A program made the position numbers and the translations under genes. The notes under the pieces are model-generated. The model made no database searches. It was not told the DNA's origin and worked only from the letters and a program-made list of their open reading frames with translations. A stretch of DNA of 64,000 nucleotides from an uncultured bacterium (GTDB taxonomy: Bacteria > Patescibacteriota > Minisyncoccia > Phycocordibacterales > UBA11359). This document shows, one piece after another, positions 1 to 64,000 of the stretch; position 1 is the first letter of the stretch; each line of letters starts with the position of its first letter. The stretch covers positions 14,914 to 78,913 of the forward strand of contig CAIKZC010000010.1 in the NCBI GenBank assembly GCA_903831815.1, read 5' to 3'.

Positions 1-278
1 CTTGGCGAGTTTATGGTCATGAAAAAACAAGCGCTGCGGATCGAATGCGTGTCGAGAATGAATTGGCTTTGGCTAATCAGCGTGCAATGCTTTTGAAAAC
101 TCAAGTTGATAATTTAAAAACAAAACAAGGAGTGGATGATGAGATACGTTCGAAATTTAACGTAGTTAAAGAAAATGAAGGAGTTGCGGTTATTGTGACT
201 GGCACAAGTGGTGTCAGCACGTCAACAATTCCGGCTGAGGAAAGATCGTGGTGGCAAAAGATGTTTGACATATTTTAG
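1..278 (+). CDS. Hypothetical protein, 5'-truncated at window edge (reading frame is open back to position 3); coiled-coil-like, C-terminus Gly/Ser/Thr-rich
   Basis: Frame containing ORF 45..278 has no upstream stop back to the window start; no recognisable family. Confidence 0.35.
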   Translation, partial: WRVYGHEKTSAADRMRVENELALANQRAMLLKTQVDNLKTKQGVDDEIRSKFNVVKENEGVAVIVTGTSGVSTSTIPAEERSWWQKMFDIF

Positions 279-351
279 CGGGATTAGTTTAGTGGTAGAA
301 CTTGTGCTTCCCAAGCATAGGGCGCCAGTTCGATTCTGGCATCCCGCACCA
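278..351 (+). tRNA. tRNA-Gly (anticodon CCC), CCA encoded
   Basis: Cloverleaf read by eye: acceptor GCGGGAT/ATCCCGC, anticodon loop TTCCCAA, T-arm GCCAG-TTCGATT-CTGGC, 3' ACCA. Confidence 0.85.
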
Positions 352-446
352 CAAGAAGTTTTTTTATGTTCTATTTTTGAAAATTTTGGAGGATATGTTA
401 CGGGTATGTTATAATCGGAAAATATCATTAATATTTGAAATATATC

Positions 447-680
447 ATGAAAAACATAACGATTTATTCAACGCCGACGTGTCACTTCTGTAATTTAGCC
501 AAGGATTTCTTCATTGAGCACAATATCGCATACACGGAATATGATGTGGCGGCCGATGTTAAAAAACGTCAAGAAATGGTTGATAAGACCGGCCAAATGG
601 GCGTGCCTGTCATTGATATTGATGGAGAGATCATGGTCGGATTTAACGAAGAAGCCATGGCAAAAGCCCTTGGTATATAG
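447..680 (+). CDS. Glutaredoxin/NrdH-like thiol-disulfide oxidoreductase
   Basis: CHFC active-site motif after a beta-strand (ITIYSTPTCHFC), ~78 aa, thioredoxin-fold pattern (GVPVIDIDG); ATG at 447 (track M at 435 is TTG). Confidence 0.75.
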   Translation: MKNITIYSTPTCHFCNLAKDFFIEHNIAYTEYDVAADVKKRQEMVDKTGQMGVPVIDIDGEIMVGFNEEAMAKALGI

Positions 681-706
681 TCCAAAAACAGCTTAAAAGT
701 GCCCTA

Positions 707-730
707 AAAGCCTCATAGCGAGGCTTTTTT
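707..730 (+). terminator. Rho-independent terminator (AAAGCCTC-ATAGC-GAGGCTTT + T6)
   Basis: Perfect stem followed by TTTTTT directly after the glutaredoxin stop. Confidence 0.7.
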
Positions 731-763
731 GTTGCTCTGGTCTATGTTATAGTTTCCGTGCCT

Positions 764-835
764 GCCCTCGTAGTTCAACGGATAGAACGATTCCGTCCTA
801 AGGAATAAATGTAGGTTCAATTCCTGCCGGGGGCA
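764..835 (+). tRNA. tRNA-Arg (anticodon CCT), no encoded CCA
   Basis: Acceptor GCCCTCG/CGGGGGC, anticodon stem ATTCC/GGAAT with loop GTCCTAA, T-loop TTCAATT. Confidence 0.8.
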
Positions 836-887
836 CAAATCTTCAGTCTTTGTTTTTCGGCATATCTGTGTTATCCTAGAAAAACCG

Positions 888-1142
888 ATGGATGAACAAG
901 AGCGAAAAATGCTTGAAGAAGTGGTAGCACTTTCTCGAGAAAATAACGTTGCGATTCGCAAGTTGATGGCTTCTCATCGACGAACTGTGATTTGGCGTTC
1001 TATCTATTGGACAATCATAATCGGAAGTACTATTGCGGCTTATTATTCGATCCAGCCGTACATGACTTCGCTCATCAGTTTGTATAGCGGTCAAGATATT
1101 AGTAAAGTTCTTGATACCTTCAACGCTTCGACGAGTCATTAA
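888..1142 (+). CDS. Hypothetical small membrane protein (one TM segment)
   Basis: ORF between two tRNAs; hydrophobic stretch WRSIYWTIIIGSTIAAYY. Confidence 0.4.
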   Translation: MDEQERKMLEEVVALSRENNVAIRKLMASHRRTVIWRSIYWTIIIGSTIAAYYSIQPYMTSLISLYSGQDISKVLDTFNASTSH

Positions 1143-1144
1143 AT

Positions 1145-1220
1145 GCTGAGGTAGCTCAGTTGGTAGAGCATTTCCCTGAAGAGGAAGGGGTCGCCGGTTC
1201 GATCCCGGCCCTCAGCACCA
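1145..1220 (+). tRNA. tRNA-Phe (anticodon GAA), CCA encoded
   Basis: GCTGAGG...CCTCAGC acceptor, anticodon loop CTGAAGA, T-loop TTCGATC, 3' ACCA. Confidence 0.85.
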
Positions 1221-1224
1221 TAAC

Positions 1225-1256
1225 AAAAAACCGCCTATTACTTTGGCGGTTTTTTG
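1225..1256. terminator. Bidirectional intrinsic terminator (CCGCC...GGCGG flanked by A6 and T6)
   Basis: AAAAAACCGCC-tattactttg-GGCGGTTTTTT lies between tRNA-Phe (+) and the hsp20 stop (-). Confidence 0.65.
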
Positions 1257-1257
1257 T

Positions 1258-1734
1258 TTAAACAGATTTAACGCGGAGTTTGGCTTGTCTTCGTTTATCT
1301 ATTTTTGGCAGACGGATTGTAAGCAAACCATGTTTTTGTGTCGCCTCAGCTTCTTCAACCTCGATCTCTTGCGGTAATGCAATCGTTCTTGAGAATGAAC
1401 CCCAATACAATTCGCGGCAGAAATAATCATCGTCGGTGACTTCGCGAACACCTTCTCGCTTGCCTTTGATCGTAACGGTATCTCGTCCGATGGAAATATC
1501 CAATTCATTTGGGTCCATGCCGGAAACCATGGCTTTGATAATGATATCATCAGGAGTTTGGTAAACATCAACGGTCAATTCGCCTTCAGGTTCTTCTTCA
1601 CCCCATTCACTTTTTATCGGCAAATGAGAAACGGGTTTTTTAGTTTCTTCCTCCTCTTCAACTTCCGGCTCCAATTCGTCGTCAATCTTGACGGTGCCGG
1701 TTAGTCTTTCAAAAAAAGATCTTTTTTCTTTCAT
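1258..1734 (-). CDS. Hsp20/alpha-crystallin family small heat-shock protein
   Basis: Alpha-crystallin-domain pattern (VDVYQT...ISIGRDTVTIKGKRE...GLLTIRLPK) with an acidic N-terminal extension. Confidence 0.8.
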   Translation of the reverse strand: MKEKRSFFERLTGTVKIDDELEPEVEEEEETKKPVSHLPIKSEWGEEEPEGELTVDVYQTPDDIIIKAMVSGMDPNELDISIGRDTVTIKGKREGVREVTDDDYFCRELYWGSFSRTIALPQEIEVEEAEATQKHGLLTIRLPKIDKRRQAKLRVKSV

Positions 1735-1736
1735 GT

Positions 1737-2492
1737 TTATAAATTATTTTTTAATAAAATCTGAGTTACCGGCGCTCTCATTCTTTTGATCTCTTCAAAA
1801 ACGAGGGCGAAACCTATCATTGTTATCCAGACTATCGAGAATATTAGGAAAATGCTGCCGCTACTTCCATCTATTATAAATAAATTAAAGATTGTATGCA
1901 ATACGATGGCCACAAATATGCCGCCGACAGCCCAAAATATTTTTTTAGCCTTGGATTTGTAAAAGCTCCAAGCCATGGCGATACCGATCGTTGATGAAGC
2001 GACAACGTGCAACAAATTGGCGCCGATAAAGCGCAAATTGGTCAGGAAAATAGTGCTATATATACTTGTATTGATTATTGCAGGCGTTCCTGAAACCGAG
2101 CTATTTAGAATAAATAACGTGTTTTCAAGGGCGGCAAAACCAAGAGCGGCGCACATCATATAAATAACAGCATCAAGCGGTTCGTCGAATTGTTTGGTGT
2201 GAAGGGCGGCGATGTAAGCGGCCGAAAACTTCAAAATTTCTTCAACGGCGGCCCAAGCGGTAAAACGCCAAAATGGAGTAGGTGAATTCTGATAAAAAAA
2301 TGCTTCAAGAGGAATTGCCAGAAAAATCATGGACATACCGGTCGTAAAAGTGAAAGCTAAAGTTGAACGCGGCTCGGGATGTTCTTTGTCTTCGTGAAGC
2401 CAAAACCACAACCAAACAAGTGCCGGCAAGAGGCCGGCAAAAAAGGCATAAACGATCGTTTCAAAAATATTCATTACTATATTATAGGCCAA
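1737..2492 (-). CDS. PrsW-family intramembrane protease-like membrane protein
   Basis: Multi-TM protein carrying EEILKF and FAALEN motifs, consistent with the PrsW/YhfC EExxK + FxxxEN signature. Confidence 0.55.
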   Translation of the reverse strand: MAYNIVMNIFETIVYAFFAGLLPALVWLWFWLHEDKEHPEPRSTLAFTFTTGMSMIFLAIPLEAFFYQNSPTPFWRFTAWAAVEEILKFSAAYIAALHTKQFDEPLDAVIYMMCAALGFAALENTLFILNSSVSGTPAIINTSIYSTIFLTNLRFIGANLLHVVASSTIGIAMAWSFYKSKAKKIFWAVGGIFVAIVLHTIFNLFIIDGSSGSIFLIFSIVWITMIGFALVFEEIKRMRAPVTQILLKNNL

Positions 2493-4681
2493 TTTTCCAC
2501 AATCAGCATCTTATCTGAGTTGGGGATAATTAATGACCAGAGTTCTTCGGTCACAAATGGCATAAATGGATGAAGAACTTTAAGAGAAGTCGTTAAAATC
2601 GTAAGCAAAGTTTTCTGACGGGAATTTTTGGCGGCGATATCGGCGCCAGCGAGGATCGGTTTACTTTGTTCGATTATAACATCGGCAAATTCACTCCAGA
2701 TATAATGGTAAATTTTTTCGGCAGCCATGTAGAAACGATATTCTTCGATATCTTTAGTGACGTCGACAACTTGAGCGTTGAGGGCGTCGATGAGCGCTTG
2801 ATCGGCTGGCAAAATCGTAATTTTTGTGGAAGCATTTTCCTCCGGCATATCCGTCGTGCTGGTCAAAACGAAACGAGCGATGTTCCAAATCTTGTTGGCG
2901 AAATGTTTATAACCTTTGATTTTGTCTTCGGAAAGTTTGCTGTCAGTGCCGGCACTTCCTGACATGATAAGAGCCATGCGACCAGCGTCGGCACCGTATT
3001 TGTCAGCTACATCTATCGGATCGATACCGTTGCCGAGTGACTTGGACATTTTTTGACCCTTGGCATCGCGAACTGTGCCGTGTAAATAAACGGTATGAAA
3101 GGGAATTGTGCCGATATGATATCCGGTCATAAGGATCATGCGAGCCACCCAGAAGAAAAGGATTTCGTAACCGGTTTCTAGGACGTCGGTTGGGTGATAA
3201 ATTTCCATGTCTTGTGTTTTTTCCGGCCAACCCAAAGTTGAAAACGTCCAAAGACCGGAAGAAAACCAAGTGTCAAGGGTGTCCTCGTCTTGTGTCCAAC
3301 CTTCTTCTTTCGGTGCTTCTATTCCGCAATAAATTTCTTTACCTTTATACCATACAGGAATGCGATGACCGTACCAGATCTGACGGCTGATGCACCAATC
3401 ACGCAAATTTTCGATCCAATGAAAATAAGTTTTGTCAAAATATTCAGGGATAATTTGAATTTGTTTTGAACTAACAGTTTTGGACATTATTTCTTTGAGG
3501 GTGGTTTCTGAACCGCTCGCAATGCCTTCAATGTTGGAATTTTTGATCGTAAATTTTTTATTTACAGCCACGAACCACTGATTCATGATTTGTGGTTCGA
3601 TCATGCCGCCAGTGCGTTCTGCTGTGGCGGTATTGTGAGTATAATCCTCTTCTTTTTCCACCAAGCCTTTAGATCGAAGTTTTTCAACTATTTTTGCTCG
3701 TGCATCGGTTATTTTCATTCCGGAAAATTCACCAGTAATAGGCAAAAGTTTTCCATATTTATCAATAATCTGCTCTTTGTCCAAATTGTGTCGCTCGGCT
3801 ATTTCAAAGTCCACAACAGAGTGCCAAGGAGTAATGGTCATAACGCCAGTTCCGAATTCCATATCGATGGCCGTATCTTTGATAACGGTGGCAGTGATTG
3901 GTCCGTTAATCCATTCCAAATCGATTTTTTGGCCGTCTTTGTATTCAGCATAGCGTTTGTCATCAGGATGCATGACGACGTATTTGTCACCAAACTTTGT
4001 CTCGGGACGCGAAGTACCAATAACGAAAGGTCCATATTTAAAATAATAGAATTTGGTTTTTTCTTCTTTGTAAACAATCTCGTCGTCGGAAATCGTGGTC
4101 TGACCTTTTGGATCCCAGTTAACAATACGTTTGCCTTGGTAGATTAAGCCGTCATCGAACATGTTTTTGAAGGCTGTACGAACAGCCAAACTTCTTTTTT
4201 CATCTAGAGTAAAAGCTTCACGAGTCCAATCGACGGAAGCACCGGTGCGTTTAACTTGTTCGACGATTGTGTCGTGGCTTTCTTGGGCAAATTTTTCGAT
4301 GCGTTTCAGCAATTCTTCGCGACCGAGGTCGTGACGATTTTTACCTTCTTTTTTGGCAATATCTTTTTCAACTTTTGATTGAGTGGCGATAGCGGCGTGA
4401 TCGGTTCCAGGAAGCCAAAGTGTGCGACGGCCGTTCATTCGATAATATCGAATCATGAGATCCTCGATGGCGATCATCAAAGCGTGTCCCATGTGCAAAA
4501 TACCAGTGACGTTTGGCGGAGGTAAAATAATAGTGTACGGCTTGGCGTCAGCTTTTGTGTAGCCTTTTTTGATGCAAGTTTCGGGATTAAAAAAACCGCT
4601 TGCTTCCCAAGTTTTGTAAATGCGTTGTTCTGTCTCTTTCGGATCGTACGGTTTTAAAAGTTTTTCCGGGATTTGGTTCAT
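2477..4681 (-). CDS. valS: Valine--tRNA ligase (shortened form, 734 aa)
   Basis: Class I HIGH region PPPNVTGILHMGHA and the KMSKSLGN motif; editing-domain-like middle region; lacks the long C-terminal coiled coil. Confidence 0.85.
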   Translation of the reverse strand: MNQIPEKLLKPYDPKETEQRIYKTWEASGFFNPETCIKKGYTKADAKPYTIILPPPNVTGILHMGHALMIAIEDLMIRYYRMNGRRTLWLPGTDHAAIATQSKVEKDIAKKEGKNRHDLGREELLKRIEKFAQESHDTIVEQVKRTGASVDWTREAFTLDEKRSLAVRTAFKNMFDDGLIYQGKRIVNWDPKGQTTISDDEIVYKEEKTKFYYFKYGPFVIGTSRPETKFGDKYVVMHPDDKRYAEYKDGQKIDLEWINGPITATVIKDTAIDMEFGTGVMTITPWHSVVDFEIAERHNLDKEQIIDKYGKLLPITGEFSGMKITDARAKIVEKLRSKGLVEKEEDYTHNTATAERTGGMIEPQIMNQWFVAVNKKFTIKNSNIEGIASGSETTLKEIMSKTVSSKQIQIIPEYFDKTYFHWIENLRDWCISRQIWYGHRIPVWYKGKEIYCGIEAPKEEGWTQDEDTLDTWFSSGLWTFSTLGWPEKTQDMEIYHPTDVLETGYEILFFWVARMILMTGYHIGTIPFHTVYLHGTVRDAKGQKMSKSLGNGIDPIDVADKYGADAGRMALIMSGSAGTDSKLSEDKIKGYKHFANKIWNIARFVLTSTTDMPEENASTKITILPADQALIDALNAQVVDVTKDIEEYRFYMAAEKIYHYIWSEFADVIIEQSKPILAGADIAAKNSRQKTLLTILTTSLKVLHPFMPFVTEELWSLIIPNSDKMLIVENWPII

Positions 4682-4723
4682 TTTAATTAACTGTAAATTG
4701 ATTGTGAAAATTGCTTGCGCGGT

Positions 4724-4879
4724 TTAATCTGGTTTATATTTCATTATTAACATTGCCCCGATAGTCAAGCAGAGCCAGAAAACAATAAAAGCCCAAAGAT
4801 AGGTTTGAAAATAATAAACAATTGCCACGCTCGCAGCTATTCCGGCAAATAAGATTAAGTATCCCAAAGCTCCTTTCAT
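4724..4879 (-). CDS. Small hydrophobic protein (51 aa, two predicted TM helices)
   Basis: Hand translation: MKGALGYLILFAGIAASVAIVYYFQTYLWAFIVFWLCLTIGAMLIMKYKPD; fills the valS-tsaD gap; too short for the ORF track. Confidence 0.3.
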   Translation of the reverse strand: MKGALGYLILFAGIAASVAIVYYFQTYLWAFIVFWLCLTIGAMLIMKYKPD

Positions 4880-4927
4880 GGTTGTATCTTAGCAAAAAGT
4901 TGCTATATATTCAATTTATCAACAAAC

Positions 4928-6184
4928 CTAGAGGCTCAGGTTGCCGACGGCTTTAAAATCGGTGCGCGAATGACGACCAAGAAGGAAATTGAAATAGCCG
5001 GCGACAGCGATCATGACAGCATTGTCGGTGGAAATAATGGTTGGCGGAATAATGAGATGGATGTGAGGCGATTGCAAGATCATTTTTTCAAAGGCGGTGC
5101 GAATGTGAGTGTTGGCTGTGACGCCGCCACCGAGGATCAGATTTTTCACGCCAAATTCATCAAAAGCTTTTTCGGTTTTGTAAACCAAGACGTCGGTGAC
5201 GGCGTTTTGAAACTCTTCAGCGATGACGGATTTGAGTTCGGGGGATAGATTTGTCGCGAGGTCCGGATTGGCATCTTTGATCTTTTTAATGAAATAAAGA
5301 ACGGAAGTTTTTAGGCCGGAAAAAGAAAAATCAAAATCTTTGGAGTCAATCATTGGGCGAGGGAATACGACGTTGTATTTTTCTTTGATTTCTCGACGCT
5401 TTTGTTCGTTGAATTGCTCGGCGAGTTTACTGATCTCCGGACCGCCTGGATATGGTAGGTCCAGCATGCGGGCCACTTTGTCAAAAGCTTCACCAACGGC
5501 ATCGTCTTTGGTTTGTCCGATGACTTGATAGTCAAGCCAATCTTTTATGACGACAAGTTCCGTATGACCGCCGCTAATGATGAGTGAAAGAGCGGGGAAA
5601 GCGATTTTTTGTAATTGATGCGCTTCAATGAGAGGCGAGAGCACGTGACCTTCGAGGTGATTGACCGGATAGACCGGCATGTTCCAAGCAATCGCTAGTG
5701 CTTTGGAAAAGTTGACTCCAACCCAAAGCGCTGGCTCGAGTCCCGGACCCATAGTCACCGAAATCATATCGATGGCAGGTCGATCGTATGTGTTAATGAA
5801 TTGCCAAAAATCTTCAAAAAGCCCTATCTCACGCTCGAGCAACGTTTGCAGCTGACTTTTTTTGGCCGCTAAAGTTTGCAAAAATTCCGTCGATTTGTTT
5901 GGCGATTTTTCTGAGTTTTTTTCCGAATCATTTGTCCGTTCAGATTGAATCGGCAACAGAACGTCAGCCTCCTTCAAAGCCTGTCCCAAAAGTGGCACCA
6001 GATTTTTAGCATGCTCGCGTTTAGCTAGAGCAGGAAAAACCCCGCCATATTCCTTGTGAATCGCGATTTGTGAATATAATGCATTACCAAGCACTTTAAA
6101 TTGTGCGGTCGAAACATCACCTTGCGCTTCAAGGAGACAAACCGCCGTTTCGTCGCAACTTGTTTCAATTCCTAAAATTTTCAT
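4928..6184 (-). CDS. tsaD: tRNA N6-adenosine threonylcarbamoyltransferase TsaD (Kae1/Gcp family) with a ~70-aa low-complexity insertion
   Basis: MKILGIETSCDETAVCL N-terminus, HLEGHVLSP metal-binding motif, GGVTANTHIR C-terminal motif. Confidence 0.85.
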   Translation of the reverse strand: MKILGIETSCDETAVCLLEAQGDVSTAQFKVLGNALYSQIAIHKEYGGVFPALAKREHAKNLVPLLGQALKEADVLLPIQSERTNDSEKNSEKSPNKSTEFLQTLAAKKSQLQTLLEREIGLFEDFWQFINTYDRPAIDMISVTMGPGLEPALWVGVNFSKALAIAWNMPVYPVNHLEGHVLSPLIEAHQLQKIAFPALSLIISGGHTELVVIKDWLDYQVIGQTKDDAVGEAFDKVARMLDLPYPGGPEISKLAEQFNEQKRREIKEKYNVVFPRPMIDSKDFDFSFSGLKTSVLYFIKKIKDANPDLATNLSPELKSVIAEEFQNAVTDVLVYKTEKAFDEFGVKNLILGGGVTANTHIRTAFEKMILQSPHIHLIIPPTIISTDNAVMIAVAGYFNFLLGRHSRTDFKAVGNLSL

Positions 6185-6247
6185 ATAATTTAGTATACAG
6201 AAAGGCTCTCGATATTGCTATCGAGAGCCGGGCGGTTGTTATATAAC

Positions 6248-6607
6248 TCATTGACACTTAAGGACTAGAGATGGGTCTGCAATCAGTACACCCTTAACGC
6301 TGATGCCATCAATCGCAAAGTCGAAGTTCATGCCCAAGACACGTTTCTTGTCTCTTCGATAAAACACGCACGAAGCAGACATAGATCCGGTCGTTGTGAA
6401 TTGAACGTTCACTACAAGCCGCGTTGAGATTTCATAGGCGATAGCCCAATACTGGCTCCATTCTTGAGGCGCATCAAGCCCCAAAAATTTTTTGCAAGAT
6501 GGGCCGATGAAACTGATGGATTCATCAAATCGTTCCCTTTGCATGGAAAGGCGACTCATTGCATGGCGTACGTCCTGAGAGACTGAGATAGAGATATTCT
6601 TAATCAC
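6248..6607 (-). CDS. Hypothetical protein
   Basis: 119-aa ORF with a GC hairpin (GGCTCTCGAT...ATCGAGAGCC, 6196..6228) downstream of its stop. Confidence 0.35.
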   Translation of the reverse strand: MIKNISISVSQDVRHAMSRLSMQRERFDESISFIGPSCKKFLGLDAPQEWSQYWAIAYEISTRLVVNVQFTTTGSMSASCVFYRRDKKRVLGMNFDFAIDGISVKGVLIADPSLVLKCQ

Positions 6608-6710
6608 CGTGATTCTCCTTTTGGAAATGGCTCACTGCGGCCAGTTGAACATCGGTGGCACAATACCACCTCTCTAATCCAAATAATATAAGACAATTAT
6701 AAAAAGTCAA

Positions 6711-6785
6711 TGGTCGGGGCACTGGGATTTGAACCCAGAGTCTTACGTACCCGAAACGTAAATGTTACCGTTACACTATGCCCCG
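6711..6785 (-). tRNA. tRNA-Pro (anticodon CGG), CCA encoded
   Basis: Reverse complement folds: CGGGGCA acceptor, anticodon stem TACGT/ACGTA with loop TTCGGGT, T-arm CTGGG-TTCAAAT-CCCAG, ACCA. Confidence 0.8.
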
Positions 6786-6805
6786 AATAAAATATTACTT
6801 AAATG

Positions 6806-6879
6806 TGGGCGGTGAGGAATTCGAATCCACGACCCTCGTCACGTCAAGACGATGCTCTAACCAGCTGAGCTAACCGCCC
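6806..6879 (-). tRNA. tRNA-Val (anticodon GAC), no encoded CCA
   Basis: Reverse complement: GGGCGGT acceptor, D-arm GCTCAGCTGGTTAGAGC, anticodon stem TCGTC/GACGA with loop TTGACGT. Confidence 0.8.
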
Positions 6880-7562
6880 ATCAACTTAATGGTCTTTTCA
6901 CAGAACCTCCTACTAAGATAGACTAATTTTCTCTGTATGGCAACAGTGCAGCAATTAACTACGCAAACACCTTTATAATTTGGGTATGTTGGTTTGCCTA
7001 CAGTTCTTTGATCTATTGATACTTGAGTAAATCTTTCAATTGTGGCATTTAGTTCTTTTGACCAATATTTCTTCATCTCTTGTGGATTTTGGTCGGCACG
7101 TAAGTGTAATGCGTATCGTATTTTTGTTGAATCGATATTATATATTTTCTTCATTCCAATTAAGAAGAATTTTAAAATTAATGGGTCAGAATTTCCGAGA
7201 CACGTTTTGTTCTTTTTTGATCCTTCACCTAGATATAACATAGCTAGCGCGAGTTCAAATGTTTCTTTTGAAGAGAGGTCGATTTTATTTAAAACACTCA
7301 ATGCTTGTTGTTCGGCAAATTCTAACCGATGTTTTTTCTGTGTATTGTGCCAAACAACAGCGTTTTTTCTTGCGTTATTTAATGCGATTTCTGAATTATG
7401 TTTTAGTTTAGCTATTTGTTTTTTGTTTAAGGTAATATTTTTAAACCAACCGCTAAGTGTCGATCTGGGGATTTTTAATCTTTTTTCTATAACAACAATC
7501 GATTCACCTTGTTTTCTTAGATGTAGAGCTTTTGATTTTAATTTGATCCACTTTGATTTCAT
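6870..7562 (-). CDS. HTH-domain protein of unknown function (N-terminal resolvase/IS30-like helix-turn-helix); 3' end overlaps tRNA-Val by 10 nt
   Basis: N-terminal GESIVVIEKRLKIPRSTLSGW HTH-like segment; LYLGEGSK segment faintly reminiscent of LAGLIDADG; sits between tRNAs and a divergent malic enzyme gene. Confidence 0.4.
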   Translation of the reverse strand: MKSKWIKLKSKALHLRKQGESIVVIEKRLKIPRSTLSGWFKNITLNKKQIAKLKHNSEIALNNARKNAVVWHNTQKKHRLEFAEQQALSVLNKIDLSSKETFELALAMLYLGEGSKKNKTCLGNSDPLILKFFLIGMKKIYNIDSTKIRYALHLRADQNPQEMKKYWSKELNATIERFTQVSIDQRTVGKPTYPNYKGVCVVNCCTVAIQRKLVYLSRRFCEKTIKLMGG

Positions 7563-7636
7563 TTATCAAGGCTAACATTTCGGAGATAAACTTTTCTAAA
7601 GTTATCAACTTACAAAAATATGCTAGAATACACCCC

Positions 7637-8794
7637 ATGAATTACAAAAAAGAATCACTAAAGAGACATCTGAAATTTCAGGGCAAAATCGAAATTAAAA
7701 ATAAATTCCCAGCGATAAAAACAAAAGATGATTTAAGTGTGGCATATACTCCCGGTGTGGCCGAGGTGTCGTCATTTCTCGCTAAAAATCCGGATCAAGC
7801 GCGAAAGTACTCAATTAAAGGCAACACTATCGCCGTGGTCTCCGACGGCTCGGCGGTTTTGGGTCTTGGCAATATTGGTCCGTACGGCGCGCTGCCCGTG
7901 ATGGAAGGGAAGTCTTTGCTTTTTAAGGAATTTGGCAACGTGGACGCATATCCGATCGTTTTGGCGACGCAGGATACGGAGGAGATCATCAAGATCGTCA
8001 AAGCTATTGCGCCGACTTTTGGCGGCATAAATTTGGAAGATATTTCTTCGCCTCGCTGTTTTGAGGTAGAAGAAAGGTTAATTAAGGAATTGGACATTCC
8101 GGTCTTTCATGATGATCAGCATGGAACGGCGATCGTGATTTTGGCGGCGCTTATCAATAGTTTGAAGTTGGTGAAAAAGCAAAAAGAAAATATAAAAATG
8201 GTGATCTGTGGTGCGGGTGCAGCAGGCATGGCCACCACTAAATTGTTAGTGAAATTTGGAATTAAAAATATTGTTTTGGTTGATTCAAAAGGAATCGTTT
8301 CCAAGGATCGAAAGGACCTCAATGGTGTGAAAATAGAAATGCTCAAGCTGACCAATTCGCAGAACCTTTCTGGAAGTTTAGCTGATGCATTAAAAGGTAC
8401 CGATGTTTTTGTGGGCGTGAGTACTGCCAATATTTTGAAACCGGAATTTATTAAACTTATGGCTGACAAACCAATTATTTTCGCCATGGCCAATCCATGC
8501 CCGGAAATTATGCCCGACCTCGCCAAGAAAGCCGGAGCTTATATCGTCGGTACCGGCCGAAGTGATTTCCCTAATCAGATAAATAATGTACTAGTTTTTC
8601 CCGGTTTGTTTCGTGGTGTTTTAGATAACGGCATCAGGCTCATCACGGATGAAATAAAAATTGCGGTGGCTCAAACGCTTGCCGATTCGCTCGCCAAAAA
8701 AGATCTCAGCGTCGACAAAATCTTGCCGAGCACTTTGGATAAAAGTATCGCGCAGCTCATCTCCAAAAAATTGAAAAAATTCAAAGGAAAATAA
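7637..8794 (+). CDS. NAD(P)-dependent malic enzyme (small ~385-aa type)
   Basis: YTPGVAEV, VVSDGSAVLGLGNIGP, GAGAAG Rossmann motif, NQINNVLVFPG; start taken at the internal Met (ORF track start 7553 would overlap the divergent gene). Confidence 0.8.
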   Translation: MNYKKESLKRHLKFQGKIEIKNKFPAIKTKDDLSVAYTPGVAEVSSFLAKNPDQARKYSIKGNTIAVVSDGSAVLGLGNIGPYGALPVMEGKSLLFKEFGNVDAYPIVLATQDTEEIIKIVKAIAPTFGGINLEDISSPRCFEVEERLIKELDIPVFHDDQHGTAIVILAALINSLKLVKKQKENIKMVICGAGAAGMATTKLLVKFGIKNIVLVDSKGIVSKDRKDLNGVKIEMLKLTNSQNLSGSLADALKGTDVFVGVSTANILKPEFIKLMADKPIIFAMANPCPEIMPDLAKKAGAYIVGTGRSDFPNQINNVLVFPGLFRGVLDNGIRLITDEIKIAVAQTLADSLAKKDLSVDKILPSTLDKSIAQLISKKLKKFKGK

Positions 8795-8819
8795 AATCCA
8801 TTTGAAATGTTTTTATTTC

Positions 8820-8909
8820 TGGCGGAGAGGGGGAGATTCGAACTCCCGAAGAACTTTCGCCCTTGCTGGTTTTCGAAACCAGTGCTTTCGACCACTCAGC
8901 CACCTCTCC
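8820..8909 (-). tRNA. tRNA-Ser (anticodon CGA), long variable arm, CCA encoded
   Basis: Reverse complement: GGAGAGG acceptor, anticodon stem CTGGT/ACCAG with loop TTCGAAA, extended variable arm, T-loop TTCGAAT, GCCA. Confidence 0.8.
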
Positions 8910-8970
8910 GTGCCTCTAAACCTAACACTTTTTTGCTTTTTTATCAAAAAATGTTATATTCAAGCCTACC

Positions 8971-9045
8971 GGCTCTATCGTCTAACGGTTAGGACACGGC
9001 CTTTTCAAGGCTGGAATCGGGGTTCGATTCCCCGTAGAGTCACCA
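8971..9045 (+). tRNA. tRNA-Glu (anticodon TTC), CCA encoded
   Basis: GGCTCTA acceptor, anticodon stem CGGCC/GGCTG with loop TTTTCAA, T-arm CGGGG-TTCGATT-CCCCG, ACCA. Confidence 0.8.
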
Positions 9046-10673
9046 GTTAACTTTTTACGTCTCAAAAGGGCTTCAAAACCGTCTTTTCCCTTGAAATCTA
9101 CTAGCTTTTTGTTGTTAAAGGTAAGTTCGGTAAACATCATTGCTGCAATATCCCTTTTTTCATTATCAAGAGCGAATTTATAGTACAGGCTCGCACGTTT
9201 GATGAGTTCGGAAAAAGTTGTTACGTATTTGAGCATTTCTTGTGCGGCTTCGCCGTATGCTCCGGCTTTCTGTCTGATCTCATTTAGTTGTCCCATCAGC
9301 CTGTTCTCCTCGGTTTTGGCATCTTCAATGCTCATTGAGTTCGTCCTTAGAAGGGTAATACGATTTTTAGTTAGATAATCCAGATCCGCATAGACTCGCT
9401 TCTCTTGATTGTGAAGATCGTCGAGCTCTTTGTTGCGTTTTATGGTAATCGCATCTATACCTGAGCGTGCTTTGACCTCAAGTTCTCGCAATTCTTCATC
9501 ATCGAAATGCATGCGGTCCATTAGCGACTGTATACTCGCGTGGATATCGCTCTCTTTTAGATTTCTATCTGGGTTATTGCACGTTGCAGCACATCGCAGT
9601 CGATAGTAGCCGATACCCTTTCTTATATAATGACAATATGCACGGCCGCAAGTGCATCGAATCAGTTTTCTGTAAGTTGCGAACTTTTTATTGACGTAAT
9701 ATACCGATACACAACGCGCCTTCAGAACCTCTTGAACCTTATTAAAGAGACTAGTATCTATGAGTGGTTGATGCGCGGTTGAGATTATGAAGCCCTCTTT
9801 TGTTCTGTTCTGGCCTATATAAAATGGGTTAGTTAATATGTGCTCGATCGTTTTGTGTGTCACAGGTCTTGAAATCTTAGGCATCGTTTCGAGTTCTATA
9901 TTGGATAAAATCTGGTCCTCTGTTCTTTTGCCGCGAGAAGGTTTTGTCGTCAGCCCTTGTTCGTTGGCCCATTTACTCAACTCGAGTACACTCCAATCGC
10001 CTGTGGCGTACAATTCAAATATACGCTTTACAATAGGTGCTCGTACTGGGTCTATTGGTTTGTCACCTGATCCATTATCGAGATAGCCGGTAGGAGAGCA
10101 GTTAATGAACTTGCCCTCGGCTCGTAATTTTCTGTTTGTGTTTCTTACTTTTTCACTGATAACTCTAGAGTAGTGGGTAGAGAACATGCCATCGATGTCC
10201 ATGTGTAAGTCACCGGAGCTACTTTTTTCGTAAGTTGTTTCGGAAAATCTAATGTCGCAACCCAGCTTAAGTAACTTTTTGATGATTACGTCATCTTGCC
10301 CGTTGCGACTCGCTCGGTCCCAACATAGGAATATGGCCCCTTTTATTTCTTTATTCTTGAGCATTCCAACAAGTCGCAGAAACTTTGGTCTTTCGATTTT
10401 ATATTGGACAGTGCCGTTCGGCATAATTTCAAAACATTCATCTTCCTTGAAACCGGAATGTCTTTCATTGATAATCCCAGCATTGCAGAAGTTTGGTATT
10501 GTCAGATCGGCTATATTTAATTTTTCTCTTTTTGCGAATCGTAAGTTTGCACCCCTCTGATATTCCAAAGAATTTTTTTGGTTGTCGGCGTCATCTGTAC
10601 TCTTACGGTCGTACACGATGTGCATGTCCCTGAAAGGACTTGATGTTTGTTTTATCTGGTTCTGATTTTTCAT
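8982..10673 (-). CDS. Large serine recombinase/integrase (563 aa); 3' end reads through tRNA-Glu on the opposite strand
   Basis: N-terminal resolvase catalytic domain with YDRKST catalytic-serine context; recombinase domain, Cys-rich zinc-ribbon region (CTCGRAYCH...C) and coiled coil; last ~21 codons are the antisense of the tRNA. Confidence 0.75.
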   Translation of the reverse strand: MKNQNQIKQTSSPFRDMHIVYDRKSTDDADNQKNSLEYQRGANLRFAKREKLNIADLTIPNFCNAGIINERHSGFKEDECFEIMPNGTVQYKIERPKFLRLVGMLKNKEIKGAIFLCWDRASRNGQDDVIIKKLLKLGCDIRFSETTYEKSSSGDLHMDIDGMFSTHYSRVISEKVRNTNRKLRAEGKFINCSPTGYLDNGSGDKPIDPVRAPIVKRIFELYATGDWSVLELSKWANEQGLTTKPSRGKRTEDQILSNIELETMPKISRPVTHKTIEHILTNPFYIGQNRTKEGFIISTAHQPLIDTSLFNKVQEVLKARCVSVYYVNKKFATYRKLIRCTCGRAYCHYIRKGIGYYRLRCAATCNNPDRNLKESDIHASIQSLMDRMHFDDEELRELEVKARSGIDAITIKRNKELDDLHNQEKRVYADLDYLTKNRITLLRTNSMSIEDAKTEENRLMGQLNEIRQKAGAYGEAAQEMLKYVTTFSELIKRASLYYKFALDNEKRDIAAMMFTELTFNNKKLVDFKGKDGFEALLRRKKLTGDSTGNRTPIPALKRPCPNR

Positions 10674-10687
10674 GAATTAGTCGCTAT

Positions 10688-10879
10688 TTACATATTACCG
10701 CATCTCTGGTTTGTTTGTAAGCGCGGTGGCTCGATAATTTGATCATCCTTAATTATGTAGCCTTCTCTCACTAAGCGCATGTGAATTCTCTTTAGTGCGA
10801 CGCCAAGAGCAGTAAGAGCATTGATCTCCATCTCATTGAATTTTTGGTTTTCAGAATTGGGTGTTGATTGTTCCTTCAC
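10688..10879 (-). CDS. Hypothetical small protein
   Basis: 63-aa ORF immediately upstream of and co-oriented with the serine recombinase; no family recognisable (an excisionase/RDF role would be pure speculation). Confidence 0.3.
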   Translation of the reverse strand: MKEQSTPNSENQKFNEMEINALTALGVALKRIHMRLVREGYIIKDDQIIEPPRLQTNQRCGNM

Positions 10880-11022
10880 CCTGTTATCCTATACCCGACA
10901 TTTTTATAGAAATGACTATTTTATATGGTCGAATCTGTCATCAATAAACCAGTGAGCAGGCTAAGGAGAGATTGGCCGGAAGTTCACCTTTTTCTAGTGA
11001 GTATTACTCTTTGTTGAGCTTT

Positions 11023-11140
11023 CATACACCTCATACACTATTGTAATTTAGTCCTTTTTTTAAGGGTATTTTGAGTGTATGTTCAAGTGTATGAGAATTT
11101 GTTGTGTATGATGGACATACAGAGGAGATGCTCATACACA
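11023..11140. repeat. Iteron-like array: about 7 copies of heptamer CATACAC/GTGTATG in both orientations
   Basis: tcatacacctcatacac ... gagtgtatgttcaagtgtatgagaatttgttgtgtatgatgg ... ctcatacacac within ~120 bp of non-coding DNA. Confidence 0.6.
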
Positions 11141-11157
11141 CTAAGCATTCACCCAAA

Positions 11158-12588
11158 TTAAGCCATAATCGCAGGGTCTTTTTTATCAGTGAAGGTTGGT
11201 GTAGGCACGATCTCAGTTTTGTTATCAAAGTATCCGCGGTAAACTTTTTCAACCTGTTCTTTTTTGAAAAGATACCGTTCGCCTTTGTTGTCTCTAGGCA
11301 ATTTTTCAGATGATAGATTGAATTTGTGAATAATTTTTCCGACCTGTGCGGATTGTTGCTTTGCCGATTCGGTGTTATCGAAATACATTTCATTTATGCC
11401 GCTTGCAATTTCCTTTGGCCTTAGGACCATGGAATCGATGTTAGTCAGGTTTTCCATCACTTTTTCTATGATCATTCGTTCTAAATCAGATACTTGGTAT
11501 TCGGCAAAATTGTATTGTGATAGGAATTGCTGCTTAGCATTTTGTTGTTCTGTTTCAGGGATATTGAGAACGGAAAACATGACCTCAAAGGGTATCCATA
11601 ACTCAAGTTGTCGGCCTACGAGTTCCGGTTTTTCTTGGTGTTTGTAAGCAGTTTTTGTTTGGTCATATTTAATTTGGGCAAAATTGAAATTGGAGATGAG
11701 TAATTTATATATGTCATTTCGTACGCCTTTCCAAATAGCATTTTCTTCGTCGAGTGGTTTATATATTTTGCTGCTTCTGATGAGTGAAATAATGAGACAC
11801 CGGTCGCGTAGGTCTTCAGGCAGTTGGTTGATCGAGGCAAAGGCTTTTGGCGTATATGCCTGAAATTCTTGTAGGTTCCAGTTCTTACCTTTATCAGCCA
11901 CCATCTTGCGTATATCGCCGCCGCCGCGTTTGTATGAGTCGGTTAAAATATCCAGAAGGTCATCCATGTTTGGTCTGTGTAAGGCATCAGCTTGATCCAT
12001 AAGATACGTGCCTCTCAACGCGTCGACGGTATCTCGCAATGCCGGTAGACTTGCACGAGCCTTGGTGGCGTTAAAACATATCTGGTTTAGGAAACCTAGA
12101 CACTGAGATTTCCCTGAACCTTTAGGGGCTTTTATATGTAGATATGGATACGCGGAGAATATAGGGAAAAAGTATGTACCAATGGCCCATGTGCACATTA
12201 ACGTTGCGTCCGCATCTTCTATGTCCATGTGCTGTTTCAATGCATCTTTAATGTCGGTGTACAGGTGTTGGGAGTTTATTTTATGCGCTGGCGATAGCCA
12301 ATTTTCGCGAAAGTCATCCAGATTTTTTCTGTCTAGCCTCTGAGAGAATTTTGCCAGTTTCCTTTTTTTGACGTCTATGTAATAGGTTTTGCCACTGATC
12401 ACGAATGACGGCTCTTTGGTAATTTGGAATTGACCCTCCGTAGTAGCAACTATGAATATCTCACTTTCTTTATCAATTTTAGGTTTTACTCTAAATCCAA
12501 GCACCAAGACGCCGTTTTTAATATCGAGAGATGGATGGAATGCTGGCTCATCAAAATAGTCTATATCCTGCGTTTTATTTTTGTCCAT
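11158..12588 (-). CDS. P-loop NTPase of phage/plasmid replication type (VirE/DUF3987-like, primase-associated helicase-like)
   Basis: Walker A-like KAPKGSGKSQ; 476 aa; sits beside the iteron array and a serine recombinase. Confidence 0.4.
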   Translation of the reverse strand: MDKNKTQDIDYFDEPAFHPSLDIKNGVLVLGFRVKPKIDKESEIFIVATTEGQFQITKEPSFVISGKTYYIDVKKRKLAKFSQRLDRKNLDDFRENWLSPAHKINSQHLYTDIKDALKQHMDIEDADATLMCTWAIGTYFFPIFSAYPYLHIKAPKGSGKSQCLGFLNQICFNATKARASLPALRDTVDALRGTYLMDQADALHRPNMDDLLDILTDSYKRGGGDIRKMVADKGKNWNLQEFQAYTPKAFASINQLPEDLRDRCLIISLIRSSKIYKPLDEENAIWKGVRNDIYKLLISNFNFAQIKYDQTKTAYKHQEKPELVGRQLELWIPFEVMFSVLNIPETEQQNAKQQFLSQYNFAEYQVSDLERMIIEKVMENLTNIDSMVLRPKEIASGINEMYFDNTESAKQQSAQVGKIIHKFNLSSEKLPRDNKGERYLFKKEQVEKVYRGYFDNKTEIVPTPTFTDKKDPAIMA

Positions 12589-12615
12589 TTTAATCTGTAT
12601 TTAGTTGATAATTTT

Positions 12616-12933
12616 TTAATCTTTCAGCCTGTCTAGTAATTCACGTCTGGCTTGCTCGTAAACGTGAACGTTTACTAACATATCCGGGTTAGCTCGGTCT
12701 CCGAATTTATAAATATCAACTAGGCGCTTCAGTTGGCTATTGTTCACAAACAAAAACTCCTTTTTATTTGGGTTCTCGGTTGCGTCGATTCCTGTGATCG
12801 GTTGGCCTTTGGCTACTAAGAAGCAGGCGAGCGTGAAAGAGCTCTGCCTATATGTTTTATTTGTGTTGTGCATGTCTATTTTTATATAAGAAAATAAGAC
12901 TATTAATAGCCTTATAATATCTGCACTCTCCAT
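12616..12933 (-). CDS. Hypothetical protein
   Basis: 105-aa ORF, no recognisable family. Confidence 0.3.
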   Translation of the reverse strand: MESADIIRLLIVLFSYIKIDMHNTNKTYRQSSFTLACFLVAKGQPITGIDATENPNKKEFLFVNNSQLKRLVDIYKFGDRANPDMLVNVHVYEQARRELLDRLKD

Positions 12934-12948
12934 ATGAAAATGACAGTT

Positions 12949-13722
12949 TTATAGTGGGGGATTTGTCATCTTGTATTTTTCTCTAAACCTCTTTCTTATT
13001 GTTCGTAATTCGTTCACTCTTTTTCTGTCTCTCGCTTCATCATCATTCGTTGCACTTTCCCAGATTTGACCAACTCGATCTAGATCGATAGCGCTATCAT
13101 CTTGTATTTTACCGTCTTCTCCGCGAGTATCATATACTATTCCTTTTGTTGCCCGTATCTCTATGTCTTTCAACGCGATAGATAGGTTATTCATCGAAGC
13201 CTTTGAAAAATTCTGCCTCTTGAAATTCGGCCATAACTTTTTTTGCTGTTTTTTTATCCAGAACCAGGCTTCCGCTATATCATCAACAGAGGTGTCTGGA
13301 TTCAAGGTTAATACAAGCCTCCGTTTCTCCTTTTTGTTTTTCTCGGCTTTTATATATAAATTGTAAATTGGCGGACTGAACCACCAGCTGATTATGAAAT
13401 CTGTTATAGTATTGAACCACTCCTGTCCCAAATCATTTTTATCTAAAAACTCATCAATATCGTTACTTAGTGCGATGGCTTTTTGAGCACTCAGTGAATT
13501 TATAAATGCTGTCCTTTTTGAATAAGCGATCGCATTTTTTCTTTTTACCTCATCATAACTATCACTATCAAAAAACCATCCCATGGGCTTTTTGAGGTGT
13601 TCAGATTTCCACTTGTCTACCAAACCAGTGATTGAGTCACTGAATTTTTTATTGGTATACAATGAGTCCAAGAAAATGAATGAATTCTTGAACAGATTTC
13701 TGTATGTATCTGATTTTTTCAT
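12949..13722 (-). CDS. Hypothetical protein
   Basis: 257-aa ORF, Lys/Trp-rich, no recognisable family. Confidence 0.35.
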   Translation of the reverse strand: MKKSDTYRNLFKNSFIFLDSLYTNKKFSDSITGLVDKWKSEHLKKPMGWFFDSDSYDEVKRKNAIAYSKRTAFINSLSAQKAIALSNDIDEFLDKNDLGQEWFNTITDFIISWWFSPPIYNLYIKAEKNKKEKRRLVLTLNPDTSVDDIAEAWFWIKKQQKKLWPNFKRQNFSKASMNNLSIALKDIEIRATKGIVYDTRGEDGKIQDDSAIDLDRVGQIWESATNDDEARDRKRVNELRTIRKRFREKYKMTNPPL

Positions 13723-13946
13723 TTTAATCTTTATCTCAATTTACCAATACTACCTCTACCTTAAGATTTTGTTAAGACAAAGATGGTGATTGCCTGAACA
13801 CCCCGCGACAAAGCCTCAAAAATGCCCAACGGCGCCTCGTTTTGCTCATTTAGCCATTAGTGCCTTACTGTGCCCAAAATGGGACTGAAAGATTGAAAAA
13901 GATGAGAAATTGATTTGTTGAGTAAACTTGATAACTTGAAAAACAA

Positions 13947-14444
13947 TTAACTAGTCAGTTCATCGATATTACTAGGTAACGTAGTCGTGCCGCAATTCTT
14001 GTCATTAAGAATGTTAGCTAAAAAACCAGAGGCTACATCGTCATTTGGGGCTCTCAGAAGTACATGGTAAAAAGCCGCACCTGCGTCAGCACAATTACCA
14101 AGACTATAAAGTGCGAATCCTCTGTGATTCCAAAAGTCTATATCGTTCCAAATTAAATCTTTGTGATTTTTGATACCATAGTCTGTCGCATTAACGACAA
14201 ATTGATAATCTTTATTTTGATTTCCCATAAATAAAAAACTATCACGGTCTGCGGATGATAGTGCGTACAAGTCCGGAGTAGTTGATGTGCTTTCTTGGGT
14301 TATGCTTACGGTTGTACTCGTAGAAGTAGCGCTTGAACTGGATTCCGTTCTTTGTGCTGGTTTTGAATGATAGAAAAGTACAACTAAAACAACAACGAGT
14401 CCTAATGCTATGATGCCGATAATTATTTTATTGTTGTTTTTCAC
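13947..14444 (-). CDS. Membrane-anchored extracellular protein (N-terminal TM, Ser/Thr-rich linker)
   Basis: N-terminal hydrophobic anchor IIIGIIALGLVVVLVVLF, then an S/T-rich stretch, then a globular domain with conserved Cys. Confidence 0.45.
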   Translation of the reverse strand: MKNNNKIIIGIIALGLVVVLVVLFYHSKPAQRTESSSSATSTSTTVSITQESTSTTPDLYALSSADRDSFLFMGNQNKDYQFVVNATDYGIKNHKDLIWNDIDFWNHRGFALYSLGNCADAGAAFYHVLLRAPNDDVASGFLANILNDKNCGTTTLPSNIDELTS

Positions 14445-14549
14445 TTTATTTTATTTTCCTTAACAGTATCTCGCTTAATGAGGAAATAGTCTATTGAGTA
14501 TTCGTAATGATATTTTCAATTAATCTTACAATGCGACTATTCATAGAGG

Positions 14550-15086
14550 CTATTGTGTCCAATCATCTTTCATCACTTTACTAATATAGATCATTGCAGA
14601 ATCGTAGTTAGATATAGAGGGGTTATACATAGGCCAAGTGTCATTTTTGTCGACTGGACCATCTATATTTATCCACCCCGTGTTGCCTTTATCTTTATCT
14701 TCAAATGCATAAGCTAATTCATCTTTTGTTTGGCCGTCATATAGAAATCTTGAGTAACTTCCTTTTGCCTCTAACGACCCCATATCACTAAACTCTACAT
14801 AACAGCGGTTCGTTGCTGGGTTATAATGCGAACTTTGGAGTCGAGAGTATCGGTAGTTGCCGCTTGGTTTGCTATCTGAGATTTTTTGACCAAGAGTAGC
14901 ACATTCTGATCGTAAATTGAATACCTCCGTAGCTGTGGGTAAATTATATACTTTTGTTTGCAAATCTAGATTTTGTTTGTTTACTTTACCTGATTCATTT
15001 TGAGTTTTGATAACGACAATAAGCAGAGCTAGGATGATAATGCCTAGCACCGACTCAAACCAATGTTCTTTGATTAATTTTTTCAT
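14550..15086 (-). CDS. Membrane-anchored extracellular protein
   Basis: N-terminal TM VLGIIILALLIVVI; 178 aa. Confidence 0.45.
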   Translation of the reverse strand: MKKLIKEHWFESVLGIIILALLIVVIKTQNESGKVNKQNLDLQTKVYNLPTATEVFNLRSECATLGQKISDSKPSGNYRYSRLQSSHYNPATNRCYVEFSDMGSLEAKGSYSRFLYDGQTKDELAYAFEDKDKGNTGWINIDGPVDKNDTWPMYNPSISNYDSAMIYISKVMKDDWTQ

Positions 15087-15091
15087 GCCAT

Positions 15092-15922
15092 TTAATTATT
15101 ACAACCCCCAGATAACGATAAGCGGTCGTAAAAACTAACCTGATTACAGTTAGGCCGCATCTGTTGAAGTTGTTGTTGAAATAGTTGTTGCTGTCGCTGT
15201 GCTTCTTGTTGTTGTTTCATTTGATCTAATGAACTCTGTACTTGCTGGAGCTGTTGCTGCTGTTGTTGCTGGAGAAGAATTGTTGCGTTTTGAGAAGATT
15301 GCTCAGCGTAGTTTGTGGTGTTATATGTTGGGAGAAAGATAGGAGCTGATTGTTGTCCAGTGTTCTGGCAAGATGTCCTAGTGCTGTTCCACATGTAGCC
15401 ACTTTTACAGAAACAAACAGGGCCACCACTTTCGTTTTTATTGCCAGAATCTACACTATTTTGGCCATACGAATCTTCGCATATTTGTTGATTTGTTTTT
15501 GGCACTGCTTGTGGCGGAGTCGGTTCGATAATTACGGTCGTCCCGTTTGGAAAAGTTGCGCAGTTACTTTCCAGTGTCGCTCCATTTGGACAGAGTGGAA
15601 CTGAGGCTGGTGCAGGTGTCGAAACTGGAACGGAAGTAAGATCAGGAGTAATTACTGTGTTAGAAACTTGTTTTTTAATAGCAGGTTTATTTTTTATTGT
15701 TGAAGTAGCAGTAGATGTTGCTGTATGCGTTTGTATAGTTACAGTTGTAGTACTTACAGAAGTGGTGGTTGTGGAAATATCTATCGGAGTAAATACGGTT
15801 TGAGGTTTAACTACGTTTGACCCAAACCATGTGAATGGATTCCACCAGGAGGCCATGGCTACGGAGGGAGTAACTACTGCTAGTACAATAATCGCAATAA
15901 ATACTTTGTTTAATTTCTGCAT
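15092..15922 (-). CDS. Secreted Thr-rich/Gln-rich protein with Cys-containing middle domain
   Basis: Signal peptide MQKLNKVFIAIIVLAVVTPSVAMA; poly-Thr linker; C-terminal poly-Q/coiled-coil QQQQQQQLQQ. Confidence 0.5.
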   Translation of the reverse strand: MQKLNKVFIAIIVLAVVTPSVAMASWWNPFTWFGSNVVKPQTVFTPIDISTTTTSVSTTTVTIQTHTATSTATSTIKNKPAIKKQVSNTVITPDLTSVPVSTPAPASVPLCPNGATLESNCATFPNGTTVIIEPTPPQAVPKTNQQICEDSYGQNSVDSGNKNESGGPVCFCKSGYMWNSTRTSCQNTGQQSAPIFLPTYNTTNYAEQSSQNATILLQQQQQQQLQQVQSSLDQMKQQQEAQRQQQLFQQQLQQMRPNCNQVSFYDRLSLSGGCNN

Positions 15923-15947
15923 ATTATTAGGCTAATGATGACTATGT

Positions 15948-15963
15948 GTACCACTGTACCACA
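15948..15963. promoter_or_regulatory. Tandem direct repeat TGTACCAC x2 in the divergent promoter region upstream of the XRE gene (candidate operator)
   Basis: tgtaccactgtaccac about 60 nt upstream of the XRE start. Confidence 0.3.
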
Positions 15964-16024
15964 TATTTTGTGATACTCATAGTCCGTCGCCTTAAAGTCA
16001 TCACACGCATACGCTTAGAGTGTA

Positions 16025-16249
16025 ATGATGCCTAAAAATAATGCTATATTAAAGAGCTTCGGTAATCGTGTTAGAGATCTCAGAATTGAGAAGGGTATTA
16101 ACTCACAAATTGCTTTGGCTAACAAAGCTGGGCTGGACCGCACATACATTGGCGGTGTAGAGCGTGGAGAGAGAAATGTGGGTCTTAAGAATATCGAAAA
16201 AATTGCCAAAGTTCTCGGCGTAAGTCTCGGTGAACTTTTTAGATTTTGA
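16025..16249 (+). CDS. XRE-family helix-turn-helix transcriptional regulator
   Basis: Cro/C1-type HTH pattern: [58 protein letters not shown]. Confidence 0.8.
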
Positions 16250-16374
16250 TTATCCGTAGTTTATTTCAAAATACTTATACACCGTTGACGTAAGCGTGAA
16301 TAAATGCTATTTTGAATGCGATCGACTCGGGAAGCGTTTTCCTGAGCATAACTGTTCCTTGAAAGGAGATTCAG

Positions 16375-17256
16375 ATGAAGATGATTATAGCGGTATTAGT
16401 TGTGATGTTTGTTTGTGCTGGCAACGTAATGGCTGGGGCATGGACCACCATTAACATACCTGGCGGCGGCACAAACTTGTTTGGGGTCAGTGGAAATAAC
16501 ATGGTTGGTAGTTCCTCTCGAGGTGGTTCATTCTACGATGGAACAAGCTGGGCTACCATTAACTATCCTGGGGCATCGAGTGCGGTCCCGTACGCGATCA
16601 GTGGCAACACTATCGTGGGTGAATACCGCGGAGGTACCCACAGTGGTCCTGGTAAGCAGGGCTATGGTTTCATCTATGACGGAACAAATTGGACCACCGT
16701 GGATGCCCCTGGACCAAACTACACAATTTTGTGCGGTATTTCTGGGAACAACATTGTTGGTCAGTACACCGATGCCTCTGACAACAATCACGGTTATTTC
16801 TACAATGGAACAAGTTGGGCGACCCTGGACTATCCTGGGGCAGGCGCAACATACCTACAAGGCATTTCCGGCACAAACATCGTTGGTTGGGAAGAAGGTG
16901 CTCCTGATGGTGACAACGCCTTTCTGTATGATGGAACGACGTGGAAAACTCTTGATATGCCCGGGGTGAATAGCTGGAGCATAGTTCCACGTGGCATTGA
17001 CGGCAGCAACATCGTTGGTTACTACAGCGCTCCAGACGCCACGCATGGTTTTCTCTACGACGGGACGACCTGGACCACACTTGATTACCCTGGGGCATTG
17101 GATACGATGGTGTATGGCATATCCGGTGGCGACATCGTTGGTGAGTATACTGACAACTCGGGGAACTATGGGTTTCTCTATACTGTTCCCGAACCAGCAA
17201 CACTTGGGCTGCTCAGTTTCGGTTTTCTGGCTCTGGTGCGCAGGCGACGGCGCTGA
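16375..17256 (+). CDS. Secreted repeat protein with a C-terminal PEP-CTERM sorting signal
   Basis: Signal peptide; about 7 repeats of a ~30-aa motif (Y/F)DGT(S/T)W(A/T)T(I/L)(D/N)YPGA...GISG.NIVG; C-terminus VPEPATLGLLSFGFLALVRRRRR-stop is a textbook PEP-CTERM (PEP, TM helix, Arg cluster); GC markedly above its surroundings. Confidence 0.7.
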   Translation: MKMIIAVLVVMFVCAGNVMAGAWTTINIPGGGTNLFGVSGNNMVGSSSRGGSFYDGTSWATINYPGASSAVPYAISGNTIVGEYRGGTHSGPGKQGYGFIYDGTNWTTVDAPGPNYTILCGISGNNIVGQYTDASDNNHGYFYNGTSWATLDYPGAGATYLQGISGTNIVGWEEGAPDGDNAFLYDGTTWKTLDMPGVNSWSIVPRGIDGSNIVGYYSAPDATHGFLYDGTTWTTLDYPGALDTMVYGISGGDIVGEYTDNSGNYGFLYTVPEPATLGLLSFGFLALVRRRRR

Positions 17257-17361
17257 TCTCGTGTCTTTGTTGGGAACAAAACAAGGCTGGTGGATTCATT
17301 TCCATCGGCCTTTTCTTTTATTTGGGTAATACCTAAGTTAGCCACCCGCTCTGAACATTAA

Positions 17362-17697
17362 TTATAACAAGTGGTCAACAAGCATTCCTTTGTATCTTCT
17401 GCTCCTGTATTCAAGATTTAGGCATTTCCGACAACCAATCTCTGAGTTTAACGGATGCACAAACAACGTACCAACACGTTCACTACATTTTGGGCACTTA
17501 AACCAATACCGCAAACCATTGAATGCGGTTTTAGATGGCGTAAGCTCGATAATCTGATCACTCATTTCAAGTTCGGCTGTTAACAGTACGCCCTTCAGTT
17601 TTGCCTTGGCCTGCCTGATATAGGTTGTGATGTTAATCTTCTGGCAGTCTTCAACCAGCATTTTTTCTCCTAAATCATTTGGGTTGAATGTTTTCAT
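17362..17697 (-). CDS. Hypothetical protein with C-terminal CxxC...CxxC zinc-ribbon
   Basis: CPKCSERVG...CRKC pairs; start taken at the internal Met MKTFNP. Confidence 0.35.
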   Translation of the reverse strand: MKTFNPNDLGEKMLVEDCQKINITTYIRQAKAKLKGVLLTAELEMSDQIIELTPSKTAFNGLRYWFKCPKCSERVGTLFVHPLNSEIGCRKCLNLEYRSRRYKGMLVDHLL

Positions 17698-18331
17698 GAT
17701 AATTACGATTATCGTTAATCTGCTGATTTTGAGCCACAAAAGCGTTGTGAGTTTTTATGTTCACTTCGAGTTGGGGTTGTTTCAATTGCCTTAAAGCCGT
17801 CATCATTGAAAGGAAGTTTCTGTATGATCTGTCGGCTTGTTTACTAAAGAAAGCGCCACATCTTGTTGAGGCGTCATCTACTTCTTCAACACAATTTAGA
17901 AAATCATTGAGTCGCTTCTGATCATTAATCACTTGTACATGAGCGAGCGCAACAAGCTCGGCTGTGGCTTTCTCAAGAGCAGTGGTGCATTTATAATCTT
18001 TTTCGATTTGTTGGACCACATTTAAGACTAGTGGCGCATATTTTTTACTGACGGAGTGTCTGAGATGGTAGTGATTTTCTAAACCTAAAGCCATCACAAA
18101 CTGATCGGATTGTTCCTGAAGATACTTTTTTGCTTCATCTTTTCCTTTTTTACTACCATCTTTCAGTTTCTGTAAGACGCCAGATATTTCACGAAACAAG
18201 TATTCAGGGTCACATCCGGCATGCATGCTATCACGCACAAACTGTTTGCTTTCCTCGGTGGTAGGGGGTTTTGATAAGGCCTTTGTGGTGTGGTTTTCAT
18301 TTTTATTTTGTATTTTGTTTGATATTGACAT
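17675..18331 (-). CDS. Hypothetical protein
   Basis: 218-aa ORF, charged/helical, no recognisable family. Confidence 0.35.
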   Translation of the reverse strand: MSISNKIQNKNENHTTKALSKPPTTEESKQFVRDSMHAGCDPEYLFREISGVLQKLKDGSKKGKDEAKKYLQEQSDQFVMALGLENHYHLRHSVSKKYAPLVLNVVQQIEKDYKCTTALEKATAELVALAHVQVINDQKRLNDFLNCVEEVDDASTRCGAFFSKQADRSYRNFLSMMTALRQLKQPQLEVNIKTHNAFVAQNQQINDNRNYHENIQPK

Positions 18332-18444
18332 GCATTTATCGTGATATACTGTGTTTTGTTAAGTCGTTTATGCCGCGGATGTTAGCTGCTTATTGCTAAG
18401 TGTGAGTTTGTCCAGGAACTTTAGACGGCTGAGTTTATCCATGC

Positions 18445-19983
18445 TTATTTTGATCGCAGGGTATATATTATAAAGTTCGGTAAATAGGTAAACAGGGTCA
18501 CCATTGTTGATGGGTCTCGCAAATATTCTTGATATATGCTGTAAATAGGCGTTAGTTTTGTGGTTCCAAATTTCTCCCCAGAAAAAGGCAGATTTTCTGC
18601 AAAGATTAAATTTTGGAACCGTAGTCTTTTCTCCGGTTTCTTCTCTAGCTTGCGCCAAGTCTCGGCAGTTTTTCTGATGAAGCTAAAACAATACTCTAAG
18701 GCCTCGTCCATATTGAATTCTTCAACTCGTTTGTCGTGAATTTGAGATTCTTTCAGAGCGATTTTTCTGTTTACGTTATCTTTCTGCATTATGAACTCCT
18801 CTTTGGTGTAGGTGTTGGATTCTAGAAGTTCAAATACACGTTGTCGTTGTTGCTCCAGTACTTTTATCTCTTTTCTGATCTGTGCGTTCTGCTCGTCGAA
18901 GTTTTTAAAATTGTTTTTCCAAATATCTAGGACGATAGCTTTGAAGGCTTTTTCATATTGCATGCTTGGATTGATTTCGTTTAGGTGTTCGACGAACATC
19001 TGCTCAAATGATTCTTTAGGAATGAATTTAGCGTGTTCACATTTCTGCTTGTGGTGGTGATAGTATGGGTACCTCTTGCCCGCTTGTCCGGTTGAGTGGC
19101 TACCAGTTAGAGGTTCGTGGCAAAATTGACATACGGCCAATTTCCTTAAGGGGAAAGAGCTGTTGTGTGTCAGGTGTGGCGAGTTCTTGTGTTTGCGACC
19201 GGATTCTTGGCAGAGGTAGAAAAGATTTTCGTCTACGATTGGTTCAAATGAGCCTTTGCTATCAATGTCCCAAACTCGGATAATTCCGCAATAGAGAGGG
19301 TTCTTGATGATTTTCTCAACAAGCTGAGGGATAGCGGTATTGCCTTGTCTGGTGACGAAACCACGCTTGTTTAAGAAGGTTGCCAGAGAGATATAGGTGT
19401 AAGTACCTTTTGAATATTCTTGAAATGCCATTTTGATATAGGGAGCATACTTTGGATCGGGTACGAGGTTGCCGGCTTTTTCGGTTCGACAATATCCGAG
19501 TGGTGCTTGCCAGACCCAGATACCTTGCTTGATTCTTTCTCGCATACCGTTGACGCTTCTTTCTGTTCTTACGTTGTTATCAAATTCAGCAAAACCGGAG
19601 AGCATGACTTCCATGAGTTTGCCGGATGGAGTGTCATCTATTTTTTCAGAAACGGAACGAATTTCGGTGCCGTAATTTTTGAGTTTTTGTTTGACGATGG
19701 CATAGTCAGTTTGGTTGCGGGAAAATCTATCGATTTTGTAGACGATAAAATAGGCAACTTTATTTTTCTTGTTGGAGCAAAGTGAAATGGCTTTGATGAA
19801 TTCAGTACGATCAGCAGTTTTTGCAGACTCGCCACGTTCGATATAAATCTGGAGGATGTTTACATTTTCTCGTTTAGCATATTCCTTGCACATACGCTCT
19901 TGAGATTCCAAACTGGTGCCGTCAACTTGTTCGAGTGAAGAGACTCGACAATATATTATTCCATTTTTGAGTTCGTTATTCAT
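18445..19983 (-). CDS. Large serine recombinase (512 aa), paralogue of the 26322..27860 recombinase
   Basis: YCRVSSLEQ catalytic-serine motif, resolvase domain, recombinase domain, Cys/His-rich zinc module (CQFCHEPL...YYHHHKQKCEH), C-terminal coiled coil. Confidence 0.75.
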   Translation of the reverse strand: MNNELKNGIIYCRVSSLEQVDGTSLESQERMCKEYAKRENVNILQIYIERGESAKTADRTEFIKAISLCSNKKNKVAYFIVYKIDRFSRNQTDYAIVKQKLKNYGTEIRSVSEKIDDTPSGKLMEVMLSGFAEFDNNVRTERSVNGMRERIKQGIWVWQAPLGYCRTEKAGNLVPDPKYAPYIKMAFQEYSKGTYTYISLATFLNKRGFVTRQGNTAIPQLVEKIIKNPLYCGIIRVWDIDSKGSFEPIVDENLFYLCQESGRKHKNSPHLTHNSSFPLRKLAVCQFCHEPLTGSHSTGQAGKRYPYYHHHKQKCEHAKFIPKESFEQMFVEHLNEINPSMQYEKAFKAIVLDIWKNNFKNFDEQNAQIRKEIKVLEQQRQRVFELLESNTYTKEEFIMQKDNVNRKIALKESQIHDKRVEEFNMDEALEYCFSFIRKTAETWRKLEKKPEKRLRFQNLIFAENLPFSGEKFGTTKLTPIYSIYQEYLRDPSTMVTLFTYLPNFIIYTLRSK

Positions 19984-19993
19984 GGCAGTAGTT

Positions 19994-20179
19994 TTACATA
20001 TCCAAATTTAGAAGTCTATCCACCCCAAGGGGATTATTGGAACCACATTTGTCCTCAATGAAACATTCAATGGCTAGTTGGGCTTGGCCATATAGTAAAT
20101 TACGAATTTTCGTTAATTCTTCGTCAGATTTTTCTTGCAAGGCCGGCTCTATTCTTTTGAGTTCATCGAGGGAGATCAT
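19994..20179 (-). CDS. Hypothetical small protein (overlaps the Rep gene by 4 nt: ATGA)
   Basis: 61-aa ORF translationally coupled to the upstream rep. Confidence 0.3.
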   Translation of the reverse strand: MISLDELKRIEPALQEKSDEELTKIRNLLYGQAQLAIECFIEDKCGSNNPLGVDRLLNLDM

Positions 20180-20982
20180 AGCAGTTCGCGAAGGTTGGGC
20201 AGGATGTCAAAAATCGACTGCTTTTTGCCAAGATTGTATTGTTTGTAGCCGACTGTTCCATTGTAAGAGCTTTCAAAATCTTTTTCTTTGGTGAGAAATT
20301 TTTGTGGTATCAGTTTAGAAATTCTGGTAGCTTTAATATGATCTTTGATCACGATAGGCCTGTGGAGGTAACGACTCGGAAAATATCTTTTTAATCCATC
20401 TAGTCGGCTGTCCGCTAAATTCTTGGACATATATTTTGAAATATACGCACCTACATTATTCACGTTTTCAATCGCTTTGATTTTGATATGACCGTATCGC
20501 CAGAGTTCAGCCAAAGTTTCTTTCTTGATGAATTTCAGATTGAAGAAAATAGTGTGATAGTGAATCGCTCCACGTTTTTGGAATTCAATGACCACGACAT
20601 ATTTGAGTAGATTGTTTTCGTCTACCGCATAATTAAGACGTTTAATAAAATTAGAAAATATTTTATTCGCTTCTTTTATGTTTTGGATATTTTCTTTAAA
20701 AGTAAAAGTAACGAAAACCGGAGGGTAGGGAACGGCATCTTTTTTGAACCATTGCCAAGCATTGGTGTTGACCAGTCTTCGCAAGATTGAATTTGTACGA
20801 TGAAGTGATCGTTGTTGAGATTCCGCTTTGCGCTGTTTGCTGGCTTCATCAGTCACCACAATTCTGGATCGAGTACGGCTTTGTTCGGGTACGGTAAAAT
20901 CATAGGACAGTGGTTTGTCGTCATAGCTGTATTCCTCAATAGTGGAACCAGAAAATATTAGTTTTTTCTTAGTTAATTTCAT
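20176..20982 (-). CDS. HUH rolling-circle replication initiator (two-tyrosine, phiX174 gpA/Microviridae VP4-like or plasmid Rep-like)
   Basis: Metal-binding HUH motif AIHYHTIFF and catalytic motif GAYISKYMSK (Y-x-x-K-Y); start taken at the internal Met MKLTKKK (track start 21063 would translate the upstream GC hairpin). Confidence 0.55.
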   Translation of the reverse strand: MKLTKKKLIFSGSTIEEYSYDDKPLSYDFTVPEQSRTRSRIVVTDEASKQRKAESQQRSLHRTNSILRRLVNTNAWQWFKKDAVPYPPVFVTFTFKENIQNIKEANKIFSNFIKRLNYAVDENNLLKYVVVIEFQKRGAIHYHTIFFNLKFIKKETLAELWRYGHIKIKAIENVNNVGAYISKYMSKNLADSRLDGLKRYFPSRYLHRPIVIKDHIKATRISKLIPQKFLTKEKDFESSYNGTVGYKQYNLGKKQSIFDILPNLRELL

Positions 20983-21034
20983 CCCTTTATGTGTGACTAT
21001 AATCAAGTCCAACCGGACTTCGCTTCGCTCGTCC

Positions 21035-21061
21035 GCCCGCCCCGCATAAGCGGGGGCGGGC
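21035..21061. promoter_or_regulatory. GC-rich hairpin immediately upstream of the Rep gene: candidate rolling-circle origin (nick-site stem-loop) or regulatory structure
   Basis: GCCCGCCCCGC-ATAA-GCGGGGGCGGGC: ~11-bp nearly pure-GC stem with one bulge in otherwise AT-rich DNA, ~50 nt upstream of the preferred Rep start. Confidence 0.4.
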
Positions 21062-21154
21062 ACCCGACAGCGATAGCAAAAAGACCATGATGTATTGTCA
21101 TGGCCAAGTATAAATAACGACTTAGAGAAAACTTTTCTAGAAATTCGGTAAAGT

Positions 21155-21895
21155 TTATAGAACCCTTAAATATTCTGGGTTAATTCGCACTTTTCCGGAT
21201 ATGGTAGAGTTAAAAATTAGAAATTGTTTGATCTTGTTGTCGGTCGCTTCTCGCACTTTTTCGTTGATGGCTTTGCAGGCAGAGTGATAGCGTTTCCAGT
21301 TATCTTTGTCTTTGGTGTATAGCTCCTTATTTTCGCCAAATTCCTCTCTGGCTATTTCAGCGTAATAGAACTCGTCTTTCAGATTATCTTCGTGATCAAT
21401 GAAAATATTTTTTAGAATTTTGTGTTCGTTGGTTACCTTGTCTTGTCTGGCGATTTTGATCTCGTGTTCACCAATTCGCAAGATACTTTCTGCTTCATTA
21501 AATTCCGGTGTTCTTATTATCTCTTTTGGTTCAATACCTCGCTTATACCGCTCCAGTACTTTATATATTGAATCGGCGACAATGACGTAGAATATTGGAA
21601 TTCGTATTACTCCGTTTACCGTATTATCTACGTCAAAATCGTCTACGTTAGGGTCGAACTTGGCCGGATCGCGAACGGTTTCAATAATTATGCAACCTTT
21701 TTGCTCTAAATATTCAAGAGCTGAACAAAAACCGTATCGGTTCATATTGAGCGGTTCGATATCTTCGCCATATATATCGATGGTAGGTGGTTCATCCTCC
21801 GATGTATGAAGATACCTAGCAGATATCTCAAATTCTTTGAGTTTGAAGACTAATAGCTCTAGTGTTTTGATGATTTCTTGGTCGAAATTGTCCAT
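21155..21895 (-). CDS. Hypothetical protein
   Basis: 246-aa acidic ORF, no recognisable family. Confidence 0.35.
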   Translation of the reverse strand: MDNFDQEIIKTLELLVFKLKEFEISARYLHTSEDEPPTIDIYGEDIEPLNMNRYGFCSALEYLEQKGCIIIETVRDPAKFDPNVDDFDVDNTVNGVIRIPIFYVIVADSIYKVLERYKRGIEPKEIIRTPEFNEAESILRIGEHEIKIARQDKVTNEHKILKNIFIDHEDNLKDEFYYAEIAREEFGENKELYTKDKDNWKRYHSACKAINEKVREATDNKIKQFLIFNSTISGKVRINPEYLRVL

Positions 21896-21970
21896 GGTTT
21901 TTATGCGGGTATATTAGCACTTTTTAGACTTGAAGTAATGGAGTTATGAACAGGCAAATGACCGGTTAGT

Positions 21971-21991
21971 AATATCCAAACTTTGGATATT
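21971..21991. promoter_or_regulatory. Perfect 21-bp palindrome AATATCCAAA-C-TTTGGATATT upstream of an XRE regulator (candidate operator)
   Basis: Dyad symmetry in the divergent promoter region ~30 nt upstream of the XRE start. Confidence 0.5.
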
Positions 21992-22019
21992 GAATATTTA
22001 GATAGACCATAGTAGTATT

Positions 22020-22241
22020 ATGACAAGGTCTATAAGAACAAGGGAATATGCTTATTTTGTCGAGCGATTAAGAAAAGCTCGTGAAGAGGCGGGATTAACT
22101 CAGGTGGAGGTTGCTAGGAAGTTAAAACGTCCGCAGTCGCATATTTCTAATGTGGAATCCGGACAGCAAAGGGTTGATGTTGTCGAACTTCAAAACTTTG
22201 CGAAGATCTATAATAAGGAAATAGGGTATTTTATTAAATAA
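22020..22241 (+). CDS. XRE-family HTH transcriptional regulator
   Basis: GLTQVEVARKLKRPQSHISNVESGQQRVDVVELQNFAKIY Cro/C1-type HTH. Confidence 0.8.
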   Translation: MTRSIRTREYAYFVERLRKAREEAGLTQVEVARKLKRPQSHISNVESGQQRVDVVELQNFAKIYNKEIGYFIK

Positions 22242-22247
22242 AAATTT

Positions 22248-22757
22248 ATGTTTTGTAAACATTGTGGGACTAGCTTGGAAGAAGGAGTGAAGTTTTGTGG
22301 TAAGTGTGGAGGAAAAAATGCAGATGCCGTTGCTCTTGCAGAATCTTCTTTTGTAATACAGGAAGGTTTTTTTGAGCGTATTTCCACGGGCAGACTCGGC
22401 AGACGAAATTATTTCTTTGGCTTATTGTACACAATTTTGCCGATTCCTATTTTGGTTACGTTTTGGGGGTTGATTAGTTTTCTTCTGGGTCAAGAGTCTC
22501 CGATCTTCTCATTTTTTAGCATGATAATCCCGCTTCTTATTGGTCTTGCTGTATTATGGTTCCTAGCCTCTCTTCCTGTGTCTATCTGCATAACAATTAG
22601 ACGTTGTCATGATTTCGGTTTGAGTGGGTGGTTTGTTCTATTAGGAGGCATAATAATGTTAATTGCATTATTTCCAGGTAGTAACAAAGGCTTAAATGAA
22701 TACGGTAAACCGCCGGTGAAAGGCAGGAAATTTTTATCTGATATTTTTAATAAATAA
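22248..22757 (+). CDS. Zinc-ribbon domain membrane protein with DUF805-like 4-TM region
   Basis: N-terminal MFCKHCG...KFCGKCG double CxxC zinc ribbon, then a DUF805-like hydrophobic core (YFFGLLYTILPIPILVTFW...). Confidence 0.6.
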   Translation: MFCKHCGTSLEEGVKFCGKCGGKNADAVALAESSFVIQEGFFERISTGRLGRRNYFFGLLYTILPIPILVTFWGLISFLLGQESPIFSFFSMIIPLLIGLAVLWFLASLPVSICITIRRCHDFGLSGWFVLLGGIIMLIALFPGSNKGLNEYGKPPVKGRKFLSDIFNK

Positions 22758-22762
22758 AAACC

Positions 22763-23896
22763 ATGTTTTGTAAAAATTGTGGGAACAAGATTAAAGATGA
22801 AGAAAAGTTTTGTTCATCTTGCGGAGTTGGAGCTGGGCAAGTTGGTAAAAGTGATCTGCCGGCAGATTCTGTTAAAAAGGAAGTAAGAGCAATAATTAAG
22901 TGTGGGAATTGCGCCTACATTGGTCCTGGAGAGCCAGCAAGAAGCATTGCCGGCATAATCCTAGCTTGGCTATGTGTTTTGTTCGCTCCGATAATCACAA
23001 TTATATATTTTGCGGCAACCCACAAATATAGGTGTCCAAAATGTAAGTCTACGTTTCTTGGTGTCAAAAACAGAGAAGGCAATTTTGTTGGTCAAAGTGG
23101 TGCTGGGCGAGTCGTTATTGTGATTGTTTTTCTACTTGTCGGTATTGCTGTTATGGGTATTTTATCTGCTATTGTTTTAGCATCATTAAATAGTGCACGC
23201 ACGAAAGCTAAAGATGCTCAAATTCAGGCAGGTCTTAGTAGTATGCGAGCGGCTGCCGAGATTTATTATTCAAAAAATTTAGAATCTTATTCAGTAGCTT
23301 CCGACTGTAATCATGGGATGTTTGCTTCCAGTGATCTTTCCGATCTTGTTTCTAACGTTCAGGAAAAAGGTACCAACGTAAAATGTTACGCAAATGGTGA
23401 CAGTTGGGCTGCTTCCTCTGTACTAACTAATTCAACGGGCGATAGTTGGTGTGTTGATAGTACTGGCAAAAGTCAAAATGGGACGGCTACAGAGAGTAAC
23501 TTGAAAGCTTTTTGTTCTAAAGATATTTCTTCAAATAGTTCAGTTGAAGATTCAAGTGATTCTATGACTAACGAAGAATATGTTAAACAAGTAGTTGTTG
23601 AAGCAAAAAAACAACTAACTCTCCCAAAAAAGACTGATGAAAATACGACTTTGACGGATATTGTCGCTGAACAATCAACCTTGCGTTATAAGTACACTCT
23701 GCAAGGGTTAGACCTAAGTGATTATACCGACAGTTCATTTAATAAAAAAATGAAGCCTTTGCTGGCCGATGATCTGTGTAAAAATGATAGTCTGACTGGT
23801 TTTCTGAATAGAGGCATAGATGTAAAGTATTCATATTTAGATTTAGAAACATACAAAAGTTATCTCATAACCTTTACTAAGGGTGATTGTTTATAA
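22763..23896 (+). CDS. Zinc-ribbon domain membrane protein fused to a type IV pilin-like N-terminal helix and a ~240-aa extracellular domain
   Basis: MFCKNCG...KFCSSCG zinc ribbon; TM; segment ILSAIVLASLNSARTKAKDAQIQAGLSSMRAAAEIYY resembles the pilin/pseudopilin N-terminal helix; Ser/Thr/Cys-containing C-terminal domain. Confidence 0.55.
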   Translation: MFCKNCGNKIKDEEKFCSSCGVGAGQVGKSDLPADSVKKEVRAIIKCGNCAYIGPGEPARSIAGIILAWLCVLFAPIITIIYFAATHKYRCPKCKSTFLGVKNREGNFVGQSGAGRVVIVIVFLLVGIAVMGILSAIVLASLNSARTKAKDAQIQAGLSSMRAAAEIYYSKNLESYSVASDCNHGMFASSDLSDLVSNVQEKGTNVKCYANGDSWAASSVLTNSTGDSWCVDSTGKSQNGTATESNLKAFCSKDISSNSSVEDSSDSMTNEEYVKQVVVEAKKQLTLPKKTDENTTLTDIVAEQSTLRYKYTLQGLDLSDYTDSSFNKKMKPLLADDLCKNDSLTGFLNRGIDVKYSYLDLETYKSYLITFTKGDCL

Positions 23897-23901
23897 AATA
23901 T

Positions 23902-24132
23902 ATGCACTGCACAAATTGTGGGAACAAAAATGATCCTGATACAAAATTCTGTGGTAAATGCGGAGCTGAGCATATCGTGAAAGACACAGACTCAAAAATA
24001 AATTTTGTATCTAATTCTACTTGGGCTACTCAAACAACAGGTGTCAAAATTGCAATATACATAGTACTTGCATTTGCTGGTCTAATACTTGTTTCTATGA
24101 TTCTTTTGTATATTCCTTCTTTTTGGCGTTAA
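23902..24132 (+). CDS. Small zinc-ribbon protein with C-terminal TM anchor
   Basis: MHCTNCG...KFCGKCG zinc ribbon, then IAIYIVLAFAGLILVSMILLYI. Confidence 0.5.
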   Translation: MHCTNCGNKNDPDTKFCGKCGAEHIVKDTDSKINFVSNSTWATQTTGVKIAIYIVLAFAGLILVSMILLYIPSFWR

Positions 24133-24326
24133 TGGCGGTCTATCCTGTAGAGAAATTTGTAAGATAAGCCTAAATTAAACGGCTTACTTATGTGTGGCTA
24201 TTCGCAAGTTGTGGATATCCAACAGCTTGACTTTTGTAGCCCCATGGAGTAAGATACTAAGTGAAAGTCACCTGCGCCAGCGAAAGCTGTGTGCAGGTTT
24301 TCGTTATGGGGTGTATAATACAGGCC

Positions 24327-25004
24327 ATGGAACGAATCTGTATACATATTGATGGGGGTAATTTCTACCATTTAGTCCTCAAAAAACTCGGTCTAAAAGA
24401 GAAAGATTTTGACTTTGATAAGTTCACTCAATTTCTCGCCGGAGAGAAAAGGACTATATCTGAAATGGGTAAACGATACTATGTGGGTACAGTAAGAGAA
24501 AAAGTTGGTGACGAGAGAAGTAAAATATCGATGGCTTTGCAAACCTCACTTTTTGCACGACTGAAATCTACTAAATGGGAAATAAAAACAAGCAAATTAA
24601 GGACGAGGATCGAAGAAATTGTTATTGACCAGAGAGTACAAGATTTTAAAAAACTGCAGAAATTGGGAATCAAATCTATTGTATTTGAAAGACAGCGAGA
24701 GAAGGGTATTGATGTAAAACTGGCTACTGATCTGATTGTCGGAGCAATAGATAACAAATATGATACAGCTATAGTAGTTAGTTCGGATGGTGATCTTATT
24801 CCAGCAATTGATTGGGTACGAAATAGATTTAAGAAGAAAATAGAATACGTCGGCTTTTCTATTGCAGATCCAAAAAATCCAAAAAATTCTACTAGACCGT
24901 TGCTTTCGATGATACCAAAAACAGATATTCAACGTACTTTGACAGCAGAGGACTTAAAGCCGTTTATCATTCGATTACCGTTAACCGATGGGGAGGTTGG
25001 CTAA
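24327..25004 (+). CDS. NYN-domain (LabA-like, PF01936) protein
   Basis: IHIDGGNFYH ... GIDVKLATDLI ... YDTAIVVSSDGDLIPAIDWV; a TATAAT hexamer sits 10 nt upstream of the ATG, so the mRNA is possibly leaderless. Confidence 0.7.
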   Translation: MERICIHIDGGNFYHLVLKKLGLKEKDFDFDKFTQFLAGEKRTISEMGKRYYVGTVREKVGDERSKISMALQTSLFARLKSTKWEIKTSKLRTRIEEIVIDQRVQDFKKLQKLGIKSIVFERQREKGIDVKLATDLIVGAIDNKYDTAIVVSSDGDLIPAIDWVRNRFKKKIEYVGFSIADPKNPKNSTRPLLSMIPKTDIQRTLTAEDLKPFIIRLPLTDGEVG

Positions 25005-25013
25005 AATCTATAT

Positions 25014-25667
25014 ATGCATAATATAATATTCAGACACTTTTCGGAGAAAAATACTTCCAATGTTGGTTCAATTGTTGATTGGATAACTATTCTCACATTT
25101 ATTACAACAATCGTTATTTTCTTAATTGATAGTTATTTCAATCGAAGACAAGAACATGAAAAGTGTTTGAATAGATTACTGTCTTTGAAATTTGAGCTTC
25201 AAAAAAATACGAATATAATAAATAAGTTTATCAACGAAATTGAAAAACAGTTATTAAGCGGGAGTAAAGTGGTTTATTACAGGTACGACACTTTGGTAAC
25301 GGAGTCTCTTATTTCAAGTGGAGAAATATTGGACTCGGATTTTCTTAGAAACCTTGATGCAATTTTAGGTGAAGAAAAACAAATAAACAGGCTTTTGGAC
25401 AGCATTGAAAAAATGGCAGATATGTCGCACGTAGATTCTGGTGACATTGCAAATTTGTTTAAAAATAGAATAACCACTGCTTCAAATTTGGTTGTATCAA
25501 TAAACAAAAATTTGACCAAATATTATCCAAAGGTAATCGATGGATTAGGTTCATATATTAGAAAAACAGAGGCAAAGAAATTTTTGGGCGTAAAGGCTTT
25601 TAATGTTTGTACTAATGAAAAGGAGATTAAAGAGGAGTTTTGGAAGGAGAAATATCAAATTTTATAG
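25014..25667 (+). CDS. Hypothetical protein with N-terminal TM helix
   Basis: 217 aa, TM ITILTFITTIVIFLI followed by a helical cytoplasmic domain. Confidence 0.4.
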   Translation: MHNIIFRHFSEKNTSNVGSIVDWITILTFITTIVIFLIDSYFNRRQEHEKCLNRLLSLKFELQKNTNIINKFINEIEKQLLSGSKVVYYRYDTLVTESLISSGEILDSDFLRNLDAILGEEKQINRLLDSIEKMADMSHVDSGDIANLFKNRITTASNLVVSINKNLTKYYPKVIDGLGSYIRKTEAKKFLGVKAFNVCTNEKEIKEEFWKEKYQIL

Positions 25668-25693
25668 CCACGATACCCTTAAACTCCTGGTGT

Positions 25694-25743
25694 GCCCTTA
25701 TATTCCCACAAACTTGGTCCCAATTCCATTTAACGAGGGTCAC
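25694..25743. repeat. Direct repeat copy 1 (50 bp, 45/50 identical to 26286..26335) flanking the NUDIX gene
   Basis: GCCCTTATATTCCCACAAACTTGGTCCCAATTCCATTTAACGAGGGTCAC. Confidence 0.6.
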
Positions 25744-25791
25744 TCGTGAACATCGTGAATGTTGTGAACATCTCTGGTACAATCATCTGAT

Positions 25792-26247
25792 ATGGATAAA
25801 AAGATTATTATTCGATGCAGAGCTATTATTCTCCACAAAGGAAAATTGTTGGTTGTTAAACATTCACCGGAAAATACTTTTTATGTGTTGCCTGGAGGCC
25901 ACTTTGAATGGGGCGAGGAGGTGAAGGAGTGTATGAGTCGTGAATTGGAGGAAGAGCTTGGCATAAAAGGTGATGTGGGGAGATTGTTTTATGTAAACAA
26001 TTTTGTGTGCGACGATACGGATTATATAAGTAAGGGTACACAATCTATTGAATTTTTCTTTGAAATAAAAAACTCTGCTGATTATGCAAATATGAACAAA
26101 CCAACTGGTTCGCATGCCGATGAGATCTATGAACTCAGATGGGTTAGCAAAGACGATGATGTGAATATTATGCCACTAAGTATTAGTAAAGATTTAAGAG
26201 ATGGTGAGCTTGGGTCTGAATCGCCCCGCTTCATTAGAAGTCAATAA
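25792..26247 (+). CDS. NUDIX hydrolase
   Basis: Nudix box GGHFEWGEEVKECMSRELEEELGI. Confidence 0.8.
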   Translation: MDKKIIIRCRAIILHKGKLLVVKHSPENTFYVLPGGHFEWGEEVKECMSRELEEELGIKGDVGRLFYVNNFVCDDTDYISKGTQSIEFFFEIKNSADYANMNKPTGSHADEIYELRWVSKDDDVNIMPLSISKDLRDGELGSESPRFIRSQ

Positions 26248-26285
26248 ATGGGTGTTACCTGACTAAAGCACTTAATTCCTGAAAA

Positions 26286-26335
26286 GCCCTTATATTTCCA
26301 CAAAGTTGGTTCCAATTCCATCTAACGTGGGTCAC
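26286..26335. repeat. Direct repeat copy 2 (matches 25694..25743); its GGGTCAC end abuts the left inverted repeat of the recombinase element
   Basis: GCCCTTATATTTCCACAAAGTTGGTTCCAATTCCATCTAACGTGGGTCAC. Confidence 0.6.
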
Positions 26336-27860
26336 ATTCAGATACTTCGGCAGTGGTGAGCGTAAAATGGGAGCGCGCCGCAGGCGCGCTGTAGGGTGAG
26401 AGGGAGGATTTCCCCTTGCGGGTGCGGACGAAAATGGAGGGCGGGCAAAATGAGATTGAGATAGTTTTGTCTTTTAGCGCGGGGTTCGTTCCAAAAGAGC
26501 GGAGAAAATCTCTCATCTCATGGAGATTTTCGCCCGTTGCCAGAAACCCCGCGCGTTTTGAATCCAAAATCCATTTCCGCAGGGGTTCGACCCAATTCTT
26601 TCTCTCGGCTCGGGCAGATGAAGATTTTGCTTGAAGCGAAAGTTTTTGACGCATGAGTGCGTCTTTTTTGGTCAAATATATCTCGCGCTCAATATCTTGG
26701 TTTAAGTACAAATCAACAAGTGCGTCTAACTTCGCTTCAAGAGTCTTCAAATCTTCCTTCATCTGCCCGAGACGATTTCCCGAAGCGTTGATTTCATCGT
26801 GCTCAAATTCTCCAACTTTTTTGAGCATATAATCTGCCCACGCTTCGGGAAACGACACTGATTGAAGCTGTTCCTTTATTTGGAGAGCGAGCGCACCTTC
26901 CTGCAAATATCCCTGACTACATTTTCCTTTCTTTTTCGTGCAACGATAATAGCGATACCTCCCGCCCATTTTTCCAGTACACCATTGAGCAGTAATCATA
27001 GAGTCACATTCGCCGCAACGAAAAAGACCGGTGAAAGGAAAATTGTGGGATATTTTGCTATGCCTCGGATGCGCTCGCTCCTCCAATCTTTTCTGTACAG
27101 CTTCAAACAGGGTCGGAGAAAGAATCGGTGCAAAGCTTCCGGGAAAAAATTCCCCATGATGTTTGGTGAAGCCGAGATACGCTCGATTGGTCAATATTCT
27201 TTTCACGGAAGCTTTGCCAAGTGGCGTTCCGGACTTTTGTGCTACACCGTGGAGAGCCAAAAACTGCGACAACGAAACTAGGGTATGTGAACCTTTTACA
27301 TATTCTTCATATGCTCGAACAATGATTTTAGATTTCACTGGATCAGGCTCTATGTTACGCGTAACGGGATTGTTCACATACCCGAATGGAGCCCGAGTCA
27401 ACCACTCTCCTCGTCGCAGTTTTTGGCGCATACCTCGCTCAACGTTTTGCTTTAAGTTGTCAGAATAATACTTACTTTGTCCGAACGCCACTTGAAGCAT
27501 AAAGAGACCATGCGGAGTTGGCTCAAACCAAAATGTCGGAAAGCGCAAAGAGACTATTTTAGAAGTGTCGACGGCATAAATGATGCGTCCACCGTCAATG
27601 CTGTTTCTGGCTAGACGGTCGGGGTGCCAGGCGAGAATTCCAACATTACCGACTTTCTCAATTTTAAGCATCATTTTGCCGAACACTTCTCTTCCGGGGC
27701 TCTTGGCGCTTTTCGACTCTTGAAATTCCTCAAGGATTTCAAGATTTTCTCTGCTCGCAAATTCACGAAGTTCTACAAGCTGGGCAGGAATGCTCATGAC
27801 TTGCTTGTCGTCATCTTCAGTACTCTTGCGAGCATAGAGAAAATATTTTGGTTTGTTCAT
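26322..27860 (-). CDS. Large serine recombinase (512 aa) of the IS-like element
   Basis: YARKSTEDDD catalytic-serine motif; resolvase + recombinase domains; zinc ribbon CGECDSM...YYRCTKKKGKC; coiled coil; last ~45 codons lie inside the left inverted repeat. Confidence 0.75.
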   Translation of the reverse strand: MNKPKYFLYARKSTEDDDKQVMSIPAQLVELREFASRENLEILEEFQESKSAKSPGREVFGKMMLKIEKVGNVGILAWHPDRLARNSIDGGRIIYAVDTSKIVSLRFPTFWFEPTPHGLFMLQVAFGQSKYYSDNLKQNVERGMRQKLRRGEWLTRAPFGYVNNPVTRNIEPDPVKSKIIVRAYEEYVKGSHTLVSLSQFLALHGVAQKSGTPLGKASVKRILTNRAYLGFTKHHGEFFPGSFAPILSPTLFEAVQKRLEERAHPRHSKISHNFPFTGLFRCGECDSMITAQWCTGKMGGRYRYYRCTKKKGKCSQGYLQEGALALQIKEQLQSVSFPEAWADYMLKKVGEFEHDEINASGNRLGQMKEDLKTLEAKLDALVDLYLNQDIEREIYLTKKDALMRQKLSLQAKSSSARAERKNWVEPLRKWILDSKRAGFLATGENLHEMRDFLRSFGTNPALKDKTISISFCPPSIFVRTRKGKSSLSPYSAPAARSHFTLTTAEVSECDPR

Positions 27861-28021
27861 ATATATGTTTTGGATTCAAAAAAGGAAACTATCTCAATCT
27901 CATTTTGCCCGCCCTCCATTTTCGTCCGCACCCGCAAGGGGAAATCCTCCCTCTCACCCTACAGCGCGCCTGCGGCGCGCTCCCATTTTACGCTCACCCC
28001 TGCCGAAGTATCTGAATGTGA
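26333..28021. mobile_element. Compact IS-like element: one large serine recombinase gene bounded by ~135-bp near-perfect terminal inverted repeats
   Basis: Reverse complement of 26333..26467 matches 27886..28021 almost perfectly (1-2 mismatches seen by eye); the repeats are far more GC-rich than flanking DNA, carry an internal palindrome GCGCGCCGCAGGCGCGC, and enclose only the recombinase. Confidence 0.65.
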
Positions 28022-28070
28022 TCTAATTGTATCCTTTGGAAAAAAGTTCGTGCAAAGGATACAATTAGAT
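28021..28070. terminator. Perfect 18-bp-stem hairpin (ATCTAATTGTATCCTTTG...CAAAGGATACAATTAGAT) abutting the right element end; likely terminator of the downstream minus-strand methyltransferase gene and/or insertion target
   Basis: Perfect inverted repeat with 14-nt loop, located between IRR and the stop of 28091..29023. Confidence 0.45.
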
Positions 28071-28090
28071 CACCGCGTCATTTTATTTTT

Positions 28091-29023
28091 CTATTTTACC
28101 AAAGCATATACAATGCCCGGTTTTTCTATGATGCTGTAATTTTTGTTATATTTTAATATCAATTCCCTTATTTTCTCTCCGTCACCCTTATTGTGATATG
28201 TGCAGATTGAAAGTTTCGGCGCAAATTTTTCGAGAGTGATTTTGGCGCCCTCAAGAGCTTTTAATTCCGCTCCTTCAATGTCCATTTTAATAAAATCAAT
28301 TTGAGATAATTTTTCTTTTATTACAAAATCATCGATCGTGGTCATGTTTTCATGAGTTTGAACTCCGCAAAAAAGCGGGACAATGGTAATTCGCGTACCA
28401 TTCAATTCTTTGATTAATTCTATTGGTCTGGCGTTTATTGGATCAGGTTCAAATGCAAAAACATTCTTCGCACCTTTAGCCGAACAAACTGCGGAAAAAT
28501 CGCCGGGTCCGGCACCAATATCAAAAACGACGTCACCTGGCTTGATGTTCACTTCATCAAAAAAATACGTAAAACCGTGGGCTACGAGATGCGAGTATTT
28601 AAAACCTGGTTCAATTCTGCCAATATTGTCTTTCCAATATATTAGTCTGGAATATTCTTTTTTTAGTGAAGAATAAAAGACTTCGTTTTGTTGATCGTTG
28701 TAAATGAATTTTTCGGCGTGCGGAATTAAAACATTGAACATTGAATCCGCGATCACTTTGAAAGGGATTTTAATGCCGGCAAAATCATAATATTCTCCAT
28801 TCTTGTATTTATGCCAAATTTTATTGAATTTGCGACAATTTCGATCGTATTCAACATAATCTTTTACACCATTTATGATGTTTTTTGGATCAACTTTTAA
28901 AATATGTATGATTCTCTTGATCCATCGATAGCTGGGGCTGGGTAAATAGTATAAAAAATGAAGAACTTTGGATTTGGCCAATTTCGGACGAATTTTATTT
29001 AGAAATTTCTTTAATGAATGCAT
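28091..29023 (-). CDS. FkbM-family methyltransferase
   Basis: DIGAGPGDFS SAM-binding motif and MDIEGAELKALEGAKITLEKFAPKLSICTYH. Confidence 0.65.
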   Translation of the reverse strand: MHSLKKFLNKIRPKLAKSKVLHFLYYLPSPSYRWIKRIIHILKVDPKNIINGVKDYVEYDRNCRKFNKIWHKYKNGEYYDFAGIKIPFKVIADSMFNVLIPHAEKFIYNDQQNEVFYSSLKKEYSRLIYWKDNIGRIEPGFKYSHLVAHGFTYFFDEVNIKPGDVVFDIGAGPGDFSAVCSAKGAKNVFAFEPDPINARPIELIKELNGTRITIVPLFCGVQTHENMTTIDDFVIKEKLSQIDFIKMDIEGAELKALEGAKITLEKFAPKLSICTYHNKGDGEKIRELILKYNKNYSIIEKPGIVYALVK

Positions 29024-29078
29024 ATTAGGTGGATGATAACACGCTTTACTTTTATATGATATATTTGAATTTAAAGTT

Positions 29079-29690
29079 ATGGATTTGAAATCGACTTATA
29101 ACAGAATAGCCGACGATTGGTTTAGGGATCACAAAGATGATGATTGGTGGCGTGAAGGTACGACAAAATTTATTTCCTATTTACCAAAAAATGCATCTAT
29201 TCTGGATATTGGCTGTGGGTCCGGAATGAAATCAAGATTTCTGGCTGACAACGGTTTCGAGGTTACTGGAATGGATTTTTCCGAAAAAATGATCGAGATT
29301 GCCAAAAGGGAATTGCCGAATATAAACTTTTTTGTTGGTGACGTATATGACATGGATTCATATCCGGAAAAATACGACGCGGTTTTTGCTCAGGCGATGC
29401 TTCTGCATATTCCCAAAAATGATGTCTTAAAAATTTTGGAAAAATTCAAGAATAAATTGAATAAGAACGGATTTCTGTATCTGGCCGTTAAAGAAGTGAA
29501 AAGTGACGGTTTGGCCGAAAAGGTAGTCAAAGAAAACGATTACGGCTATGAGTATGAAAGATTTTTCAGCTTTTTCACTTTGCCGGAAATTATGGAATAC
29601 ATTAACAAACTAGGACTGAAACTAGTTTGGGATGACGTAGCAAATTCCGGTAGAACAAATTGGATACAGGTTATTGCTCAGAATATTTAA
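29079..29690 (+). CDS. Class I SAM-dependent methyltransferase
   Basis: ILDIGCGSGMKSRFLADNGFEVTGMDFSEKMIEIAKREL (motif I and post-I). Confidence 0.7.
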   Translation: MDLKSTYNRIADDWFRDHKDDDWWREGTTKFISYLPKNASILDIGCGSGMKSRFLADNGFEVTGMDFSEKMIEIAKRELPNINFFVGDVYDMDSYPEKYDAVFAQAMLLHIPKNDVLKILEKFKNKLNKNGFLYLAVKEVKSDGLAEKVVKENDYGYEYERFFSFFTLPEIMEYINKLGLKLVWDDVANSGRTNWIQVIAQNI

Positions 29691-29702
29691 AGTGTATAAT
29701 AA

Positions 29703-30137
29703 ATGGGTATGGAACAAATAATTTTACAGGTTGGGGTGAAAATTTTGCTGAAAAATAAAGAAGGAAAATATTTGCTCAATCGTCGAAATCCGAAAAAATA
29801 TCCGGAAGGTGGCGGTCCGAAATGGGATGTTGTTGGCGGCAGGATCGACCCCGGCAGTTCATTGATGGAAAATCTCGATCGTGAAGTAATGGAAGAGACT
29901 GGCTTAAAGATTTTATCCAAACCGGTTTTGGTTGGAGCGCAAGATATTTTGCGATTGCCAGGAAGGCATGTTGTGCGTTTGACTTACACAGGCGATACCG
30001 AAGGTGAACCAGTTTTGAGTGAAGAAAGTTTAGATTTTGGTTGGTTTACTGCTGCCGAGATCAAAGCTATGCCTGAAACCGAATTGGATACTTACGTCAA
30101 AGAATTGATCGACAAAAATTTGTTGCAGATCAGTTAG
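29703..30137 (+). CDS. NUDIX hydrolase
   Basis: Nudix box GGRIDPGSSLMENLDREVMEETGL. Confidence 0.75.
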   Translation: MGMEQIILQVGVKILLKNKEGKYLLNRRNPKKYPEGGGPKWDVVGGRIDPGSSLMENLDREVMEETGLKILSKPVLVGAQDILRLPGRHVVRLTYTGDTEGEPVLSEESLDFGWFTAAEIKAMPETELDTYVKELIDKNLLQIS

Positions 30138-30141
30138 TTTT

Positions 30142-31080
30142 TTACTTCGCGCGGAGGTGAAGGTAGATGTCTTCGAGAGCTTTGGTGCCGTCGCCAGCCG
30201 CGATGTTGTTTTGATGATAGAGACCATCGGTGACGTCTCCGGCCGCCCAGATGCCTTCAGCTGAGGTTTTTTGCGTGCGTGGATCAACGATGATGTGTCC
30301 GGTTTTATTGAGTTCAACAACACCTTTTAGAAAATCGGTATTTGGTAGGGAACCAATCTCGACGAAAATACCGCTGACAGGCAACTCGATATTCTTGCCG
30401 GTATTTTTATCCAAATAGACGATTGAAGTTACAAATTTGTCGCCTTTGATTTCGACGAGCTCGGTGTTGGTGACAGCGCGCATTTGGGGATGAGAAAGCA
30501 CCTTTTTAACGGTGACTTCATCGGCGCGATATTCTGTTCCGCGCTGGATGAGGGTAACACTTTTACAGTAGGCGAGTAGTTGCGCAGCGGATTCAAATGC
30601 AGCATTGCCTCCACCAATCACAGCAACATCCATGGCGGCAAAAAGCGGTCCGTCGCAAGACGCACAATAAGTGACACCTTTATTTTCAAAAGTGGTAGCG
30701 CCTGGAATATTTAATTTACGTCGATTACTTCCAGTTGTAATTAAAATTGTTTTGACTTCGTAAGTATTTTTGGTTGAAGTTATTTTGAAATTTGTGCCGT
30801 TGGTATCATCAGGAATCTTTTCAATTTTCTGGACAAGCTCACCTTCTTTCAAATCCAAAATTCCTTCGGCGTAGGCCAGCAAATGTTTTTTTAAATTTTT
30901 GGCAAAATCTGCTCCGGAAATCGAAGGTGTTCCTATCCAATTCTGAATATCAGTTGAAACCACGCTCTGGCTCTCAAAATCCTTAGTAATAAAAACGGTT
31001 TTAAGTCTTTTGCGCGCAGCATAAACCCCCGCGGCCACACCCGCCGGCCCACCACCCAAAATTGCTAAGTCGTATATCAT
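30142..31080 (-). CDS. trxB: Thioredoxin-disulfide reductase
   Basis: FAD motif GGGPAGVAAGVYAAR, redox-active CASCDG, NAD(P)H motif VIGGGNAAFESA. Confidence 0.85.
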   Translation of the reverse strand: MIYDLAILGGGPAGVAAGVYAARKRLKTVFITKDFESQSVVSTDIQNWIGTPSISGADFAKNLKKHLLAYAEGILDLKEGELVQKIEKIPDDTNGTNFKITSTKNTYEVKTILITTGSNRRKLNIPGATTFENKGVTYCASCDGPLFAAMDVAVIGGGNAAFESAAQLLAYCKSVTLIQRGTEYRADEVTVKKVLSHPQMRAVTNTELVEIKGDKFVTSIVYLDKNTGKNIELPVSGIFVEIGSLPNTDFLKGVVELNKTGHIIVDPRTQKTSAEGIWAAGDVTDGLYHQNNIAAGDGTKALEDIYLHLRAK

Positions 31081-31098
31081 AGTTTAGACATTATATCG

Positions 31099-31214
31099 CA
31101 AAGCACAGAAAAGAGCGACCGAGAGGGGCTCTCGGACGCCGACGGGCGGAGAGTGAGCGCAATTTTCAGCAGAAAATTGACGCGGACCCTCGAGGTGCTT
31201 TTTTCTGTGCTTTG
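31099..31214. repeat. GC-rich structured palindromic repeat, copy a (family of three copies in this window)
   Basis: Perfect 16-18-bp outer stem GCAAAGCACAGAAAAG/CTTTTTTCTGTGCTTTGC enclosing the conserved core GAGGGGCTCTCGGACGCCGACGGGCGGAGAGTGAGCGCAATTTTCAGCAGAAAATTGACGCGGACCCTC. Confidence 0.7.
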
Positions 31215-31221
31215 CTTTAAA

Positions 31222-32439
31222 CTATTTAATCTTTGATCGTCTTAGAAACGCCGGTACTGCGCCCCAGTCATCGTCATGTTCTTCAATCTGTGGTAACTTC
31301 TTGTCATCAGTAATAACCGTAACTTTCGGAGTTTCTTTAACTTCTGCCTTTGTCTCTTTTGGAGTACTAATACTGTTGAAAATTTTACCTCGTTTTTCTT
31401 TTTCCTCAGGTTCTGCTGCTGCAGTGTGGGTAGGGAACAAAGAATGTTTAGCGGTGCCACCCGGGAATCCGGCTGCAACTACAGTCACACGCACTTCACC
31501 TTTTTGCATTCGATCATCGTGAATAGTTCCGAAAATAACTTTGGCGTCACTGTCGATAGATTCGGTAATAATTTTGGCTGCATCCTGAATTTCGTACATC
31601 GTGAGGTCATCACCGCCGGCAATCGAGAAGAGTACACCTTTGGCTCCGTGAATTGAAAGATCAAGAAGAGGAGAATTGATAGCGGCCTTGGCTGCGTCCT
31701 CCGCTCGTTTCTCGCCACTGCCGTTTCCAACACCCATAAGCGCGGAACCGGAGTTTTGCAAAATTGATCGGATATCGGCGAAGTCGATGTTGATAAATCC
31801 AGGGATGGTAATAAGATCGGAAATTCCTTCAACGGCTTGTTTCAAAACTTCATCGCAAGTTGCGAATGCGCTTTTGGCAGTCGTCTCTTTTGTAATGACG
31901 GCAAGTAATCGATCGTTTGGAATGACAATAATGGCATCAACTTCTTTGCGAAGTTCTTCGAGACCTTGTTCAGCCAATCGCATTCGGTGTTGTCCTTCAA
32001 AGAAAAATGGTTTGGTAACAACTGCGATGGTGAGTGCGCCTTGTTCTTTGGCGGTACGTGCAATACCGGGAGCTGCACCGGTGCAAGTGCCTCCGCCGAA
32101 ACCACCGGCGATAAAGACCATGTCTGCGCCTTTCAAAGCTTCCTGAACTTCTTCTTTGGTTTCTTCAACGGCGCGTTTGCCCATGTCCGGATTCATGCCA
32201 GTCCCGAGACCTTTAGTGAGGTTTTTGCCGATGTGAATTTTTTTCTGCGCTAGAGAATTATGTAAATCTTGAGCATCTGTGTTAATGGCAATAAATTCAA
32301 CACCTTTAACTTTGGCGTTGACCATGTGATTGAGGGCGTTTTTGCCGGATCCACCGACACCGACAACCTTTATTCGAGCAAATGTTTGAACTTCTGGTTT
32401 TATTTGTGGCATGTTGTTTGCAGGTCTTTTTGAGGCCAT
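31222..32439 (-). CDS. ftsZ: Cell division GTPase FtsZ
   Basis: Tubulin signature GGGTCTGAAPGIA, VGVGGSGKNALNHM, Lys-rich C-terminal tail. Confidence 0.9.
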   Translation of the reverse strand: MASKRPANNMPQIKPEVQTFARIKVVGVGGSGKNALNHMVNAKVKGVEFIAINTDAQDLHNSLAQKKIHIGKNLTKGLGTGMNPDMGKRAVEETKEEVQEALKGADMVFIAGGFGGGTCTGAAPGIARTAKEQGALTIAVVTKPFFFEGQHRMRLAEQGLEELRKEVDAIIVIPNDRLLAVITKETTAKSAFATCDEVLKQAVEGISDLITIPGFINIDFADIRSILQNSGSALMGVGNGSGEKRAEDAAKAAINSPLLDLSIHGAKGVLFSIAGGDDLTMYEIQDAAKIITESIDSDAKVIFGTIHDDRMQKGEVRVTVVAAGFPGGTAKHSLFPTHTAAAEPEEKEKRGKIFNSISTPKETKAEVKETPKVTVITDDKKLPQIEEHDDDWGAVPAFLRRSKIK

Positions 32440-32538
32440 TGCGCAGTTGGTTAATAAACGTTACCTATTTGCGGTCAATCATAGCAGATATTAAAAAAAA
32501 GCAAAACCCCTTGTACCGGCAGTCTTTTTGTGCTGTAA

Positions 32539-33708
32539 CTAAGGGAGAAATTGTTGAATGAACTTCCAAAGCTTACTGAAATATTCCTTAATTAGACCGT
32601 TGTTGTTGCGCGAATATCCGTTATCGCCGTTTAGACCAAAAATGCACAATCCGTAAGCTACCGACCACATGGAATTTTTAATTTGAGGACGAGTGACGCC
32701 GTCGGCGATAAGGTCGGCAATCCTTGAAGGAAGTTTGAGGGTGTCTTTGGCTTGGTCTTCGATGCTGGTCGTGTCCGATCCGCCACCGGTGATGACGATA
32801 CCGGCCGGCAACATACCGTTGCGATTTATTTTTCGCAAATGCGAATCGATCAGTTCAAAAATATCCGAAAGACGCGCGCCGATAATTTCTTCCAACTTTT
32901 TTCGCGGATATGTACTACCGCCGCTGATCTTAACCTTCTCAGCTTCTTCCAAAGGAATTTTTAATCCGAGCGCGATGTCGTTGGTGATGTCGTTGGAGCC
33001 GATTGGGAAAACTTCGAGAGAGATAGGAATATTGTTTTCAAAAACTACGATCGAAACCGTTTCTGCACCGATGTTAGCCAAGACGACGCCGGCGACTTTT
33101 TGCGCTTTGGTCAAAGTTACGAGGCTTGAAGCGAGCGGTGCGGCCATGACATCTTCAACGATGATGCCAGCTTCGCCGACCGCGGCAATTAAGTCGTTCA
33201 AATGTTGTTCGAGCGCGGAGATAAATAATATCCTTGTTTCCAGCTTTAGACCTTTCATGCCCTGCGGTCGTCCCATCAACGTCTTACCATCGATTCGATA
33301 TGCAATCGGTACGACATTTATTATTTTTCTGTTGAGAGAAAGAGGTCCGGGAATTTCTTGTTCGCAAACTTCCTGAACTTTTTTGACATCAAGATCGGTG
33401 ATCTCAGAATCGCCACGCGAAACCATAACCGCTCCTTGGCTAGTGTAGCCGGTCAGGCCAACGCCACCAACTGCTAAATAGGCTTTTTTGATCTGAACAC
33501 CGGAAGTTTTTTCCGCTTGAGCGGCGGCTTTTCTGATCGAACGCACAACTTCGCTGGAATTCATTATATAACCATGACGCAAGCCTTTTGATTCGGCTAT
33601 GCCGGTACCAATGATTCTTTCTGTTTTTGTTTGAGGATCGCTCTCGGCCACCACCACTTTGATCTGGTAGCTACCAATGTCGATTCCAACTGCGATGTGT
33701 CGTGTCAT
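32539..33708 (-). CDS. ftsA: Cell division protein FtsA (actin-like ATPase)
   Basis: IAVGIDIGSYQIKVVV N-terminus, actin-fold phosphate motifs, GIVITGGGS; immediately upstream of ftsZ. Confidence 0.85.
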   Translation of the reverse strand: MTRHIAVGIDIGSYQIKVVVAESDPQTKTERIIGTGIAESKGLRHGYIMNSSEVVRSIRKAAAQAEKTSGVQIKKAYLAVGGVGLTGYTSQGAVMVSRGDSEITDLDVKKVQEVCEQEIPGPLSLNRKIINVVPIAYRIDGKTLMGRPQGMKGLKLETRILFISALEQHLNDLIAAVGEAGIIVEDVMAAPLASSLVTLTKAQKVAGVVLANIGAETVSIVVFENNIPISLEVFPIGSNDITNDIALGLKIPLEEAEKVKISGGSTYPRKKLEEIIGARLSDIFELIDSHLRKINRNGMLPAGIVITGGGSDTTSIEDQAKDTLKLPSRIADLIADGVTRPQIKNSMWSVAYGLCIFGLNGDNGYSRNNNGLIKEYFSKLWKFIQQFLP

Positions 33709-33720
33709 CTATTAAATTTT

Positions 33721-34098
33721 TTAGACTCGAAATTCTTGACGGAATGTCTGTTCTATACTCTCCATTGTACTACTATGATCGAAACCTTTCAAATGCACTA
33801 AACCGTGGATAACTAGAAAAGCGACGAAATTGTCGAAATCGCGTTCAAATTTTGATGCTTCTTTTTTAGCTTCAGAAAAACAGAGGAAAATTTCACCGGA
33901 ATTTTCGGTCAGGGGGAAGCTCAGGATGTCGGTCGGCTTATTTTTGTTACGAAATCTCTTGTTGATTTGTTTTATTTCGTCGGCATCAACGATTGTGAGA
34001 CTAAGATCGTATTTTTCGCCCAAAATTTTCTCAACCATTTTATCATATGGGTGATTTGGCAGTTTTTCTTTTGTGATATTGGTAATTGTGAGTGACAT
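33721..34098 (-). CDS. ybeY: Endoribonuclease YbeY (rRNA maturation)
   Basis: Zinc-binding HGLVHLKGFDH motif; ~125 aa. Confidence 0.8.
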   Translation of the reverse strand: MSLTITNITKEKLPNHPYDKMVEKILGEKYDLSLTIVDADEIKQINKRFRNKNKPTDILSFPLTENSGEIFLCFSEAKKEASKFERDFDNFVAFLVIHGLVHLKGFDHSSTMESIEQTFRQEFRV

Positions 34099-34148
34099 GG
34101 TTACTTAAAATTTTTTAAAAGAAAACCCTCGAGTGAGGGTTCCTTTGT

Positions 34149-34388
34149 TTAACGTCGTGGAGCTTTTTCGATGATCTTACCGAGCTTGATGAGGCGACGG
34201 GTTTCGGCTTGTCGACCGAGAGTGGCCAGGGTGTGTTTCTTTTTGGTGTATTCCGAAGGCTTGCGAGCTTTGTATCGGTTGGATCGAACTTTGCGCAAAA
34301 CGCCGGCGCTTTGAACACGCTTGGTAAATCGCTTGATCATGTTAATGCTGCTTTCGTTTGGGTTCTTCTCTATTTGTACGTTTATCAT
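34149..34388 (-). CDS. rpsU: 30S ribosomal protein S21
   Basis: MINVQIEKNPNESSINMIKRFTKRVQSAGVLRKVRSNRYKARKPSEYTKKKH matches the S21 pattern (RRFKR...GVL...R...Y.KPS); start chosen at the internal Met inside ORF 34149..34496. Confidence 0.7.
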   Translation of the reverse strand: MINVQIEKNPNESSINMIKRFTKRVQSAGVLRKVRSNRYKARKPSEYTKKKHTLATLGRQAETRRLIKLGKIIEKAPRR

Positions 34389-34550
34389 GTGGAAATACCA
34401 TAGCATAGGGCCATTTTTTTGGCAAGTATGCGAAAAAATCCTATGCATTAAAATTTTTTGTATATAAAAAAGTCCCTCCCACGCGCCTTTGCTCACGTGA
34501 GAGGGAACCGAACTGCCCTAGACCTACGAATGGTCCTCGAACCAAGTCTG

Positions 34551-34841
34551 TTATGCTGCTGGTTTTCGTTCGACTAGTTTTGACCACTTCTCACGATCTG
34601 TCAGAAGTTTATCGATGGAACGATCAAATTCCTCCTGTTCCTCAAACCAATCAGAAGGACAATAGTCATGGAATTTGACCACCCACAGTTTTTTCTTGAA
34701 TACCAACACGTGGGCAAAATATCCTTCGCCTGCTTGAATCCTATGATTGCACTGCGCACAGTCTCCGTGGTCTTTGTGAGCCACGCTTTCAAACCAACGA
34801 AGCATGCGAGGCCTTTTGGGGGCCCTCATGATTTTCATCAT
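34551..34841 (-). CDS. Hypothetical Cys/His-containing small protein
   Basis: 96 aa with HKDHGDCAQCNH and HDYC, possible metal-binding. Confidence 0.35.
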   Translation of the reverse strand: MMKIMRAPKRPRMLRWFESVAHKDHGDCAQCNHRIQAGEGYFAHVLVFKKKLWVVKFHDYCPSDWFEEQEEFDRSIDKLLTDREKWSKLVERKPAA

Positions 34842-34917
34842 TCAAGACCTCCTTTTTGTACTTGTTTCTGGTGTAAATATACTTGGAAAATAACTAATTG
34901 CAAAGAAAAATTTGTAG

Positions 34918-34947
34918 TTGACAAATAGCTAACGAGTATGGTATAAT
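34918..34947 (+). promoter_or_regulatory. Near-consensus sigma70 promoter with extended -10 (TTGACA-18 nt-TGgTATAAT)
   Basis: TTGACA at 34918, TGgTATAAT at 34939..34947, ~55 nt upstream of the ORF beginning 35014. Confidence 0.55.
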
Positions 34948-35013
34948 ATCAGACAGAAAAGTGTCGTATCGTTCTATATCATTTAGTATCCAACCCCTAA
35001 CATGGAGGAACAA

Positions 35014-35418
35014 ATGGGTCAGGAAAGAATAACGAATGAGGATGGTGTTTCAGACACCACGATCAAGGAGTGGGTCACCGAAGCGCGTGTTTCGAGAAAG
35101 CTAACACCGGAGATGTCGAAAGAAGCGCGGCGTGATGCAACGGTAAAGGCTTTCGAGAAGGTGTTGATTAAGCATAACCGATCCCTATTACTATCCAGTG
35201 AAAAGGGACAGCGCTTGAAACATCGCATGCATGTTGAATCAGGATTCCGAGGCGGTTGCGTAACCGCCCGGCGTCGGCAGATTCAGCAAGAGCTTGATGC
35301 GGAAGCTGGTGCGGAGGAGGTTGAAAAAACCCGATCCAAACGCCAAGCGAAGCAACATGCGACAGCGCCAACGCTTGTCTTCGCAAGATCACTCTTCGAT
35401 ACTACGAGGTTGTATTAG
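35014..35418 (+). CDS. Hypothetical highly charged small protein; monocistronic with consensus promoter, GGAGG SD and strong terminator
   Basis: GGAGG-aacaa-ATG; 134 aa, Lys/Arg/Glu-rich; GC above neighbouring genes. Confidence 0.45.
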   Translation: MGQERITNEDGVSDTTIKEWVTEARVSRKLTPEMSKEARRDATVKAFEKVLIKHNRSLLLSSEKGQRLKHRMHVESGFRGGCVTARRRQIQQELDAEAGAEEVEKTRSKRQAKQHATAPTLVFARSLFDTTRLY

Positions 35419-35437
35419 AAACCAACTTCAATAAGCA

Positions 35438-35480
35438 AACGGGACTTTCCTTTCGGAAAGTCCCGTTATCTTTTGTATTT
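35438..35480. terminator. Strong bidirectional intrinsic terminator (AACGGGACTTTCC-TTTC-GGAAAGTCCCGTT + T-run)
   Basis: Perfect 13-bp stem between convergent genes, followed by atcttttgtattttttt. Confidence 0.75.
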
Positions 35481-35502
35481 TTTTATTTTAATTTTTATTT
35501 CG

Positions 35503-36744
35503 CTATTTCAAACGCTTTAAATGTTTTGGAAGCTCGTCTAGCGTGACGGTTTCCTGCGAGCAATTTTTGGTGGCGCGCACCAAAACCGTATGCTCGATAC
35601 TTTCTTTTTGGCCCATGAGTAAAATATATGGCACACAACACTGCTCGGCGTGCATCAATTGATGAGTCAACGTGTCTCGTATCAATGAATATACGACCGG
35701 CATTTTGGCTTGACGCAAAATTTCCAAAGTGTACAAACTTTTTAGTTTGGCTTCGAAGCCGATGTGCACGAAATAAAATAAAGCTCGTTTTTTTGAAGGC
35801 AGATCTTTTTTCTTTAAAGCGCCAATTTTTGTTTTTTGCAAATAAATTACCACGCGCGCAACAGGTACTTCTTTTTTGTAACCGATCTTTTTGGAAACCG
35901 GATTATAACGGAATCCGATAGCACAAGGATCTTCGTCTGTGGGTGCATTAGCGCGGCGAATCGTGAAAACTGTTTCGGAATAAATATTTCGATTGGCGAT
36001 CAATTTTGGATTGATGCGATATGGAATGTTGAGTGTCTCCATAAATTCCAAGACCTCTTTGAATTGGGTGCGACTTGATTCCGATAGGCAACTGATCGAT
36101 TGCGGAGCATTGACCGCCAACTCAATGGCTTTTGGATTGTCGGAGGTGACCACCAAAGTCGGGTCTTTTTTTAGAGTGCTTTGAAGAGTTGCAGGAAGTT
36201 CACCCAAGAATTTTCTGTAGTAATTGTGTAATTCACGGTTAAAGCGTGCAGCCGAATCTCGATCGCCGAGACTGTTTAATTCTACGACCATATCTTCTTT
36301 ATATTCTTCACACAAAATAGTATAAGCGGTGTGAATTAGAGCGGCCTCGGAAATACTTTTTGAAGATCCGATGATGTCGAGCGTTATTTGTCTTGTTGCG
36401 GCACCGGATTGTTCATTTTCTCGGGGCAGGTGACTCTCATAATAGAACATCGGTGTCTGTTGATATCCTGAAAATTTTCTATCGGCATAAGCGCGAAGGA
36501 TGGCCGAAAGCTCGTCGGTATTTATTTTTGAAAAGGGAGAGTGTTGCTCTTGGGGACATCGTAATTCTCTGGCGACATGCATGTCGTGTCGTGTGACTTG
36601 AATTTTTGGCAGCAAAGAAAAACCGTAATACTCGGCGATCTTAGCAGCCTTTTCCATGGAATCATAGCGAGGAGTAAACTTCTGTTGTGACGATTTATCT
36701 TTTTGGCTGGCCTGTCGAATTTTTCGTAATGCTATTTTCGTCAT
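35503..36744 (-). CDS. Divergent histidine--tRNA ligase-like class II aaRS (HisRS/HisZ-like)
   Basis: C-terminal anticodon-binding-domain pattern (PYILLMGQKESIEHTVLVR...VTLDELPKHL); degenerate class II motifs (RQITLDIIG ~ motif 2, GFRYNPVSKKIGYKKEVPVARVVI ~ motif 3); length typical of HisRS. Confidence 0.45.
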   Translation of the reverse strand: MTKIALRKIRQASQKDKSSQQKFTPRYDSMEKAAKIAEYYGFSLLPKIQVTRHDMHVARELRCPQEQHSPFSKINTDELSAILRAYADRKFSGYQQTPMFYYESHLPRENEQSGAATRQITLDIIGSSKSISEAALIHTAYTILCEEYKEDMVVELNSLGDRDSAARFNRELHNYYRKFLGELPATLQSTLKKDPTLVVTSDNPKAIELAVNAPQSISCLSESSRTQFKEVLEFMETLNIPYRINPKLIANRNIYSETVFTIRRANAPTDEDPCAIGFRYNPVSKKIGYKKEVPVARVVIYLQKTKIGALKKKDLPSKKRALFYFVHIGFEAKLKSLYTLEILRQAKMPVVYSLIRDTLTHQLMHAEQCCVPYILLMGQKESIEHTVLVRATKNCSQETVTLDELPKHLKRLK

Positions 36745-36762
36745 GGAATTTTTTATTAAGGC

Positions 36763-37353
36763 TTATCTGTTTGTAACTTGGGATTCACCTGGCAGAAACG
36801 ATATCTGATTGAAAGGGAAGAGTCTCATGAACGGTCTTCCGATGATATATTTTTTGTCGAGCGGTCCCCAAGATCGAGAATCAAAACTGGCGGCGCGATT
36901 ATCACCCATTGTGAAGTATTGGCTGTTGGAAAGAGTTATCGTAAGTTTGTTGGAAGTAATATTGGTTGGCGCCACATACTTTTCCGTCAAAGTGAAACCA
37001 AGAGGATGATCTTTGTTGGTAATAATGACCTTGGAACCCTCGATTTGGACTGTTTCTCCGGGAAGTCCGATAACGCGTTTAATGAAATATTTGCTGGTAT
37101 CGTTCGGATATTTGAAGATGATGACATCGCCTCGCTCGATTGGTTCAAAACGATATGTAAGTTCGTCAACTATCAGATATTGATTGGAGGCGAATGTTGG
37201 GTCCATTGAAGAACCGTCAACAATGAAAGGTTGGGCAACAAAAAAGCGAATTGGAAGGATGATGGCGAGAGCGATAATGGCAAATATTGCAGTATCCTTC
37301 CAGAAATTTGCTTTTTTAGGAGGAAGAGTAGTTTCTACAATTTTTGTTTCCAT
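36763..37353 (-). CDS. lepB: Signal peptidase I
   Basis: Catalytic Ser box GSSMDPTF, Lys box YFIKRVIGLPGE, box E GDNRAASFDSRSWGPL. Confidence 0.85.
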   Translation of the reverse strand: METKIVETTLPPKKANFWKDTAIFAIIALAIILPIRFFVAQPFIVDGSSMDPTFASNQYLIVDELTYRFEPIERGDVIIFKYPNDTSKYFIKRVIGLPGETVQIEGSKVIITNKDHPLGFTLTEKYVAPTNITSNKLTITLSNSQYFTMGDNRAASFDSRSWGPLDKKYIIGRPFMRLFPFNQISFLPGESQVTNR

Positions 37354-37464
37354 ATTTTGAATATATTGTACTACGCTCGCTGTGTTGACACAAGCGAAAA
37401 TATGATGTTTGATGGTTTTTTAAAAAATTTCGCAAGTTTGGTGCAGTCGTGATAGACTACTTTT

Positions 37465-38055
37465 ATGTTTATAATCGCCGGACTGGGAAATCCCGATCAA
37501 GAATACATTGGAACGCGACACAACACAGGCAGGATAATGCTGGAAGTTTTTCGAGCACGACATAATTTGCCTGCTTGGGACGCTGACAAAAAATCTAAAA
37601 GTTTAATTTCCAAAGGTGAGGTGGCAGGTGAAAAAGTAACATTGGTTGAGCCGGAAACTTATATGAACAAATCCGGATCGGCATTGTCATATTTTATAAA
37701 ATCAAAAAAAGCGGCTGAAAATCTGATTGTGATCTATGATGATCTGGATTTGCCTGTCGGTTCAATAAAGGTATCTTTCAATAAGAGTTCCGGCGGTCAC
37801 CGGGGATTGCAATCGATAATTTCGGCGGTCAAGACCGAAGCCTTTCTCCGTATCCGCGTCGGCATCTCCCCGGTGACCGCCTCCGGCAAACTCAAAAAAC
37901 CGAAAGGCGAGGATGCTGTCGGTAAACACATTTTAGGTGTCTTTAAAAAACCGGAACAAGATATTTTGAAAAAAGTGGCAATGCGTGTCAGTGATGCTTT
38001 AGAAATGCTTCTGACCGAAGGTAAAGAAAAAGCTATGGGTGAGTTCAATAAATAA
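37465..38055 (+). CDS. pth: Peptidyl-tRNA hydrolase
   Basis: IIAGLGNPDQEYIGTRHNTG N-terminal signature, VIYDDLDLPVG, GGHRGLQSII. Confidence 0.85.
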   Translation: MFIIAGLGNPDQEYIGTRHNTGRIMLEVFRARHNLPAWDADKKSKSLISKGEVAGEKVTLVEPETYMNKSGSALSYFIKSKKAAENLIVIYDDLDLPVGSIKVSFNKSSGGHRGLQSIISAVKTEAFLRIRVGISPVTASGKLKKPKGEDAVGKHILGVFKKPEQDILKKVAMRVSDALEMLLTEGKEKAMGEFNK

Positions 38056-38061
38056 AAAAAG

Positions 38062-38097
38062 TAGCCGCAGGCGATCGTGGGAGATCGGCTGCGGCTA
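38062..38097 (+). terminator. Stem-loop after pth (TAGCCGCAG...CTGCGGCTA); weak T-tract
   Basis: 9-bp outer stem with internal GATCG pairing. Confidence 0.3.
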
Positions 38098-38254
38098 TTG
38101 AGATGGTACTCTTTGGGGTTCAGGCAAAGAGTGTGGAACCACCTCGCTATGAGCACGAAACGGCTGGAGGGATGGCGGGGTGCCGTTCCGTTTTTGGTGG
38201 AGGAACGATTTTTGCCGCACGTTCCTTCACCGGGAGGGCTCGGGTAGTCGGGTG

Positions 38255-38485
38255 CTACTCTATATCACGCCACATATCACCCGGAAGAGGAATGGGCTGA
38301 GTTGTCCCAGAAATTCCTCCACTCGTTCGGGCATTTGTATCCGCCTGTTCATCAAGATATCGGTTCATGGCTTCGCAAGCTACTTCGCCGGCGGGGCCTT
38401 CATTGGCGGGTGGTGCACCCTCTTCGCTGGTCGGTTGAATCATACCAATTCCTAATTCAAGTCCGGTTAAACCATTGCGGTTCAT
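38255..38485 (-). CDS. Hypothetical small acidic Gly/Pro/Thr-rich protein (76 aa), GC-rich
   Basis: GGAGG-ttagt-ATG SD before MNRNGLTGLELGIGMIQ...; possible promoter TTGTTT-16-TATATT upstream; located in a ~400-bp GC-elevated segment. Confidence 0.3.
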   Translation of the reverse strand: MNRNGLTGLELGIGMIQPTSEEGAPPANEGPAGEVACEAMNRYLDEQADTNARTSGGISGTTQPIPLPGDMWRDIE

Positions 38486-38586
38486 ACTAACCTCCATGTT
38501 TGTTGGAGACACTGAGACCTATTTGTACTGCAACTCTGGCATGAATATACCACAGCTTCTGTAAAAAACAAGTTTAATTTTATAAA

Positions 38587-38696
38587 CAAAAGAAAATAGC
38601 AGTTTTGAGGGACTCACGGAGCGCGACGGCGCGAGTGTGAAGGAAATTTCCAGCAGGAAATTTACCTGTGCCCTCAAAACTGCTATTTTCTTTTGT
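38587..38696. repeat. GC-rich structured palindromic repeat, copy b
   Basis: Perfect 26-bp outer stem ACAAAAGAAAATAGCAGTTTTGAGGG/CCCTCAAAACTGCTATTTTCTTTTGT enclosing core GAGGGACTCACGGAGCGCGACGGCGCGAGTGTGAAGGAAATTTCCAGCAGGAAATTTACC. Confidence 0.7.
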
Positions 38697-38705
38697 TTCT
38701 TATTC

Positions 38706-39866
38706 CTACTTCTTTCCTACAAACGCTAATGCCATTTTTTGATCCTTGGCATCAAATAAAGTTATCTTGAAATCGTAAGTCTTTCCAAGTTCAAGAGCTT
38801 CTCGAAGTTTGTCATCACTTCCAAATTCTGAAACGTGTACTAATCCAGCAATTCCTTCTTCAATCGAAGCCAACGCACCGTGTCGATTGTATTTAATGAT
38901 GACACCTTTGACCAAAGCATCTTTCTTGTATTTCTTTGAAGCTTCAACCCAAGGATTTGGTTTCAAAGCTTTGATTGAAAGAGAAATTTTATTGTCTTTG
39001 ATCTCAATAATTTTCACTTTGACAGTTTCGCCAACTTTGTAGAGAGCGCGAGGATCTTCAACGAGTGACCAATCGAGTTCGGAGATGTGGACAAGTCCTT
39101 CCAAACCTTCCTCGATCTTGACGAAGATTCCAAAATCAACGGTACCGGTGACTTCACCTTTAACTTCATCGCCAACCGTATATTTGCCGATAATTTTCTC
39201 TTTATCTTTTTGGGTTGGGCTCTTTTCTGAGAAAATAAGTTTGCCTTCCTTTGGAGTTGCACCAATAATCGTGACGTGAATTTTTGTATTTACTAATTTT
39301 CGCAATTCCTCAAGAATTTTATCCTTGTCGCCATCAACGATGCGAGGATAATGCTCAGGTTTAAGTTGTGAAGCCGGCAAAAATCCTTGGATGCCTTGCC
39401 ACAATATAATAAGACCACCTTTGTTGGCATCGGTGACCATGACTTCGATCAAAGTTTTATTCTTGATTGCTTCCTCGGCTTCGTTCCAGATAATTGCTTG
39501 CTTTGCTTCCTTGAGAGAAAGCTCGATGTATCCTTCAACGTTGTCGATATCAATAACTTTGGCTGCAACTTTGTCGCCAATGTTTATTTTTCGAACGATA
39601 TCGCGAGCGTTGGTAAATTCGCGACCGTAAATAATACCAGTTCCGTATGGAGCTAGATCTACATATACGGCAGCTTTGTCGATACTGATAACTGGACCTT
39701 CAACCATGTCGCCGACGTTTGGAGTCGCGATTGATTGCTCGATAAATTTAACCATTGGACCAGTAAGAACAGGCACAACAGGGGATTTACCTTTTTTAAC
39801 CTTTGCTAAAATTCCTTCCGCAGGTTTTTTACCTGCAGTTTTTTCGACTGCAACTTCTTTTTTCAT
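38706..39866 (-). CDS. rpsA: 30S ribosomal protein S1 (four S1 domains)
   Basis: Four tandem S1/OB repeats (GDMVEGPVISIDKAAVYVDL..., GDKVAAKVIDIDN..., GDEVKGEVTGTVDFGIFVK..., ALVKGVIIKYNRHGALASI). Confidence 0.75.
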   Translation of the reverse strand: MKKEVAVEKTAGKKPAEGILAKVKKGKSPVVPVLTGPMVKFIEQSIATPNVGDMVEGPVISIDKAAVYVDLAPYGTGIIYGREFTNARDIVRKINIGDKVAAKVIDIDNVEGYIELSLKEAKQAIIWNEAEEAIKNKTLIEVMVTDANKGGLIILWQGIQGFLPASQLKPEHYPRIVDGDKDKILEELRKLVNTKIHVTIIGATPKEGKLIFSEKSPTQKDKEKIIGKYTVGDEVKGEVTGTVDFGIFVKIEEGLEGLVHISELDWSLVEDPRALYKVGETVKVKIIEIKDNKISLSIKALKPNPWVEASKKYKKDALVKGVIIKYNRHGALASIEEGIAGLVHVSEFGSDDKLREALELGKTYDFKITLFDAKDQKMALAFVGKK

Positions 39867-40041
39867 ACATTAATAGGGAACCTGACTGGTCCGTTGTCGC
39901 ACTCGAGCCTAGGGGCTCAACATGCTATGGGCAACGGGATTAGCAGAAAGGCGCTCTTATAATTAAACAAAAACCGCATAACGGTTTTGATAGGGGAAGT
40001 ATACACTAAAATTGGGGGTTGTAAAGAGATGTTTTTAAAAT

Positions 40042-40364
40042 AAAAAAAGTCGCCGCTCCCTAGGTGGGGGCGGCGCTGAAACAGGTCTTCTCGGTTTAGG
40101 GTTGGGTGCGACGATTATGAGGCACCCGACTTCAGGATCAATGGATCCTTACTCTGGATCATCCTAGGCGGACAATATTTCTGTCCGGTACTGCCGAGCA
40201 CCGAACTATTGTGCCTGCCATGTTGGAGTCCGTAACTCCACAATATTCCTTCTACAGGAAATATCTTGTGTTTGCCCTATTCCCTTATTTCTGATCTCCA
40301 CCCGGGCGAGCTTAAACCATTTTGGGGGAATCGAGATTTCTTTCTTCCTAAAAGAACTGTTTCA
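40042..40364 (-). ncRNA. Candidate ~320-nt non-coding RNA or long regulatory leader upstream of rpsA (own promoter and intrinsic terminator, no ORF of 60 aa or more)
   Basis: Minus-strand TTGACA (40393..40398), 16-nt spacer, TATACT (40371..40376); GC-rich hairpin CGCCGC..GCGGCG + T7 at 40042..40076 on minus; ~650-bp ORF-free, GC-elevated gap between rpsA and the NYN gene. Confidence 0.35.
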
Positions 40365-40516
40365 GAAAAGAGTATATACCTAGGTTAAATTATGTCAATA
40401 GTTTGTAAATGGGGATATCTTAAGTGATATGCAATATCACTAAGTGTGTCCCTTGTGGATAAAGTAGCTTGCAACAAAATTATTTTTGATATAGTGCAAA
40501 AGTCCATCTACCCAAC

Positions 40517-41035
40517 ATGAAAATTCAGGAAAATAATTACGCATTTATTGATAGTCAAAATCTTAACTTGAATATTCGTAATCAGGGTTGGAGTTTAGAT
40601 TTCGCTCGTTTTCGTGTGTATTTAAAAGAGAAATATGGAGTAACAAAAGCTTTTTTGTTTGTTGGGTATGTAGAAGAAAATCAAGAATTGTACGATTTTT
40701 TAATTCGTTCTAATTATGTTTGCATTTTCAAACCTATTTTATATAAAGACGGTGTGATAAAAGGAAATTGTGACGCGGAACTTGTTTTGTAGGCAATGAT
40801 TGAATATGAAAAATATGATAAAGCGGTAATTGTATCCGGTGACGGAGATTTTTATTGTTTAGCAAAATATCTTCTTGGGAAAAATAAGTTGAAGTTTATT
40901 GTCATCCCAAACAAACTTAAGTATTCTGCTTTATTGAAGTTTGAAATATTTCGCGAATATCGCAGATATTTGAACGATTTGAAGGAAAAATTGGAGTATA
41001 AAAAGAAAAGGCCCCACAAGGACGAAACCTTGTAG
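40517..41035 (+). pseudogene. NYN-domain (LabA-like) gene interrupted by a single in-frame TAG at 40790..40792
   Basis: ORFs 40517..40792 and 40796..41035 are in the same frame; joined they read ...NCDAELVL*AMIEYEKYDKAVIVSGDGDFYCLAKYL, the conserved NYN core where the stop replaces a normally conserved residue (TAG vs CAG is one substitution). Confidence 0.6.
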
Positions 41036-41133
41036 GGTGGACTTTTCCATTCTTAGTACTGCTTTATGATATCAAAATAGAAACCAAGCTGTCAAGCTGA
41101 AAAATTTTTAAAATATGATACAATGTCGGTATT

Positions 41134-41772
41134 ATGGTCATCACACATTACGGCGGAGAATTTTTTAAGATCCAGTTTGGCGAAGCGACACTCGCACTTA
41201 ATCCTGTTTCCAAAGATTCAAAATTAAAGTCAGCACGATTTGGTGCAGACGTCGCTCTCGTCAGTTTAAATGACCCGGATTTTAACGGCGTGGATCAAAT
41301 TGGTTTTGGCGAAAAAATGCCATTCATTGTTAATGGTCCTGGTGAATATGAGATCAAAGGTATTTTTATCAAAGGTTTTGGTTCAACTTCAAAATATGGT
41401 GGTGAAAGTCGCATCAACACGATTTATTCTATTTCTCTAGAAAATATGAATCTCTGTTTTCTGGGTGCGCTTGGTACGACGGAATTGTCAGCTGAAATAA
41501 AAGAGGCACTTGGAGATATAGATATCGTCTTTTTGCCGATTGGTGGAGAAGGAGTGCTTACGGCGGCTGAAGCCAATAAAGTGGCGACAGGACTCGAGCC
41601 AAAAATGATTATTCCGATGCATTTTGACGGTATGGGTGACAAAAGTTCTCTTACAAAATTTTTAAAAGAATCGGGATCTGAAGACGTAAAACCGGCCGAC
41701 AAATTAACCATCAAGAAAAAAGATTTGGAAGGCAAGGAAGGGGATGTTGTGGTCTTGTCTTCACAAGCGTAA
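41134..41772 (+). CDS. MBL-fold metal-dependent hydrolase (UPF0173-like)
   Basis: ~212 aa; beta-lactamase-fold pattern with His/Asp clusters (HFDGMGD), N-terminal VITHYGGEFFKI. Confidence 0.45.
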   Translation: MVITHYGGEFFKIQFGEATLALNPVSKDSKLKSARFGADVALVSLNDPDFNGVDQIGFGEKMPFIVNGPGEYEIKGIFIKGFGSTSKYGGESRINTIYSISLENMNLCFLGALGTTELSAEIKEALGDIDIVFLPIGGEGVLTAAEANKVATGLEPKMIIPMHFDGMGDKSSLTKFLKESGSEDVKPADKLTIKKKDLEGKEGDVVVLSSQA

Positions 41773-41790
41773 AATATAATTAAATAAAAA

Positions 41791-42213
41791 ATGGATCTCA
41801 TAAATCGTCTCCGCGAAAAACCAAGGTCAACAAAAAATGCGATTGCGATCACAACGAGCGCTGTGGTGACACTAGTGATTTTTGGATTGTGGATGTCGGT
41901 TTTTAATTTTGGAATGAGTACAAAACCGGCTGAGATCACGGCGGCGGTTCAAAATTCCGAAACTGATTTAAATCCATTTTCCGCTTTTTGGTCGGTGCTT
42001 TCAAAAGGTTGGGGAGGTTTGATGGAAAGTATAAATCAAGCTAAATCGGGGTTTGCTCAAATTCAAAATATTGCATCTTCGACGCAAGCTGCCGTGCAAT
42101 CGGGAGTAATTTTGGATACTCCGGCGACACAATCAACAAAAGACACAACCCCTAATCCATCTTCTCAAAAAGACGTATTAATCCTTACGGGTGACGAGAA
42201 TAACGGCAATTAA
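41791..42213 (+). CDS. Hypothetical membrane-anchored protein
   Basis: N-terminal TM AIAITTSAVVTLVIFGLW; 140 aa. Confidence 0.35.
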   Translation: MDLINRLREKPRSTKNAIAITTSAVVTLVIFGLWMSVFNFGMSTKPAEITAAVQNSETDLNPFSAFWSVLSKGWGGLMESINQAKSGFAQIQNIASSTQAAVQSGVILDTPATQSTKDTTPNPSSQKDVLILTGDENNGN

Positions 42214-42297
42214 ATTACGCCATAAAATTGTTTAAAATGGCTGTTATTTTGCTTCCAAATATGGTATAATAGACCGACATAATTCATCAAAATCAGT

Positions 42298-44763
42298 ATG
42301 GCTAAAGACAATTCTAAAGACATAAAAACCCCGCCGTTGGAGGCTAAAGCTCTGGTTGCGCGCAATATTTCGACCGAAATGAAAGAGTCGTTTATCGACT
42401 ATGCTATGTCGGTTATTACCGATCGAGCACTTACTGATGTGCGTGATGGTTTCAAACCGGTGCATCGTCGTATTTTGTACGCGATGAACGAAATGGGTCT
42501 CACGGCCGGTGGCAAAAATCGTAAATCAGCAGCTGTTGTTGGAGAGGTGCTCGGTAACTATCATCCGCACGGTGATGTCGCGGTTTATGAATCCATGGTC
42601 AAAATGGCGCAGGGTTTCTCGATGCGCTACCCGATGGTTTTAGGTCAAGGAAACTTTGGATCGATTGATGGAGACTCGGCTGCTGCGATGCGTTACACCG
42701 AAGCTAAGATGTCTAGGCTTGCCGGTGAAATGCTTAAAGATATTGAAAAAGAAACGGTGGATTTCCGACCAAACTATGACGGTACACGCAAAGAGCCTGT
42801 GGTTTTACCGGCCGCTGTTCCGAACTTACTCCTTAATGGTACTCTCGGCATCGCTGTTGGTATGGCTTCTAACGTGCCACCACACAATTTGCGCGAGATT
42901 GTTGATGCGACGATACATTTAATAGACAACTCGGATGCAACGACTGAGGACTTGATGCAATTTGTCAAAGGTCCGGATTTTCCGACCGGTGGAGTGGCTT
43001 TTGGTTACAAAGATATTCAACATGCTTATGCCAATGGTAAAGGAGGTGTCGTGGTGCGTGGTGAAGCGGAAATTGTGGAGACTAAAGCTGGCGCTTTCCA
43101 AATTATCATTACTTCAATTCCATATCGCGTAAATAAATCTGAATTGATTCAGAAAATTGCCGAATTGGTGCGTGAGAAAAAGGTTGAAGGCATTAACGAG
43201 CTTCGTGATGAGTCGACCAAGGATATTCGTGTTGTGGTGGGGTTGAAGCGCGACGCGCATGCTCAAGCCGTGCTCAACTTTTTATACAAACATACGCAGT
43301 TGGAGGAAGCTTTCAATTACAATATGGTCGCGCTTCTTAAAGGTGTTCCCCAAACTCTCTCCCTCAAAACCATTTTGGAAGAATTTATCGATCACCGTAA
43401 AGTGGTTATTCGTCGACGTACCGAATTCGATCTCCGAAAAGCCGAAGATCGCGAGCATATTTTGCTCGGTTTGAAAAAAGCGCTCGATCATATCGACGAA
43501 ATCGTTCAGCTCATCAAAAAATCCAAAGATACTCCGACCGCTCATGCCAATTTGATCGCCAAATTCCGTTTTTCCGACAAACAAGCGGCCGCAATTTTGG
43601 AAATGAAGCTCTCGCGACTTGCCGGTCTTGAGCGACAGAAAATTGAGGATGAATTAAATGCTGTTCAAGCTTTGATCCAAGAGCTCAAAGAAATTTTGTC
43701 CAATATTAAAAAATTGGTGGGCATTGTTAAAACAGAACTCAAAGAAATTTCAGAAAAATATGGCGATGAGCGACGCACCAAGATCGTCAAACATGCCGTT
43801 CAAGAATTTTCTATGGAAGATTTGATTCCAAACGAAGAAAGCGTTTTGGTTTTGACTAAAGGTGGATATATAAAACGTACCAATCCGGATGAATATCGCA
43901 AACAGCGTCGAGGTGGCGTTGGTGTGGTTGACCTTGATACTAAAGAGGAAGATTTTGTCACACATTTCTTGAAAGCCAGCACGCACAACGATTTGCTTTT
44001 CTTTACCGACAAAGGCAAGGCCTATCAGATCAAGATGTACGATATTCCTGAGGGACGACGAGCGACTCGTGGCAAGTCAATCATGAACTTTTTGTCTTTG
44101 AATCAGGAAGAAAAAGTGACTTCAATTTTGCCAATGCCAAAAGAGATCAAAGGCAGTACACTTTCGCTTGTAATGGTAACGCGTCAGGGAGTTTCCAAAA
44201 AATGCGCCGCTGAAAGTTTCCAAGATGTTCGACGATCGGGAATTATCGCAATCAAACTTGGCGAAGGTGATGAACTTATTTCCGTTGGATTTGCGGACAA
44301 GGGCGACGACATATTCGTGGCCACTCATAAAGGACAATCAATCCGATTTAAAGAGGCAAATGTACGCGAAATGGGTCGCGCTGCTGCCGGTGTGATTGGT
44401 ATGAAACTTGGCAAAGGTGATTTCATTATTGGTGCCGGTGTGGTCAAGAAAGATAAACAAGATTCCGAGATTTTGGCCATTTCAGAAAACGGTTACGGTA
44501 AAAAGACCAAGAGCGAAGAATACAAAACGCAAAATCGTGGTGGTTCCGGTATCAAAACATTTAAAGTGACTTCAAAGACCGGCAATTTAATCGGCGCGCA
44601 AGTGGTGACCGAAGAGGAGGAAGAAGTTGTGGCCATTTCCAAAAAGAGTCAGGTCATCAGATTGGATATCAAAGAAATTCCATCTCTTGGACGACAGACG
44701 CAAGGTGTGCGCATTATGAAACTGCGAGAAGGGGACTCGATCGCCTCGACCATTTGTTTGTAA
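42298..44763 (+). CDS. gyrA: DNA gyrase subunit A
   Basis: [28 protein letters not shown] with active-site Tyr region; C-terminal beta-pinwheel repeats; 821 aa. Confidence 0.9.
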
Positions 44764-44794
44764 CAGACGAGACATTAAAAATATAAAAAAGGAA

Positions 44795-44823
44795 GCGCAG
44801 TTTTGCTCGGAGCAAAACTGCGC
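44795..44823. terminator. Bidirectional terminator hairpin (GCGCAGTTTTGC...GCAAAACTGCGC)
   Basis: Perfect ~12-14-bp stem between convergent gyrA and 44840..45181, with an A-run upstream and T-rich downstream. Confidence 0.6.
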
Positions 44824-44839
44824 TTTCACGTTTCTGGCA

Positions 44840-45181
44840 CTACTTCACCGAAGGTTTGGACAGAATAAAGACGGCCGACGAACTTCTGCATCCATGCAAT
44901 TTGTCCATCCCCGCGTTCAAACCATGTCTATCTGCCAAAACCCTGGCGAACAGACCATAGTCATTGTGAGGTTCGATCTTCACTTTGACCATGGCTTGGA
45001 TGTGGTCAGGGTGTTCGGGGGTTATCCACCCGAGTCTCACGTCGTTTCGAAAGACGGAAAGTTCCACCCTATGTTTGTCAAAAACCAAATGATCCTCCGC
45101 ATGCAGGTTAGTGCGACCGACGTATTGTCCACGAGCATCGAGTAGCACAAGCCCCGCATATCTTTTTTCGTACATAAGCAC
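44840..45181 (-). CDS. Hypothetical protein
   Basis: 113-aa ORF with GC above average; no recognisable family. Confidence 0.3.
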   Translation of the reverse strand: MLMYEKRYAGLVLLDARGQYVGRTNLHAEDHLVFDKHRVELSVFRNDVRLGWITPEHPDHIQAMVKVKIEPHNDYGLFARVLADRHGLNAGMDKLHGCRSSSAVFILSKPSVK

Positions 45182-45350
45182 TCCTTTGATTACGGTTTCG
45201 TGACTTATAAAAACAACATCTGCATATAGACTGTTCCTTTTAAATATAATGTCAAGTTAATAAATTTTGGAGGAAATACCTACGAAATATGATTTACTTT
45301 GCTCAAGCTATCCACTTCCTACTTTACTCAGTGTGTCATATAATAGAAGC

Positions 45351-45887
45351 ATGTTTGCTAATCCGCAGGAAAATCTTGAAAAGTTCGGACTTTCTCCCGG
45401 AACAATCGTTGCTGATCTTGGCGCCGGAACAGGGCACTATACTTTAGCTGCAGCCAAAATGGTGGAGGGAAAGGATATGAACGGCAAGGTTTACGCTATT
45501 GATGTTCAAAAAGACTTGCTCGACAGGATAAAAACGGAAGCTAATCGCGAACACCTCGCCAATATTGAAATAATTTGGGGTAATGCCGAGAAAATTGGCG
45601 GCACTAAACTGCACGATGGCAGTGTCGATGTCGTTATTGCTTCAAATATCTTTTTTCAAGTCGAGGATCGGGTTTCTTTCGCCAAAGAAATCTCGCGAAT
45701 TCTTAAGTCTAAAGGACGTCTATTGTTTATCGAGTGGAGCGATTCGTTTGGCGGTATCGGACCACACAAAGATGCCGTGGTGACCGAAAATCAAGCCCGA
45801 GATTTTTTTGAAAAGAACGGTTTTGTAATTGAAAAAGGACTAGCGGTCGGTTCGCATCATTATGGGCTTGTAATTAGAAAAAAATAA
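45351..45887 (+). CDS. Class I SAM-dependent methyltransferase
   Basis: GTIVADLGAGTGHYTLAAAKMV motif I, VYAIDVQKDLL post-I; start at internal Met (ORF track start 45267). Confidence 0.65.
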   Translation: MFANPQENLEKFGLSPGTIVADLGAGTGHYTLAAAKMVEGKDMNGKVYAIDVQKDLLDRIKTEANREHLANIEIIWGNAEKIGGTKLHDGSVDVVIASNIFFQVEDRVSFAKEISRILKSKGRLLFIEWSDSFGGIGPHKDAVVTENQARDFFEKNGFVIEKGLAVGSHHYGLVIRKK

Positions 45888-45888
45888 C

Positions 45889-47217
45889 ATGGCTAATTTA
45901 AGTAAATTTCAATTATTTTTTATTGGTGGTCTGATCGTTGCTATTGTGGCGGCGGTCGGAGTTTTTGCTTTAAACAAGTCTGCCGGTGGCGGTTCTACGG
46001 CAACAATAACAATTTGGGGAACTTTACCTGACGCGACTATACAGGAATTTCTTCAAAAAACCGAAATTTCCACATTGCTCGATGCCAAAAAAGTTAATGT
46101 CGTTTATGTCGCAAAACCGGCTGATACTTTTGACCGAAATGTCGTTGAAGCAATCGCGAGCGGAAAGGGTCCTGATGCGGTCATGATCTCTCAGGATGCA
46201 ATCTTGCAATATTTGGACAAGATCGTTCAAATTCCTTTTTCCTCTTTTCCTGAACGCACGTTCAAGGATATGTACATCCAGGAAGCAGAATTGTTCCTGA
46301 CTGATCAAGGTGTCGCCGCAGTGCCATTCACGATTGATCCATTAGTTATGTATTGGAATCGCACATTACTTACAAATGCCGGTATTTCCAATCCACCAAC
46401 GCTTTGGTCTCAGCTTTATGTCCCAGATGGAGTTATTGCTAAAATTAACAAGACTGACGTTAATAATAATATTGTCAAAACCGCTTTGGCTCTTGGAACC
46501 AATAATAATGTTTTTCACTCCAAGGATATTTTGTCTCTACTTATGATGCAGGCCGGAGCGCCGATAGTGGTGAAAAATACCAATGGTAGTTTGCAAAATG
46601 CATTATCAAATTCAAATAGCTCCATAAATCAGAACGGAGCGGAAGCGGCTCTCAGTTTTTACACGCAGTTCGTTGATCCGGTCAAGAGTATTTATTCATG
46701 GAACACTTCTTTGCCACTTTCACGAGATATGTTTACAGCAGGTGACTTGGCCTTATATTTTGGATATGCCAGCGAACTCGGCAATCTAAATGCTCGTAAT
46801 CCAAATCTCAATTTTGATGTTGCTCTTATGCCACAAAGTCAGTCAAGCTCGGTCAAAATGACATATGGCAAGGTTTATGGTTTGGCAATTTTAAAAAGTT
46901 CTCCGAATGTTGTGGCGGCCACCAATGCTTTTTATGCTTTAACTTCGTCAGCGGCACAAACGGTATGGAGTAACGAAAGCGGATATCCACCGGTGGTCCG
47001 AAGTTTATTGACACAAAAAACCAGCAGTCCTTTTATGTCGGTTTTCAACACCGCGGCTCTTCAAAGTCAGGGATGGCTCGATCCAAATCGCTCCGCTACG
47101 AACGAAATATTTAATGATATGATTGGGTCAGTGATCTCGGGCGACAAACAGCCTTCAGGAGCTGTGCAAGATGCGGGGAACAGTTTAGATCAATTGCTAA
47201 AAGGATTTTCCAATTAA
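45889..47217 (+). CDS. Extracellular solute-binding-protein-like secreted protein
   Basis: N-terminal signal anchor; ~440 aa with type 1/2 periplasmic binding protein-like composition; weak similarity only. Confidence 0.4.
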   Translation: MANLSKFQLFFIGGLIVAIVAAVGVFALNKSAGGGSTATITIWGTLPDATIQEFLQKTEISTLLDAKKVNVVYVAKPADTFDRNVVEAIASGKGPDAVMISQDAILQYLDKIVQIPFSSFPERTFKDMYIQEAELFLTDQGVAAVPFTIDPLVMYWNRTLLTNAGISNPPTLWSQLYVPDGVIAKINKTDVNNNIVKTALALGTNNNVFHSKDILSLLMMQAGAPIVVKNTNGSLQNALSNSNSSINQNGAEAALSFYTQFVDPVKSIYSWNTSLPLSRDMFTAGDLALYFGYASELGNLNARNPNLNFDVALMPQSQSSSVKMTYGKVYGLAILKSSPNVVAATNAFYALTSSAAQTVWSNESGYPPVVRSLLTQKTSSPFMSVFNTAALQSQGWLDPNRSATNEIFNDMIGSVISGDKQPSGAVQDAGNSLDQLLKGFSN

Positions 47218-47222
47218 TATAT

Positions 47223-47660
47223 ATGCTTAAAAATTTAGCGAAAAAAATATCAATAACCCTTCTAATTTCATTTTGCTTGTGGGGAACTTTCAGTTCAACT
47301 ATTTTGGCGGCTGATTCTGCGCTTGTTCAGTGCGGAAGAGAAGGTAGTCCCGGTGTGAATGCTACGAGCGGAACACCTCTTGCATTGGGATGCGGATTTG
47401 CCGATTTTATTAAACTCATAAATACGATCATAAATTACTTGATTATCATTTCGATGCCGCTTGCCGCCGTGGCCTTTGCTTGGGCCGGTTGGTTATATCT
47501 ATCGGCGGGCGAAGATACGGGTAAAGTAAAAACTGCTCGTGCGATATTTACTGATGTGGGCATTGGTTTGATTATTCTTTTGTCCGGATGGTTGGTGTTT
47601 AAATTAATCGCCGACAACTTTTTAAACACGTTTTATGCCGGCAGCACGTTTTTAAATTAA
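47223..47660 (+). CDS. TrbC/VirB2-like small membrane (pilin-like) protein, paralogue 1 of 5
   Basis: Signal/TM at N-terminus, then two closely spaced C-terminal TM helices separated by a short charged loop (AGWLYLSAGEDTGKVKTARAIF). Confidence 0.5.
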   Translation: MLKNLAKKISITLLISFCLWGTFSSTILAADSALVQCGREGSPGVNATSGTPLALGCGFADFIKLINTIINYLIIISMPLAAVAFAWAGWLYLSAGEDTGKVKTARAIFTDVGIGLIILLSGWLVFKLIADNFLNTFYAGSTFLN

Positions 47661-47666
47661 ATTATT

Positions 47667-48194
47667 ATGAAAAAAACATTTTTGATCATAGGGATAATTT
47701 CGGTGATGGTGTCGTCGTTTTATTTTATGTCAGATCGTTTAGTTTTTGCTGATAATTTGGCTGTGAACCTTCCTTCTCAGAACACTTCTGCAAGTGATAA
47801 TACTTTAATCCCTTCGCAGAACACTTCTGCTGGTGACAATGTGTCCGTTAACCCTTCTTCAATTTCAGATCACTCGGGAGAAAATAATTCAATTGGAATA
47901 CAAAATCCCTTAAAAAACATCAATTCGATCCCACAACTCATAGGAGCGGTGTTAAAATTCGTAGTTAATTTACTTTCCATAGCCGGTGCGCTTTATATCA
48001 TTTGGTCTGGATTTATGTTCGTCAAAGCTCAAGGTAATGAGAAAGAATTGGAAGCGGCGAAAAAATCTTTCGTAAATGCTATCATAGGGATGGCTATAAT
48101 CTTGGGAGCATGGGGACTCGCACAAGTTATTGCCAAAACGATCGATAGTGTGACGGGTGTTCAATCGGGTTTCGGAACGGTTTTAGGTGGTTAA
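47667..48194 (+). CDS. TrbC/VirB2-like small membrane protein, paralogue 2 of 5
   Basis: Same architecture: N-terminal TM, C-terminal TM-loop-TM (IIWSGFMFVKAQGNEKELEAAKKSFVNAIIGMAIILGAWGL). Confidence 0.5.
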   Translation: MKKTFLIIGIISVMVSSFYFMSDRLVFADNLAVNLPSQNTSASDNTLIPSQNTSAGDNVSVNPSSISDHSGENNSIGIQNPLKNINSIPQLIGAVLKFVVNLLSIAGALYIIWSGFMFVKAQGNEKELEAAKKSFVNAIIGMAIILGAWGLAQVIAKTIDSVTGVQSGFGTVLGG

Positions 48195-48218
48195 AATAAT
48201 TAGTAATTAATATTTAAT

Positions 48219-48626
48219 ATGAAAAAATGTCTTAAGTTGGTGGCGCTTGGTTCAATGTTTTTTGCCGCCCAGAATGTTTTTGCGGCGGCTCTTATTCCTC
48301 CGGGTACGGATCTTACCGGATTGATCGGAAATGTTAAAACCATTTTGAGTAGTTTGGTTGGTTTGCTGGTTGTCGCCGCTCTCGTTGTATTCCTATATGG
48401 AACTTTCATTTTTATCGCTAAAGCAAGTCAGGGTGACGCCGAAGGTCGAACAGAAGGAAGAAAGTTCATGATCTATGGGGTCATCGGTCTCGCTGTCATG
48501 ATTTCTGTTTGGGGACTTGTTGAATTCGTGACAAATGCATTAGGTGTAGGTCATACGCTCATTCAATTTAATAGTAACGCAGGCCCAGTCGATAACAGTA
48601 CTCAAAACGGTCCGGAACGAATATAA
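48219..48626 (+). CDS. TrbC/VirB2-like small membrane protein, paralogue 3 of 5
   Basis: Signal peptide + FLYGTFIFIAKASQGDAEGRTEGRKFMIYGVIGLAVMISVWGL. Confidence 0.5.
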   Translation: MKKCLKLVALGSMFFAAQNVFAAALIPPGTDLTGLIGNVKTILSSLVGLLVVAALVVFLYGTFIFIAKASQGDAEGRTEGRKFMIYGVIGLAVMISVWGLVEFVTNALGVGHTLIQFNSNAGPVDNSTQNGPERI

Positions 48627-48731
48627 CTATGGACTTCCGGCACATTAGATATCCACAGTTTGAATTGTAGGGCCTGGAATAAAGGGGTATAATATATATT
48701 GTGATTATTTATTAGCAGTTTTATTAATATT

Positions 48732-49103
48732 ATGAATAAAATAAAAGTTATCGTAAGCGCATTGTTGGGTTCTTTGGGTCTTTTGCCGGCATTGGCTTTT
48801 GCTCAAAGCAACTTTAATTTGTCTTCGGGTGGAATTAGTGGCATCCTCGTTCAAATTCAGGATATTTTGGGTATGGTGGTTCCTTTGCTTATTGGCCTTG
48901 CCGTCATCGTTTTCCTATGGGGCGTTTTGAAGTTCCTCATGAATGCTAATGATCCTGATAAACGAGGTGAAGGCAGAATGTTTATGATCTGGGGTATTGT
49001 CGGAATCGTCATAATGGTATCTGTCTGGGGCCTTGTAGGGTTCGTTCAGCGAGCAACAGGTGTTCGTGGCGGTGCTGCTCCACAAGCTCCTGCAATTCCT
49101 TAG
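48732..49103 (+). CDS. TrbC/VirB2-like small membrane protein, paralogue 4 of 5
   Basis: Signal peptide + FLWGVLKFLMNANDPDKRGEGRMFMIWGIVGIVIMVSVWGL. Confidence 0.55.
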   Translation: MNKIKVIVSALLGSLGLLPALAFAQSNFNLSSGGISGILVQIQDILGMVVPLLIGLAVIVFLWGVLKFLMNANDPDKRGEGRMFMIWGIVGIVIMVSVWGLVGFVQRATGVRGGAAPQAPAIP

Positions 49104-49119
49104 AACTCTCTAATTTCAA

Positions 49120-49383
49120 ATGGATATTGTCGACAAAATAATTACTGTTATAGTAAATCCTCTTCTAACCCTTCTTTTCAGTTTGGCCGGTCTTTATTTT
49201 CTGTATGGAGTGTTTAAATTTATCCAAAATGCGGAAAATTCGGAAAAGAGGCTAGAGGGTGCGAGACATATGCTGTGGGGAATCATAGGTATTGCGATAA
49301 TGTTTTCGGTATTTGCTTTCATTCATGTGATCCGTCAAACTGTCGGTCCAAGTCCGTATAATGAGACGCCGAGTTTGAAATAG
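49120..49383 (+). CDS. TrbC/VirB2-like small membrane protein, paralogue 5 of 5 (shortest)
   Basis: LYGVFKFIQNAENSEKRLEGARHMLWGIIGIAIMFSVFAF. Confidence 0.45.
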   Translation: MDIVDKIITVIVNPLLTLLFSLAGLYFLYGVFKFIQNAENSEKRLEGARHMLWGIIGIAIMFSVFAFIHVIRQTVGPSPYNETPSLK

Positions 49384-49421
49384 GGGAGAAAGAAAAAGTA
49401 AAAAAAGAAATAAAAAAAGAT

Positions 49422-49449
49422 GGCGCGGGACTCAGCTGAGTCCCGCGCC
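49422..49449. terminator. Perfect 28-bp palindrome GGCGCGGGACTCAG/CTGAGTCCCGCGCC (bidirectional terminator)
   Basis: Flanked by A-run upstream and TTTTG downstream, between the plus-strand TrbC array and the minus-strand GC island. Confidence 0.65.
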
Positions 49450-49467
49450 ATTTTGCTTCGCATGTAG

Positions 49468-50076
49468 CTACTGGTTTCCGACCAGTATCTGCATCGGACG
49501 GTCATCTCCTTCCGGCCGAATCGGTTCCACGTACATAGTCGTGAATGCTTTCGGCTTTATCGGAACCTTTCTGGAGTCGGAGTATTTGATCGGTTCCGGA
49601 TCGACCAAGTGTTCCTTCCCTTGGGGATCGGTGATCATTCGGTAGATGAGAAAATCATCATCTTTCAGTGCCGGTCTTGCACAAAGTCCGGCGTACTTCT
49701 TGATGGTCACTTTAACTCGCTGGTGAGGATAAGCCCAGATCTCATCCATCTGGCCGGCGGGTGCAGGGGATTCCGCTATTGGCGCCGACTTCGCGGCATC
49801 CGTTGCTCGAGGTGTAGACGAGGGGATCCCGCTGTAACTCTCGCAGATTCGTACCGTGACGATGACCACAATCGTCATTGCAACTATGATCGAGGTCGCT
49901 GCGATCTTGTCGATACGACGAGCTCGCCACAGCTTCCACATGAGACCTGTGACAATTGTCACAAACATCAAGATCCAGAAAGAAGTGGGGTGCAGCAAAT
50001 AGTACAAAATATCTAACGCTGCAACGATAGCGGCTATTATTGCCACCCACTTCGTAAATGTCCGTAAACTTGGCAT
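49468..50076 (-). CDS. Hypothetical membrane protein (GC-rich island)
   Basis: Three N-terminal TM helices then a soluble domain; GC clearly above genome average. Confidence 0.4.
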   Translation of the reverse strand: MPSLRTFTKWVAIIAAIVAALDILYYLLHPTSFWILMFVTIVTGLMWKLWRARRIDKIAATSIIVAMTIVVIVTVRICESYSGIPSSTPRATDAAKSAPIAESPAPAGQMDEIWAYPHQRVKVTIKKYAGLCARPALKDDDFLIYRMITDPQGKEHLVDPEPIKYSDSRKVPIKPKAFTTMYVEPIRPEGDDRPMQILVGNQ

Positions 50077-50202
50077 TGCTACCTCTCTTTCTTTTCCGTG
50101 TTTTTTGTTGTCAAAGGTAGCAACGCGCTACCAAACTAGGCACAGAGTATTGTATCATAATACAACGATAAAGTCAAGAATCGTGAAAATATATAAAAAA
50201 AT

Positions 50203-50240
50203 AACCGCGGACACCAGTTTTTAAACTGGCGCCGCGGTTT
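50203..50240 (-). terminator. Intrinsic terminator hairpin (AACCGCGG...CCGCGGTT with inner palindrome CCAGTTTTTAAACTGG)
   Basis: Downstream of the stop of 50273..51085 on the minus strand, followed by a T-run on that strand. Confidence 0.5.
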
Positions 50241-50272
50241 GTTGACCTTCTTCGTCGTAGTGGTCAAGAGTG

Positions 50273-51085
50273 CTACGGTGACATTGGGACTCCGGAAGCG
50301 GAGTTAGCCCCAGCCACAGACCTCGAAGCGGAAATAGATTCGGAAGCAGCAGACTGAGTCTGCTGTTGTCCCTGAACCTGAAATGCGTTACCGCCTCTTC
50401 CACCGGCACCGCCCAAACCGATGCCACCACCACCGCCGGCTCCGCCCGCGCCGCCGTTAGCTTTGACCACAGTGGAACTGCGTGCTGGCCGAATTAATGC
50501 TCCGGCTACAGCAACACCTGTGCCTTGAGCAATACCTTGCCCAAGACCGTCCATTATGCGTGTGTTTTTGCCAGACGCACTTCCGCTGGCGGAATTCACC
50601 AGGTAAGAATTTCCTGGTTGATTTTCAACCGGCGGATTGGGAACAGCAGTCATTTGCTGTGGCTGCGGAGTGCCGTAGTTTGGAACGGCAGTCGGCGTTT
50701 GCATAATCGGCTGCCGAGCATCGTAGGTGACCTGAGCTGCACCGAATGGTTGCTGCGTCGGCGCCCACGGTTTCGGCGATGTAAATCCGGTTGTCGGAAT
50801 GTTGGCCGGCGGCAGCTGCGGCGGTTGCTGCGCACTTATGTCAGTCGTCTGCTGTGGTGGCGCCACGGGCTCGATCTCAGTAGCGTAGGTGTCGACTTTC
50901 GTCACCACTACGCCACTGTCGTCTTTGTAAGAGACGACGCGATCACGAAGCTTCATGTTGCCGTTTTGGTACGGCTCGCCGATCCAGTGAGAGGTCTCGT
51001 ACTTGTTTGCGCAGCCAACGAGGCCACACAAGATTGTCGCCATAATAGCGACGATGAACAGTTTCATTTTCATGGTTTCTCCCAA
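50273..51085 (-). CDS. Pro/Gln-rich lipoprotein with Gly-rich C-terminus (GC-rich island)
   Basis: Signal peptide + lipobox LVGC; long P/Q-rich low-complexity region; GGAGGAGGGGGIGLGGAGGRGG tract. Confidence 0.5.
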   Translation of the reverse strand: MGETMKMKLFIVAIMATILCGLVGCANKYETSHWIGEPYQNGNMKLRDRVVSYKDDSGVVVTKVDTYATEIEPVAPPQQTTDISAQQPPQLPPANIPTTGFTSPKPWAPTQQPFGAAQVTYDARQPIMQTPTAVPNYGTPQPQQMTAVPNPPVENQPGNSYLVNSASGSASGKNTRIMDGLGQGIAQGTGVAVAGALIRPARSSTVVKANGGAGGAGGGGGIGLGGAGGRGGNAFQVQGQQQTQSAASESISASRSVAGANSASGVPMSP

Positions 51086-51130
51086 AAAAGAACGAAAAAC
51101 AAAACGAAGGATCGAACTTCCTTGCTCAGC

Positions 51131-52204
51131 TTATGGCTGAGAGGGCAAGGAGAGTGGAATCGTTAACAACCCCGATCCTGCTGGCGCATACGGAAAGTTT
51201 CCCGGACTCGCCATGTAGCGTGTAAAACCTCCACCTTGGTAAAATCGCGAGGGACTGACGTTTGTCACCGGGGTTACCAGTTTGGCAACTTCAGGTGAGT
51301 AAACGATCTGGCCGGTCGCGTTGTCTACCGTAAAAGGAAGGCTATACATGACAACATACGGCCAATCGTTTGGCACGCCGTTCACCCAAAAGCGGGTGTG
51401 TTTGCTGCCATCGGGTTGGCTAAAGTCGTTCATGTAGACACCGTCAACAGCCTTGACCAAAGCTCCATCATCCAGACACAAAAGGATATTCACCTTCCAT
51501 ATCGGAGGAGCATTGCCAGAAAGTATGGCGCCGCGATCCTTTTGGGGGATTTGCGCCAACACTTTCTGAAAATCTTGACTCAGTCCATCGAGCTTGCTTC
51601 CCAGCTTGTCTCCAAGCTCTTTCATGTCGGCCTTGGTAGCCAATGGACTTGTCGTCGGATCGAAGATCTGGCGACGCTGTTCGTCGAACTGCGCCTGAGT
51701 TTTCTTGACGACACGTTCGGCCACATCGTCGGCATATTTCGTCCAGTTATCGGCGGTGACGAGCTTCTCCTTATCTTTGAGAATCTCGTTCCGCAATTCG
51801 CTGATGATCTTGCCGCTTGAGTCGCTTGCGCCAGACTTCATGCTATCGGACTTCAAGAGCCAGATACCGAATCCGACAACAACGATCAGGGCGATGATAG
51901 CCAGGATAAACCAAGCAATCTCCGACCACTTGGCAATCCTCGACGCGACCTGACTCGGTGCGGGTGCCGGTTGCCCAGGCGGATTGGGATCCGTGTTCCT
52001 GGTTGCGACACCAGGGACCAAACCGAACTGTTCCATGGATATTCTTCTCAGATAACCTGCGCGCTCCATCTCCTCGACTACAGGATCGCGAATTTCTTCG
52101 CGTCCTCGTGCGGGCGCAGGTGCGGGTGCCGGTGGAACTGTACTCGACGCAGGTGCAGGGCCCGGATTAGGGGGACTTGCAGGGTTATTCGGAACTTGTG
52201 ACAT
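51131..52204 (-). CDS. Hypothetical surface protein: Pro-rich N-terminus, one TM, extracellular domain (GC-rich island)
   Basis: PAPAPAPA-type N-terminus, TM WFILAIIALIVVVGFGIWLL, ~230-aa C-terminal domain. Confidence 0.45.
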   Translation of the reverse strand: MSQVPNNPASPPNPGPAPASSTVPPAPAPAPARGREEIRDPVVEEMERAGYLRRISMEQFGLVPGVATRNTDPNPPGQPAPAPSQVASRIAKWSEIAWFILAIIALIVVVGFGIWLLKSDSMKSGASDSSGKIISELRNEILKDKEKLVTADNWTKYADDVAERVVKKTQAQFDEQRRQIFDPTTSPLATKADMKELGDKLGSKLDGLSQDFQKVLAQIPQKDRGAILSGNAPPIWKVNILLCLDDGALVKAVDGVYMNDFSQPDGSKHTRFWVNGVPNDWPYVVMYSLPFTVDNATGQIVYSPEVAKLVTPVTNVSPSRFYQGGGFTRYMASPGNFPYAPAGSGLLTIPLSLPSQP

Positions 52205-52343
52205 GTGTCACCTCCTAATTGCGTTCTACTATTGCAGAAAAAGACGCGAAATCGCGCCGATTTCTTGTTCGTTTCAACGAACAGGACCTATGTTTGTACT
52301 ACCATATCTAAAGAGATTTGTAAAGGGGTATTCTCTTTGTGGG

Positions 52344-52370
52344 CGAGGAGGGACTTGGTCACGCATAAAT
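52344..52370. repeat. Direct repeat 1 (CGAGGAGGGACTTGGTCACGCATAAAT; 26/27 identical to 52748..52774)
   Basis: Read directly; the pair brackets a 65-aa ORF and lies between the GC island and tRNA-Leu. Confidence 0.55.
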
Positions 52371-52465
52371 TCCCATGAAAAATACTCGGTAAATTATAAA
52401 AGAGATAAAAGATAACCCACGATTGAGTTCGTGGGTTTAAGAGGAGCTGACTGTGTGGTCGAATT

Positions 52466-52663
52466 TTATCGAGAACCAAGGATGCGGCGCCTTCGAAGTT
52501 CAAAGACAAGTTCTTGGGCTCTCAATCGCTTCATATCCGCTTTAACCGCGATCTCGGTTGCTTTTTCGCGTATCCATGCAGACAGAGTTGCTGCTTCTCG
52601 CAGGGGAAGTGACAGTTTCAACACAATCACTTTCTCGGTTTTTTTACCGTTTACTACTCGCAT
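52466..52663 (-). CDS. Hypothetical small basic protein (65 aa)
   Basis: MRVVNGKKTEKVIVLKLSLPLREAA...; bracketed by the 27-bp direct repeats. Confidence 0.25.
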   Translation of the reverse strand: MRVVNGKKTEKVIVLKLSLPLREAATLSAWIREKATEIAVKADMKRLRAQELVFELRRRRILGSR

Positions 52664-52747
52664 TGGCCACTCAACCTTTCTTTGGGGTTAAAATCTAATT
52701 TAATTTTACATAAAGTAGTTACTTTTGCAATGTAAATATTATATTTA

Positions 52748-52774
52748 CGAGGGGGGACTTGGTCACGCATAAAT
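52748..52774. repeat. Direct repeat 2 (CGAGGGGGGACTTGGTCACGCATAAAT)
   Basis: ~43 nt from the 3' end of tRNA-Leu(TAG). Confidence 0.55.
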
Positions 52775-52816
52775 CGTTTAAAACAAAACCGCCAAAATAG
52801 CGGTATGTTTTGTCTG

Positions 52817-52897
52817 TGGGCGAGGGGGGACTTGAACCCCCACGCCTTGCGGCACTAGCTCCTAAGGCTAGCGTGTATGCCATTTCACCACTCGCCC
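52817..52897 (-). tRNA. tRNA-Leu (anticodon TAG), long variable arm, no encoded CCA
   Basis: Reverse complement: GGGCGAG acceptor, anticodon stem CTAGC/GCTAG with loop CTTAGGA, long variable arm, T-arm GGGGG-TTCAAGT-CCCCC. Confidence 0.75.
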
Positions 52898-52924
52898 ATG
52901 AATGATCTTTCTTCGCATACCTTG

Positions 52925-52997
52925 TGCACCCAGTTGGATTCGAACCAACGACCGTCTCCTTAAGAGGGAGTCGCTCTACCAACTGAGCTATGGGTGC
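52925..52997 (-). tRNA. tRNA-Lys (anticodon CTT), no encoded CCA
   Basis: Reverse complement: GCACCCA acceptor, D-arm AGCTCAGTTGGTAGAGC, anticodon loop CTCTTAA, T-loop TTCGAAT. Confidence 0.7.
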
Positions 52998-53062
52998 ATT
53001 TCTTTTAATACTCGAAAAATTTAACAGATTTTTCGACTTTCGGCAAATTTTCTTTTTACCGG

Positions 53063-53144
53063 TGCCCAGGGCGGGAATCGAACCCACATCCCTTGCGAGA
53101 CAACATTTTAAGTGTTGCGTGTATACCAGTTCCACCACCTGGGC
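53063..53144 (-). tRNA. tRNA-Leu (anticodon TAA), long variable arm
   Basis: Reverse complement: GCCCAGG acceptor, anticodon stem CAACA/TGTTG with loop CTTAAAA, long variable arm, T-loop TTCGATT. Confidence 0.75.
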
Positions 53145-53200
53145 ATTTTTAATTTATTAAAAAACAGAAATGTTTTTTGCTAATAGATACACTATTAGTG

Positions 53201-53274
53201 AGGCGTAGATCAGGTTCGAACTGATGCATAGCAGTTTTGCAGACTGCCGCGTTAACCAACTTCGCCACTACGCC
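53201..53274 (-). tRNA. tRNA-Cys (anticodon GCA), no encoded CCA
   Basis: Reverse complement: GGCGTAG acceptor, anticodon stem GCAGT/ACTGC with loop CTGCAAA, T-loop TTCGAAC, discriminator U. Confidence 0.75.
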
Positions 53275-53304
53275 GTTATTTCGCGATTTTTTATCGCGCT
53301 GGTT

Positions 53305-53637
53305 CTACTTTTTTAAATCCTGCTGACTTAACTCATCAAGTCGTTGTCTATTCTTTTCGCCATAGTCTATTTTGAAGGAAAGAGTAGGTATGCGACCGAT
53401 CTTTGAATTGTCGTGTACGTACTCGACAAATTCAGTGCGTTTCCTTTTGACGAACTCTTCCGCGGCTTCTTCGTTGTCAGTCGGGAAAACGCTGATGAAG
53501 ATAGTAGCATATTTTTGGTTATCCGACAGCTCACAGCGAGTGACGGTAATTAGCGAGGTGCGATTGGACTCACGTTGCAGGAAATTGGCAGCGAGGTGCT
53601 GAAGTTCTTCGGCGAGTTTTTCGGAGCGGTGTGACAT
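53305..53637 (-). CDS. rbfA: Ribosome-binding factor A
   Basis: ~110 aa KH-like pattern (SNRTSLITVTRCELSDNQKYATIFISVF), immediately downstream of infB. Confidence 0.7.
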   Translation of the reverse strand: MSHRSEKLAEELQHLAANFLQRESNRTSLITVTRCELSDNQKYATIFISVFPTDNEEAAEEFVKRKRTEFVEYVHDNSKIGRIPTLSFKIDYGEKNRQRLDELSQQDLKK

Positions 53638-53675
53638 GATGGGGAATTAAAATAAGTAGGGGAATTATTCAATAA

Positions 53676-55253
53676 TTACAAAAGTTTGACGGCTTCGATG
53701 GTGTCGCCGGTGGCCATTTCGATTTTTGATTCGATTTGAGCCCCGAATTCTTTACCTTCGATAACAGTGTCGGTATTGGCTTTCATTTGTTGAAGGTTAC
53801 GAATTTTACCTGTGCCGATTTGAGCGGCGCGGCGACGAATCGTGACGAGCTCGCCGACCTTAATCGCGCCGCTCACCACTTTCCCGCCCACAACTTGTCG
53901 GTCGCGCTGTTTGCCGAAGATTTTTAGAATATTTGCCGTCCCGCGAATCTCTTCCGTCGGTTTCGGAGCGCGCTCATTGGCAAGTCCAGCCAAATATTCA
54001 GATAATTTATAAATCACGGTAAAGTTTTGCACATTAATACCTGATCTTTCCGCGAGGTTGAGTGCGGCGTTGTCGATACGTACATTAAATCCGAGCACCG
54101 CGGCGCCGGCAGCACCAAGCGCCCCCTTAATGTCAATTTCTGAAATCGGCCCGATACCTTTTTGAATAAGACGGACCTCAACTTCTTCGTGATGAAGTTT
54201 TCCGATCTCATGTTCAATACCTTCGAGACTTCCAACCGTGTCGGCTTTCAAAATTACAGGGATCAAAACTTTTTCCACGGTGGCTTTTTCTTCAGGATTA
54301 TCTTTGGAAATTTTGACCGGACCGTTGTTGGCAACTTTAACCACGACATTTTTCACAGCTGCTGCTTTCACAATCGCCGCTTCAGTCGCATATTTTGCCG
54401 CTTCCTCCTCAGCGAGTTTTTTCGAATCAACAGCATAAAATAAACTCCCAACTTCCGGCAATTTACTCCAACCAATAATTTGCACCGGACTGCCAAACAT
54501 CGCGCTCTCGATTGGTTTACCTAAAAAGTTTTCCATAATTCGCACTGGTGTCCAAGCATCGCCGGCCACAATATATGAACCGCGTTTCAAAACTCCGTCT
54601 TTGATCACAAGTACTGCTGAAATACCTTTTTTGGTATCGAGTTTAGTTTCAATGACAATTCCTTCGGCCGCTTTATTCACATCACCGGTAAATCCACCCA
54701 TTTCTGCCACAAGCAAAATCAAATCTAGTAATTCAGGAATACCTTCTCCTGTTTTCGCAGAAATAGCAACCCAAGAAATATCACCACCATATCCTTCCAA
54801 ATAGACATCAGCTTCGGCCAACTTTTGCTTGGTCATTTCAATATTGGCATTTGGCTTATCAATTTTGTTGATGGCTACGACGAAGGGGAGGCCAGCCGTG
54901 CGAATCGCTTTGATGGCTTCGATCGTCTGAGGCTTCACGCCGTCTTCGGCGGAAACAACGAGCACGGCAATGTCAGCCGCAATCGCGCCACGTGATCGCA
55001 TTTTAGAAAAAGCTTCATGACCGGGCGTATCGAGAAAAGTTATTCTTTTATCCGCACCATCTTTTTTGTGAACAACTTCGTACGCGGAAATATGCTGTGT
55101 GATGCCACCCGCTTCTTTATCAACAATATTTGTTTTGCGAATATAATCTAGGAGAGTCGATTTGCCGTGGTCAATGTGACCCATGATAACCACAACGGGC
55201 GTTCGCTCGCTCTGCTCCTTGGCAGTATTATTTTGTGGTTTTTTTGTAGCCAT
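53676..55253 (-). CDS. infB: Translation initiation factor IF-2 (short form lacking N-terminal domains)
   Basis: G-domain motifs GHIDHGKST, DTPGHEAF, NKID; C-terminal beta-barrel domains; 525 aa. Confidence 0.9.
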   Translation of the reverse strand: MATKKPQNNTAKEQSERTPVVVIMGHIDHGKSTLLDYIRKTNIVDKEAGGITQHISAYEVVHKKDGADKRITFLDTPGHEAFSKMRSRGAIAADIAVLVVSAEDGVKPQTIEAIKAIRTAGLPFVVAINKIDKPNANIEMTKQKLAEADVYLEGYGGDISWVAISAKTGEGIPELLDLILLVAEMGGFTGDVNKAAEGIVIETKLDTKKGISAVLVIKDGVLKRGSYIVAGDAWTPVRIMENFLGKPIESAMFGSPVQIIGWSKLPEVGSLFYAVDSKKLAEEEAAKYATEAAIVKAAAVKNVVVKVANNGPVKISKDNPEEKATVEKVLIPVILKADTVGSLEGIEHEIGKLHHEEVEVRLIQKGIGPISEIDIKGALGAAGAAVLGFNVRIDNAALNLAERSGINVQNFTVIYKLSEYLAGLANERAPKPTEEIRGTANILKIFGKQRDRQVVGGKVVSGAIKVGELVTIRRRAAQIGTGKIRNLQQMKANTDTVIEGKEFGAQIESKIEMATGDTIEAVKLL

Positions 55254-55316
55254 TTTGTTTTCATGAACGTCGCACTATTTTGCATTTTGCGCATTTTTTT
55301 CGCTTCTATTTTCATT

Positions 55317-55859
55317 TTATGCATCTCGTGTTTCTTGCGCTTTTTTCACCGCCATTTTTTCTTCTTCGGAAAGTCCGTGCTCAGAATTATGATCTTTTAA
55401 TGGTTTCGAAAAAACACTAGTTCGCTCTCGGCCATACAGACTTGAAAAAACAACGCCATCGCCATGCTGATTCATAATCGCAGTTGCGAAACTTTGATTG
55501 GCACCGACACCTTCAAAAGCATTAAAACGAACGGTCTCAACAGCTTGCACGCTTTTCTGTAAACGTTTCTCGACGTCGGTCAAATACTTTTCCATTTCAC
55601 TCATAAACTTCTCGGCTTCTTTTTGATTATTTTTGAGATGAGTGATGGATTCCTCAAGATTACCAGACGCACCGGCTGTCAATTTACGAAACTTCATTTC
55701 CAAACGAATTATCCAAATGACCAATAAAATTACAATCAAACTTGCCAATATCGCCATTCTAAGCGGATCTTGAAGATAATTAGCAATTGAATTGATGAAT
55801 GAGTACATATGGATATTTAAGCCAAGAAATATCCTGTGATTATACATATAAAACGACAT
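55317..55859 (-). CDS. Hypothetical membrane protein with coiled-coil region
   Basis: TM MAILASLIVILLVIWIIRL, then helical charged segment. Confidence 0.35.
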   Translation of the reverse strand: MSFYMYNHRIFLGLNIHMYSFINSIANYLQDPLRMAILASLIVILLVIWIIRLEMKFRKLTAGASGNLEESITHLKNNQKEAEKFMSEMEKYLTDVEKRLQKSVQAVETVRFNAFEGVGANQSFATAIMNQHGDGVVFSSLYGRERTSVFSKPLKDHNSEHGLSEEEKMAVKKAQETRDA

Positions 55860-55895
55860 TTTGCAAAATTCAGTTATACACTATAATATGACGAT

Positions 55896-57206
55896 ATGGA
55901 TATATTTAAATATTTTGGAAAGAAGCCGGTAATTATTGACTCAAAGCTTTTGGAAAAAGAGCGAAAAGAGAGGGAAGATAAGGAAGCGGACGAGGAAAAA
56001 AATAAACAAACCGCAAGAGAGACATCAAAAAATCGTCTTTATTTTGACCACGCTTCTATCACGCCAATCGATCCGAAAGTCGAACAAACCATGCGCGAAT
56101 TGTCCGCTCGTTTTCATAATCCTTCTTCACTCTATGCCGAAGCTGTTGCCAACAAATCCCTGATCACCGAAGCTCGTAAAACCATTGCTTCGTTTTTCAA
56201 TGTGCAAAGCGATGAAATTATTTTTACGGCGACCGGCACTGAAGCTAACAATTTGGCGATTCTCGGAGTCTTCAACGCATATCGTGGTAAAAAAACTCCG
56301 CACTTTGTGGTTTCCGCGATTGAACATCCTTCAATTTTGGAAGCTTGTGCTGAAGTTGAACGTCTTGGTGGGCAAGTCTCGTATGTTTTGCCGGAAAAGA
56401 ACGGCATGATCGATCCTAAAAAAGTTCGAGCCGCTTTGAAAACTTCAACCGTGTTGGTGTCGGTGATGTACGCCAACAATGAGATTGGTACGATTCAACC
56501 TGTCAGTGCAATCGGTCGTGCGGTCAAAGAATATCGCGCGTCTCGAGCAGAACAACATAAAACAAATAGTGACGAAATAGAATATCCGTTTTTCCATACT
56601 GATGCGAGCCAAGCGCCAAACTATATGCCGATTCATATGGGACAACTTTCGGCTGACATGGTGACGCTTGATGGCGGTAAAGTTTATGGTCCGCGCGGCG
56701 TCGGCCTGCTGGCCGTACGCCGCGCTGTCCCACTCCACCCAATCATCTTTGGCGGTGGTCAGGAAAAAGGTTTGCGGTCTGGCACCGAAAATGTGGCGGC
56801 CATTGTTGGTTTCGCTCAAGCGCTAGATATCACCGAAAAAATGCGCGAAGCGGAAGGGGAGAGGCTCATTGAACTTCGCGAATATGCGGAGGAGGAAATA
56901 AAAAATAAATTTCCCGAAGCAATTATTCACGGCGACGGCGCTCCGCGCTTGCCAAACATTTTTAATATTTGTTTTCCAGGACTCGATTCCGAATTCGCGG
57001 TTATAAAACTTGATCACGAAGGTATTTTAGCCAGCTCCGCCAGCGCCTGCCAAAACAACGCCGAAGAAAATTACTCCCCAACTGTCGCCGCACTCCCCGA
57101 CATCGGTGACACCTGCAAACGTTCCTCCCTCCGCTTCTCCATGGGTCGCACCACCACCAAAAAAGATGTTGACGTGCTTTTAAGCTCACTCGGTAAATTA
57201 TTCTAG
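55896..57206 (+). CDS. Cysteine desulfurase family aminotransferase (class V), with Lys/Glu-rich N-terminal extension
   Basis: NifS/IscS-like pattern: ANNEIGTIQPV, HTDASQAPNYMPI with PLP-lysine region, C-terminal active-site Cys region (SASACQN). Confidence 0.65.
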   Translation: MDIFKYFGKKPVIIDSKLLEKERKEREDKEADEEKNKQTARETSKNRLYFDHASITPIDPKVEQTMRELSARFHNPSSLYAEAVANKSLITEARKTIASFFNVQSDEIIFTATGTEANNLAILGVFNAYRGKKTPHFVVSAIEHPSILEACAEVERLGGQVSYVLPEKNGMIDPKKVRAALKTSTVLVSVMYANNEIGTIQPVSAIGRAVKEYRASRAEQHKTNSDEIEYPFFHTDASQAPNYMPIHMGQLSADMVTLDGGKVYGPRGVGLLAVRRAVPLHPIIFGGGQEKGLRSGTENVAAIVGFAQALDITEKMREAEGERLIELREYAEEEIKNKFPEAIIHGDGAPRLPNIFNICFPGLDSEFAVIKLDHEGILASSASACQNNAEENYSPTVAALPDIGDTCKRSSLRFSMGRTTTKKDVDVLLSSLGKLF

Positions 57207-57308
57207 TTTTATTTTTTTGACTTTTTCTATAAACATGGTATCTTTTTGGTTAGAAATGAACAACGTGTTCTAGTGTCTGCTTTGATCTTTGGCAAGAGGA
57301 GAATTATC

Positions 57309-58040
57309 ATGGCTACAACAGCCATTCTAGAGCGTCGAGGGATTTCAGTTGTTTCGGTTGATTCGGAAGACAGTATTCTGGTTGAAGCTCGGAAAGAGCT
57401 TTTCCAAGAGGCTGAACGGGTGCTCGGCTATAGGCCGCAATCTGGTATTCAGGCCGCAGAAATCGGTTGGCGAACGACCAACACGGTGGCGGTGGCTTTT
57501 GGGGATGACATCAAACCCTTTACCACCAAATCGGTGGATACCTACAAACGCCGGATTACGAAATGGAATTGGTTGGCTCACACAATCAGTGGCCTGCCAG
57601 ACGATGATGGTAACCGCTTGATGAAATTGCTTGTGATGTTGGGGTCATTATCCTTTATCGTCTCCCTTTTCGGTTTTGTGATGATCTGGTCAGGTGATGC
57701 CAGCAGAATTTCCAGGGGTTGGAGAGTCGCAGGAATCTCTGGTCTGTCCATGTCCGCCTGTATTGTACTTTTGTTTGGTATGTTAGTGCTGGCTGACAAG
57801 GTAAAAGTTCTTTCGTGGCACCTTGTCGACCTTAATGGATTTCAGGACGAAGTTCCGGACTTTGTCCTGCAAACGGCGATAACCATTAAGAAGCGACTGC
57901 CGGAAGCTACGTTTTTCGTGGATGTATGCCAGAAGGAGAAGCTCAACGTTGATCCCTTCTTGGTTATGCAGTTTCGTGGTGAGAGCTACTACCTCGAGGT
58001 TTGGAACGAGCCGAAATTCGAAAAGGGCTCCTCGACTTAA
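57309..58040 (+). CDS. Hypothetical membrane protein (two TM helices), GC-rich
   Basis: AGAGGAG SD then ATG (MATTAILERRG); TM helices LMKLLVMLGSLSFIVSLFGFVMIW and ISGLSMSACIVLLFGMLVLA. Confidence 0.4.
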   Translation: MATTAILERRGISVVSVDSEDSILVEARKELFQEAERVLGYRPQSGIQAAEIGWRTTNTVAVAFGDDIKPFTTKSVDTYKRRITKWNWLAHTISGLPDDDGNRLMKLLVMLGSLSFIVSLFGFVMIWSGDASRISRGWRVAGISGLSMSACIVLLFGMLVLADKVKVLSWHLVDLNGFQDEVPDFVLQTAITIKKRLPEATFFVDVCQKEKLNVDPFLVMQFRGESYYLEVWNEPKFEKGSST

Positions 58041-58159
58041 CCTCGCGACATCGAATCAGTTTTCGCAGAACATCAGCCGCCACAATCCTGTGGCGGCTTT
58101 TCATTTTTTTTGAATTGTCATTTTAGAATTCTGAAAACGGCATTTATAGTGCAACCTTA

Positions 58160-58269
58160 AGCTTCCGGGAGTGCTATCTGAGGGGACTCTCGGACGCCGA
58201 CGGGCGGAGAGTGAACGAAATTTCCAGCAGGAAATTTACGCGGGCCCCGAAGATAGCACTCGCGGAAGC
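58160..58269. repeat. GC-rich structured palindromic repeat, copy c
   Basis: 19-bp outer stem GCTTCCGGGAGTGCTATCT/AGATAGCACTCGCGGAAGC (1 mismatch) enclosing core GAGGGGACTCTCGGACGCCGACGGGCGGAGAGTGAACGAAATTTCCAGCAGGAAATTTACGCGGGCCCC. Confidence 0.7.
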
Positions 58270-58369
58270 GTAAATTTGACTCCCACTTTTTAATTTTGCA
58301 TAATTGGGGTATCCGAACGACTTATTTCTGAATTCCTCTATTAACGCCTTAATTTAAGCCATTTTAACT

Positions 58370-61102
58370 ATGTTACCATTCAATCATTTCACAACTAAAG
58401 CCAAAGAAGCTATTCGCCGAGCGCACGAACTCGCCATTGAACGTGGCCAAAATCACGTCAATCCGATGCACTTGCTGGCCGCTCTCATTTTGCAGGAGGA
58501 AAGCATGGTCACTTCCATTTTGGAAAAATTGGAAATCGACACCATGTTGTTGACCGATTCGATTCTAGAAACTATTGAAGGAGCCGAAGGTGGTTCATCA
58601 ACTTTGTCGCCTTCATATCAAATTTATTTGACTCCGGAATTGAGTCAGGCAATTGAGTCGTCGGCCAAAATTGCCGAATCACTCAAAGATGAATTTGTTT
58701 CGACTGAACACTTGTTTATTTCCGTACTAGAAGTGCCGGGTGCTGCGCGAGAAATGCTGACAAAATTTAAGATTGATAAAAATGCGGTGCTCAAAGTGTT
58801 GGAAGAAATTCGAACGACCAAAACGGCCGATGTTAAAGAGTCTAAGAAATTTAAATCGCTTTTGAAATACACTCGAAACCTGACGACGCTTGCTCGCGAA
58901 AATAAACTTGATCCTGTCATCGGCCGTGACGCGGAAATTTCGCGCATCATTCAAATTCTTTCTCGTCGCACCAAAAATAATCCGATTTTGATTGGTGAAG
59001 CCGGGGTTGGTAAGACGGCAATCGTTGAAGGTCTGGCAATTCGTATGTCGGTTGGCGATATTCCTGAATCTCTCAAAGACAAGGAACTTGTTTCTCTTGA
59101 TCTTGGTTTGCTTATTGCTGGCACAAAATATCGTGGCGAGTTTGAAGAGCGTTTGAAGAATATTATGAAAGAGATCGAGCGTGCTGACGGCAAGATCGTT
59201 CTCTTTATTGATGAGATCCACACGATTGTCGGAGCTGGCGCAGCCGAAGGTGCGATGGATGCTTCCAACATGTTGAAACCTGCTCTGGCTCGCGGAGAAC
59301 TTCGAGCGATTGGTGCGACGACGACCAAGGAATATCAAAAACATATTGAAAAAGATCCAGCGTTGACTCGTCGTTTCCAGCCGGTCTATGTCAACGAGCC
59401 TAGTATTGACGATGCGATCGCAATCATGCGCGGACTCAAAGAAAAATATGAGTTGTATCACGGCGTGCACATTACTGATGATGCAATTGTCGCTGCGGTA
59501 AATCTTTCTAGTCGATATATTTCTGATCGATTTTTGCCTGACAAAGCAGTGGACTTGGTTGATGAAGCTGCTTCAGCTCTCCGTATTTCGTTGGAAAACA
59601 AACCACCGATTCTTGAGGAAACAGATCGAAAAATTGTGCGTTTGGAAATCGAGCGTGAAGCTCTAAAAAAAGATGCCGTTCATTCAAAAGTAGCTAAGGC
59701 TCGCACCAAAGTTATCGAAGCTGAAATTGCTAACTTACGAGAGAAAACCAGCGAGCTTGAACTTAAATGGAAAAATGAAAAAGATACTTTGACTGGCATC
59801 AAATCGATTAAAAAAGAATTAGAACAGTTGCGAAATGAAGCGGAAGGTGCAGAAGCTCGCGCCGACCTTTCTCGCGCAGCTGAAATTCGTTACGGAAAAA
59901 TTCCTGAACTTCAAAAAGATTTGGAAACCAAGACCAAACGTCTGAAACGTTTGCAAAGTACTCGCCGGATTCTCAAGGAAGAGGTGACTGAAAATGATAT
60001 TGCGCAGGTCGTGGCAAAGTGGACCAGTATTCCGGTCACTCGCATGCTTGAAGAGGAAGCTCAAAAACTGACTCGCATGGAAGACGACCTCAAAAAGAAA
60101 ATTGTCGGCCAAGACGAAGCTGTTAAAAAGATTTCCGACACCATCAAACGTTCTCGTGCCGGTATTGCCGATCCAAATCGTCCAATTGGTTCGTTTATTT
60201 TCCTTGGACCTACAGGAGTTGGTAAAACGGAACTGACCAAAAAACTAGCCGAGTTCATGTTCGACGACGAGAAAGCTTTGATCCGCGTTGATATGTCCGA
60301 ATTCATGGAACGACATTCAGTTTCAAAATTGATTGGTGCGCCTCCAGGCTATGTCGGATATGAAGAAGGCGGTAACTTGACCGAAATGGTGCGTCATCGA
60401 CCGTATGCCGTGATTCTTTTCGACGAGATCGAAAAAGCCCACCCGGAAGTTTTCAACGTGCTTCTACAGGTGCTTGATAACGGACGATTGACGGATGCTA
60501 AGGGGCGATTGGTGAACTTCAAAAACACTATCATTATAATGACATCAAACGTTGGTGCTCAGCATATTCAGAAAATGGAAAAAATTGGTTTCGGCGGTGT
60601 TGAGACCGACATCCAGAAATATCAAAGTGTTAAAGAAAAACTTAGTTCATCGCTCAAAGATTATTTCCGTCCGGAATTCTTGAACCGTATTGATGACATT
60701 ATTATCTTTGATATCTTGAACGAGAAAGCTATTGAAGAAATTGTGAAAATTCAAGTTGATATTGTTAAGGAGCGATTGTCGGTCAAAGATATCAAACTCG
60801 ATATTACTCCCGATGTTTACAAATATCTGGCCAAGGAAGGTTACAATCCGGAATACGGTGCACGACCTTTGAAACGTTTGATTCAGACCAAGATTCTAAA
60901 TCCTGTCGCTAACCTCATTATCTCACAAGGTGTAATGAAGGGCGGAGAGATTATGGTGGGAATTAAATCAGTTGATGCAAAATCGACAGAAGTGCAGAGT
61001 GTGCAAACGGGTGTACAACCAGTCGAATTTACTTTTGAGGTCAAGAAAGGGAAAAGGGGATCGATTGTCACATCGGCGATTGAGCAAGCGATGAGTAAGT
61101 AA
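58370..61102 (+). CDS. clpB: ATP-dependent chaperone ClpB (AAA+ disaggregase)
   Basis: Clp N-domain, two AAA+ modules ([13 protein letters not shown]; [15 protein letters not shown]), long middle coiled-coil domain between them. Confidence 0.85.
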
Positions 61103-61224
61103 GACAAAACAAAACACACTTTAAAAAAGCTGCATCTTTCCTCTTGTCTAAAAGGGCTATTTTTCTAATGTATACATGCTAAAATAATATAGGTAATATT
61201 AATGCAGGCTAATAACCAATTAAA

Positions 61225-64000
61225 ATGAAAAATATTTTAAACGAAATCGCAGATGGGTATTTATTCAACAAATATTTTCATATTAAAAAACTGGTCTCAA
61301 TTATTTTGATCATTATTCTCGCGATTCCTTTTGGATTTTGGCCAACAAAACAAGCGGAGGCTGCAGATCAAACTATCACTCTAACTTCCCAAAATGACTT
61401 TAAAGCCGGAACAATCGAAGATGGTTTGGATGCGGATCAGTCAGCCGGAGATTTAAGATTGAAATATAAAACTATTACCTCTACCGATACCACGGACAGT
61501 GATTTTTATTTGGGCAAGACTTTAACTGACGGTTTTTTTATGAGTAACGTTTCATCAGCCGATGGTGGAAAAGTGACAATTAATCAAGGGTATACCTATC
61601 AGAGTAATTCTTCTCCCGCTCTTAGTAATTATCCGTATGCCTCCTTTTTAGACGCCTCCTCCAGTCTTTTGTATGTTAGCACTTGGGGTGGAGGCCTATC
61701 CGTCATTGATACTAAAGGCACAGTCAGTCCGTCTGACGACACTCTGCTGAAATCATATACTACGGCTACCACCCCGGCTATTGCTAATAATAAGGTCATG
61801 TATACTATTTTAGATGCTTCCTCCAGTCTTTTGTATGTTAGCACTAATGGCGGTTTATCTGTCATCGATACTAAAGGCACAAAAGATCCGGCAGACGACA
61901 CTTTGGTCATAACATATACTACAACCTCCACTCCAGCTATTAATGACAACATTGTGAATCATTCCTTTTTGGACGCTTCCTCTAGTCTTTTATACGTTAG
62001 CACCGGTGAAGGTGGAGTATCCGTCATTGATACTAAAGGCACAAAAGATCCGACTGACGACACTTTAGTTAGAACATATACTACAACTAGCACCCCGGCT
62101 ATTGGTAGTGGCAATGTGTATCATTCCTTTTTAGACGCCTCCTCCAGTTATTTGTATATCAGTGTTTATGGTAGCGGTCTATCCGTCATTGATACTAAAG
62201 GCACAAAAGATCCGTTAGACGACACTTTAGTTAAAACATATACTAAAGCTAGCAGCCCGGCTATTGGAAGTAATAATGTCGAGCATTCCTTTTTAGACGC
62301 CTCCTCCAGTCTTTTGTATGTTAGCACTTGGGGTGGCGGTCTATCCGTCATTGATACTAAAGGTACAAAAAGTGCGGCTGACGACACTTTGGTTAGATCG
62401 TATACCACAACTAGTACTCCAGGTATTAGTGACGATAATACTTATTCTACTTATTTGGACGCTACCTCCAGTCTTTTGTATGTTAGCAATTATGGCGGTT
62501 TATCGGTTGTTAGCTTAAATAATCTTTACAACACCCGAGGTGTATATAACAAAACTGTATCAGACGATAAAACTAATTTTTGGCAAACTAAAACCGAAAT
62601 GCCATCAGCAGTACTGGCTGCTGGAAGTGCGGTAATTGGCGACACAATATATGTTATCGGAGGAATGGATAGTGATAGCAGTCCGGTTAATACCGTGTAT
62701 GCTTATGATACTAAAACTAATACTTGGACAACCAAAGCACCACTTCCGGCAGAACGATCCAATGTTTTAGTCGGAGTAATAGGTGGTAAATTGTATGTAG
62801 CTGGTGGAAAGAATTCTGATGGAGATGCCACCAAAACTGTATATGAATATAATCCCACTTCCAATGCGTGGGCGACTAAAACCTCTATGTCACAAGATAG
62901 GATTGGTCCTGTAGGCGGAGTCTATAATGGCAAGCTGTACGTAGGAGGCGGGATGAATAGTTCGTGCGGGGTAAGTGCGTCAAGTATTGAGGAGTATAAT
63001 CCTGATCTAAATACTTGGACTACAAAAACTCCGGCACCGAGCAAAAAACTCGGCAGTGCAACCGCCCAATTTATTAACGGAAAGTTATATGTCGCGGGTG
63101 GGCAGAGTTGTAGTCCATTATCTGACTCATTACTAATATATGATGTGGCGACCGATTCATGGACTACGGGTGCTCCTCTTCCGTTTCATAGAGTTGGGGG
63201 AACATCCGCCGTGCACGATGGCAAGCTATTGTATATTGGTGGATCGGATGGTGTTAATGTTCATTCAGATATGTATATTTATGACCCCGTAACGGATATT
63301 TGGAATTTTTTTAACAATCTTCCGCAAGCTAGGCACAGAGCAATAGCTGAAATTGTTAACGGTGATCTGTATGTGATTGGGGGAGCATTAGATGTTTATG
63401 GCGAAATAACAAATATCACCTACAAACTCCCTTCGACCTATCTCTCCGACACATATCAAAAAAATGCATACAGTCAATTATCTTGGGCGGCCACTACTCC
63501 TTCCGGCACGTCAGTGGAGTTACTCTACTCTTTTGATGACGGAAAAACCTACACCAGTCTTGGCACTACTCCGGGCGACTTCTATCTCCCACCAAACAGA
63601 AGTTACGACTTAACCTACAAAGCTATCCTTTCAACTGACAACACTTCAGTTACTCCAAGTCTGGATAGTGTAACTGTCAAATATGCGCAAGGTGAAAACG
63701 GTCTCTACGCCACATCTTCCGCTGCTTTCACATCCGCTATTGTAGATTTCGGATCGGGACGAGATACTGGAAGATTTATCGCCGACGCCACAACAACAGC
63801 CAGCACTTCCATCGCATATTCCTTCCGTTCCGGATCTACCGCGACACCGGATGGAACATGGACAGGTTGGCAAGTGATCACAGATACATTGCCTGCATAC
63901 TCTCGATACGGTCAGGTCAAAGCTACCCTCAGCACCACCGACCTATCACTCACCCCCACACTTTCCACTCTCACATTTACAACCGACGAGACTGTACCAG
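61225..64000 (+). CDS. Very large secreted/surface protein, 3'-truncated at window end: signal anchor, six tandem ~53-aa repeats, six Kelch-type beta-propeller blades, further S/T-rich domain
   Basis: Hand translation shows an open frame from ATG 61225 to the window end (no stop; absent from the ORF track for that reason); MKNILNEIADGY...IILIIILAIPFGFWPTKQAEA signal; repeats LDASSSLLYVSTWGGGLSVIDTKGTKDP.DDTLV.TYTTTSTPAI; Kelch blades (IYVIGG...W...PLP, KLYVAGG...). Confidence 0.6.
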   Translation, partial: MKNILNEIADGYLFNKYFHIKKLVSIILIIILAIPFGFWPTKQAEAADQTITLTSQNDFKAGTIEDGLDADQSAGDLRLKYKTITSTDTTDSDFYLGKTLTDGFFMSNVSSADGGKVTINQGYTYQSNSSPALSNYPYASFLDASSSLLYVSTWGGGLSVIDTKGTVSPSDDTLLKSYTTATTPAIANNKVMYTILDASSSLLYVSTNGGLSVIDTKGTKDPADDTLVITYTTTSTPAINDNIVNHSFLDASSSLLYVSTGEGGVSVIDTKGTKDPTDDTLVRTYTTTSTPAIGSGNVYHSFLDASSSYLYISVYGSGLSVIDTKGTKDPLDDTLVKTYTKASSPAIGSNNVEHSFLDASSSLLYVSTWGGGLSVIDTKGTKSAADDTLVRSYTTTSTPGISDDNTYSTYLDATSSLLYVSNYGGLSVVSLNNLYNTRGVYNKTVSDDKTNFWQTKTEMPSAVLAAGSAVIGDTIYVIGGMDSDSSPVNTVYAYDTKTNTWTTKAPLPAERSNVLVGVIGGKLYVAGGKNSDGDATKTVYEYNPTSNAWATKTSMSQDRIGPVGGVYNGKLYVGGGMNSSCGVSASSIEEYNPDLNTWTTKTPAPSKKLGSATAQFINGKLYVAGGQSCSPLSDSLLIYDVATDSWTTGAPLPFHRVGGTSAVHDGKLLYIGGSDGVNVHSDMYIYDPVTDIWNFFNNLPQARHRAIAEIVNGDLYVIGGALDVYGEITNITYKLPSTYLSDTYQKNAYSQLSWAATTPSGTSVELLYSFDDGKTYTSLGTTPGDFYLPPNRSYDLTYKAILSTDNTSVTPSLDSVTVKYAQGENGLYATSSAAFTSAIVDFGSGRDTGRFIADATTTASTSIAYSFRSGSTATPDGTWTGWQVITDTLPAYSRYGQVKATLSTTDLSLTPTLSTLTFTTDETVP
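61640..62520 (+). repeat. Six tandem ~159-165-bp coding repeats inside the large surface-protein gene
   Basis: Recurrent ttagacgcctcctccagtcttttgtatgttagcac...gtcattgatactaaaggcacaaaagatcc units; they explain the spurious antisense ORFs 61629..61952 and 62166..62408. Confidence 0.75.

Follow-up and report, generated by a model that had tools for sequence, protein, structure and literature searches.

What does a conspicuous tandem repeat encode when it lies inside a long open reading frame of an uncultured, ultrasmall Patescibacteriota (CPR) bacterium: a stalk that changes length, or a folded structure? The frame in question occupies the end of the 64,000-nucleotide stretch of DNA that was analyzed (the window), where it stays open over 925 codons on the forward strand (61225-64000) and runs off the end. 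An earlier note, made from the letters alone, had read the frame in this way, and re-inspection revealed no stop codon ahead of the repeats. The same note called the protein giant, a description that does not suit it because the full-length product, taken from the 90% cluster of P0001, has only 1141 aa (P0125). The window holds the first 925 residues, and the reading frame extends 216 more residues beyond it.

We place high confidence in the domain architecture described below and in the identification of the 53-54-aa repeats as propeller blades. On balance, we also consider P0125 likely to be a Sec-exported, wall-tethered binding protein, in which two six-bladed propellers are followed by two jelly-rolls, a stretch of ~90 residues, and a PG_binding_1-like tail. 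The view that this is a multidomain protein of secreted or surface type with a Kelch propeller is supported by Pfam Kelch models and by phmmer searches of the PDB. The Ser/Thr-rich domain that had been proposed near the window end does not stand out as a region of low complexity, since serine and threonine together make up 20-32% of residues all along the window part of the protein, and residues 746-922 are modeled as two folded beta-sandwiches.

The tandem repeats as a six-bladed propeller

Tandem Repeats Finder delimits an array with a 162-nt period at 61642-62488 (5.2 copies, 75% matches), close to the period of about 160 bp given in the earlier note. Alignment and HMM unit calls divide the array into five full units of 53-54 aa on the forward strand (61648-61809, 61810-61968, 61969-62130, 62131-62292, and 62293-62454) and a half unit that keeps the first ~20 residues of the unit (residues 411-430; 62455-62514, forward strand), while an orphan unit tail stands upstream of the full units (residues ~120-141). 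The earlier note was right to see an array, but its count of six near-identical 53-aa repeats becomes five full units and one split unit, with pairwise identities of 59-83% in amino acids. Two antisense ORFs, of 107 aa (61629-61952, reverse strand) and 80 aa (62166-62408), both lie inside the array. They had been called spurious, and we too treat them as repeat by-products rather than genes, because they fall wholly within a coding region that is backed by homology and structure.

An AlphaFold2 model of this region has pLDDT values above 90 over residues ~137-427, and contains 24 evenly spaced strands, four for each 54-aa unit (6 x 4). All 50 listed Foldseek matches in the PDB are propellers or propeller-containing chains (E 1e-10 to 1e-7), the best among those listed being 3v9f, 4a2l, 3ott, 3bws, and 3vgz. 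DSSP assigns a strand to the sequence 'GYTY' at residues 122-125 (construct 75-78; pLDDT 74-81) and shows three strands in the last unit, from which we infer that the N-terminal strand completes the last blade in a 3+1 velcro closure. Residues 120-430 (61582-62514, forward strand) are thus predicted to form a six-bladed toroid of four-stranded blades (propeller 1), whose closure is proposed from DSSP and pLDDT. Modeled as blades of a closed toroid, the tandem units would not form a linear, length-variable stalk. A linker at residues 431-443 (62515-62553, forward strand; pLDDT 30-47) separates this propeller from the second.

Predicted export and probable attachment to the cell wall

Sequence, hydropathy, and orthologue conservation mark residues 1-46 (61225-61362, forward strand) as a Sec-type signal peptide. 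A basic n-region closes with K21 K22, the h-region spans L23-W39, and a signal peptidase I site is predicted at A44-E45-A46/A47; with its AXA motif and no Cys, and so no lipobox cysteine, the segment has the sequence features of a type I signal peptide. The signal segment recognized earlier at the N-terminus therefore corresponds to a hydrophobic core at residues 23-39 followed by AEA/A, and the orthologues P0002 and P0003 keep this cleavage motif as AEA/A or AKA/D. Behind it, residues 47-119 (61363-61581, forward strand) form a segment conserved in the family consensus, with two 'DFxxG' motifs and low AlphaFold2 pLDDT (43-66).

Beyond the signal peptide, the full-length protein contains neither a TM segment nor a covalent anchor. 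Past the window, an unassigned stretch of ~90 residues (residues ~935-1016), possibly an Ig-like domain judging by its sequence, is followed by a linker and by a tail at residues ~1060-1141. A profile search matches this tail to PG_binding_1 (PF01471) below threshold (18.1 bits against 23; E=0.0032; profile positions 18-56 of 57), and a pairwise search matches it to residues 706-774 of the 782-aa relative P0036 (40% identity, E=1e-12), a protein that as a whole carries a precomputed PF01471 match. The tail is thus a probable PG_binding_1-like, peptidoglycan-binding domain. Among relatives, the C-terminal surface anchor varies between PG_binding_1, the sortase-like motifs LAETG or LSDTG with a TM helix and a basic tail, and plain TM helices.

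We propose that the Sec pathway would export P0125 with cleavage of its signal peptide, after which the C-terminal PG_binding_1-like domain would hold the protein on the cell wall. The six-bladed repeat propeller, the six-bladed Kelch propeller, the two jelly-rolls, and the ~90-residue stretch would then extend outward as a string and bind an extracellular ligand without enzymatic activity, in the manner of an adhesin or lectin-like protein tethered to the wall. Surface display, orientation, and ligand class are inferred to different degrees: wall-tethered display appears quite probable, and a glycan or a polymer on the surface of a partner or host is our tentative choice of ligand. The suggestion of an adhesin or host-interaction protein, made in the earlier note, is plausible, and gains weight from the anchors of relatives and from the tail that probably binds peptidoglycan. 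We speak of binding only, because P0125 has no catalytic or signaling domain, with the reservation that some enzymes and sensors contain propellers of these two classes.

The same tail could serve a protein that leaves the cell that makes it. A released bridging or attack factor would use the PG_binding_1-like domain to bind host or partner peptidoglycan rather than that of its producer, while its propellers bind back to the producer or recruit other factors, and the lack of a covalent anchor and of a TM helix in P0125 would suit such a factor. CPR bacteria are known episymbionts (e.g., PMC12206443). However, sortase-type or TM anchors in relatives that share this N-terminal head fix the C-terminus to the producer, so that the head, and not the tail, would point outward, and the protein has no lytic domain. 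We consider release rather unlikely.

The Kelch propeller and the beta-sandwich modules

Residues ~444-738 (62554-63438, forward strand) form a second six-bladed propeller, identified by Pfam, a motif map, and phmmer searches of the PDB (propeller 2). Kelch_1 (PF01344; CL0186) scores 178.6 bits against a cut-off of 20.1 (E=1e-53), and other Kelch models match too. Six W motifs (residues 453, 501, 549, 598, 646, and 693) and six GG motifs (~479, 527, 574, 625, 672, and 719) agree with the six Kelch blades that had been counted from the sequence. The blades have a median identity of 33% to one another. PDB Kelch matches range from 5e-72 to 1e-37, led by SAKe, a designed six-bladed Kelch (5e-72), with KEAP1 at ~1e-44. 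With its W and GG motifs, propeller 2 is a textbook member of the six-bladed Kelch group of KEAP1/KLHL, SAKe, and NanM, but it differs from these proteins in that it is a bacterial and presumably extracellular domain, follows another propeller in the same chain, and has no NanM equivalog match.

Two beta-sandwich modules follow on the forward strand. Module A (residues ~746-822; 63460-63690; AlphaFold2 pLDDT mostly above 90) is common only to Kelch-bearing orthologues, as judged by phmmer coverage among homologues, and has no Pfam or PDB sequence match. Module B (residues ~828-922; 63706-64000, where the reading frame runs on past the window) is kept across the whole family and is modeled by AlphaFold2 as a jelly-roll with a galactose-binding-domain-like fold. 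We read both modules as jelly-rolls of a carbohydrate- or ligand-binding fold class.

A Kelch propeller in this setting might also act on its ligand. In such an extracellular enzyme, the Kelch domain would be a NanM-like mutarotase or a galactose/glyoxal-oxidase-like catalyst, and the other domains would target it to its substrate. The Pfam model NANM (PF24996) scores 59.4 bits, over its 45-bit cut-off, JGI labels several relatives 'N-acetylneuraminic acid mutarotase', and one family member weakly matches Glyoxal_oxid_N. We attribute the NANM score to generic Kelch similarity. The NCBIfam models fall far under their cut-offs (NF010730, 61 of 416 bits; TIGR03547, 51 of 256; TIGR03548, 74 of 243), and on these grounds we rejected assignment to the NanM/YjhT mutarotase family. 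The Kelch region most resembles Kelch domains that were designed from a consensus (SAKe) or that bind proteins (KEAP1), and it has six blades, whereas the galactose oxidase propeller has seven. Additionally, most family members carry an unrelated module in its place, which makes the Kelch domain an exchangeable accessory. An enzymatic role is improbable, and a wall-tethered binding protein remains our preferred reading.

Blade divergence and copy number

The five full blades of propeller 1 are unusually alike and have a median identity of 71%, above the value of 60% that PMC9218822 gives as the lower limit for 'highly symmetric' propellers. On average, blades are 70% identical to one another within the protein and 54-65% identical to those of orthologues, and the nearest neighbor of each of the five is a blade of the same protein. 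Because the blades are nearer to one another than to any orthologue's blades, we read their likeness as the sequence signature of lineage-specific amplification or homogenization. Comparison of the blades with one another gives dS values of 0.34-0.82 and dN/dS values of 0.2-0.8; this moderate divergence indicates that the amplification is not nascent. The variable positions of each blade are 13-14, 29, and 46-52, and differences from blade to blade are concentrated in the B-C and D-A loops, which in propellers generally form the 'top', ligand-binding face. In the recently amplified, highly symmetric propellers of two surveys (Pereira and Lupas, 2022, PMC9218822; Afanasieva et al., 2019, PMC6805158), as here, blades group with others of their own protein rather than with blades at the same position. 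A term search of PMC9218822 returned no mention of LVIVD, Reg_prop, Patescibacteria, or Candidatus.

The array occurs in at least five other assemblies. In L001, L031, and L032 it is identical base for base (0 mismatches), with the copy number unchanged, and L030 agrees with them up to the end of its contig; these are all short-read assemblies. The exact 1141-aa protein is encoded on 4 contigs. Since the same array recurs in other assemblies, its copy number is not the assembly artifact that the earlier note had warned of. That note had also considered the repeats prone to slippage or recombination, a view that fits poorly with units that are propeller blades, diverged at synonymous sites, and identical across these four assemblies. 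By the measures used for contingency loci, DNA identity between units is 72-81%, the longest exact word that they share is 44 nt, and no copy-number polymorphism is seen among the short-read assemblies.

These data bear on the stalk with which we began. In a length-variable repeat adhesin, the 53-aa units would form a linear stalk that gains or loses units through slipped-strand mispairing or recombination, with phase or antigenic variation as the outcome. The head-to-tail 162-nt array, the three short-read contigs of the locus that terminate within the gene or at its end, and the distant homologues with 2 to 13 full units would all suit such a protein. The limited identity of the units and their synonymous divergence argue against it, as does an array without a single base difference among the assemblies spanning it, and the modeled six-bladed fold, with its split terminal blade, would constrain the number of blades. 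We regard length variation as very improbable here, and retain the reading as a structural propeller in a surface binding protein.

Relationship to known propellers

The best PDB match to propeller 1, by sequence as well as by fold, is to the periplasmic Reg_prop propellers of Bacteroides thetaiotaomicron hybrid two-component systems (HTCS; BT4663, 4A2L/4A2M; BT3049, 3V9F; BT4673, 3OTT/3VA6), with E-values for 4a2l of 8e-7 (phmmer, single sequence, chain 4a2l_A) and 8.5e-8 (family profile). Both are extracytoplasmic and have the blade motif 'h-h-Y/W-h-x-T-x-G-G-L-x-h-h' in common. HTCS sensors, however, combine two seven-bladed propellers and Y_Y_Y with a membrane kinase and regulator, whereas propeller 1 is a single six-bladed ring without signaling domains, at 15-18% identity. 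An extracytoplasmic sensor of the HTCS kind is scarcely credible even though HTCS sensor domains are the closest solved relatives in sequence and fold, as domain searches of the 1141-aa protein found no kinase, receiver, or DNA-binding domain, no TM segment follows the signal peptide, and no regulator gene adjoins the locus.

LVIVD proteins (PF08309), which are archaeal and bacterial surface proteins with predicted propeller repeats, resemble P0125 in their surface type and have the core 'LYVA/S-x-GGL-x-V/I-h-D' in common with propeller 1, but the LVIVD model has 42 positions and the unit here 53-54 aa. The LVIVD lead given in the earlier note was a reasonable guess, in that 5 of 30 relatives pass the PF08309 threshold, but the window protein itself stays under it (15.3 bits against a gathering threshold of 20.2; E=0.012). 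Reg_prop (PF07494) matches 3 of the 30 relatives, and finds nothing in the window protein with the cut-off relaxed to E<=10. From these profile scores, the 54-aa unit appears to fall between existing Pfam models, although its homology to HTCS propellers is still significant. The secreted or periplasmic propellers Lp49 of Leptospira and YncE of E. coli are also among the best fold matches, but they are seven-bladed, occur in another domain context, and had no sequence similarity to propeller 1 that our searches detected.

A sporadic family and its significance

P0125 belongs to a family of about 100-160 clusters at 50% identity, without annotation and mostly from CPR bacteria, and a search of the literature on LVIVD or CPR propeller surface proteins returned nothing specific to it. 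No homologues were found between 50% and 100% identity, though GyrA has relatives at 90-95%; the nearest named GyrA match is Ca. Taylorbacteria (92%), and other named matches are Patescibacteria, Parcubacteria, and Paceibacterota. GTDB representatives scanned with the protein gave only distant Kelch or jelly-roll matches. ClpB lies upstream of the gene here, but neighbors differ in every orthologue, and none of 80 ClpB neighborhoods in related CPR genomes holds a family member. Gene context is functionally uninformative. Scanning the region ahead of the gene for promoters and terminators gave nothing above shuffled sequences, and the GC-rich stretch at 50-52 kb of the window holds no rRNA.

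Our findings do not overturn current understanding: P0125 is plausibly a surface binding protein of an ordinary kind. The locus nevertheless supplies a full-length member, reproducibly assembled, of a small surface-protein family that has no annotation, and a clean natural case of propeller blades kept alike within a lineage. The 'tandem repeat' flag marks a structural propeller in this instance, not a hypervariable locus.

Little is understood of how ultrasmall CPR cells recognize their hosts and hold on to them, and the obvious candidates for these tasks are surface proteins that bear ligand-binding heads. A speculative reading, to which we give little weight, is that the head (the N-terminal segment and the symmetric propeller) defines a mainly CPR surface family, in which homogenized blades serve as a multivalent host-recognition face while modules and anchors are freely swapped. 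The anchors in this scheme are PG-binding domains, sortase signals, TM helices, and 'WWNPWTW', and the accessory modules are Kelch domains and jelly-rolls. If this reading is true, the sporadic distribution of the family, with its gap between 50% and 100% identity and its absence from the ClpB loci, would reflect rapid host-driven turnover, and the head would be a candidate determinant of host attachment and host range in episymbiotic Patescibacteria.

Complete gene and genomic setting

The reading frame that opens at 61225 on the forward strand continues to 64000 as 925 stop-free codons on translation, as the earlier note had claimed. Public data complete the gene: an 1141-aa form (P0125), which groups at 90% identity with the identical fragment P0001, is encoded on four contigs, one of them 228 kb long, and two of these four (L031 and L032) match the window without a mismatch over 2843 nt and both run on to the stop codon. 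Given this length on contigs that match the window, the protein is large, not giant as had been described; full-length orthologues measure 1066-1231 aa. The two antisense ORFs that the earlier note attributed to the repeats are present at 61629-61952 and 62166-62408.

The gene upstream encodes ClpB. Elsewhere, an ORF at 8820-10673 (reverse strand) encodes a 563-aa large serine recombinase with Resolvase and Recombinase domains; it abuts a tRNA-Ser (8820-8909), its 3' end overlaps a tRNA-Glu (8971-9045), and this recombinase at a tRNA cluster may represent an integrated element. The stretch 50001-52204 has 52.6% GC, compared with mostly 35-47% across the remaining window, and contains two reverse-strand ORFs (50273-51085 and 51131-52204, the latter with no Pfam match). 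Neither rRNA nor any further Rfam family is present, and the stretch may be of foreign origin. An IF-2 homologue of 525 aa at 53676-55253 (reverse strand) has the GTPase domain, domain II and the IF-2 domain, and lacks a long N-terminal extension.

Repeat units and copy number

Tandem Repeats Finder identified a single array at 61642-62488 with a period of 162 nt, 5.2 copies and 75% matches. The earlier description of six near-identical 53-aa repeats holds for the tandem arrangement of 53-54-aa units, but five units are full (residues 142-195, 196-248, 249-302, 303-356 and 357-410), while of the sixth just the first ~20 residues remain (411-430). Directly upstream of the full units lies an orphan unit tail, 'GYTYQSNSSPALSNYPYASF'. 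"Near-identical" is an overstatement: compared in pairs, the five full units are 59-83% identical as protein and 72-81% identical as DNA, and the longest exact DNA word common to any two units is 44 nt.

Agreement among assemblies argues against the copy number being an assembly artefact. The assemblies compared, all short-read, represent several samples from a single project, plus a MEGAHIT re-assembly. Contig L001, which two SNPs elsewhere mark as a separate assembly, matches the window base for base between 61225 and 63960, its sole divergence there being a ~30-nt tail where the contig ends; L031 and L032 agree, and L030 is identical over its whole reach into the locus. Three contigs break within or just after the gene, L030 at 62218 (residue 331, within the array), one of ERZ1426681 at ~62493 (residue 423) and L001 at 63970 (residue ~915), so the array is awkward for assemblers; the gene is a fragmentation hot spot, and all array-spanning contigs are nevertheless concordant.

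A recently amplified propeller

AlphaFold2, run on residues 48-470 with an alignment of 30 family members, modelled residues ~137-427 with pLDDT above 90, as 24 strands, four per 54-residue unit, with an additional strand predicted at the orphan N-terminal 'GYTY'. The top Foldseek matches in the PDB were beta-propellers without exception, the best being propellers from the periplasmic sensors of Bacteroides hybrid two-component systems (3V9F, 4A2L/4A2M, 3OTT/3VA6), followed by Leptospira Lp49 and E. coli YncE. Sequence searches independently agree with the predicted fold, matching 4A2L at E=8e-7 (phmmer, repeat region) and 8.5e-8 (family profile). The split-unit anatomy would fit a ring that closes through a 3+1 'velcro' blade, and we infer this closure from the model. 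The LVIVD repeat to which the earlier note had pointed scores 15.3 bits in the target, below the Pfam cut-off of 20.2, and Reg_prop has no Pfam match there; among 30 relatives, LVIVD matches 5, the PorZ propeller 4 and Reg_prop 3. On this evidence the repeat is a member of the propeller superfamily, close to Reg_prop and LVIVD, that no curated model captures.

Mean blade identity is 70% inside the target, compared with 54-65% to blades of any Kelch-bearing orthologue; the nearest neighbour of every blade (5/5) lies in the target itself, and the blades carry lineage-specific signatures such as 'LDASSS...DTKGTKDP'. Blade-versus-blade dS of 0.34-0.82 and dN/dS of 0.2-0.8 indicate diverged copies under purifying selection, not fresh duplicates. 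Positions that vary between blades (unit positions 13-14, 29 and 46-52) map mostly to the B-C and D-A loops in the DSSP register of the AlphaFold2 model. These loops generally form the top, ligand-binding face of propellers, and by analogy the variable positions would lie on that face. Highly symmetric, recently amplified propellers, defined by median blade identity above 60%, are known from all major propeller lineages (Pereira & Lupas, PMC9218822); at a median of 71%, the target's first propeller belongs with them, in contrast to its Kelch blades (33%).

Kelch propeller and flanking modules

The six-bladed Kelch beta-propeller of the earlier reading is borne out by W and GG motifs, six of each, and by Pfam Kelch_1 (E=1e-53), and is canonical. 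In the PDB, the sequences nearest to it belong to the SAKe proteins, six-bladed consensus designs (5e-72), and to KEAP1/KLHL domains; a NanM equivalog identity was rejected. Residues 47-119 (61363-61581) contain two 'DFxxG' motifs conserved family-wide, are modelled by AlphaFold2 at low pLDDT (43-66), and might pair with either jelly-roll module. Relatives of jelly-roll module B (residues ~790-920), 29-41% identical to it, occur in distant phyla (loci L020-L023, from Acidobacteriota, Gammaproteobacteria, Saccharibacteria and Chromatiaceae MAGs), so this unannotated module is far more widespread than the propeller head.

Family distribution

When 1.84 billion representatives were searched exhaustively with HMMER, only 98 clusters passed E<=1e-30, rising to 157 at E<=1e-10 and to 699 at E<=1e-3; the family is small. 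Its members have in common a signal peptide, a conserved N-terminal segment of ~70 residues and the propeller. The modal layout is six full units and a split one, with five and a split one in the target and a few others; Kelch is confined to P0001-P0006, and most other homologues carry a different large module at its position. The few organism-named matches are Moranbacteria/Moraniibacteriota, Dojkabacteria and Parcubacteria, and GyrA from the window is 92% identical to that of Ca. Taylorbacteria, its remaining matches being Patescibacteria. The target gene is sporadic and stands alone, as no homologue was found between 50% and 100% identity, gene neighbourhoods vary between orthologues, and none of 80 ClpB neighbourhoods of related CPR genomes contains a relative.

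Three homologues (P0006, P0014 and P0005) have merely 2-3 full blades, 92-96% identical in P0005 and P0006, insufficient for a single-chain closed ring. These may be collapsed short-read assemblies, or their rings may close by oligomerisation, for which there is precedent (PMC6805158).

Probable surface anchors

Past the window, an unassigned stretch of ~90 residues resembles an Ig-like domain by sequence. The C-terminal ~80 residues match PG_binding_1 below threshold (18.1 versus 23 bits) and are 40% identical (E=1e-12) to the C-terminus of a relative, P0036, which has a precomputed PF01471 match. C-termini across the family comprise PG_binding_1 domains; LAETG or LSDTG motifs with a TM helix and a basic tail behind them; TM helices alone; a terminal 'WWNPWTW' motif; and a recurrent 'KYPxxF ... 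amphipathic helix'. This variety of surface anchors argues for a C-terminus that would be cell-proximal, with the propeller head distal. The sortase-type signals, with hydrophobic helix and basic tail, occur in P0055, P0060 and P0035 behind the same N-terminal propeller head.

The conserved Trp-rich motifs at the extreme C-termini of P0004, P0006, P0030 and P0046 ('FVLWNPWTW', 'FIWWNPWTW', 'FIWWNPATWF', 'SWWNPFSWF') follow a low-complexity Q/E/T/P-rich linker, with no TM helix present, and may be an unrecognised sorting or wall-binding signal. About 25 members (for example P0027, P0034, P0039, P0043, P0048 and P0051) end, within their last ~45 residues, in 'KYP(H/E)(L/Y)F ... ' and an amphipathic helix rich in L/I/E/R; precomputed annotations of these proteins include no Pfam match, and the module may be a further anchoring or oligomerisation device.

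Interpretation

The best-supported reading is that the protein would be exported by Sec, tethered to the wall, and present a binding head made up of two beta-propellers plus two jelly-roll modules. Its fold relatives, glycan-sensing HTCS propellers and CBM-like jelly rolls, suggest a glycan or partner-cell surface polymer as the most likely candidate ligand class. Four rivals are improbable to varying degrees, from quite unlikely down to barely credible: a stalk varying by slippage, an enzyme, a released bridging factor and a sensor.

The earlier note's finding is real and its interpretation overdone. The target is a well-assembled bacterial surface multi-propeller protein, a known kind, with a recently amplified propeller, and its family is small, unannotated and found mostly in CPR bacteria. 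That these proteins form a modular host-recognition family of CPR bacteria is a doubtful proposition.
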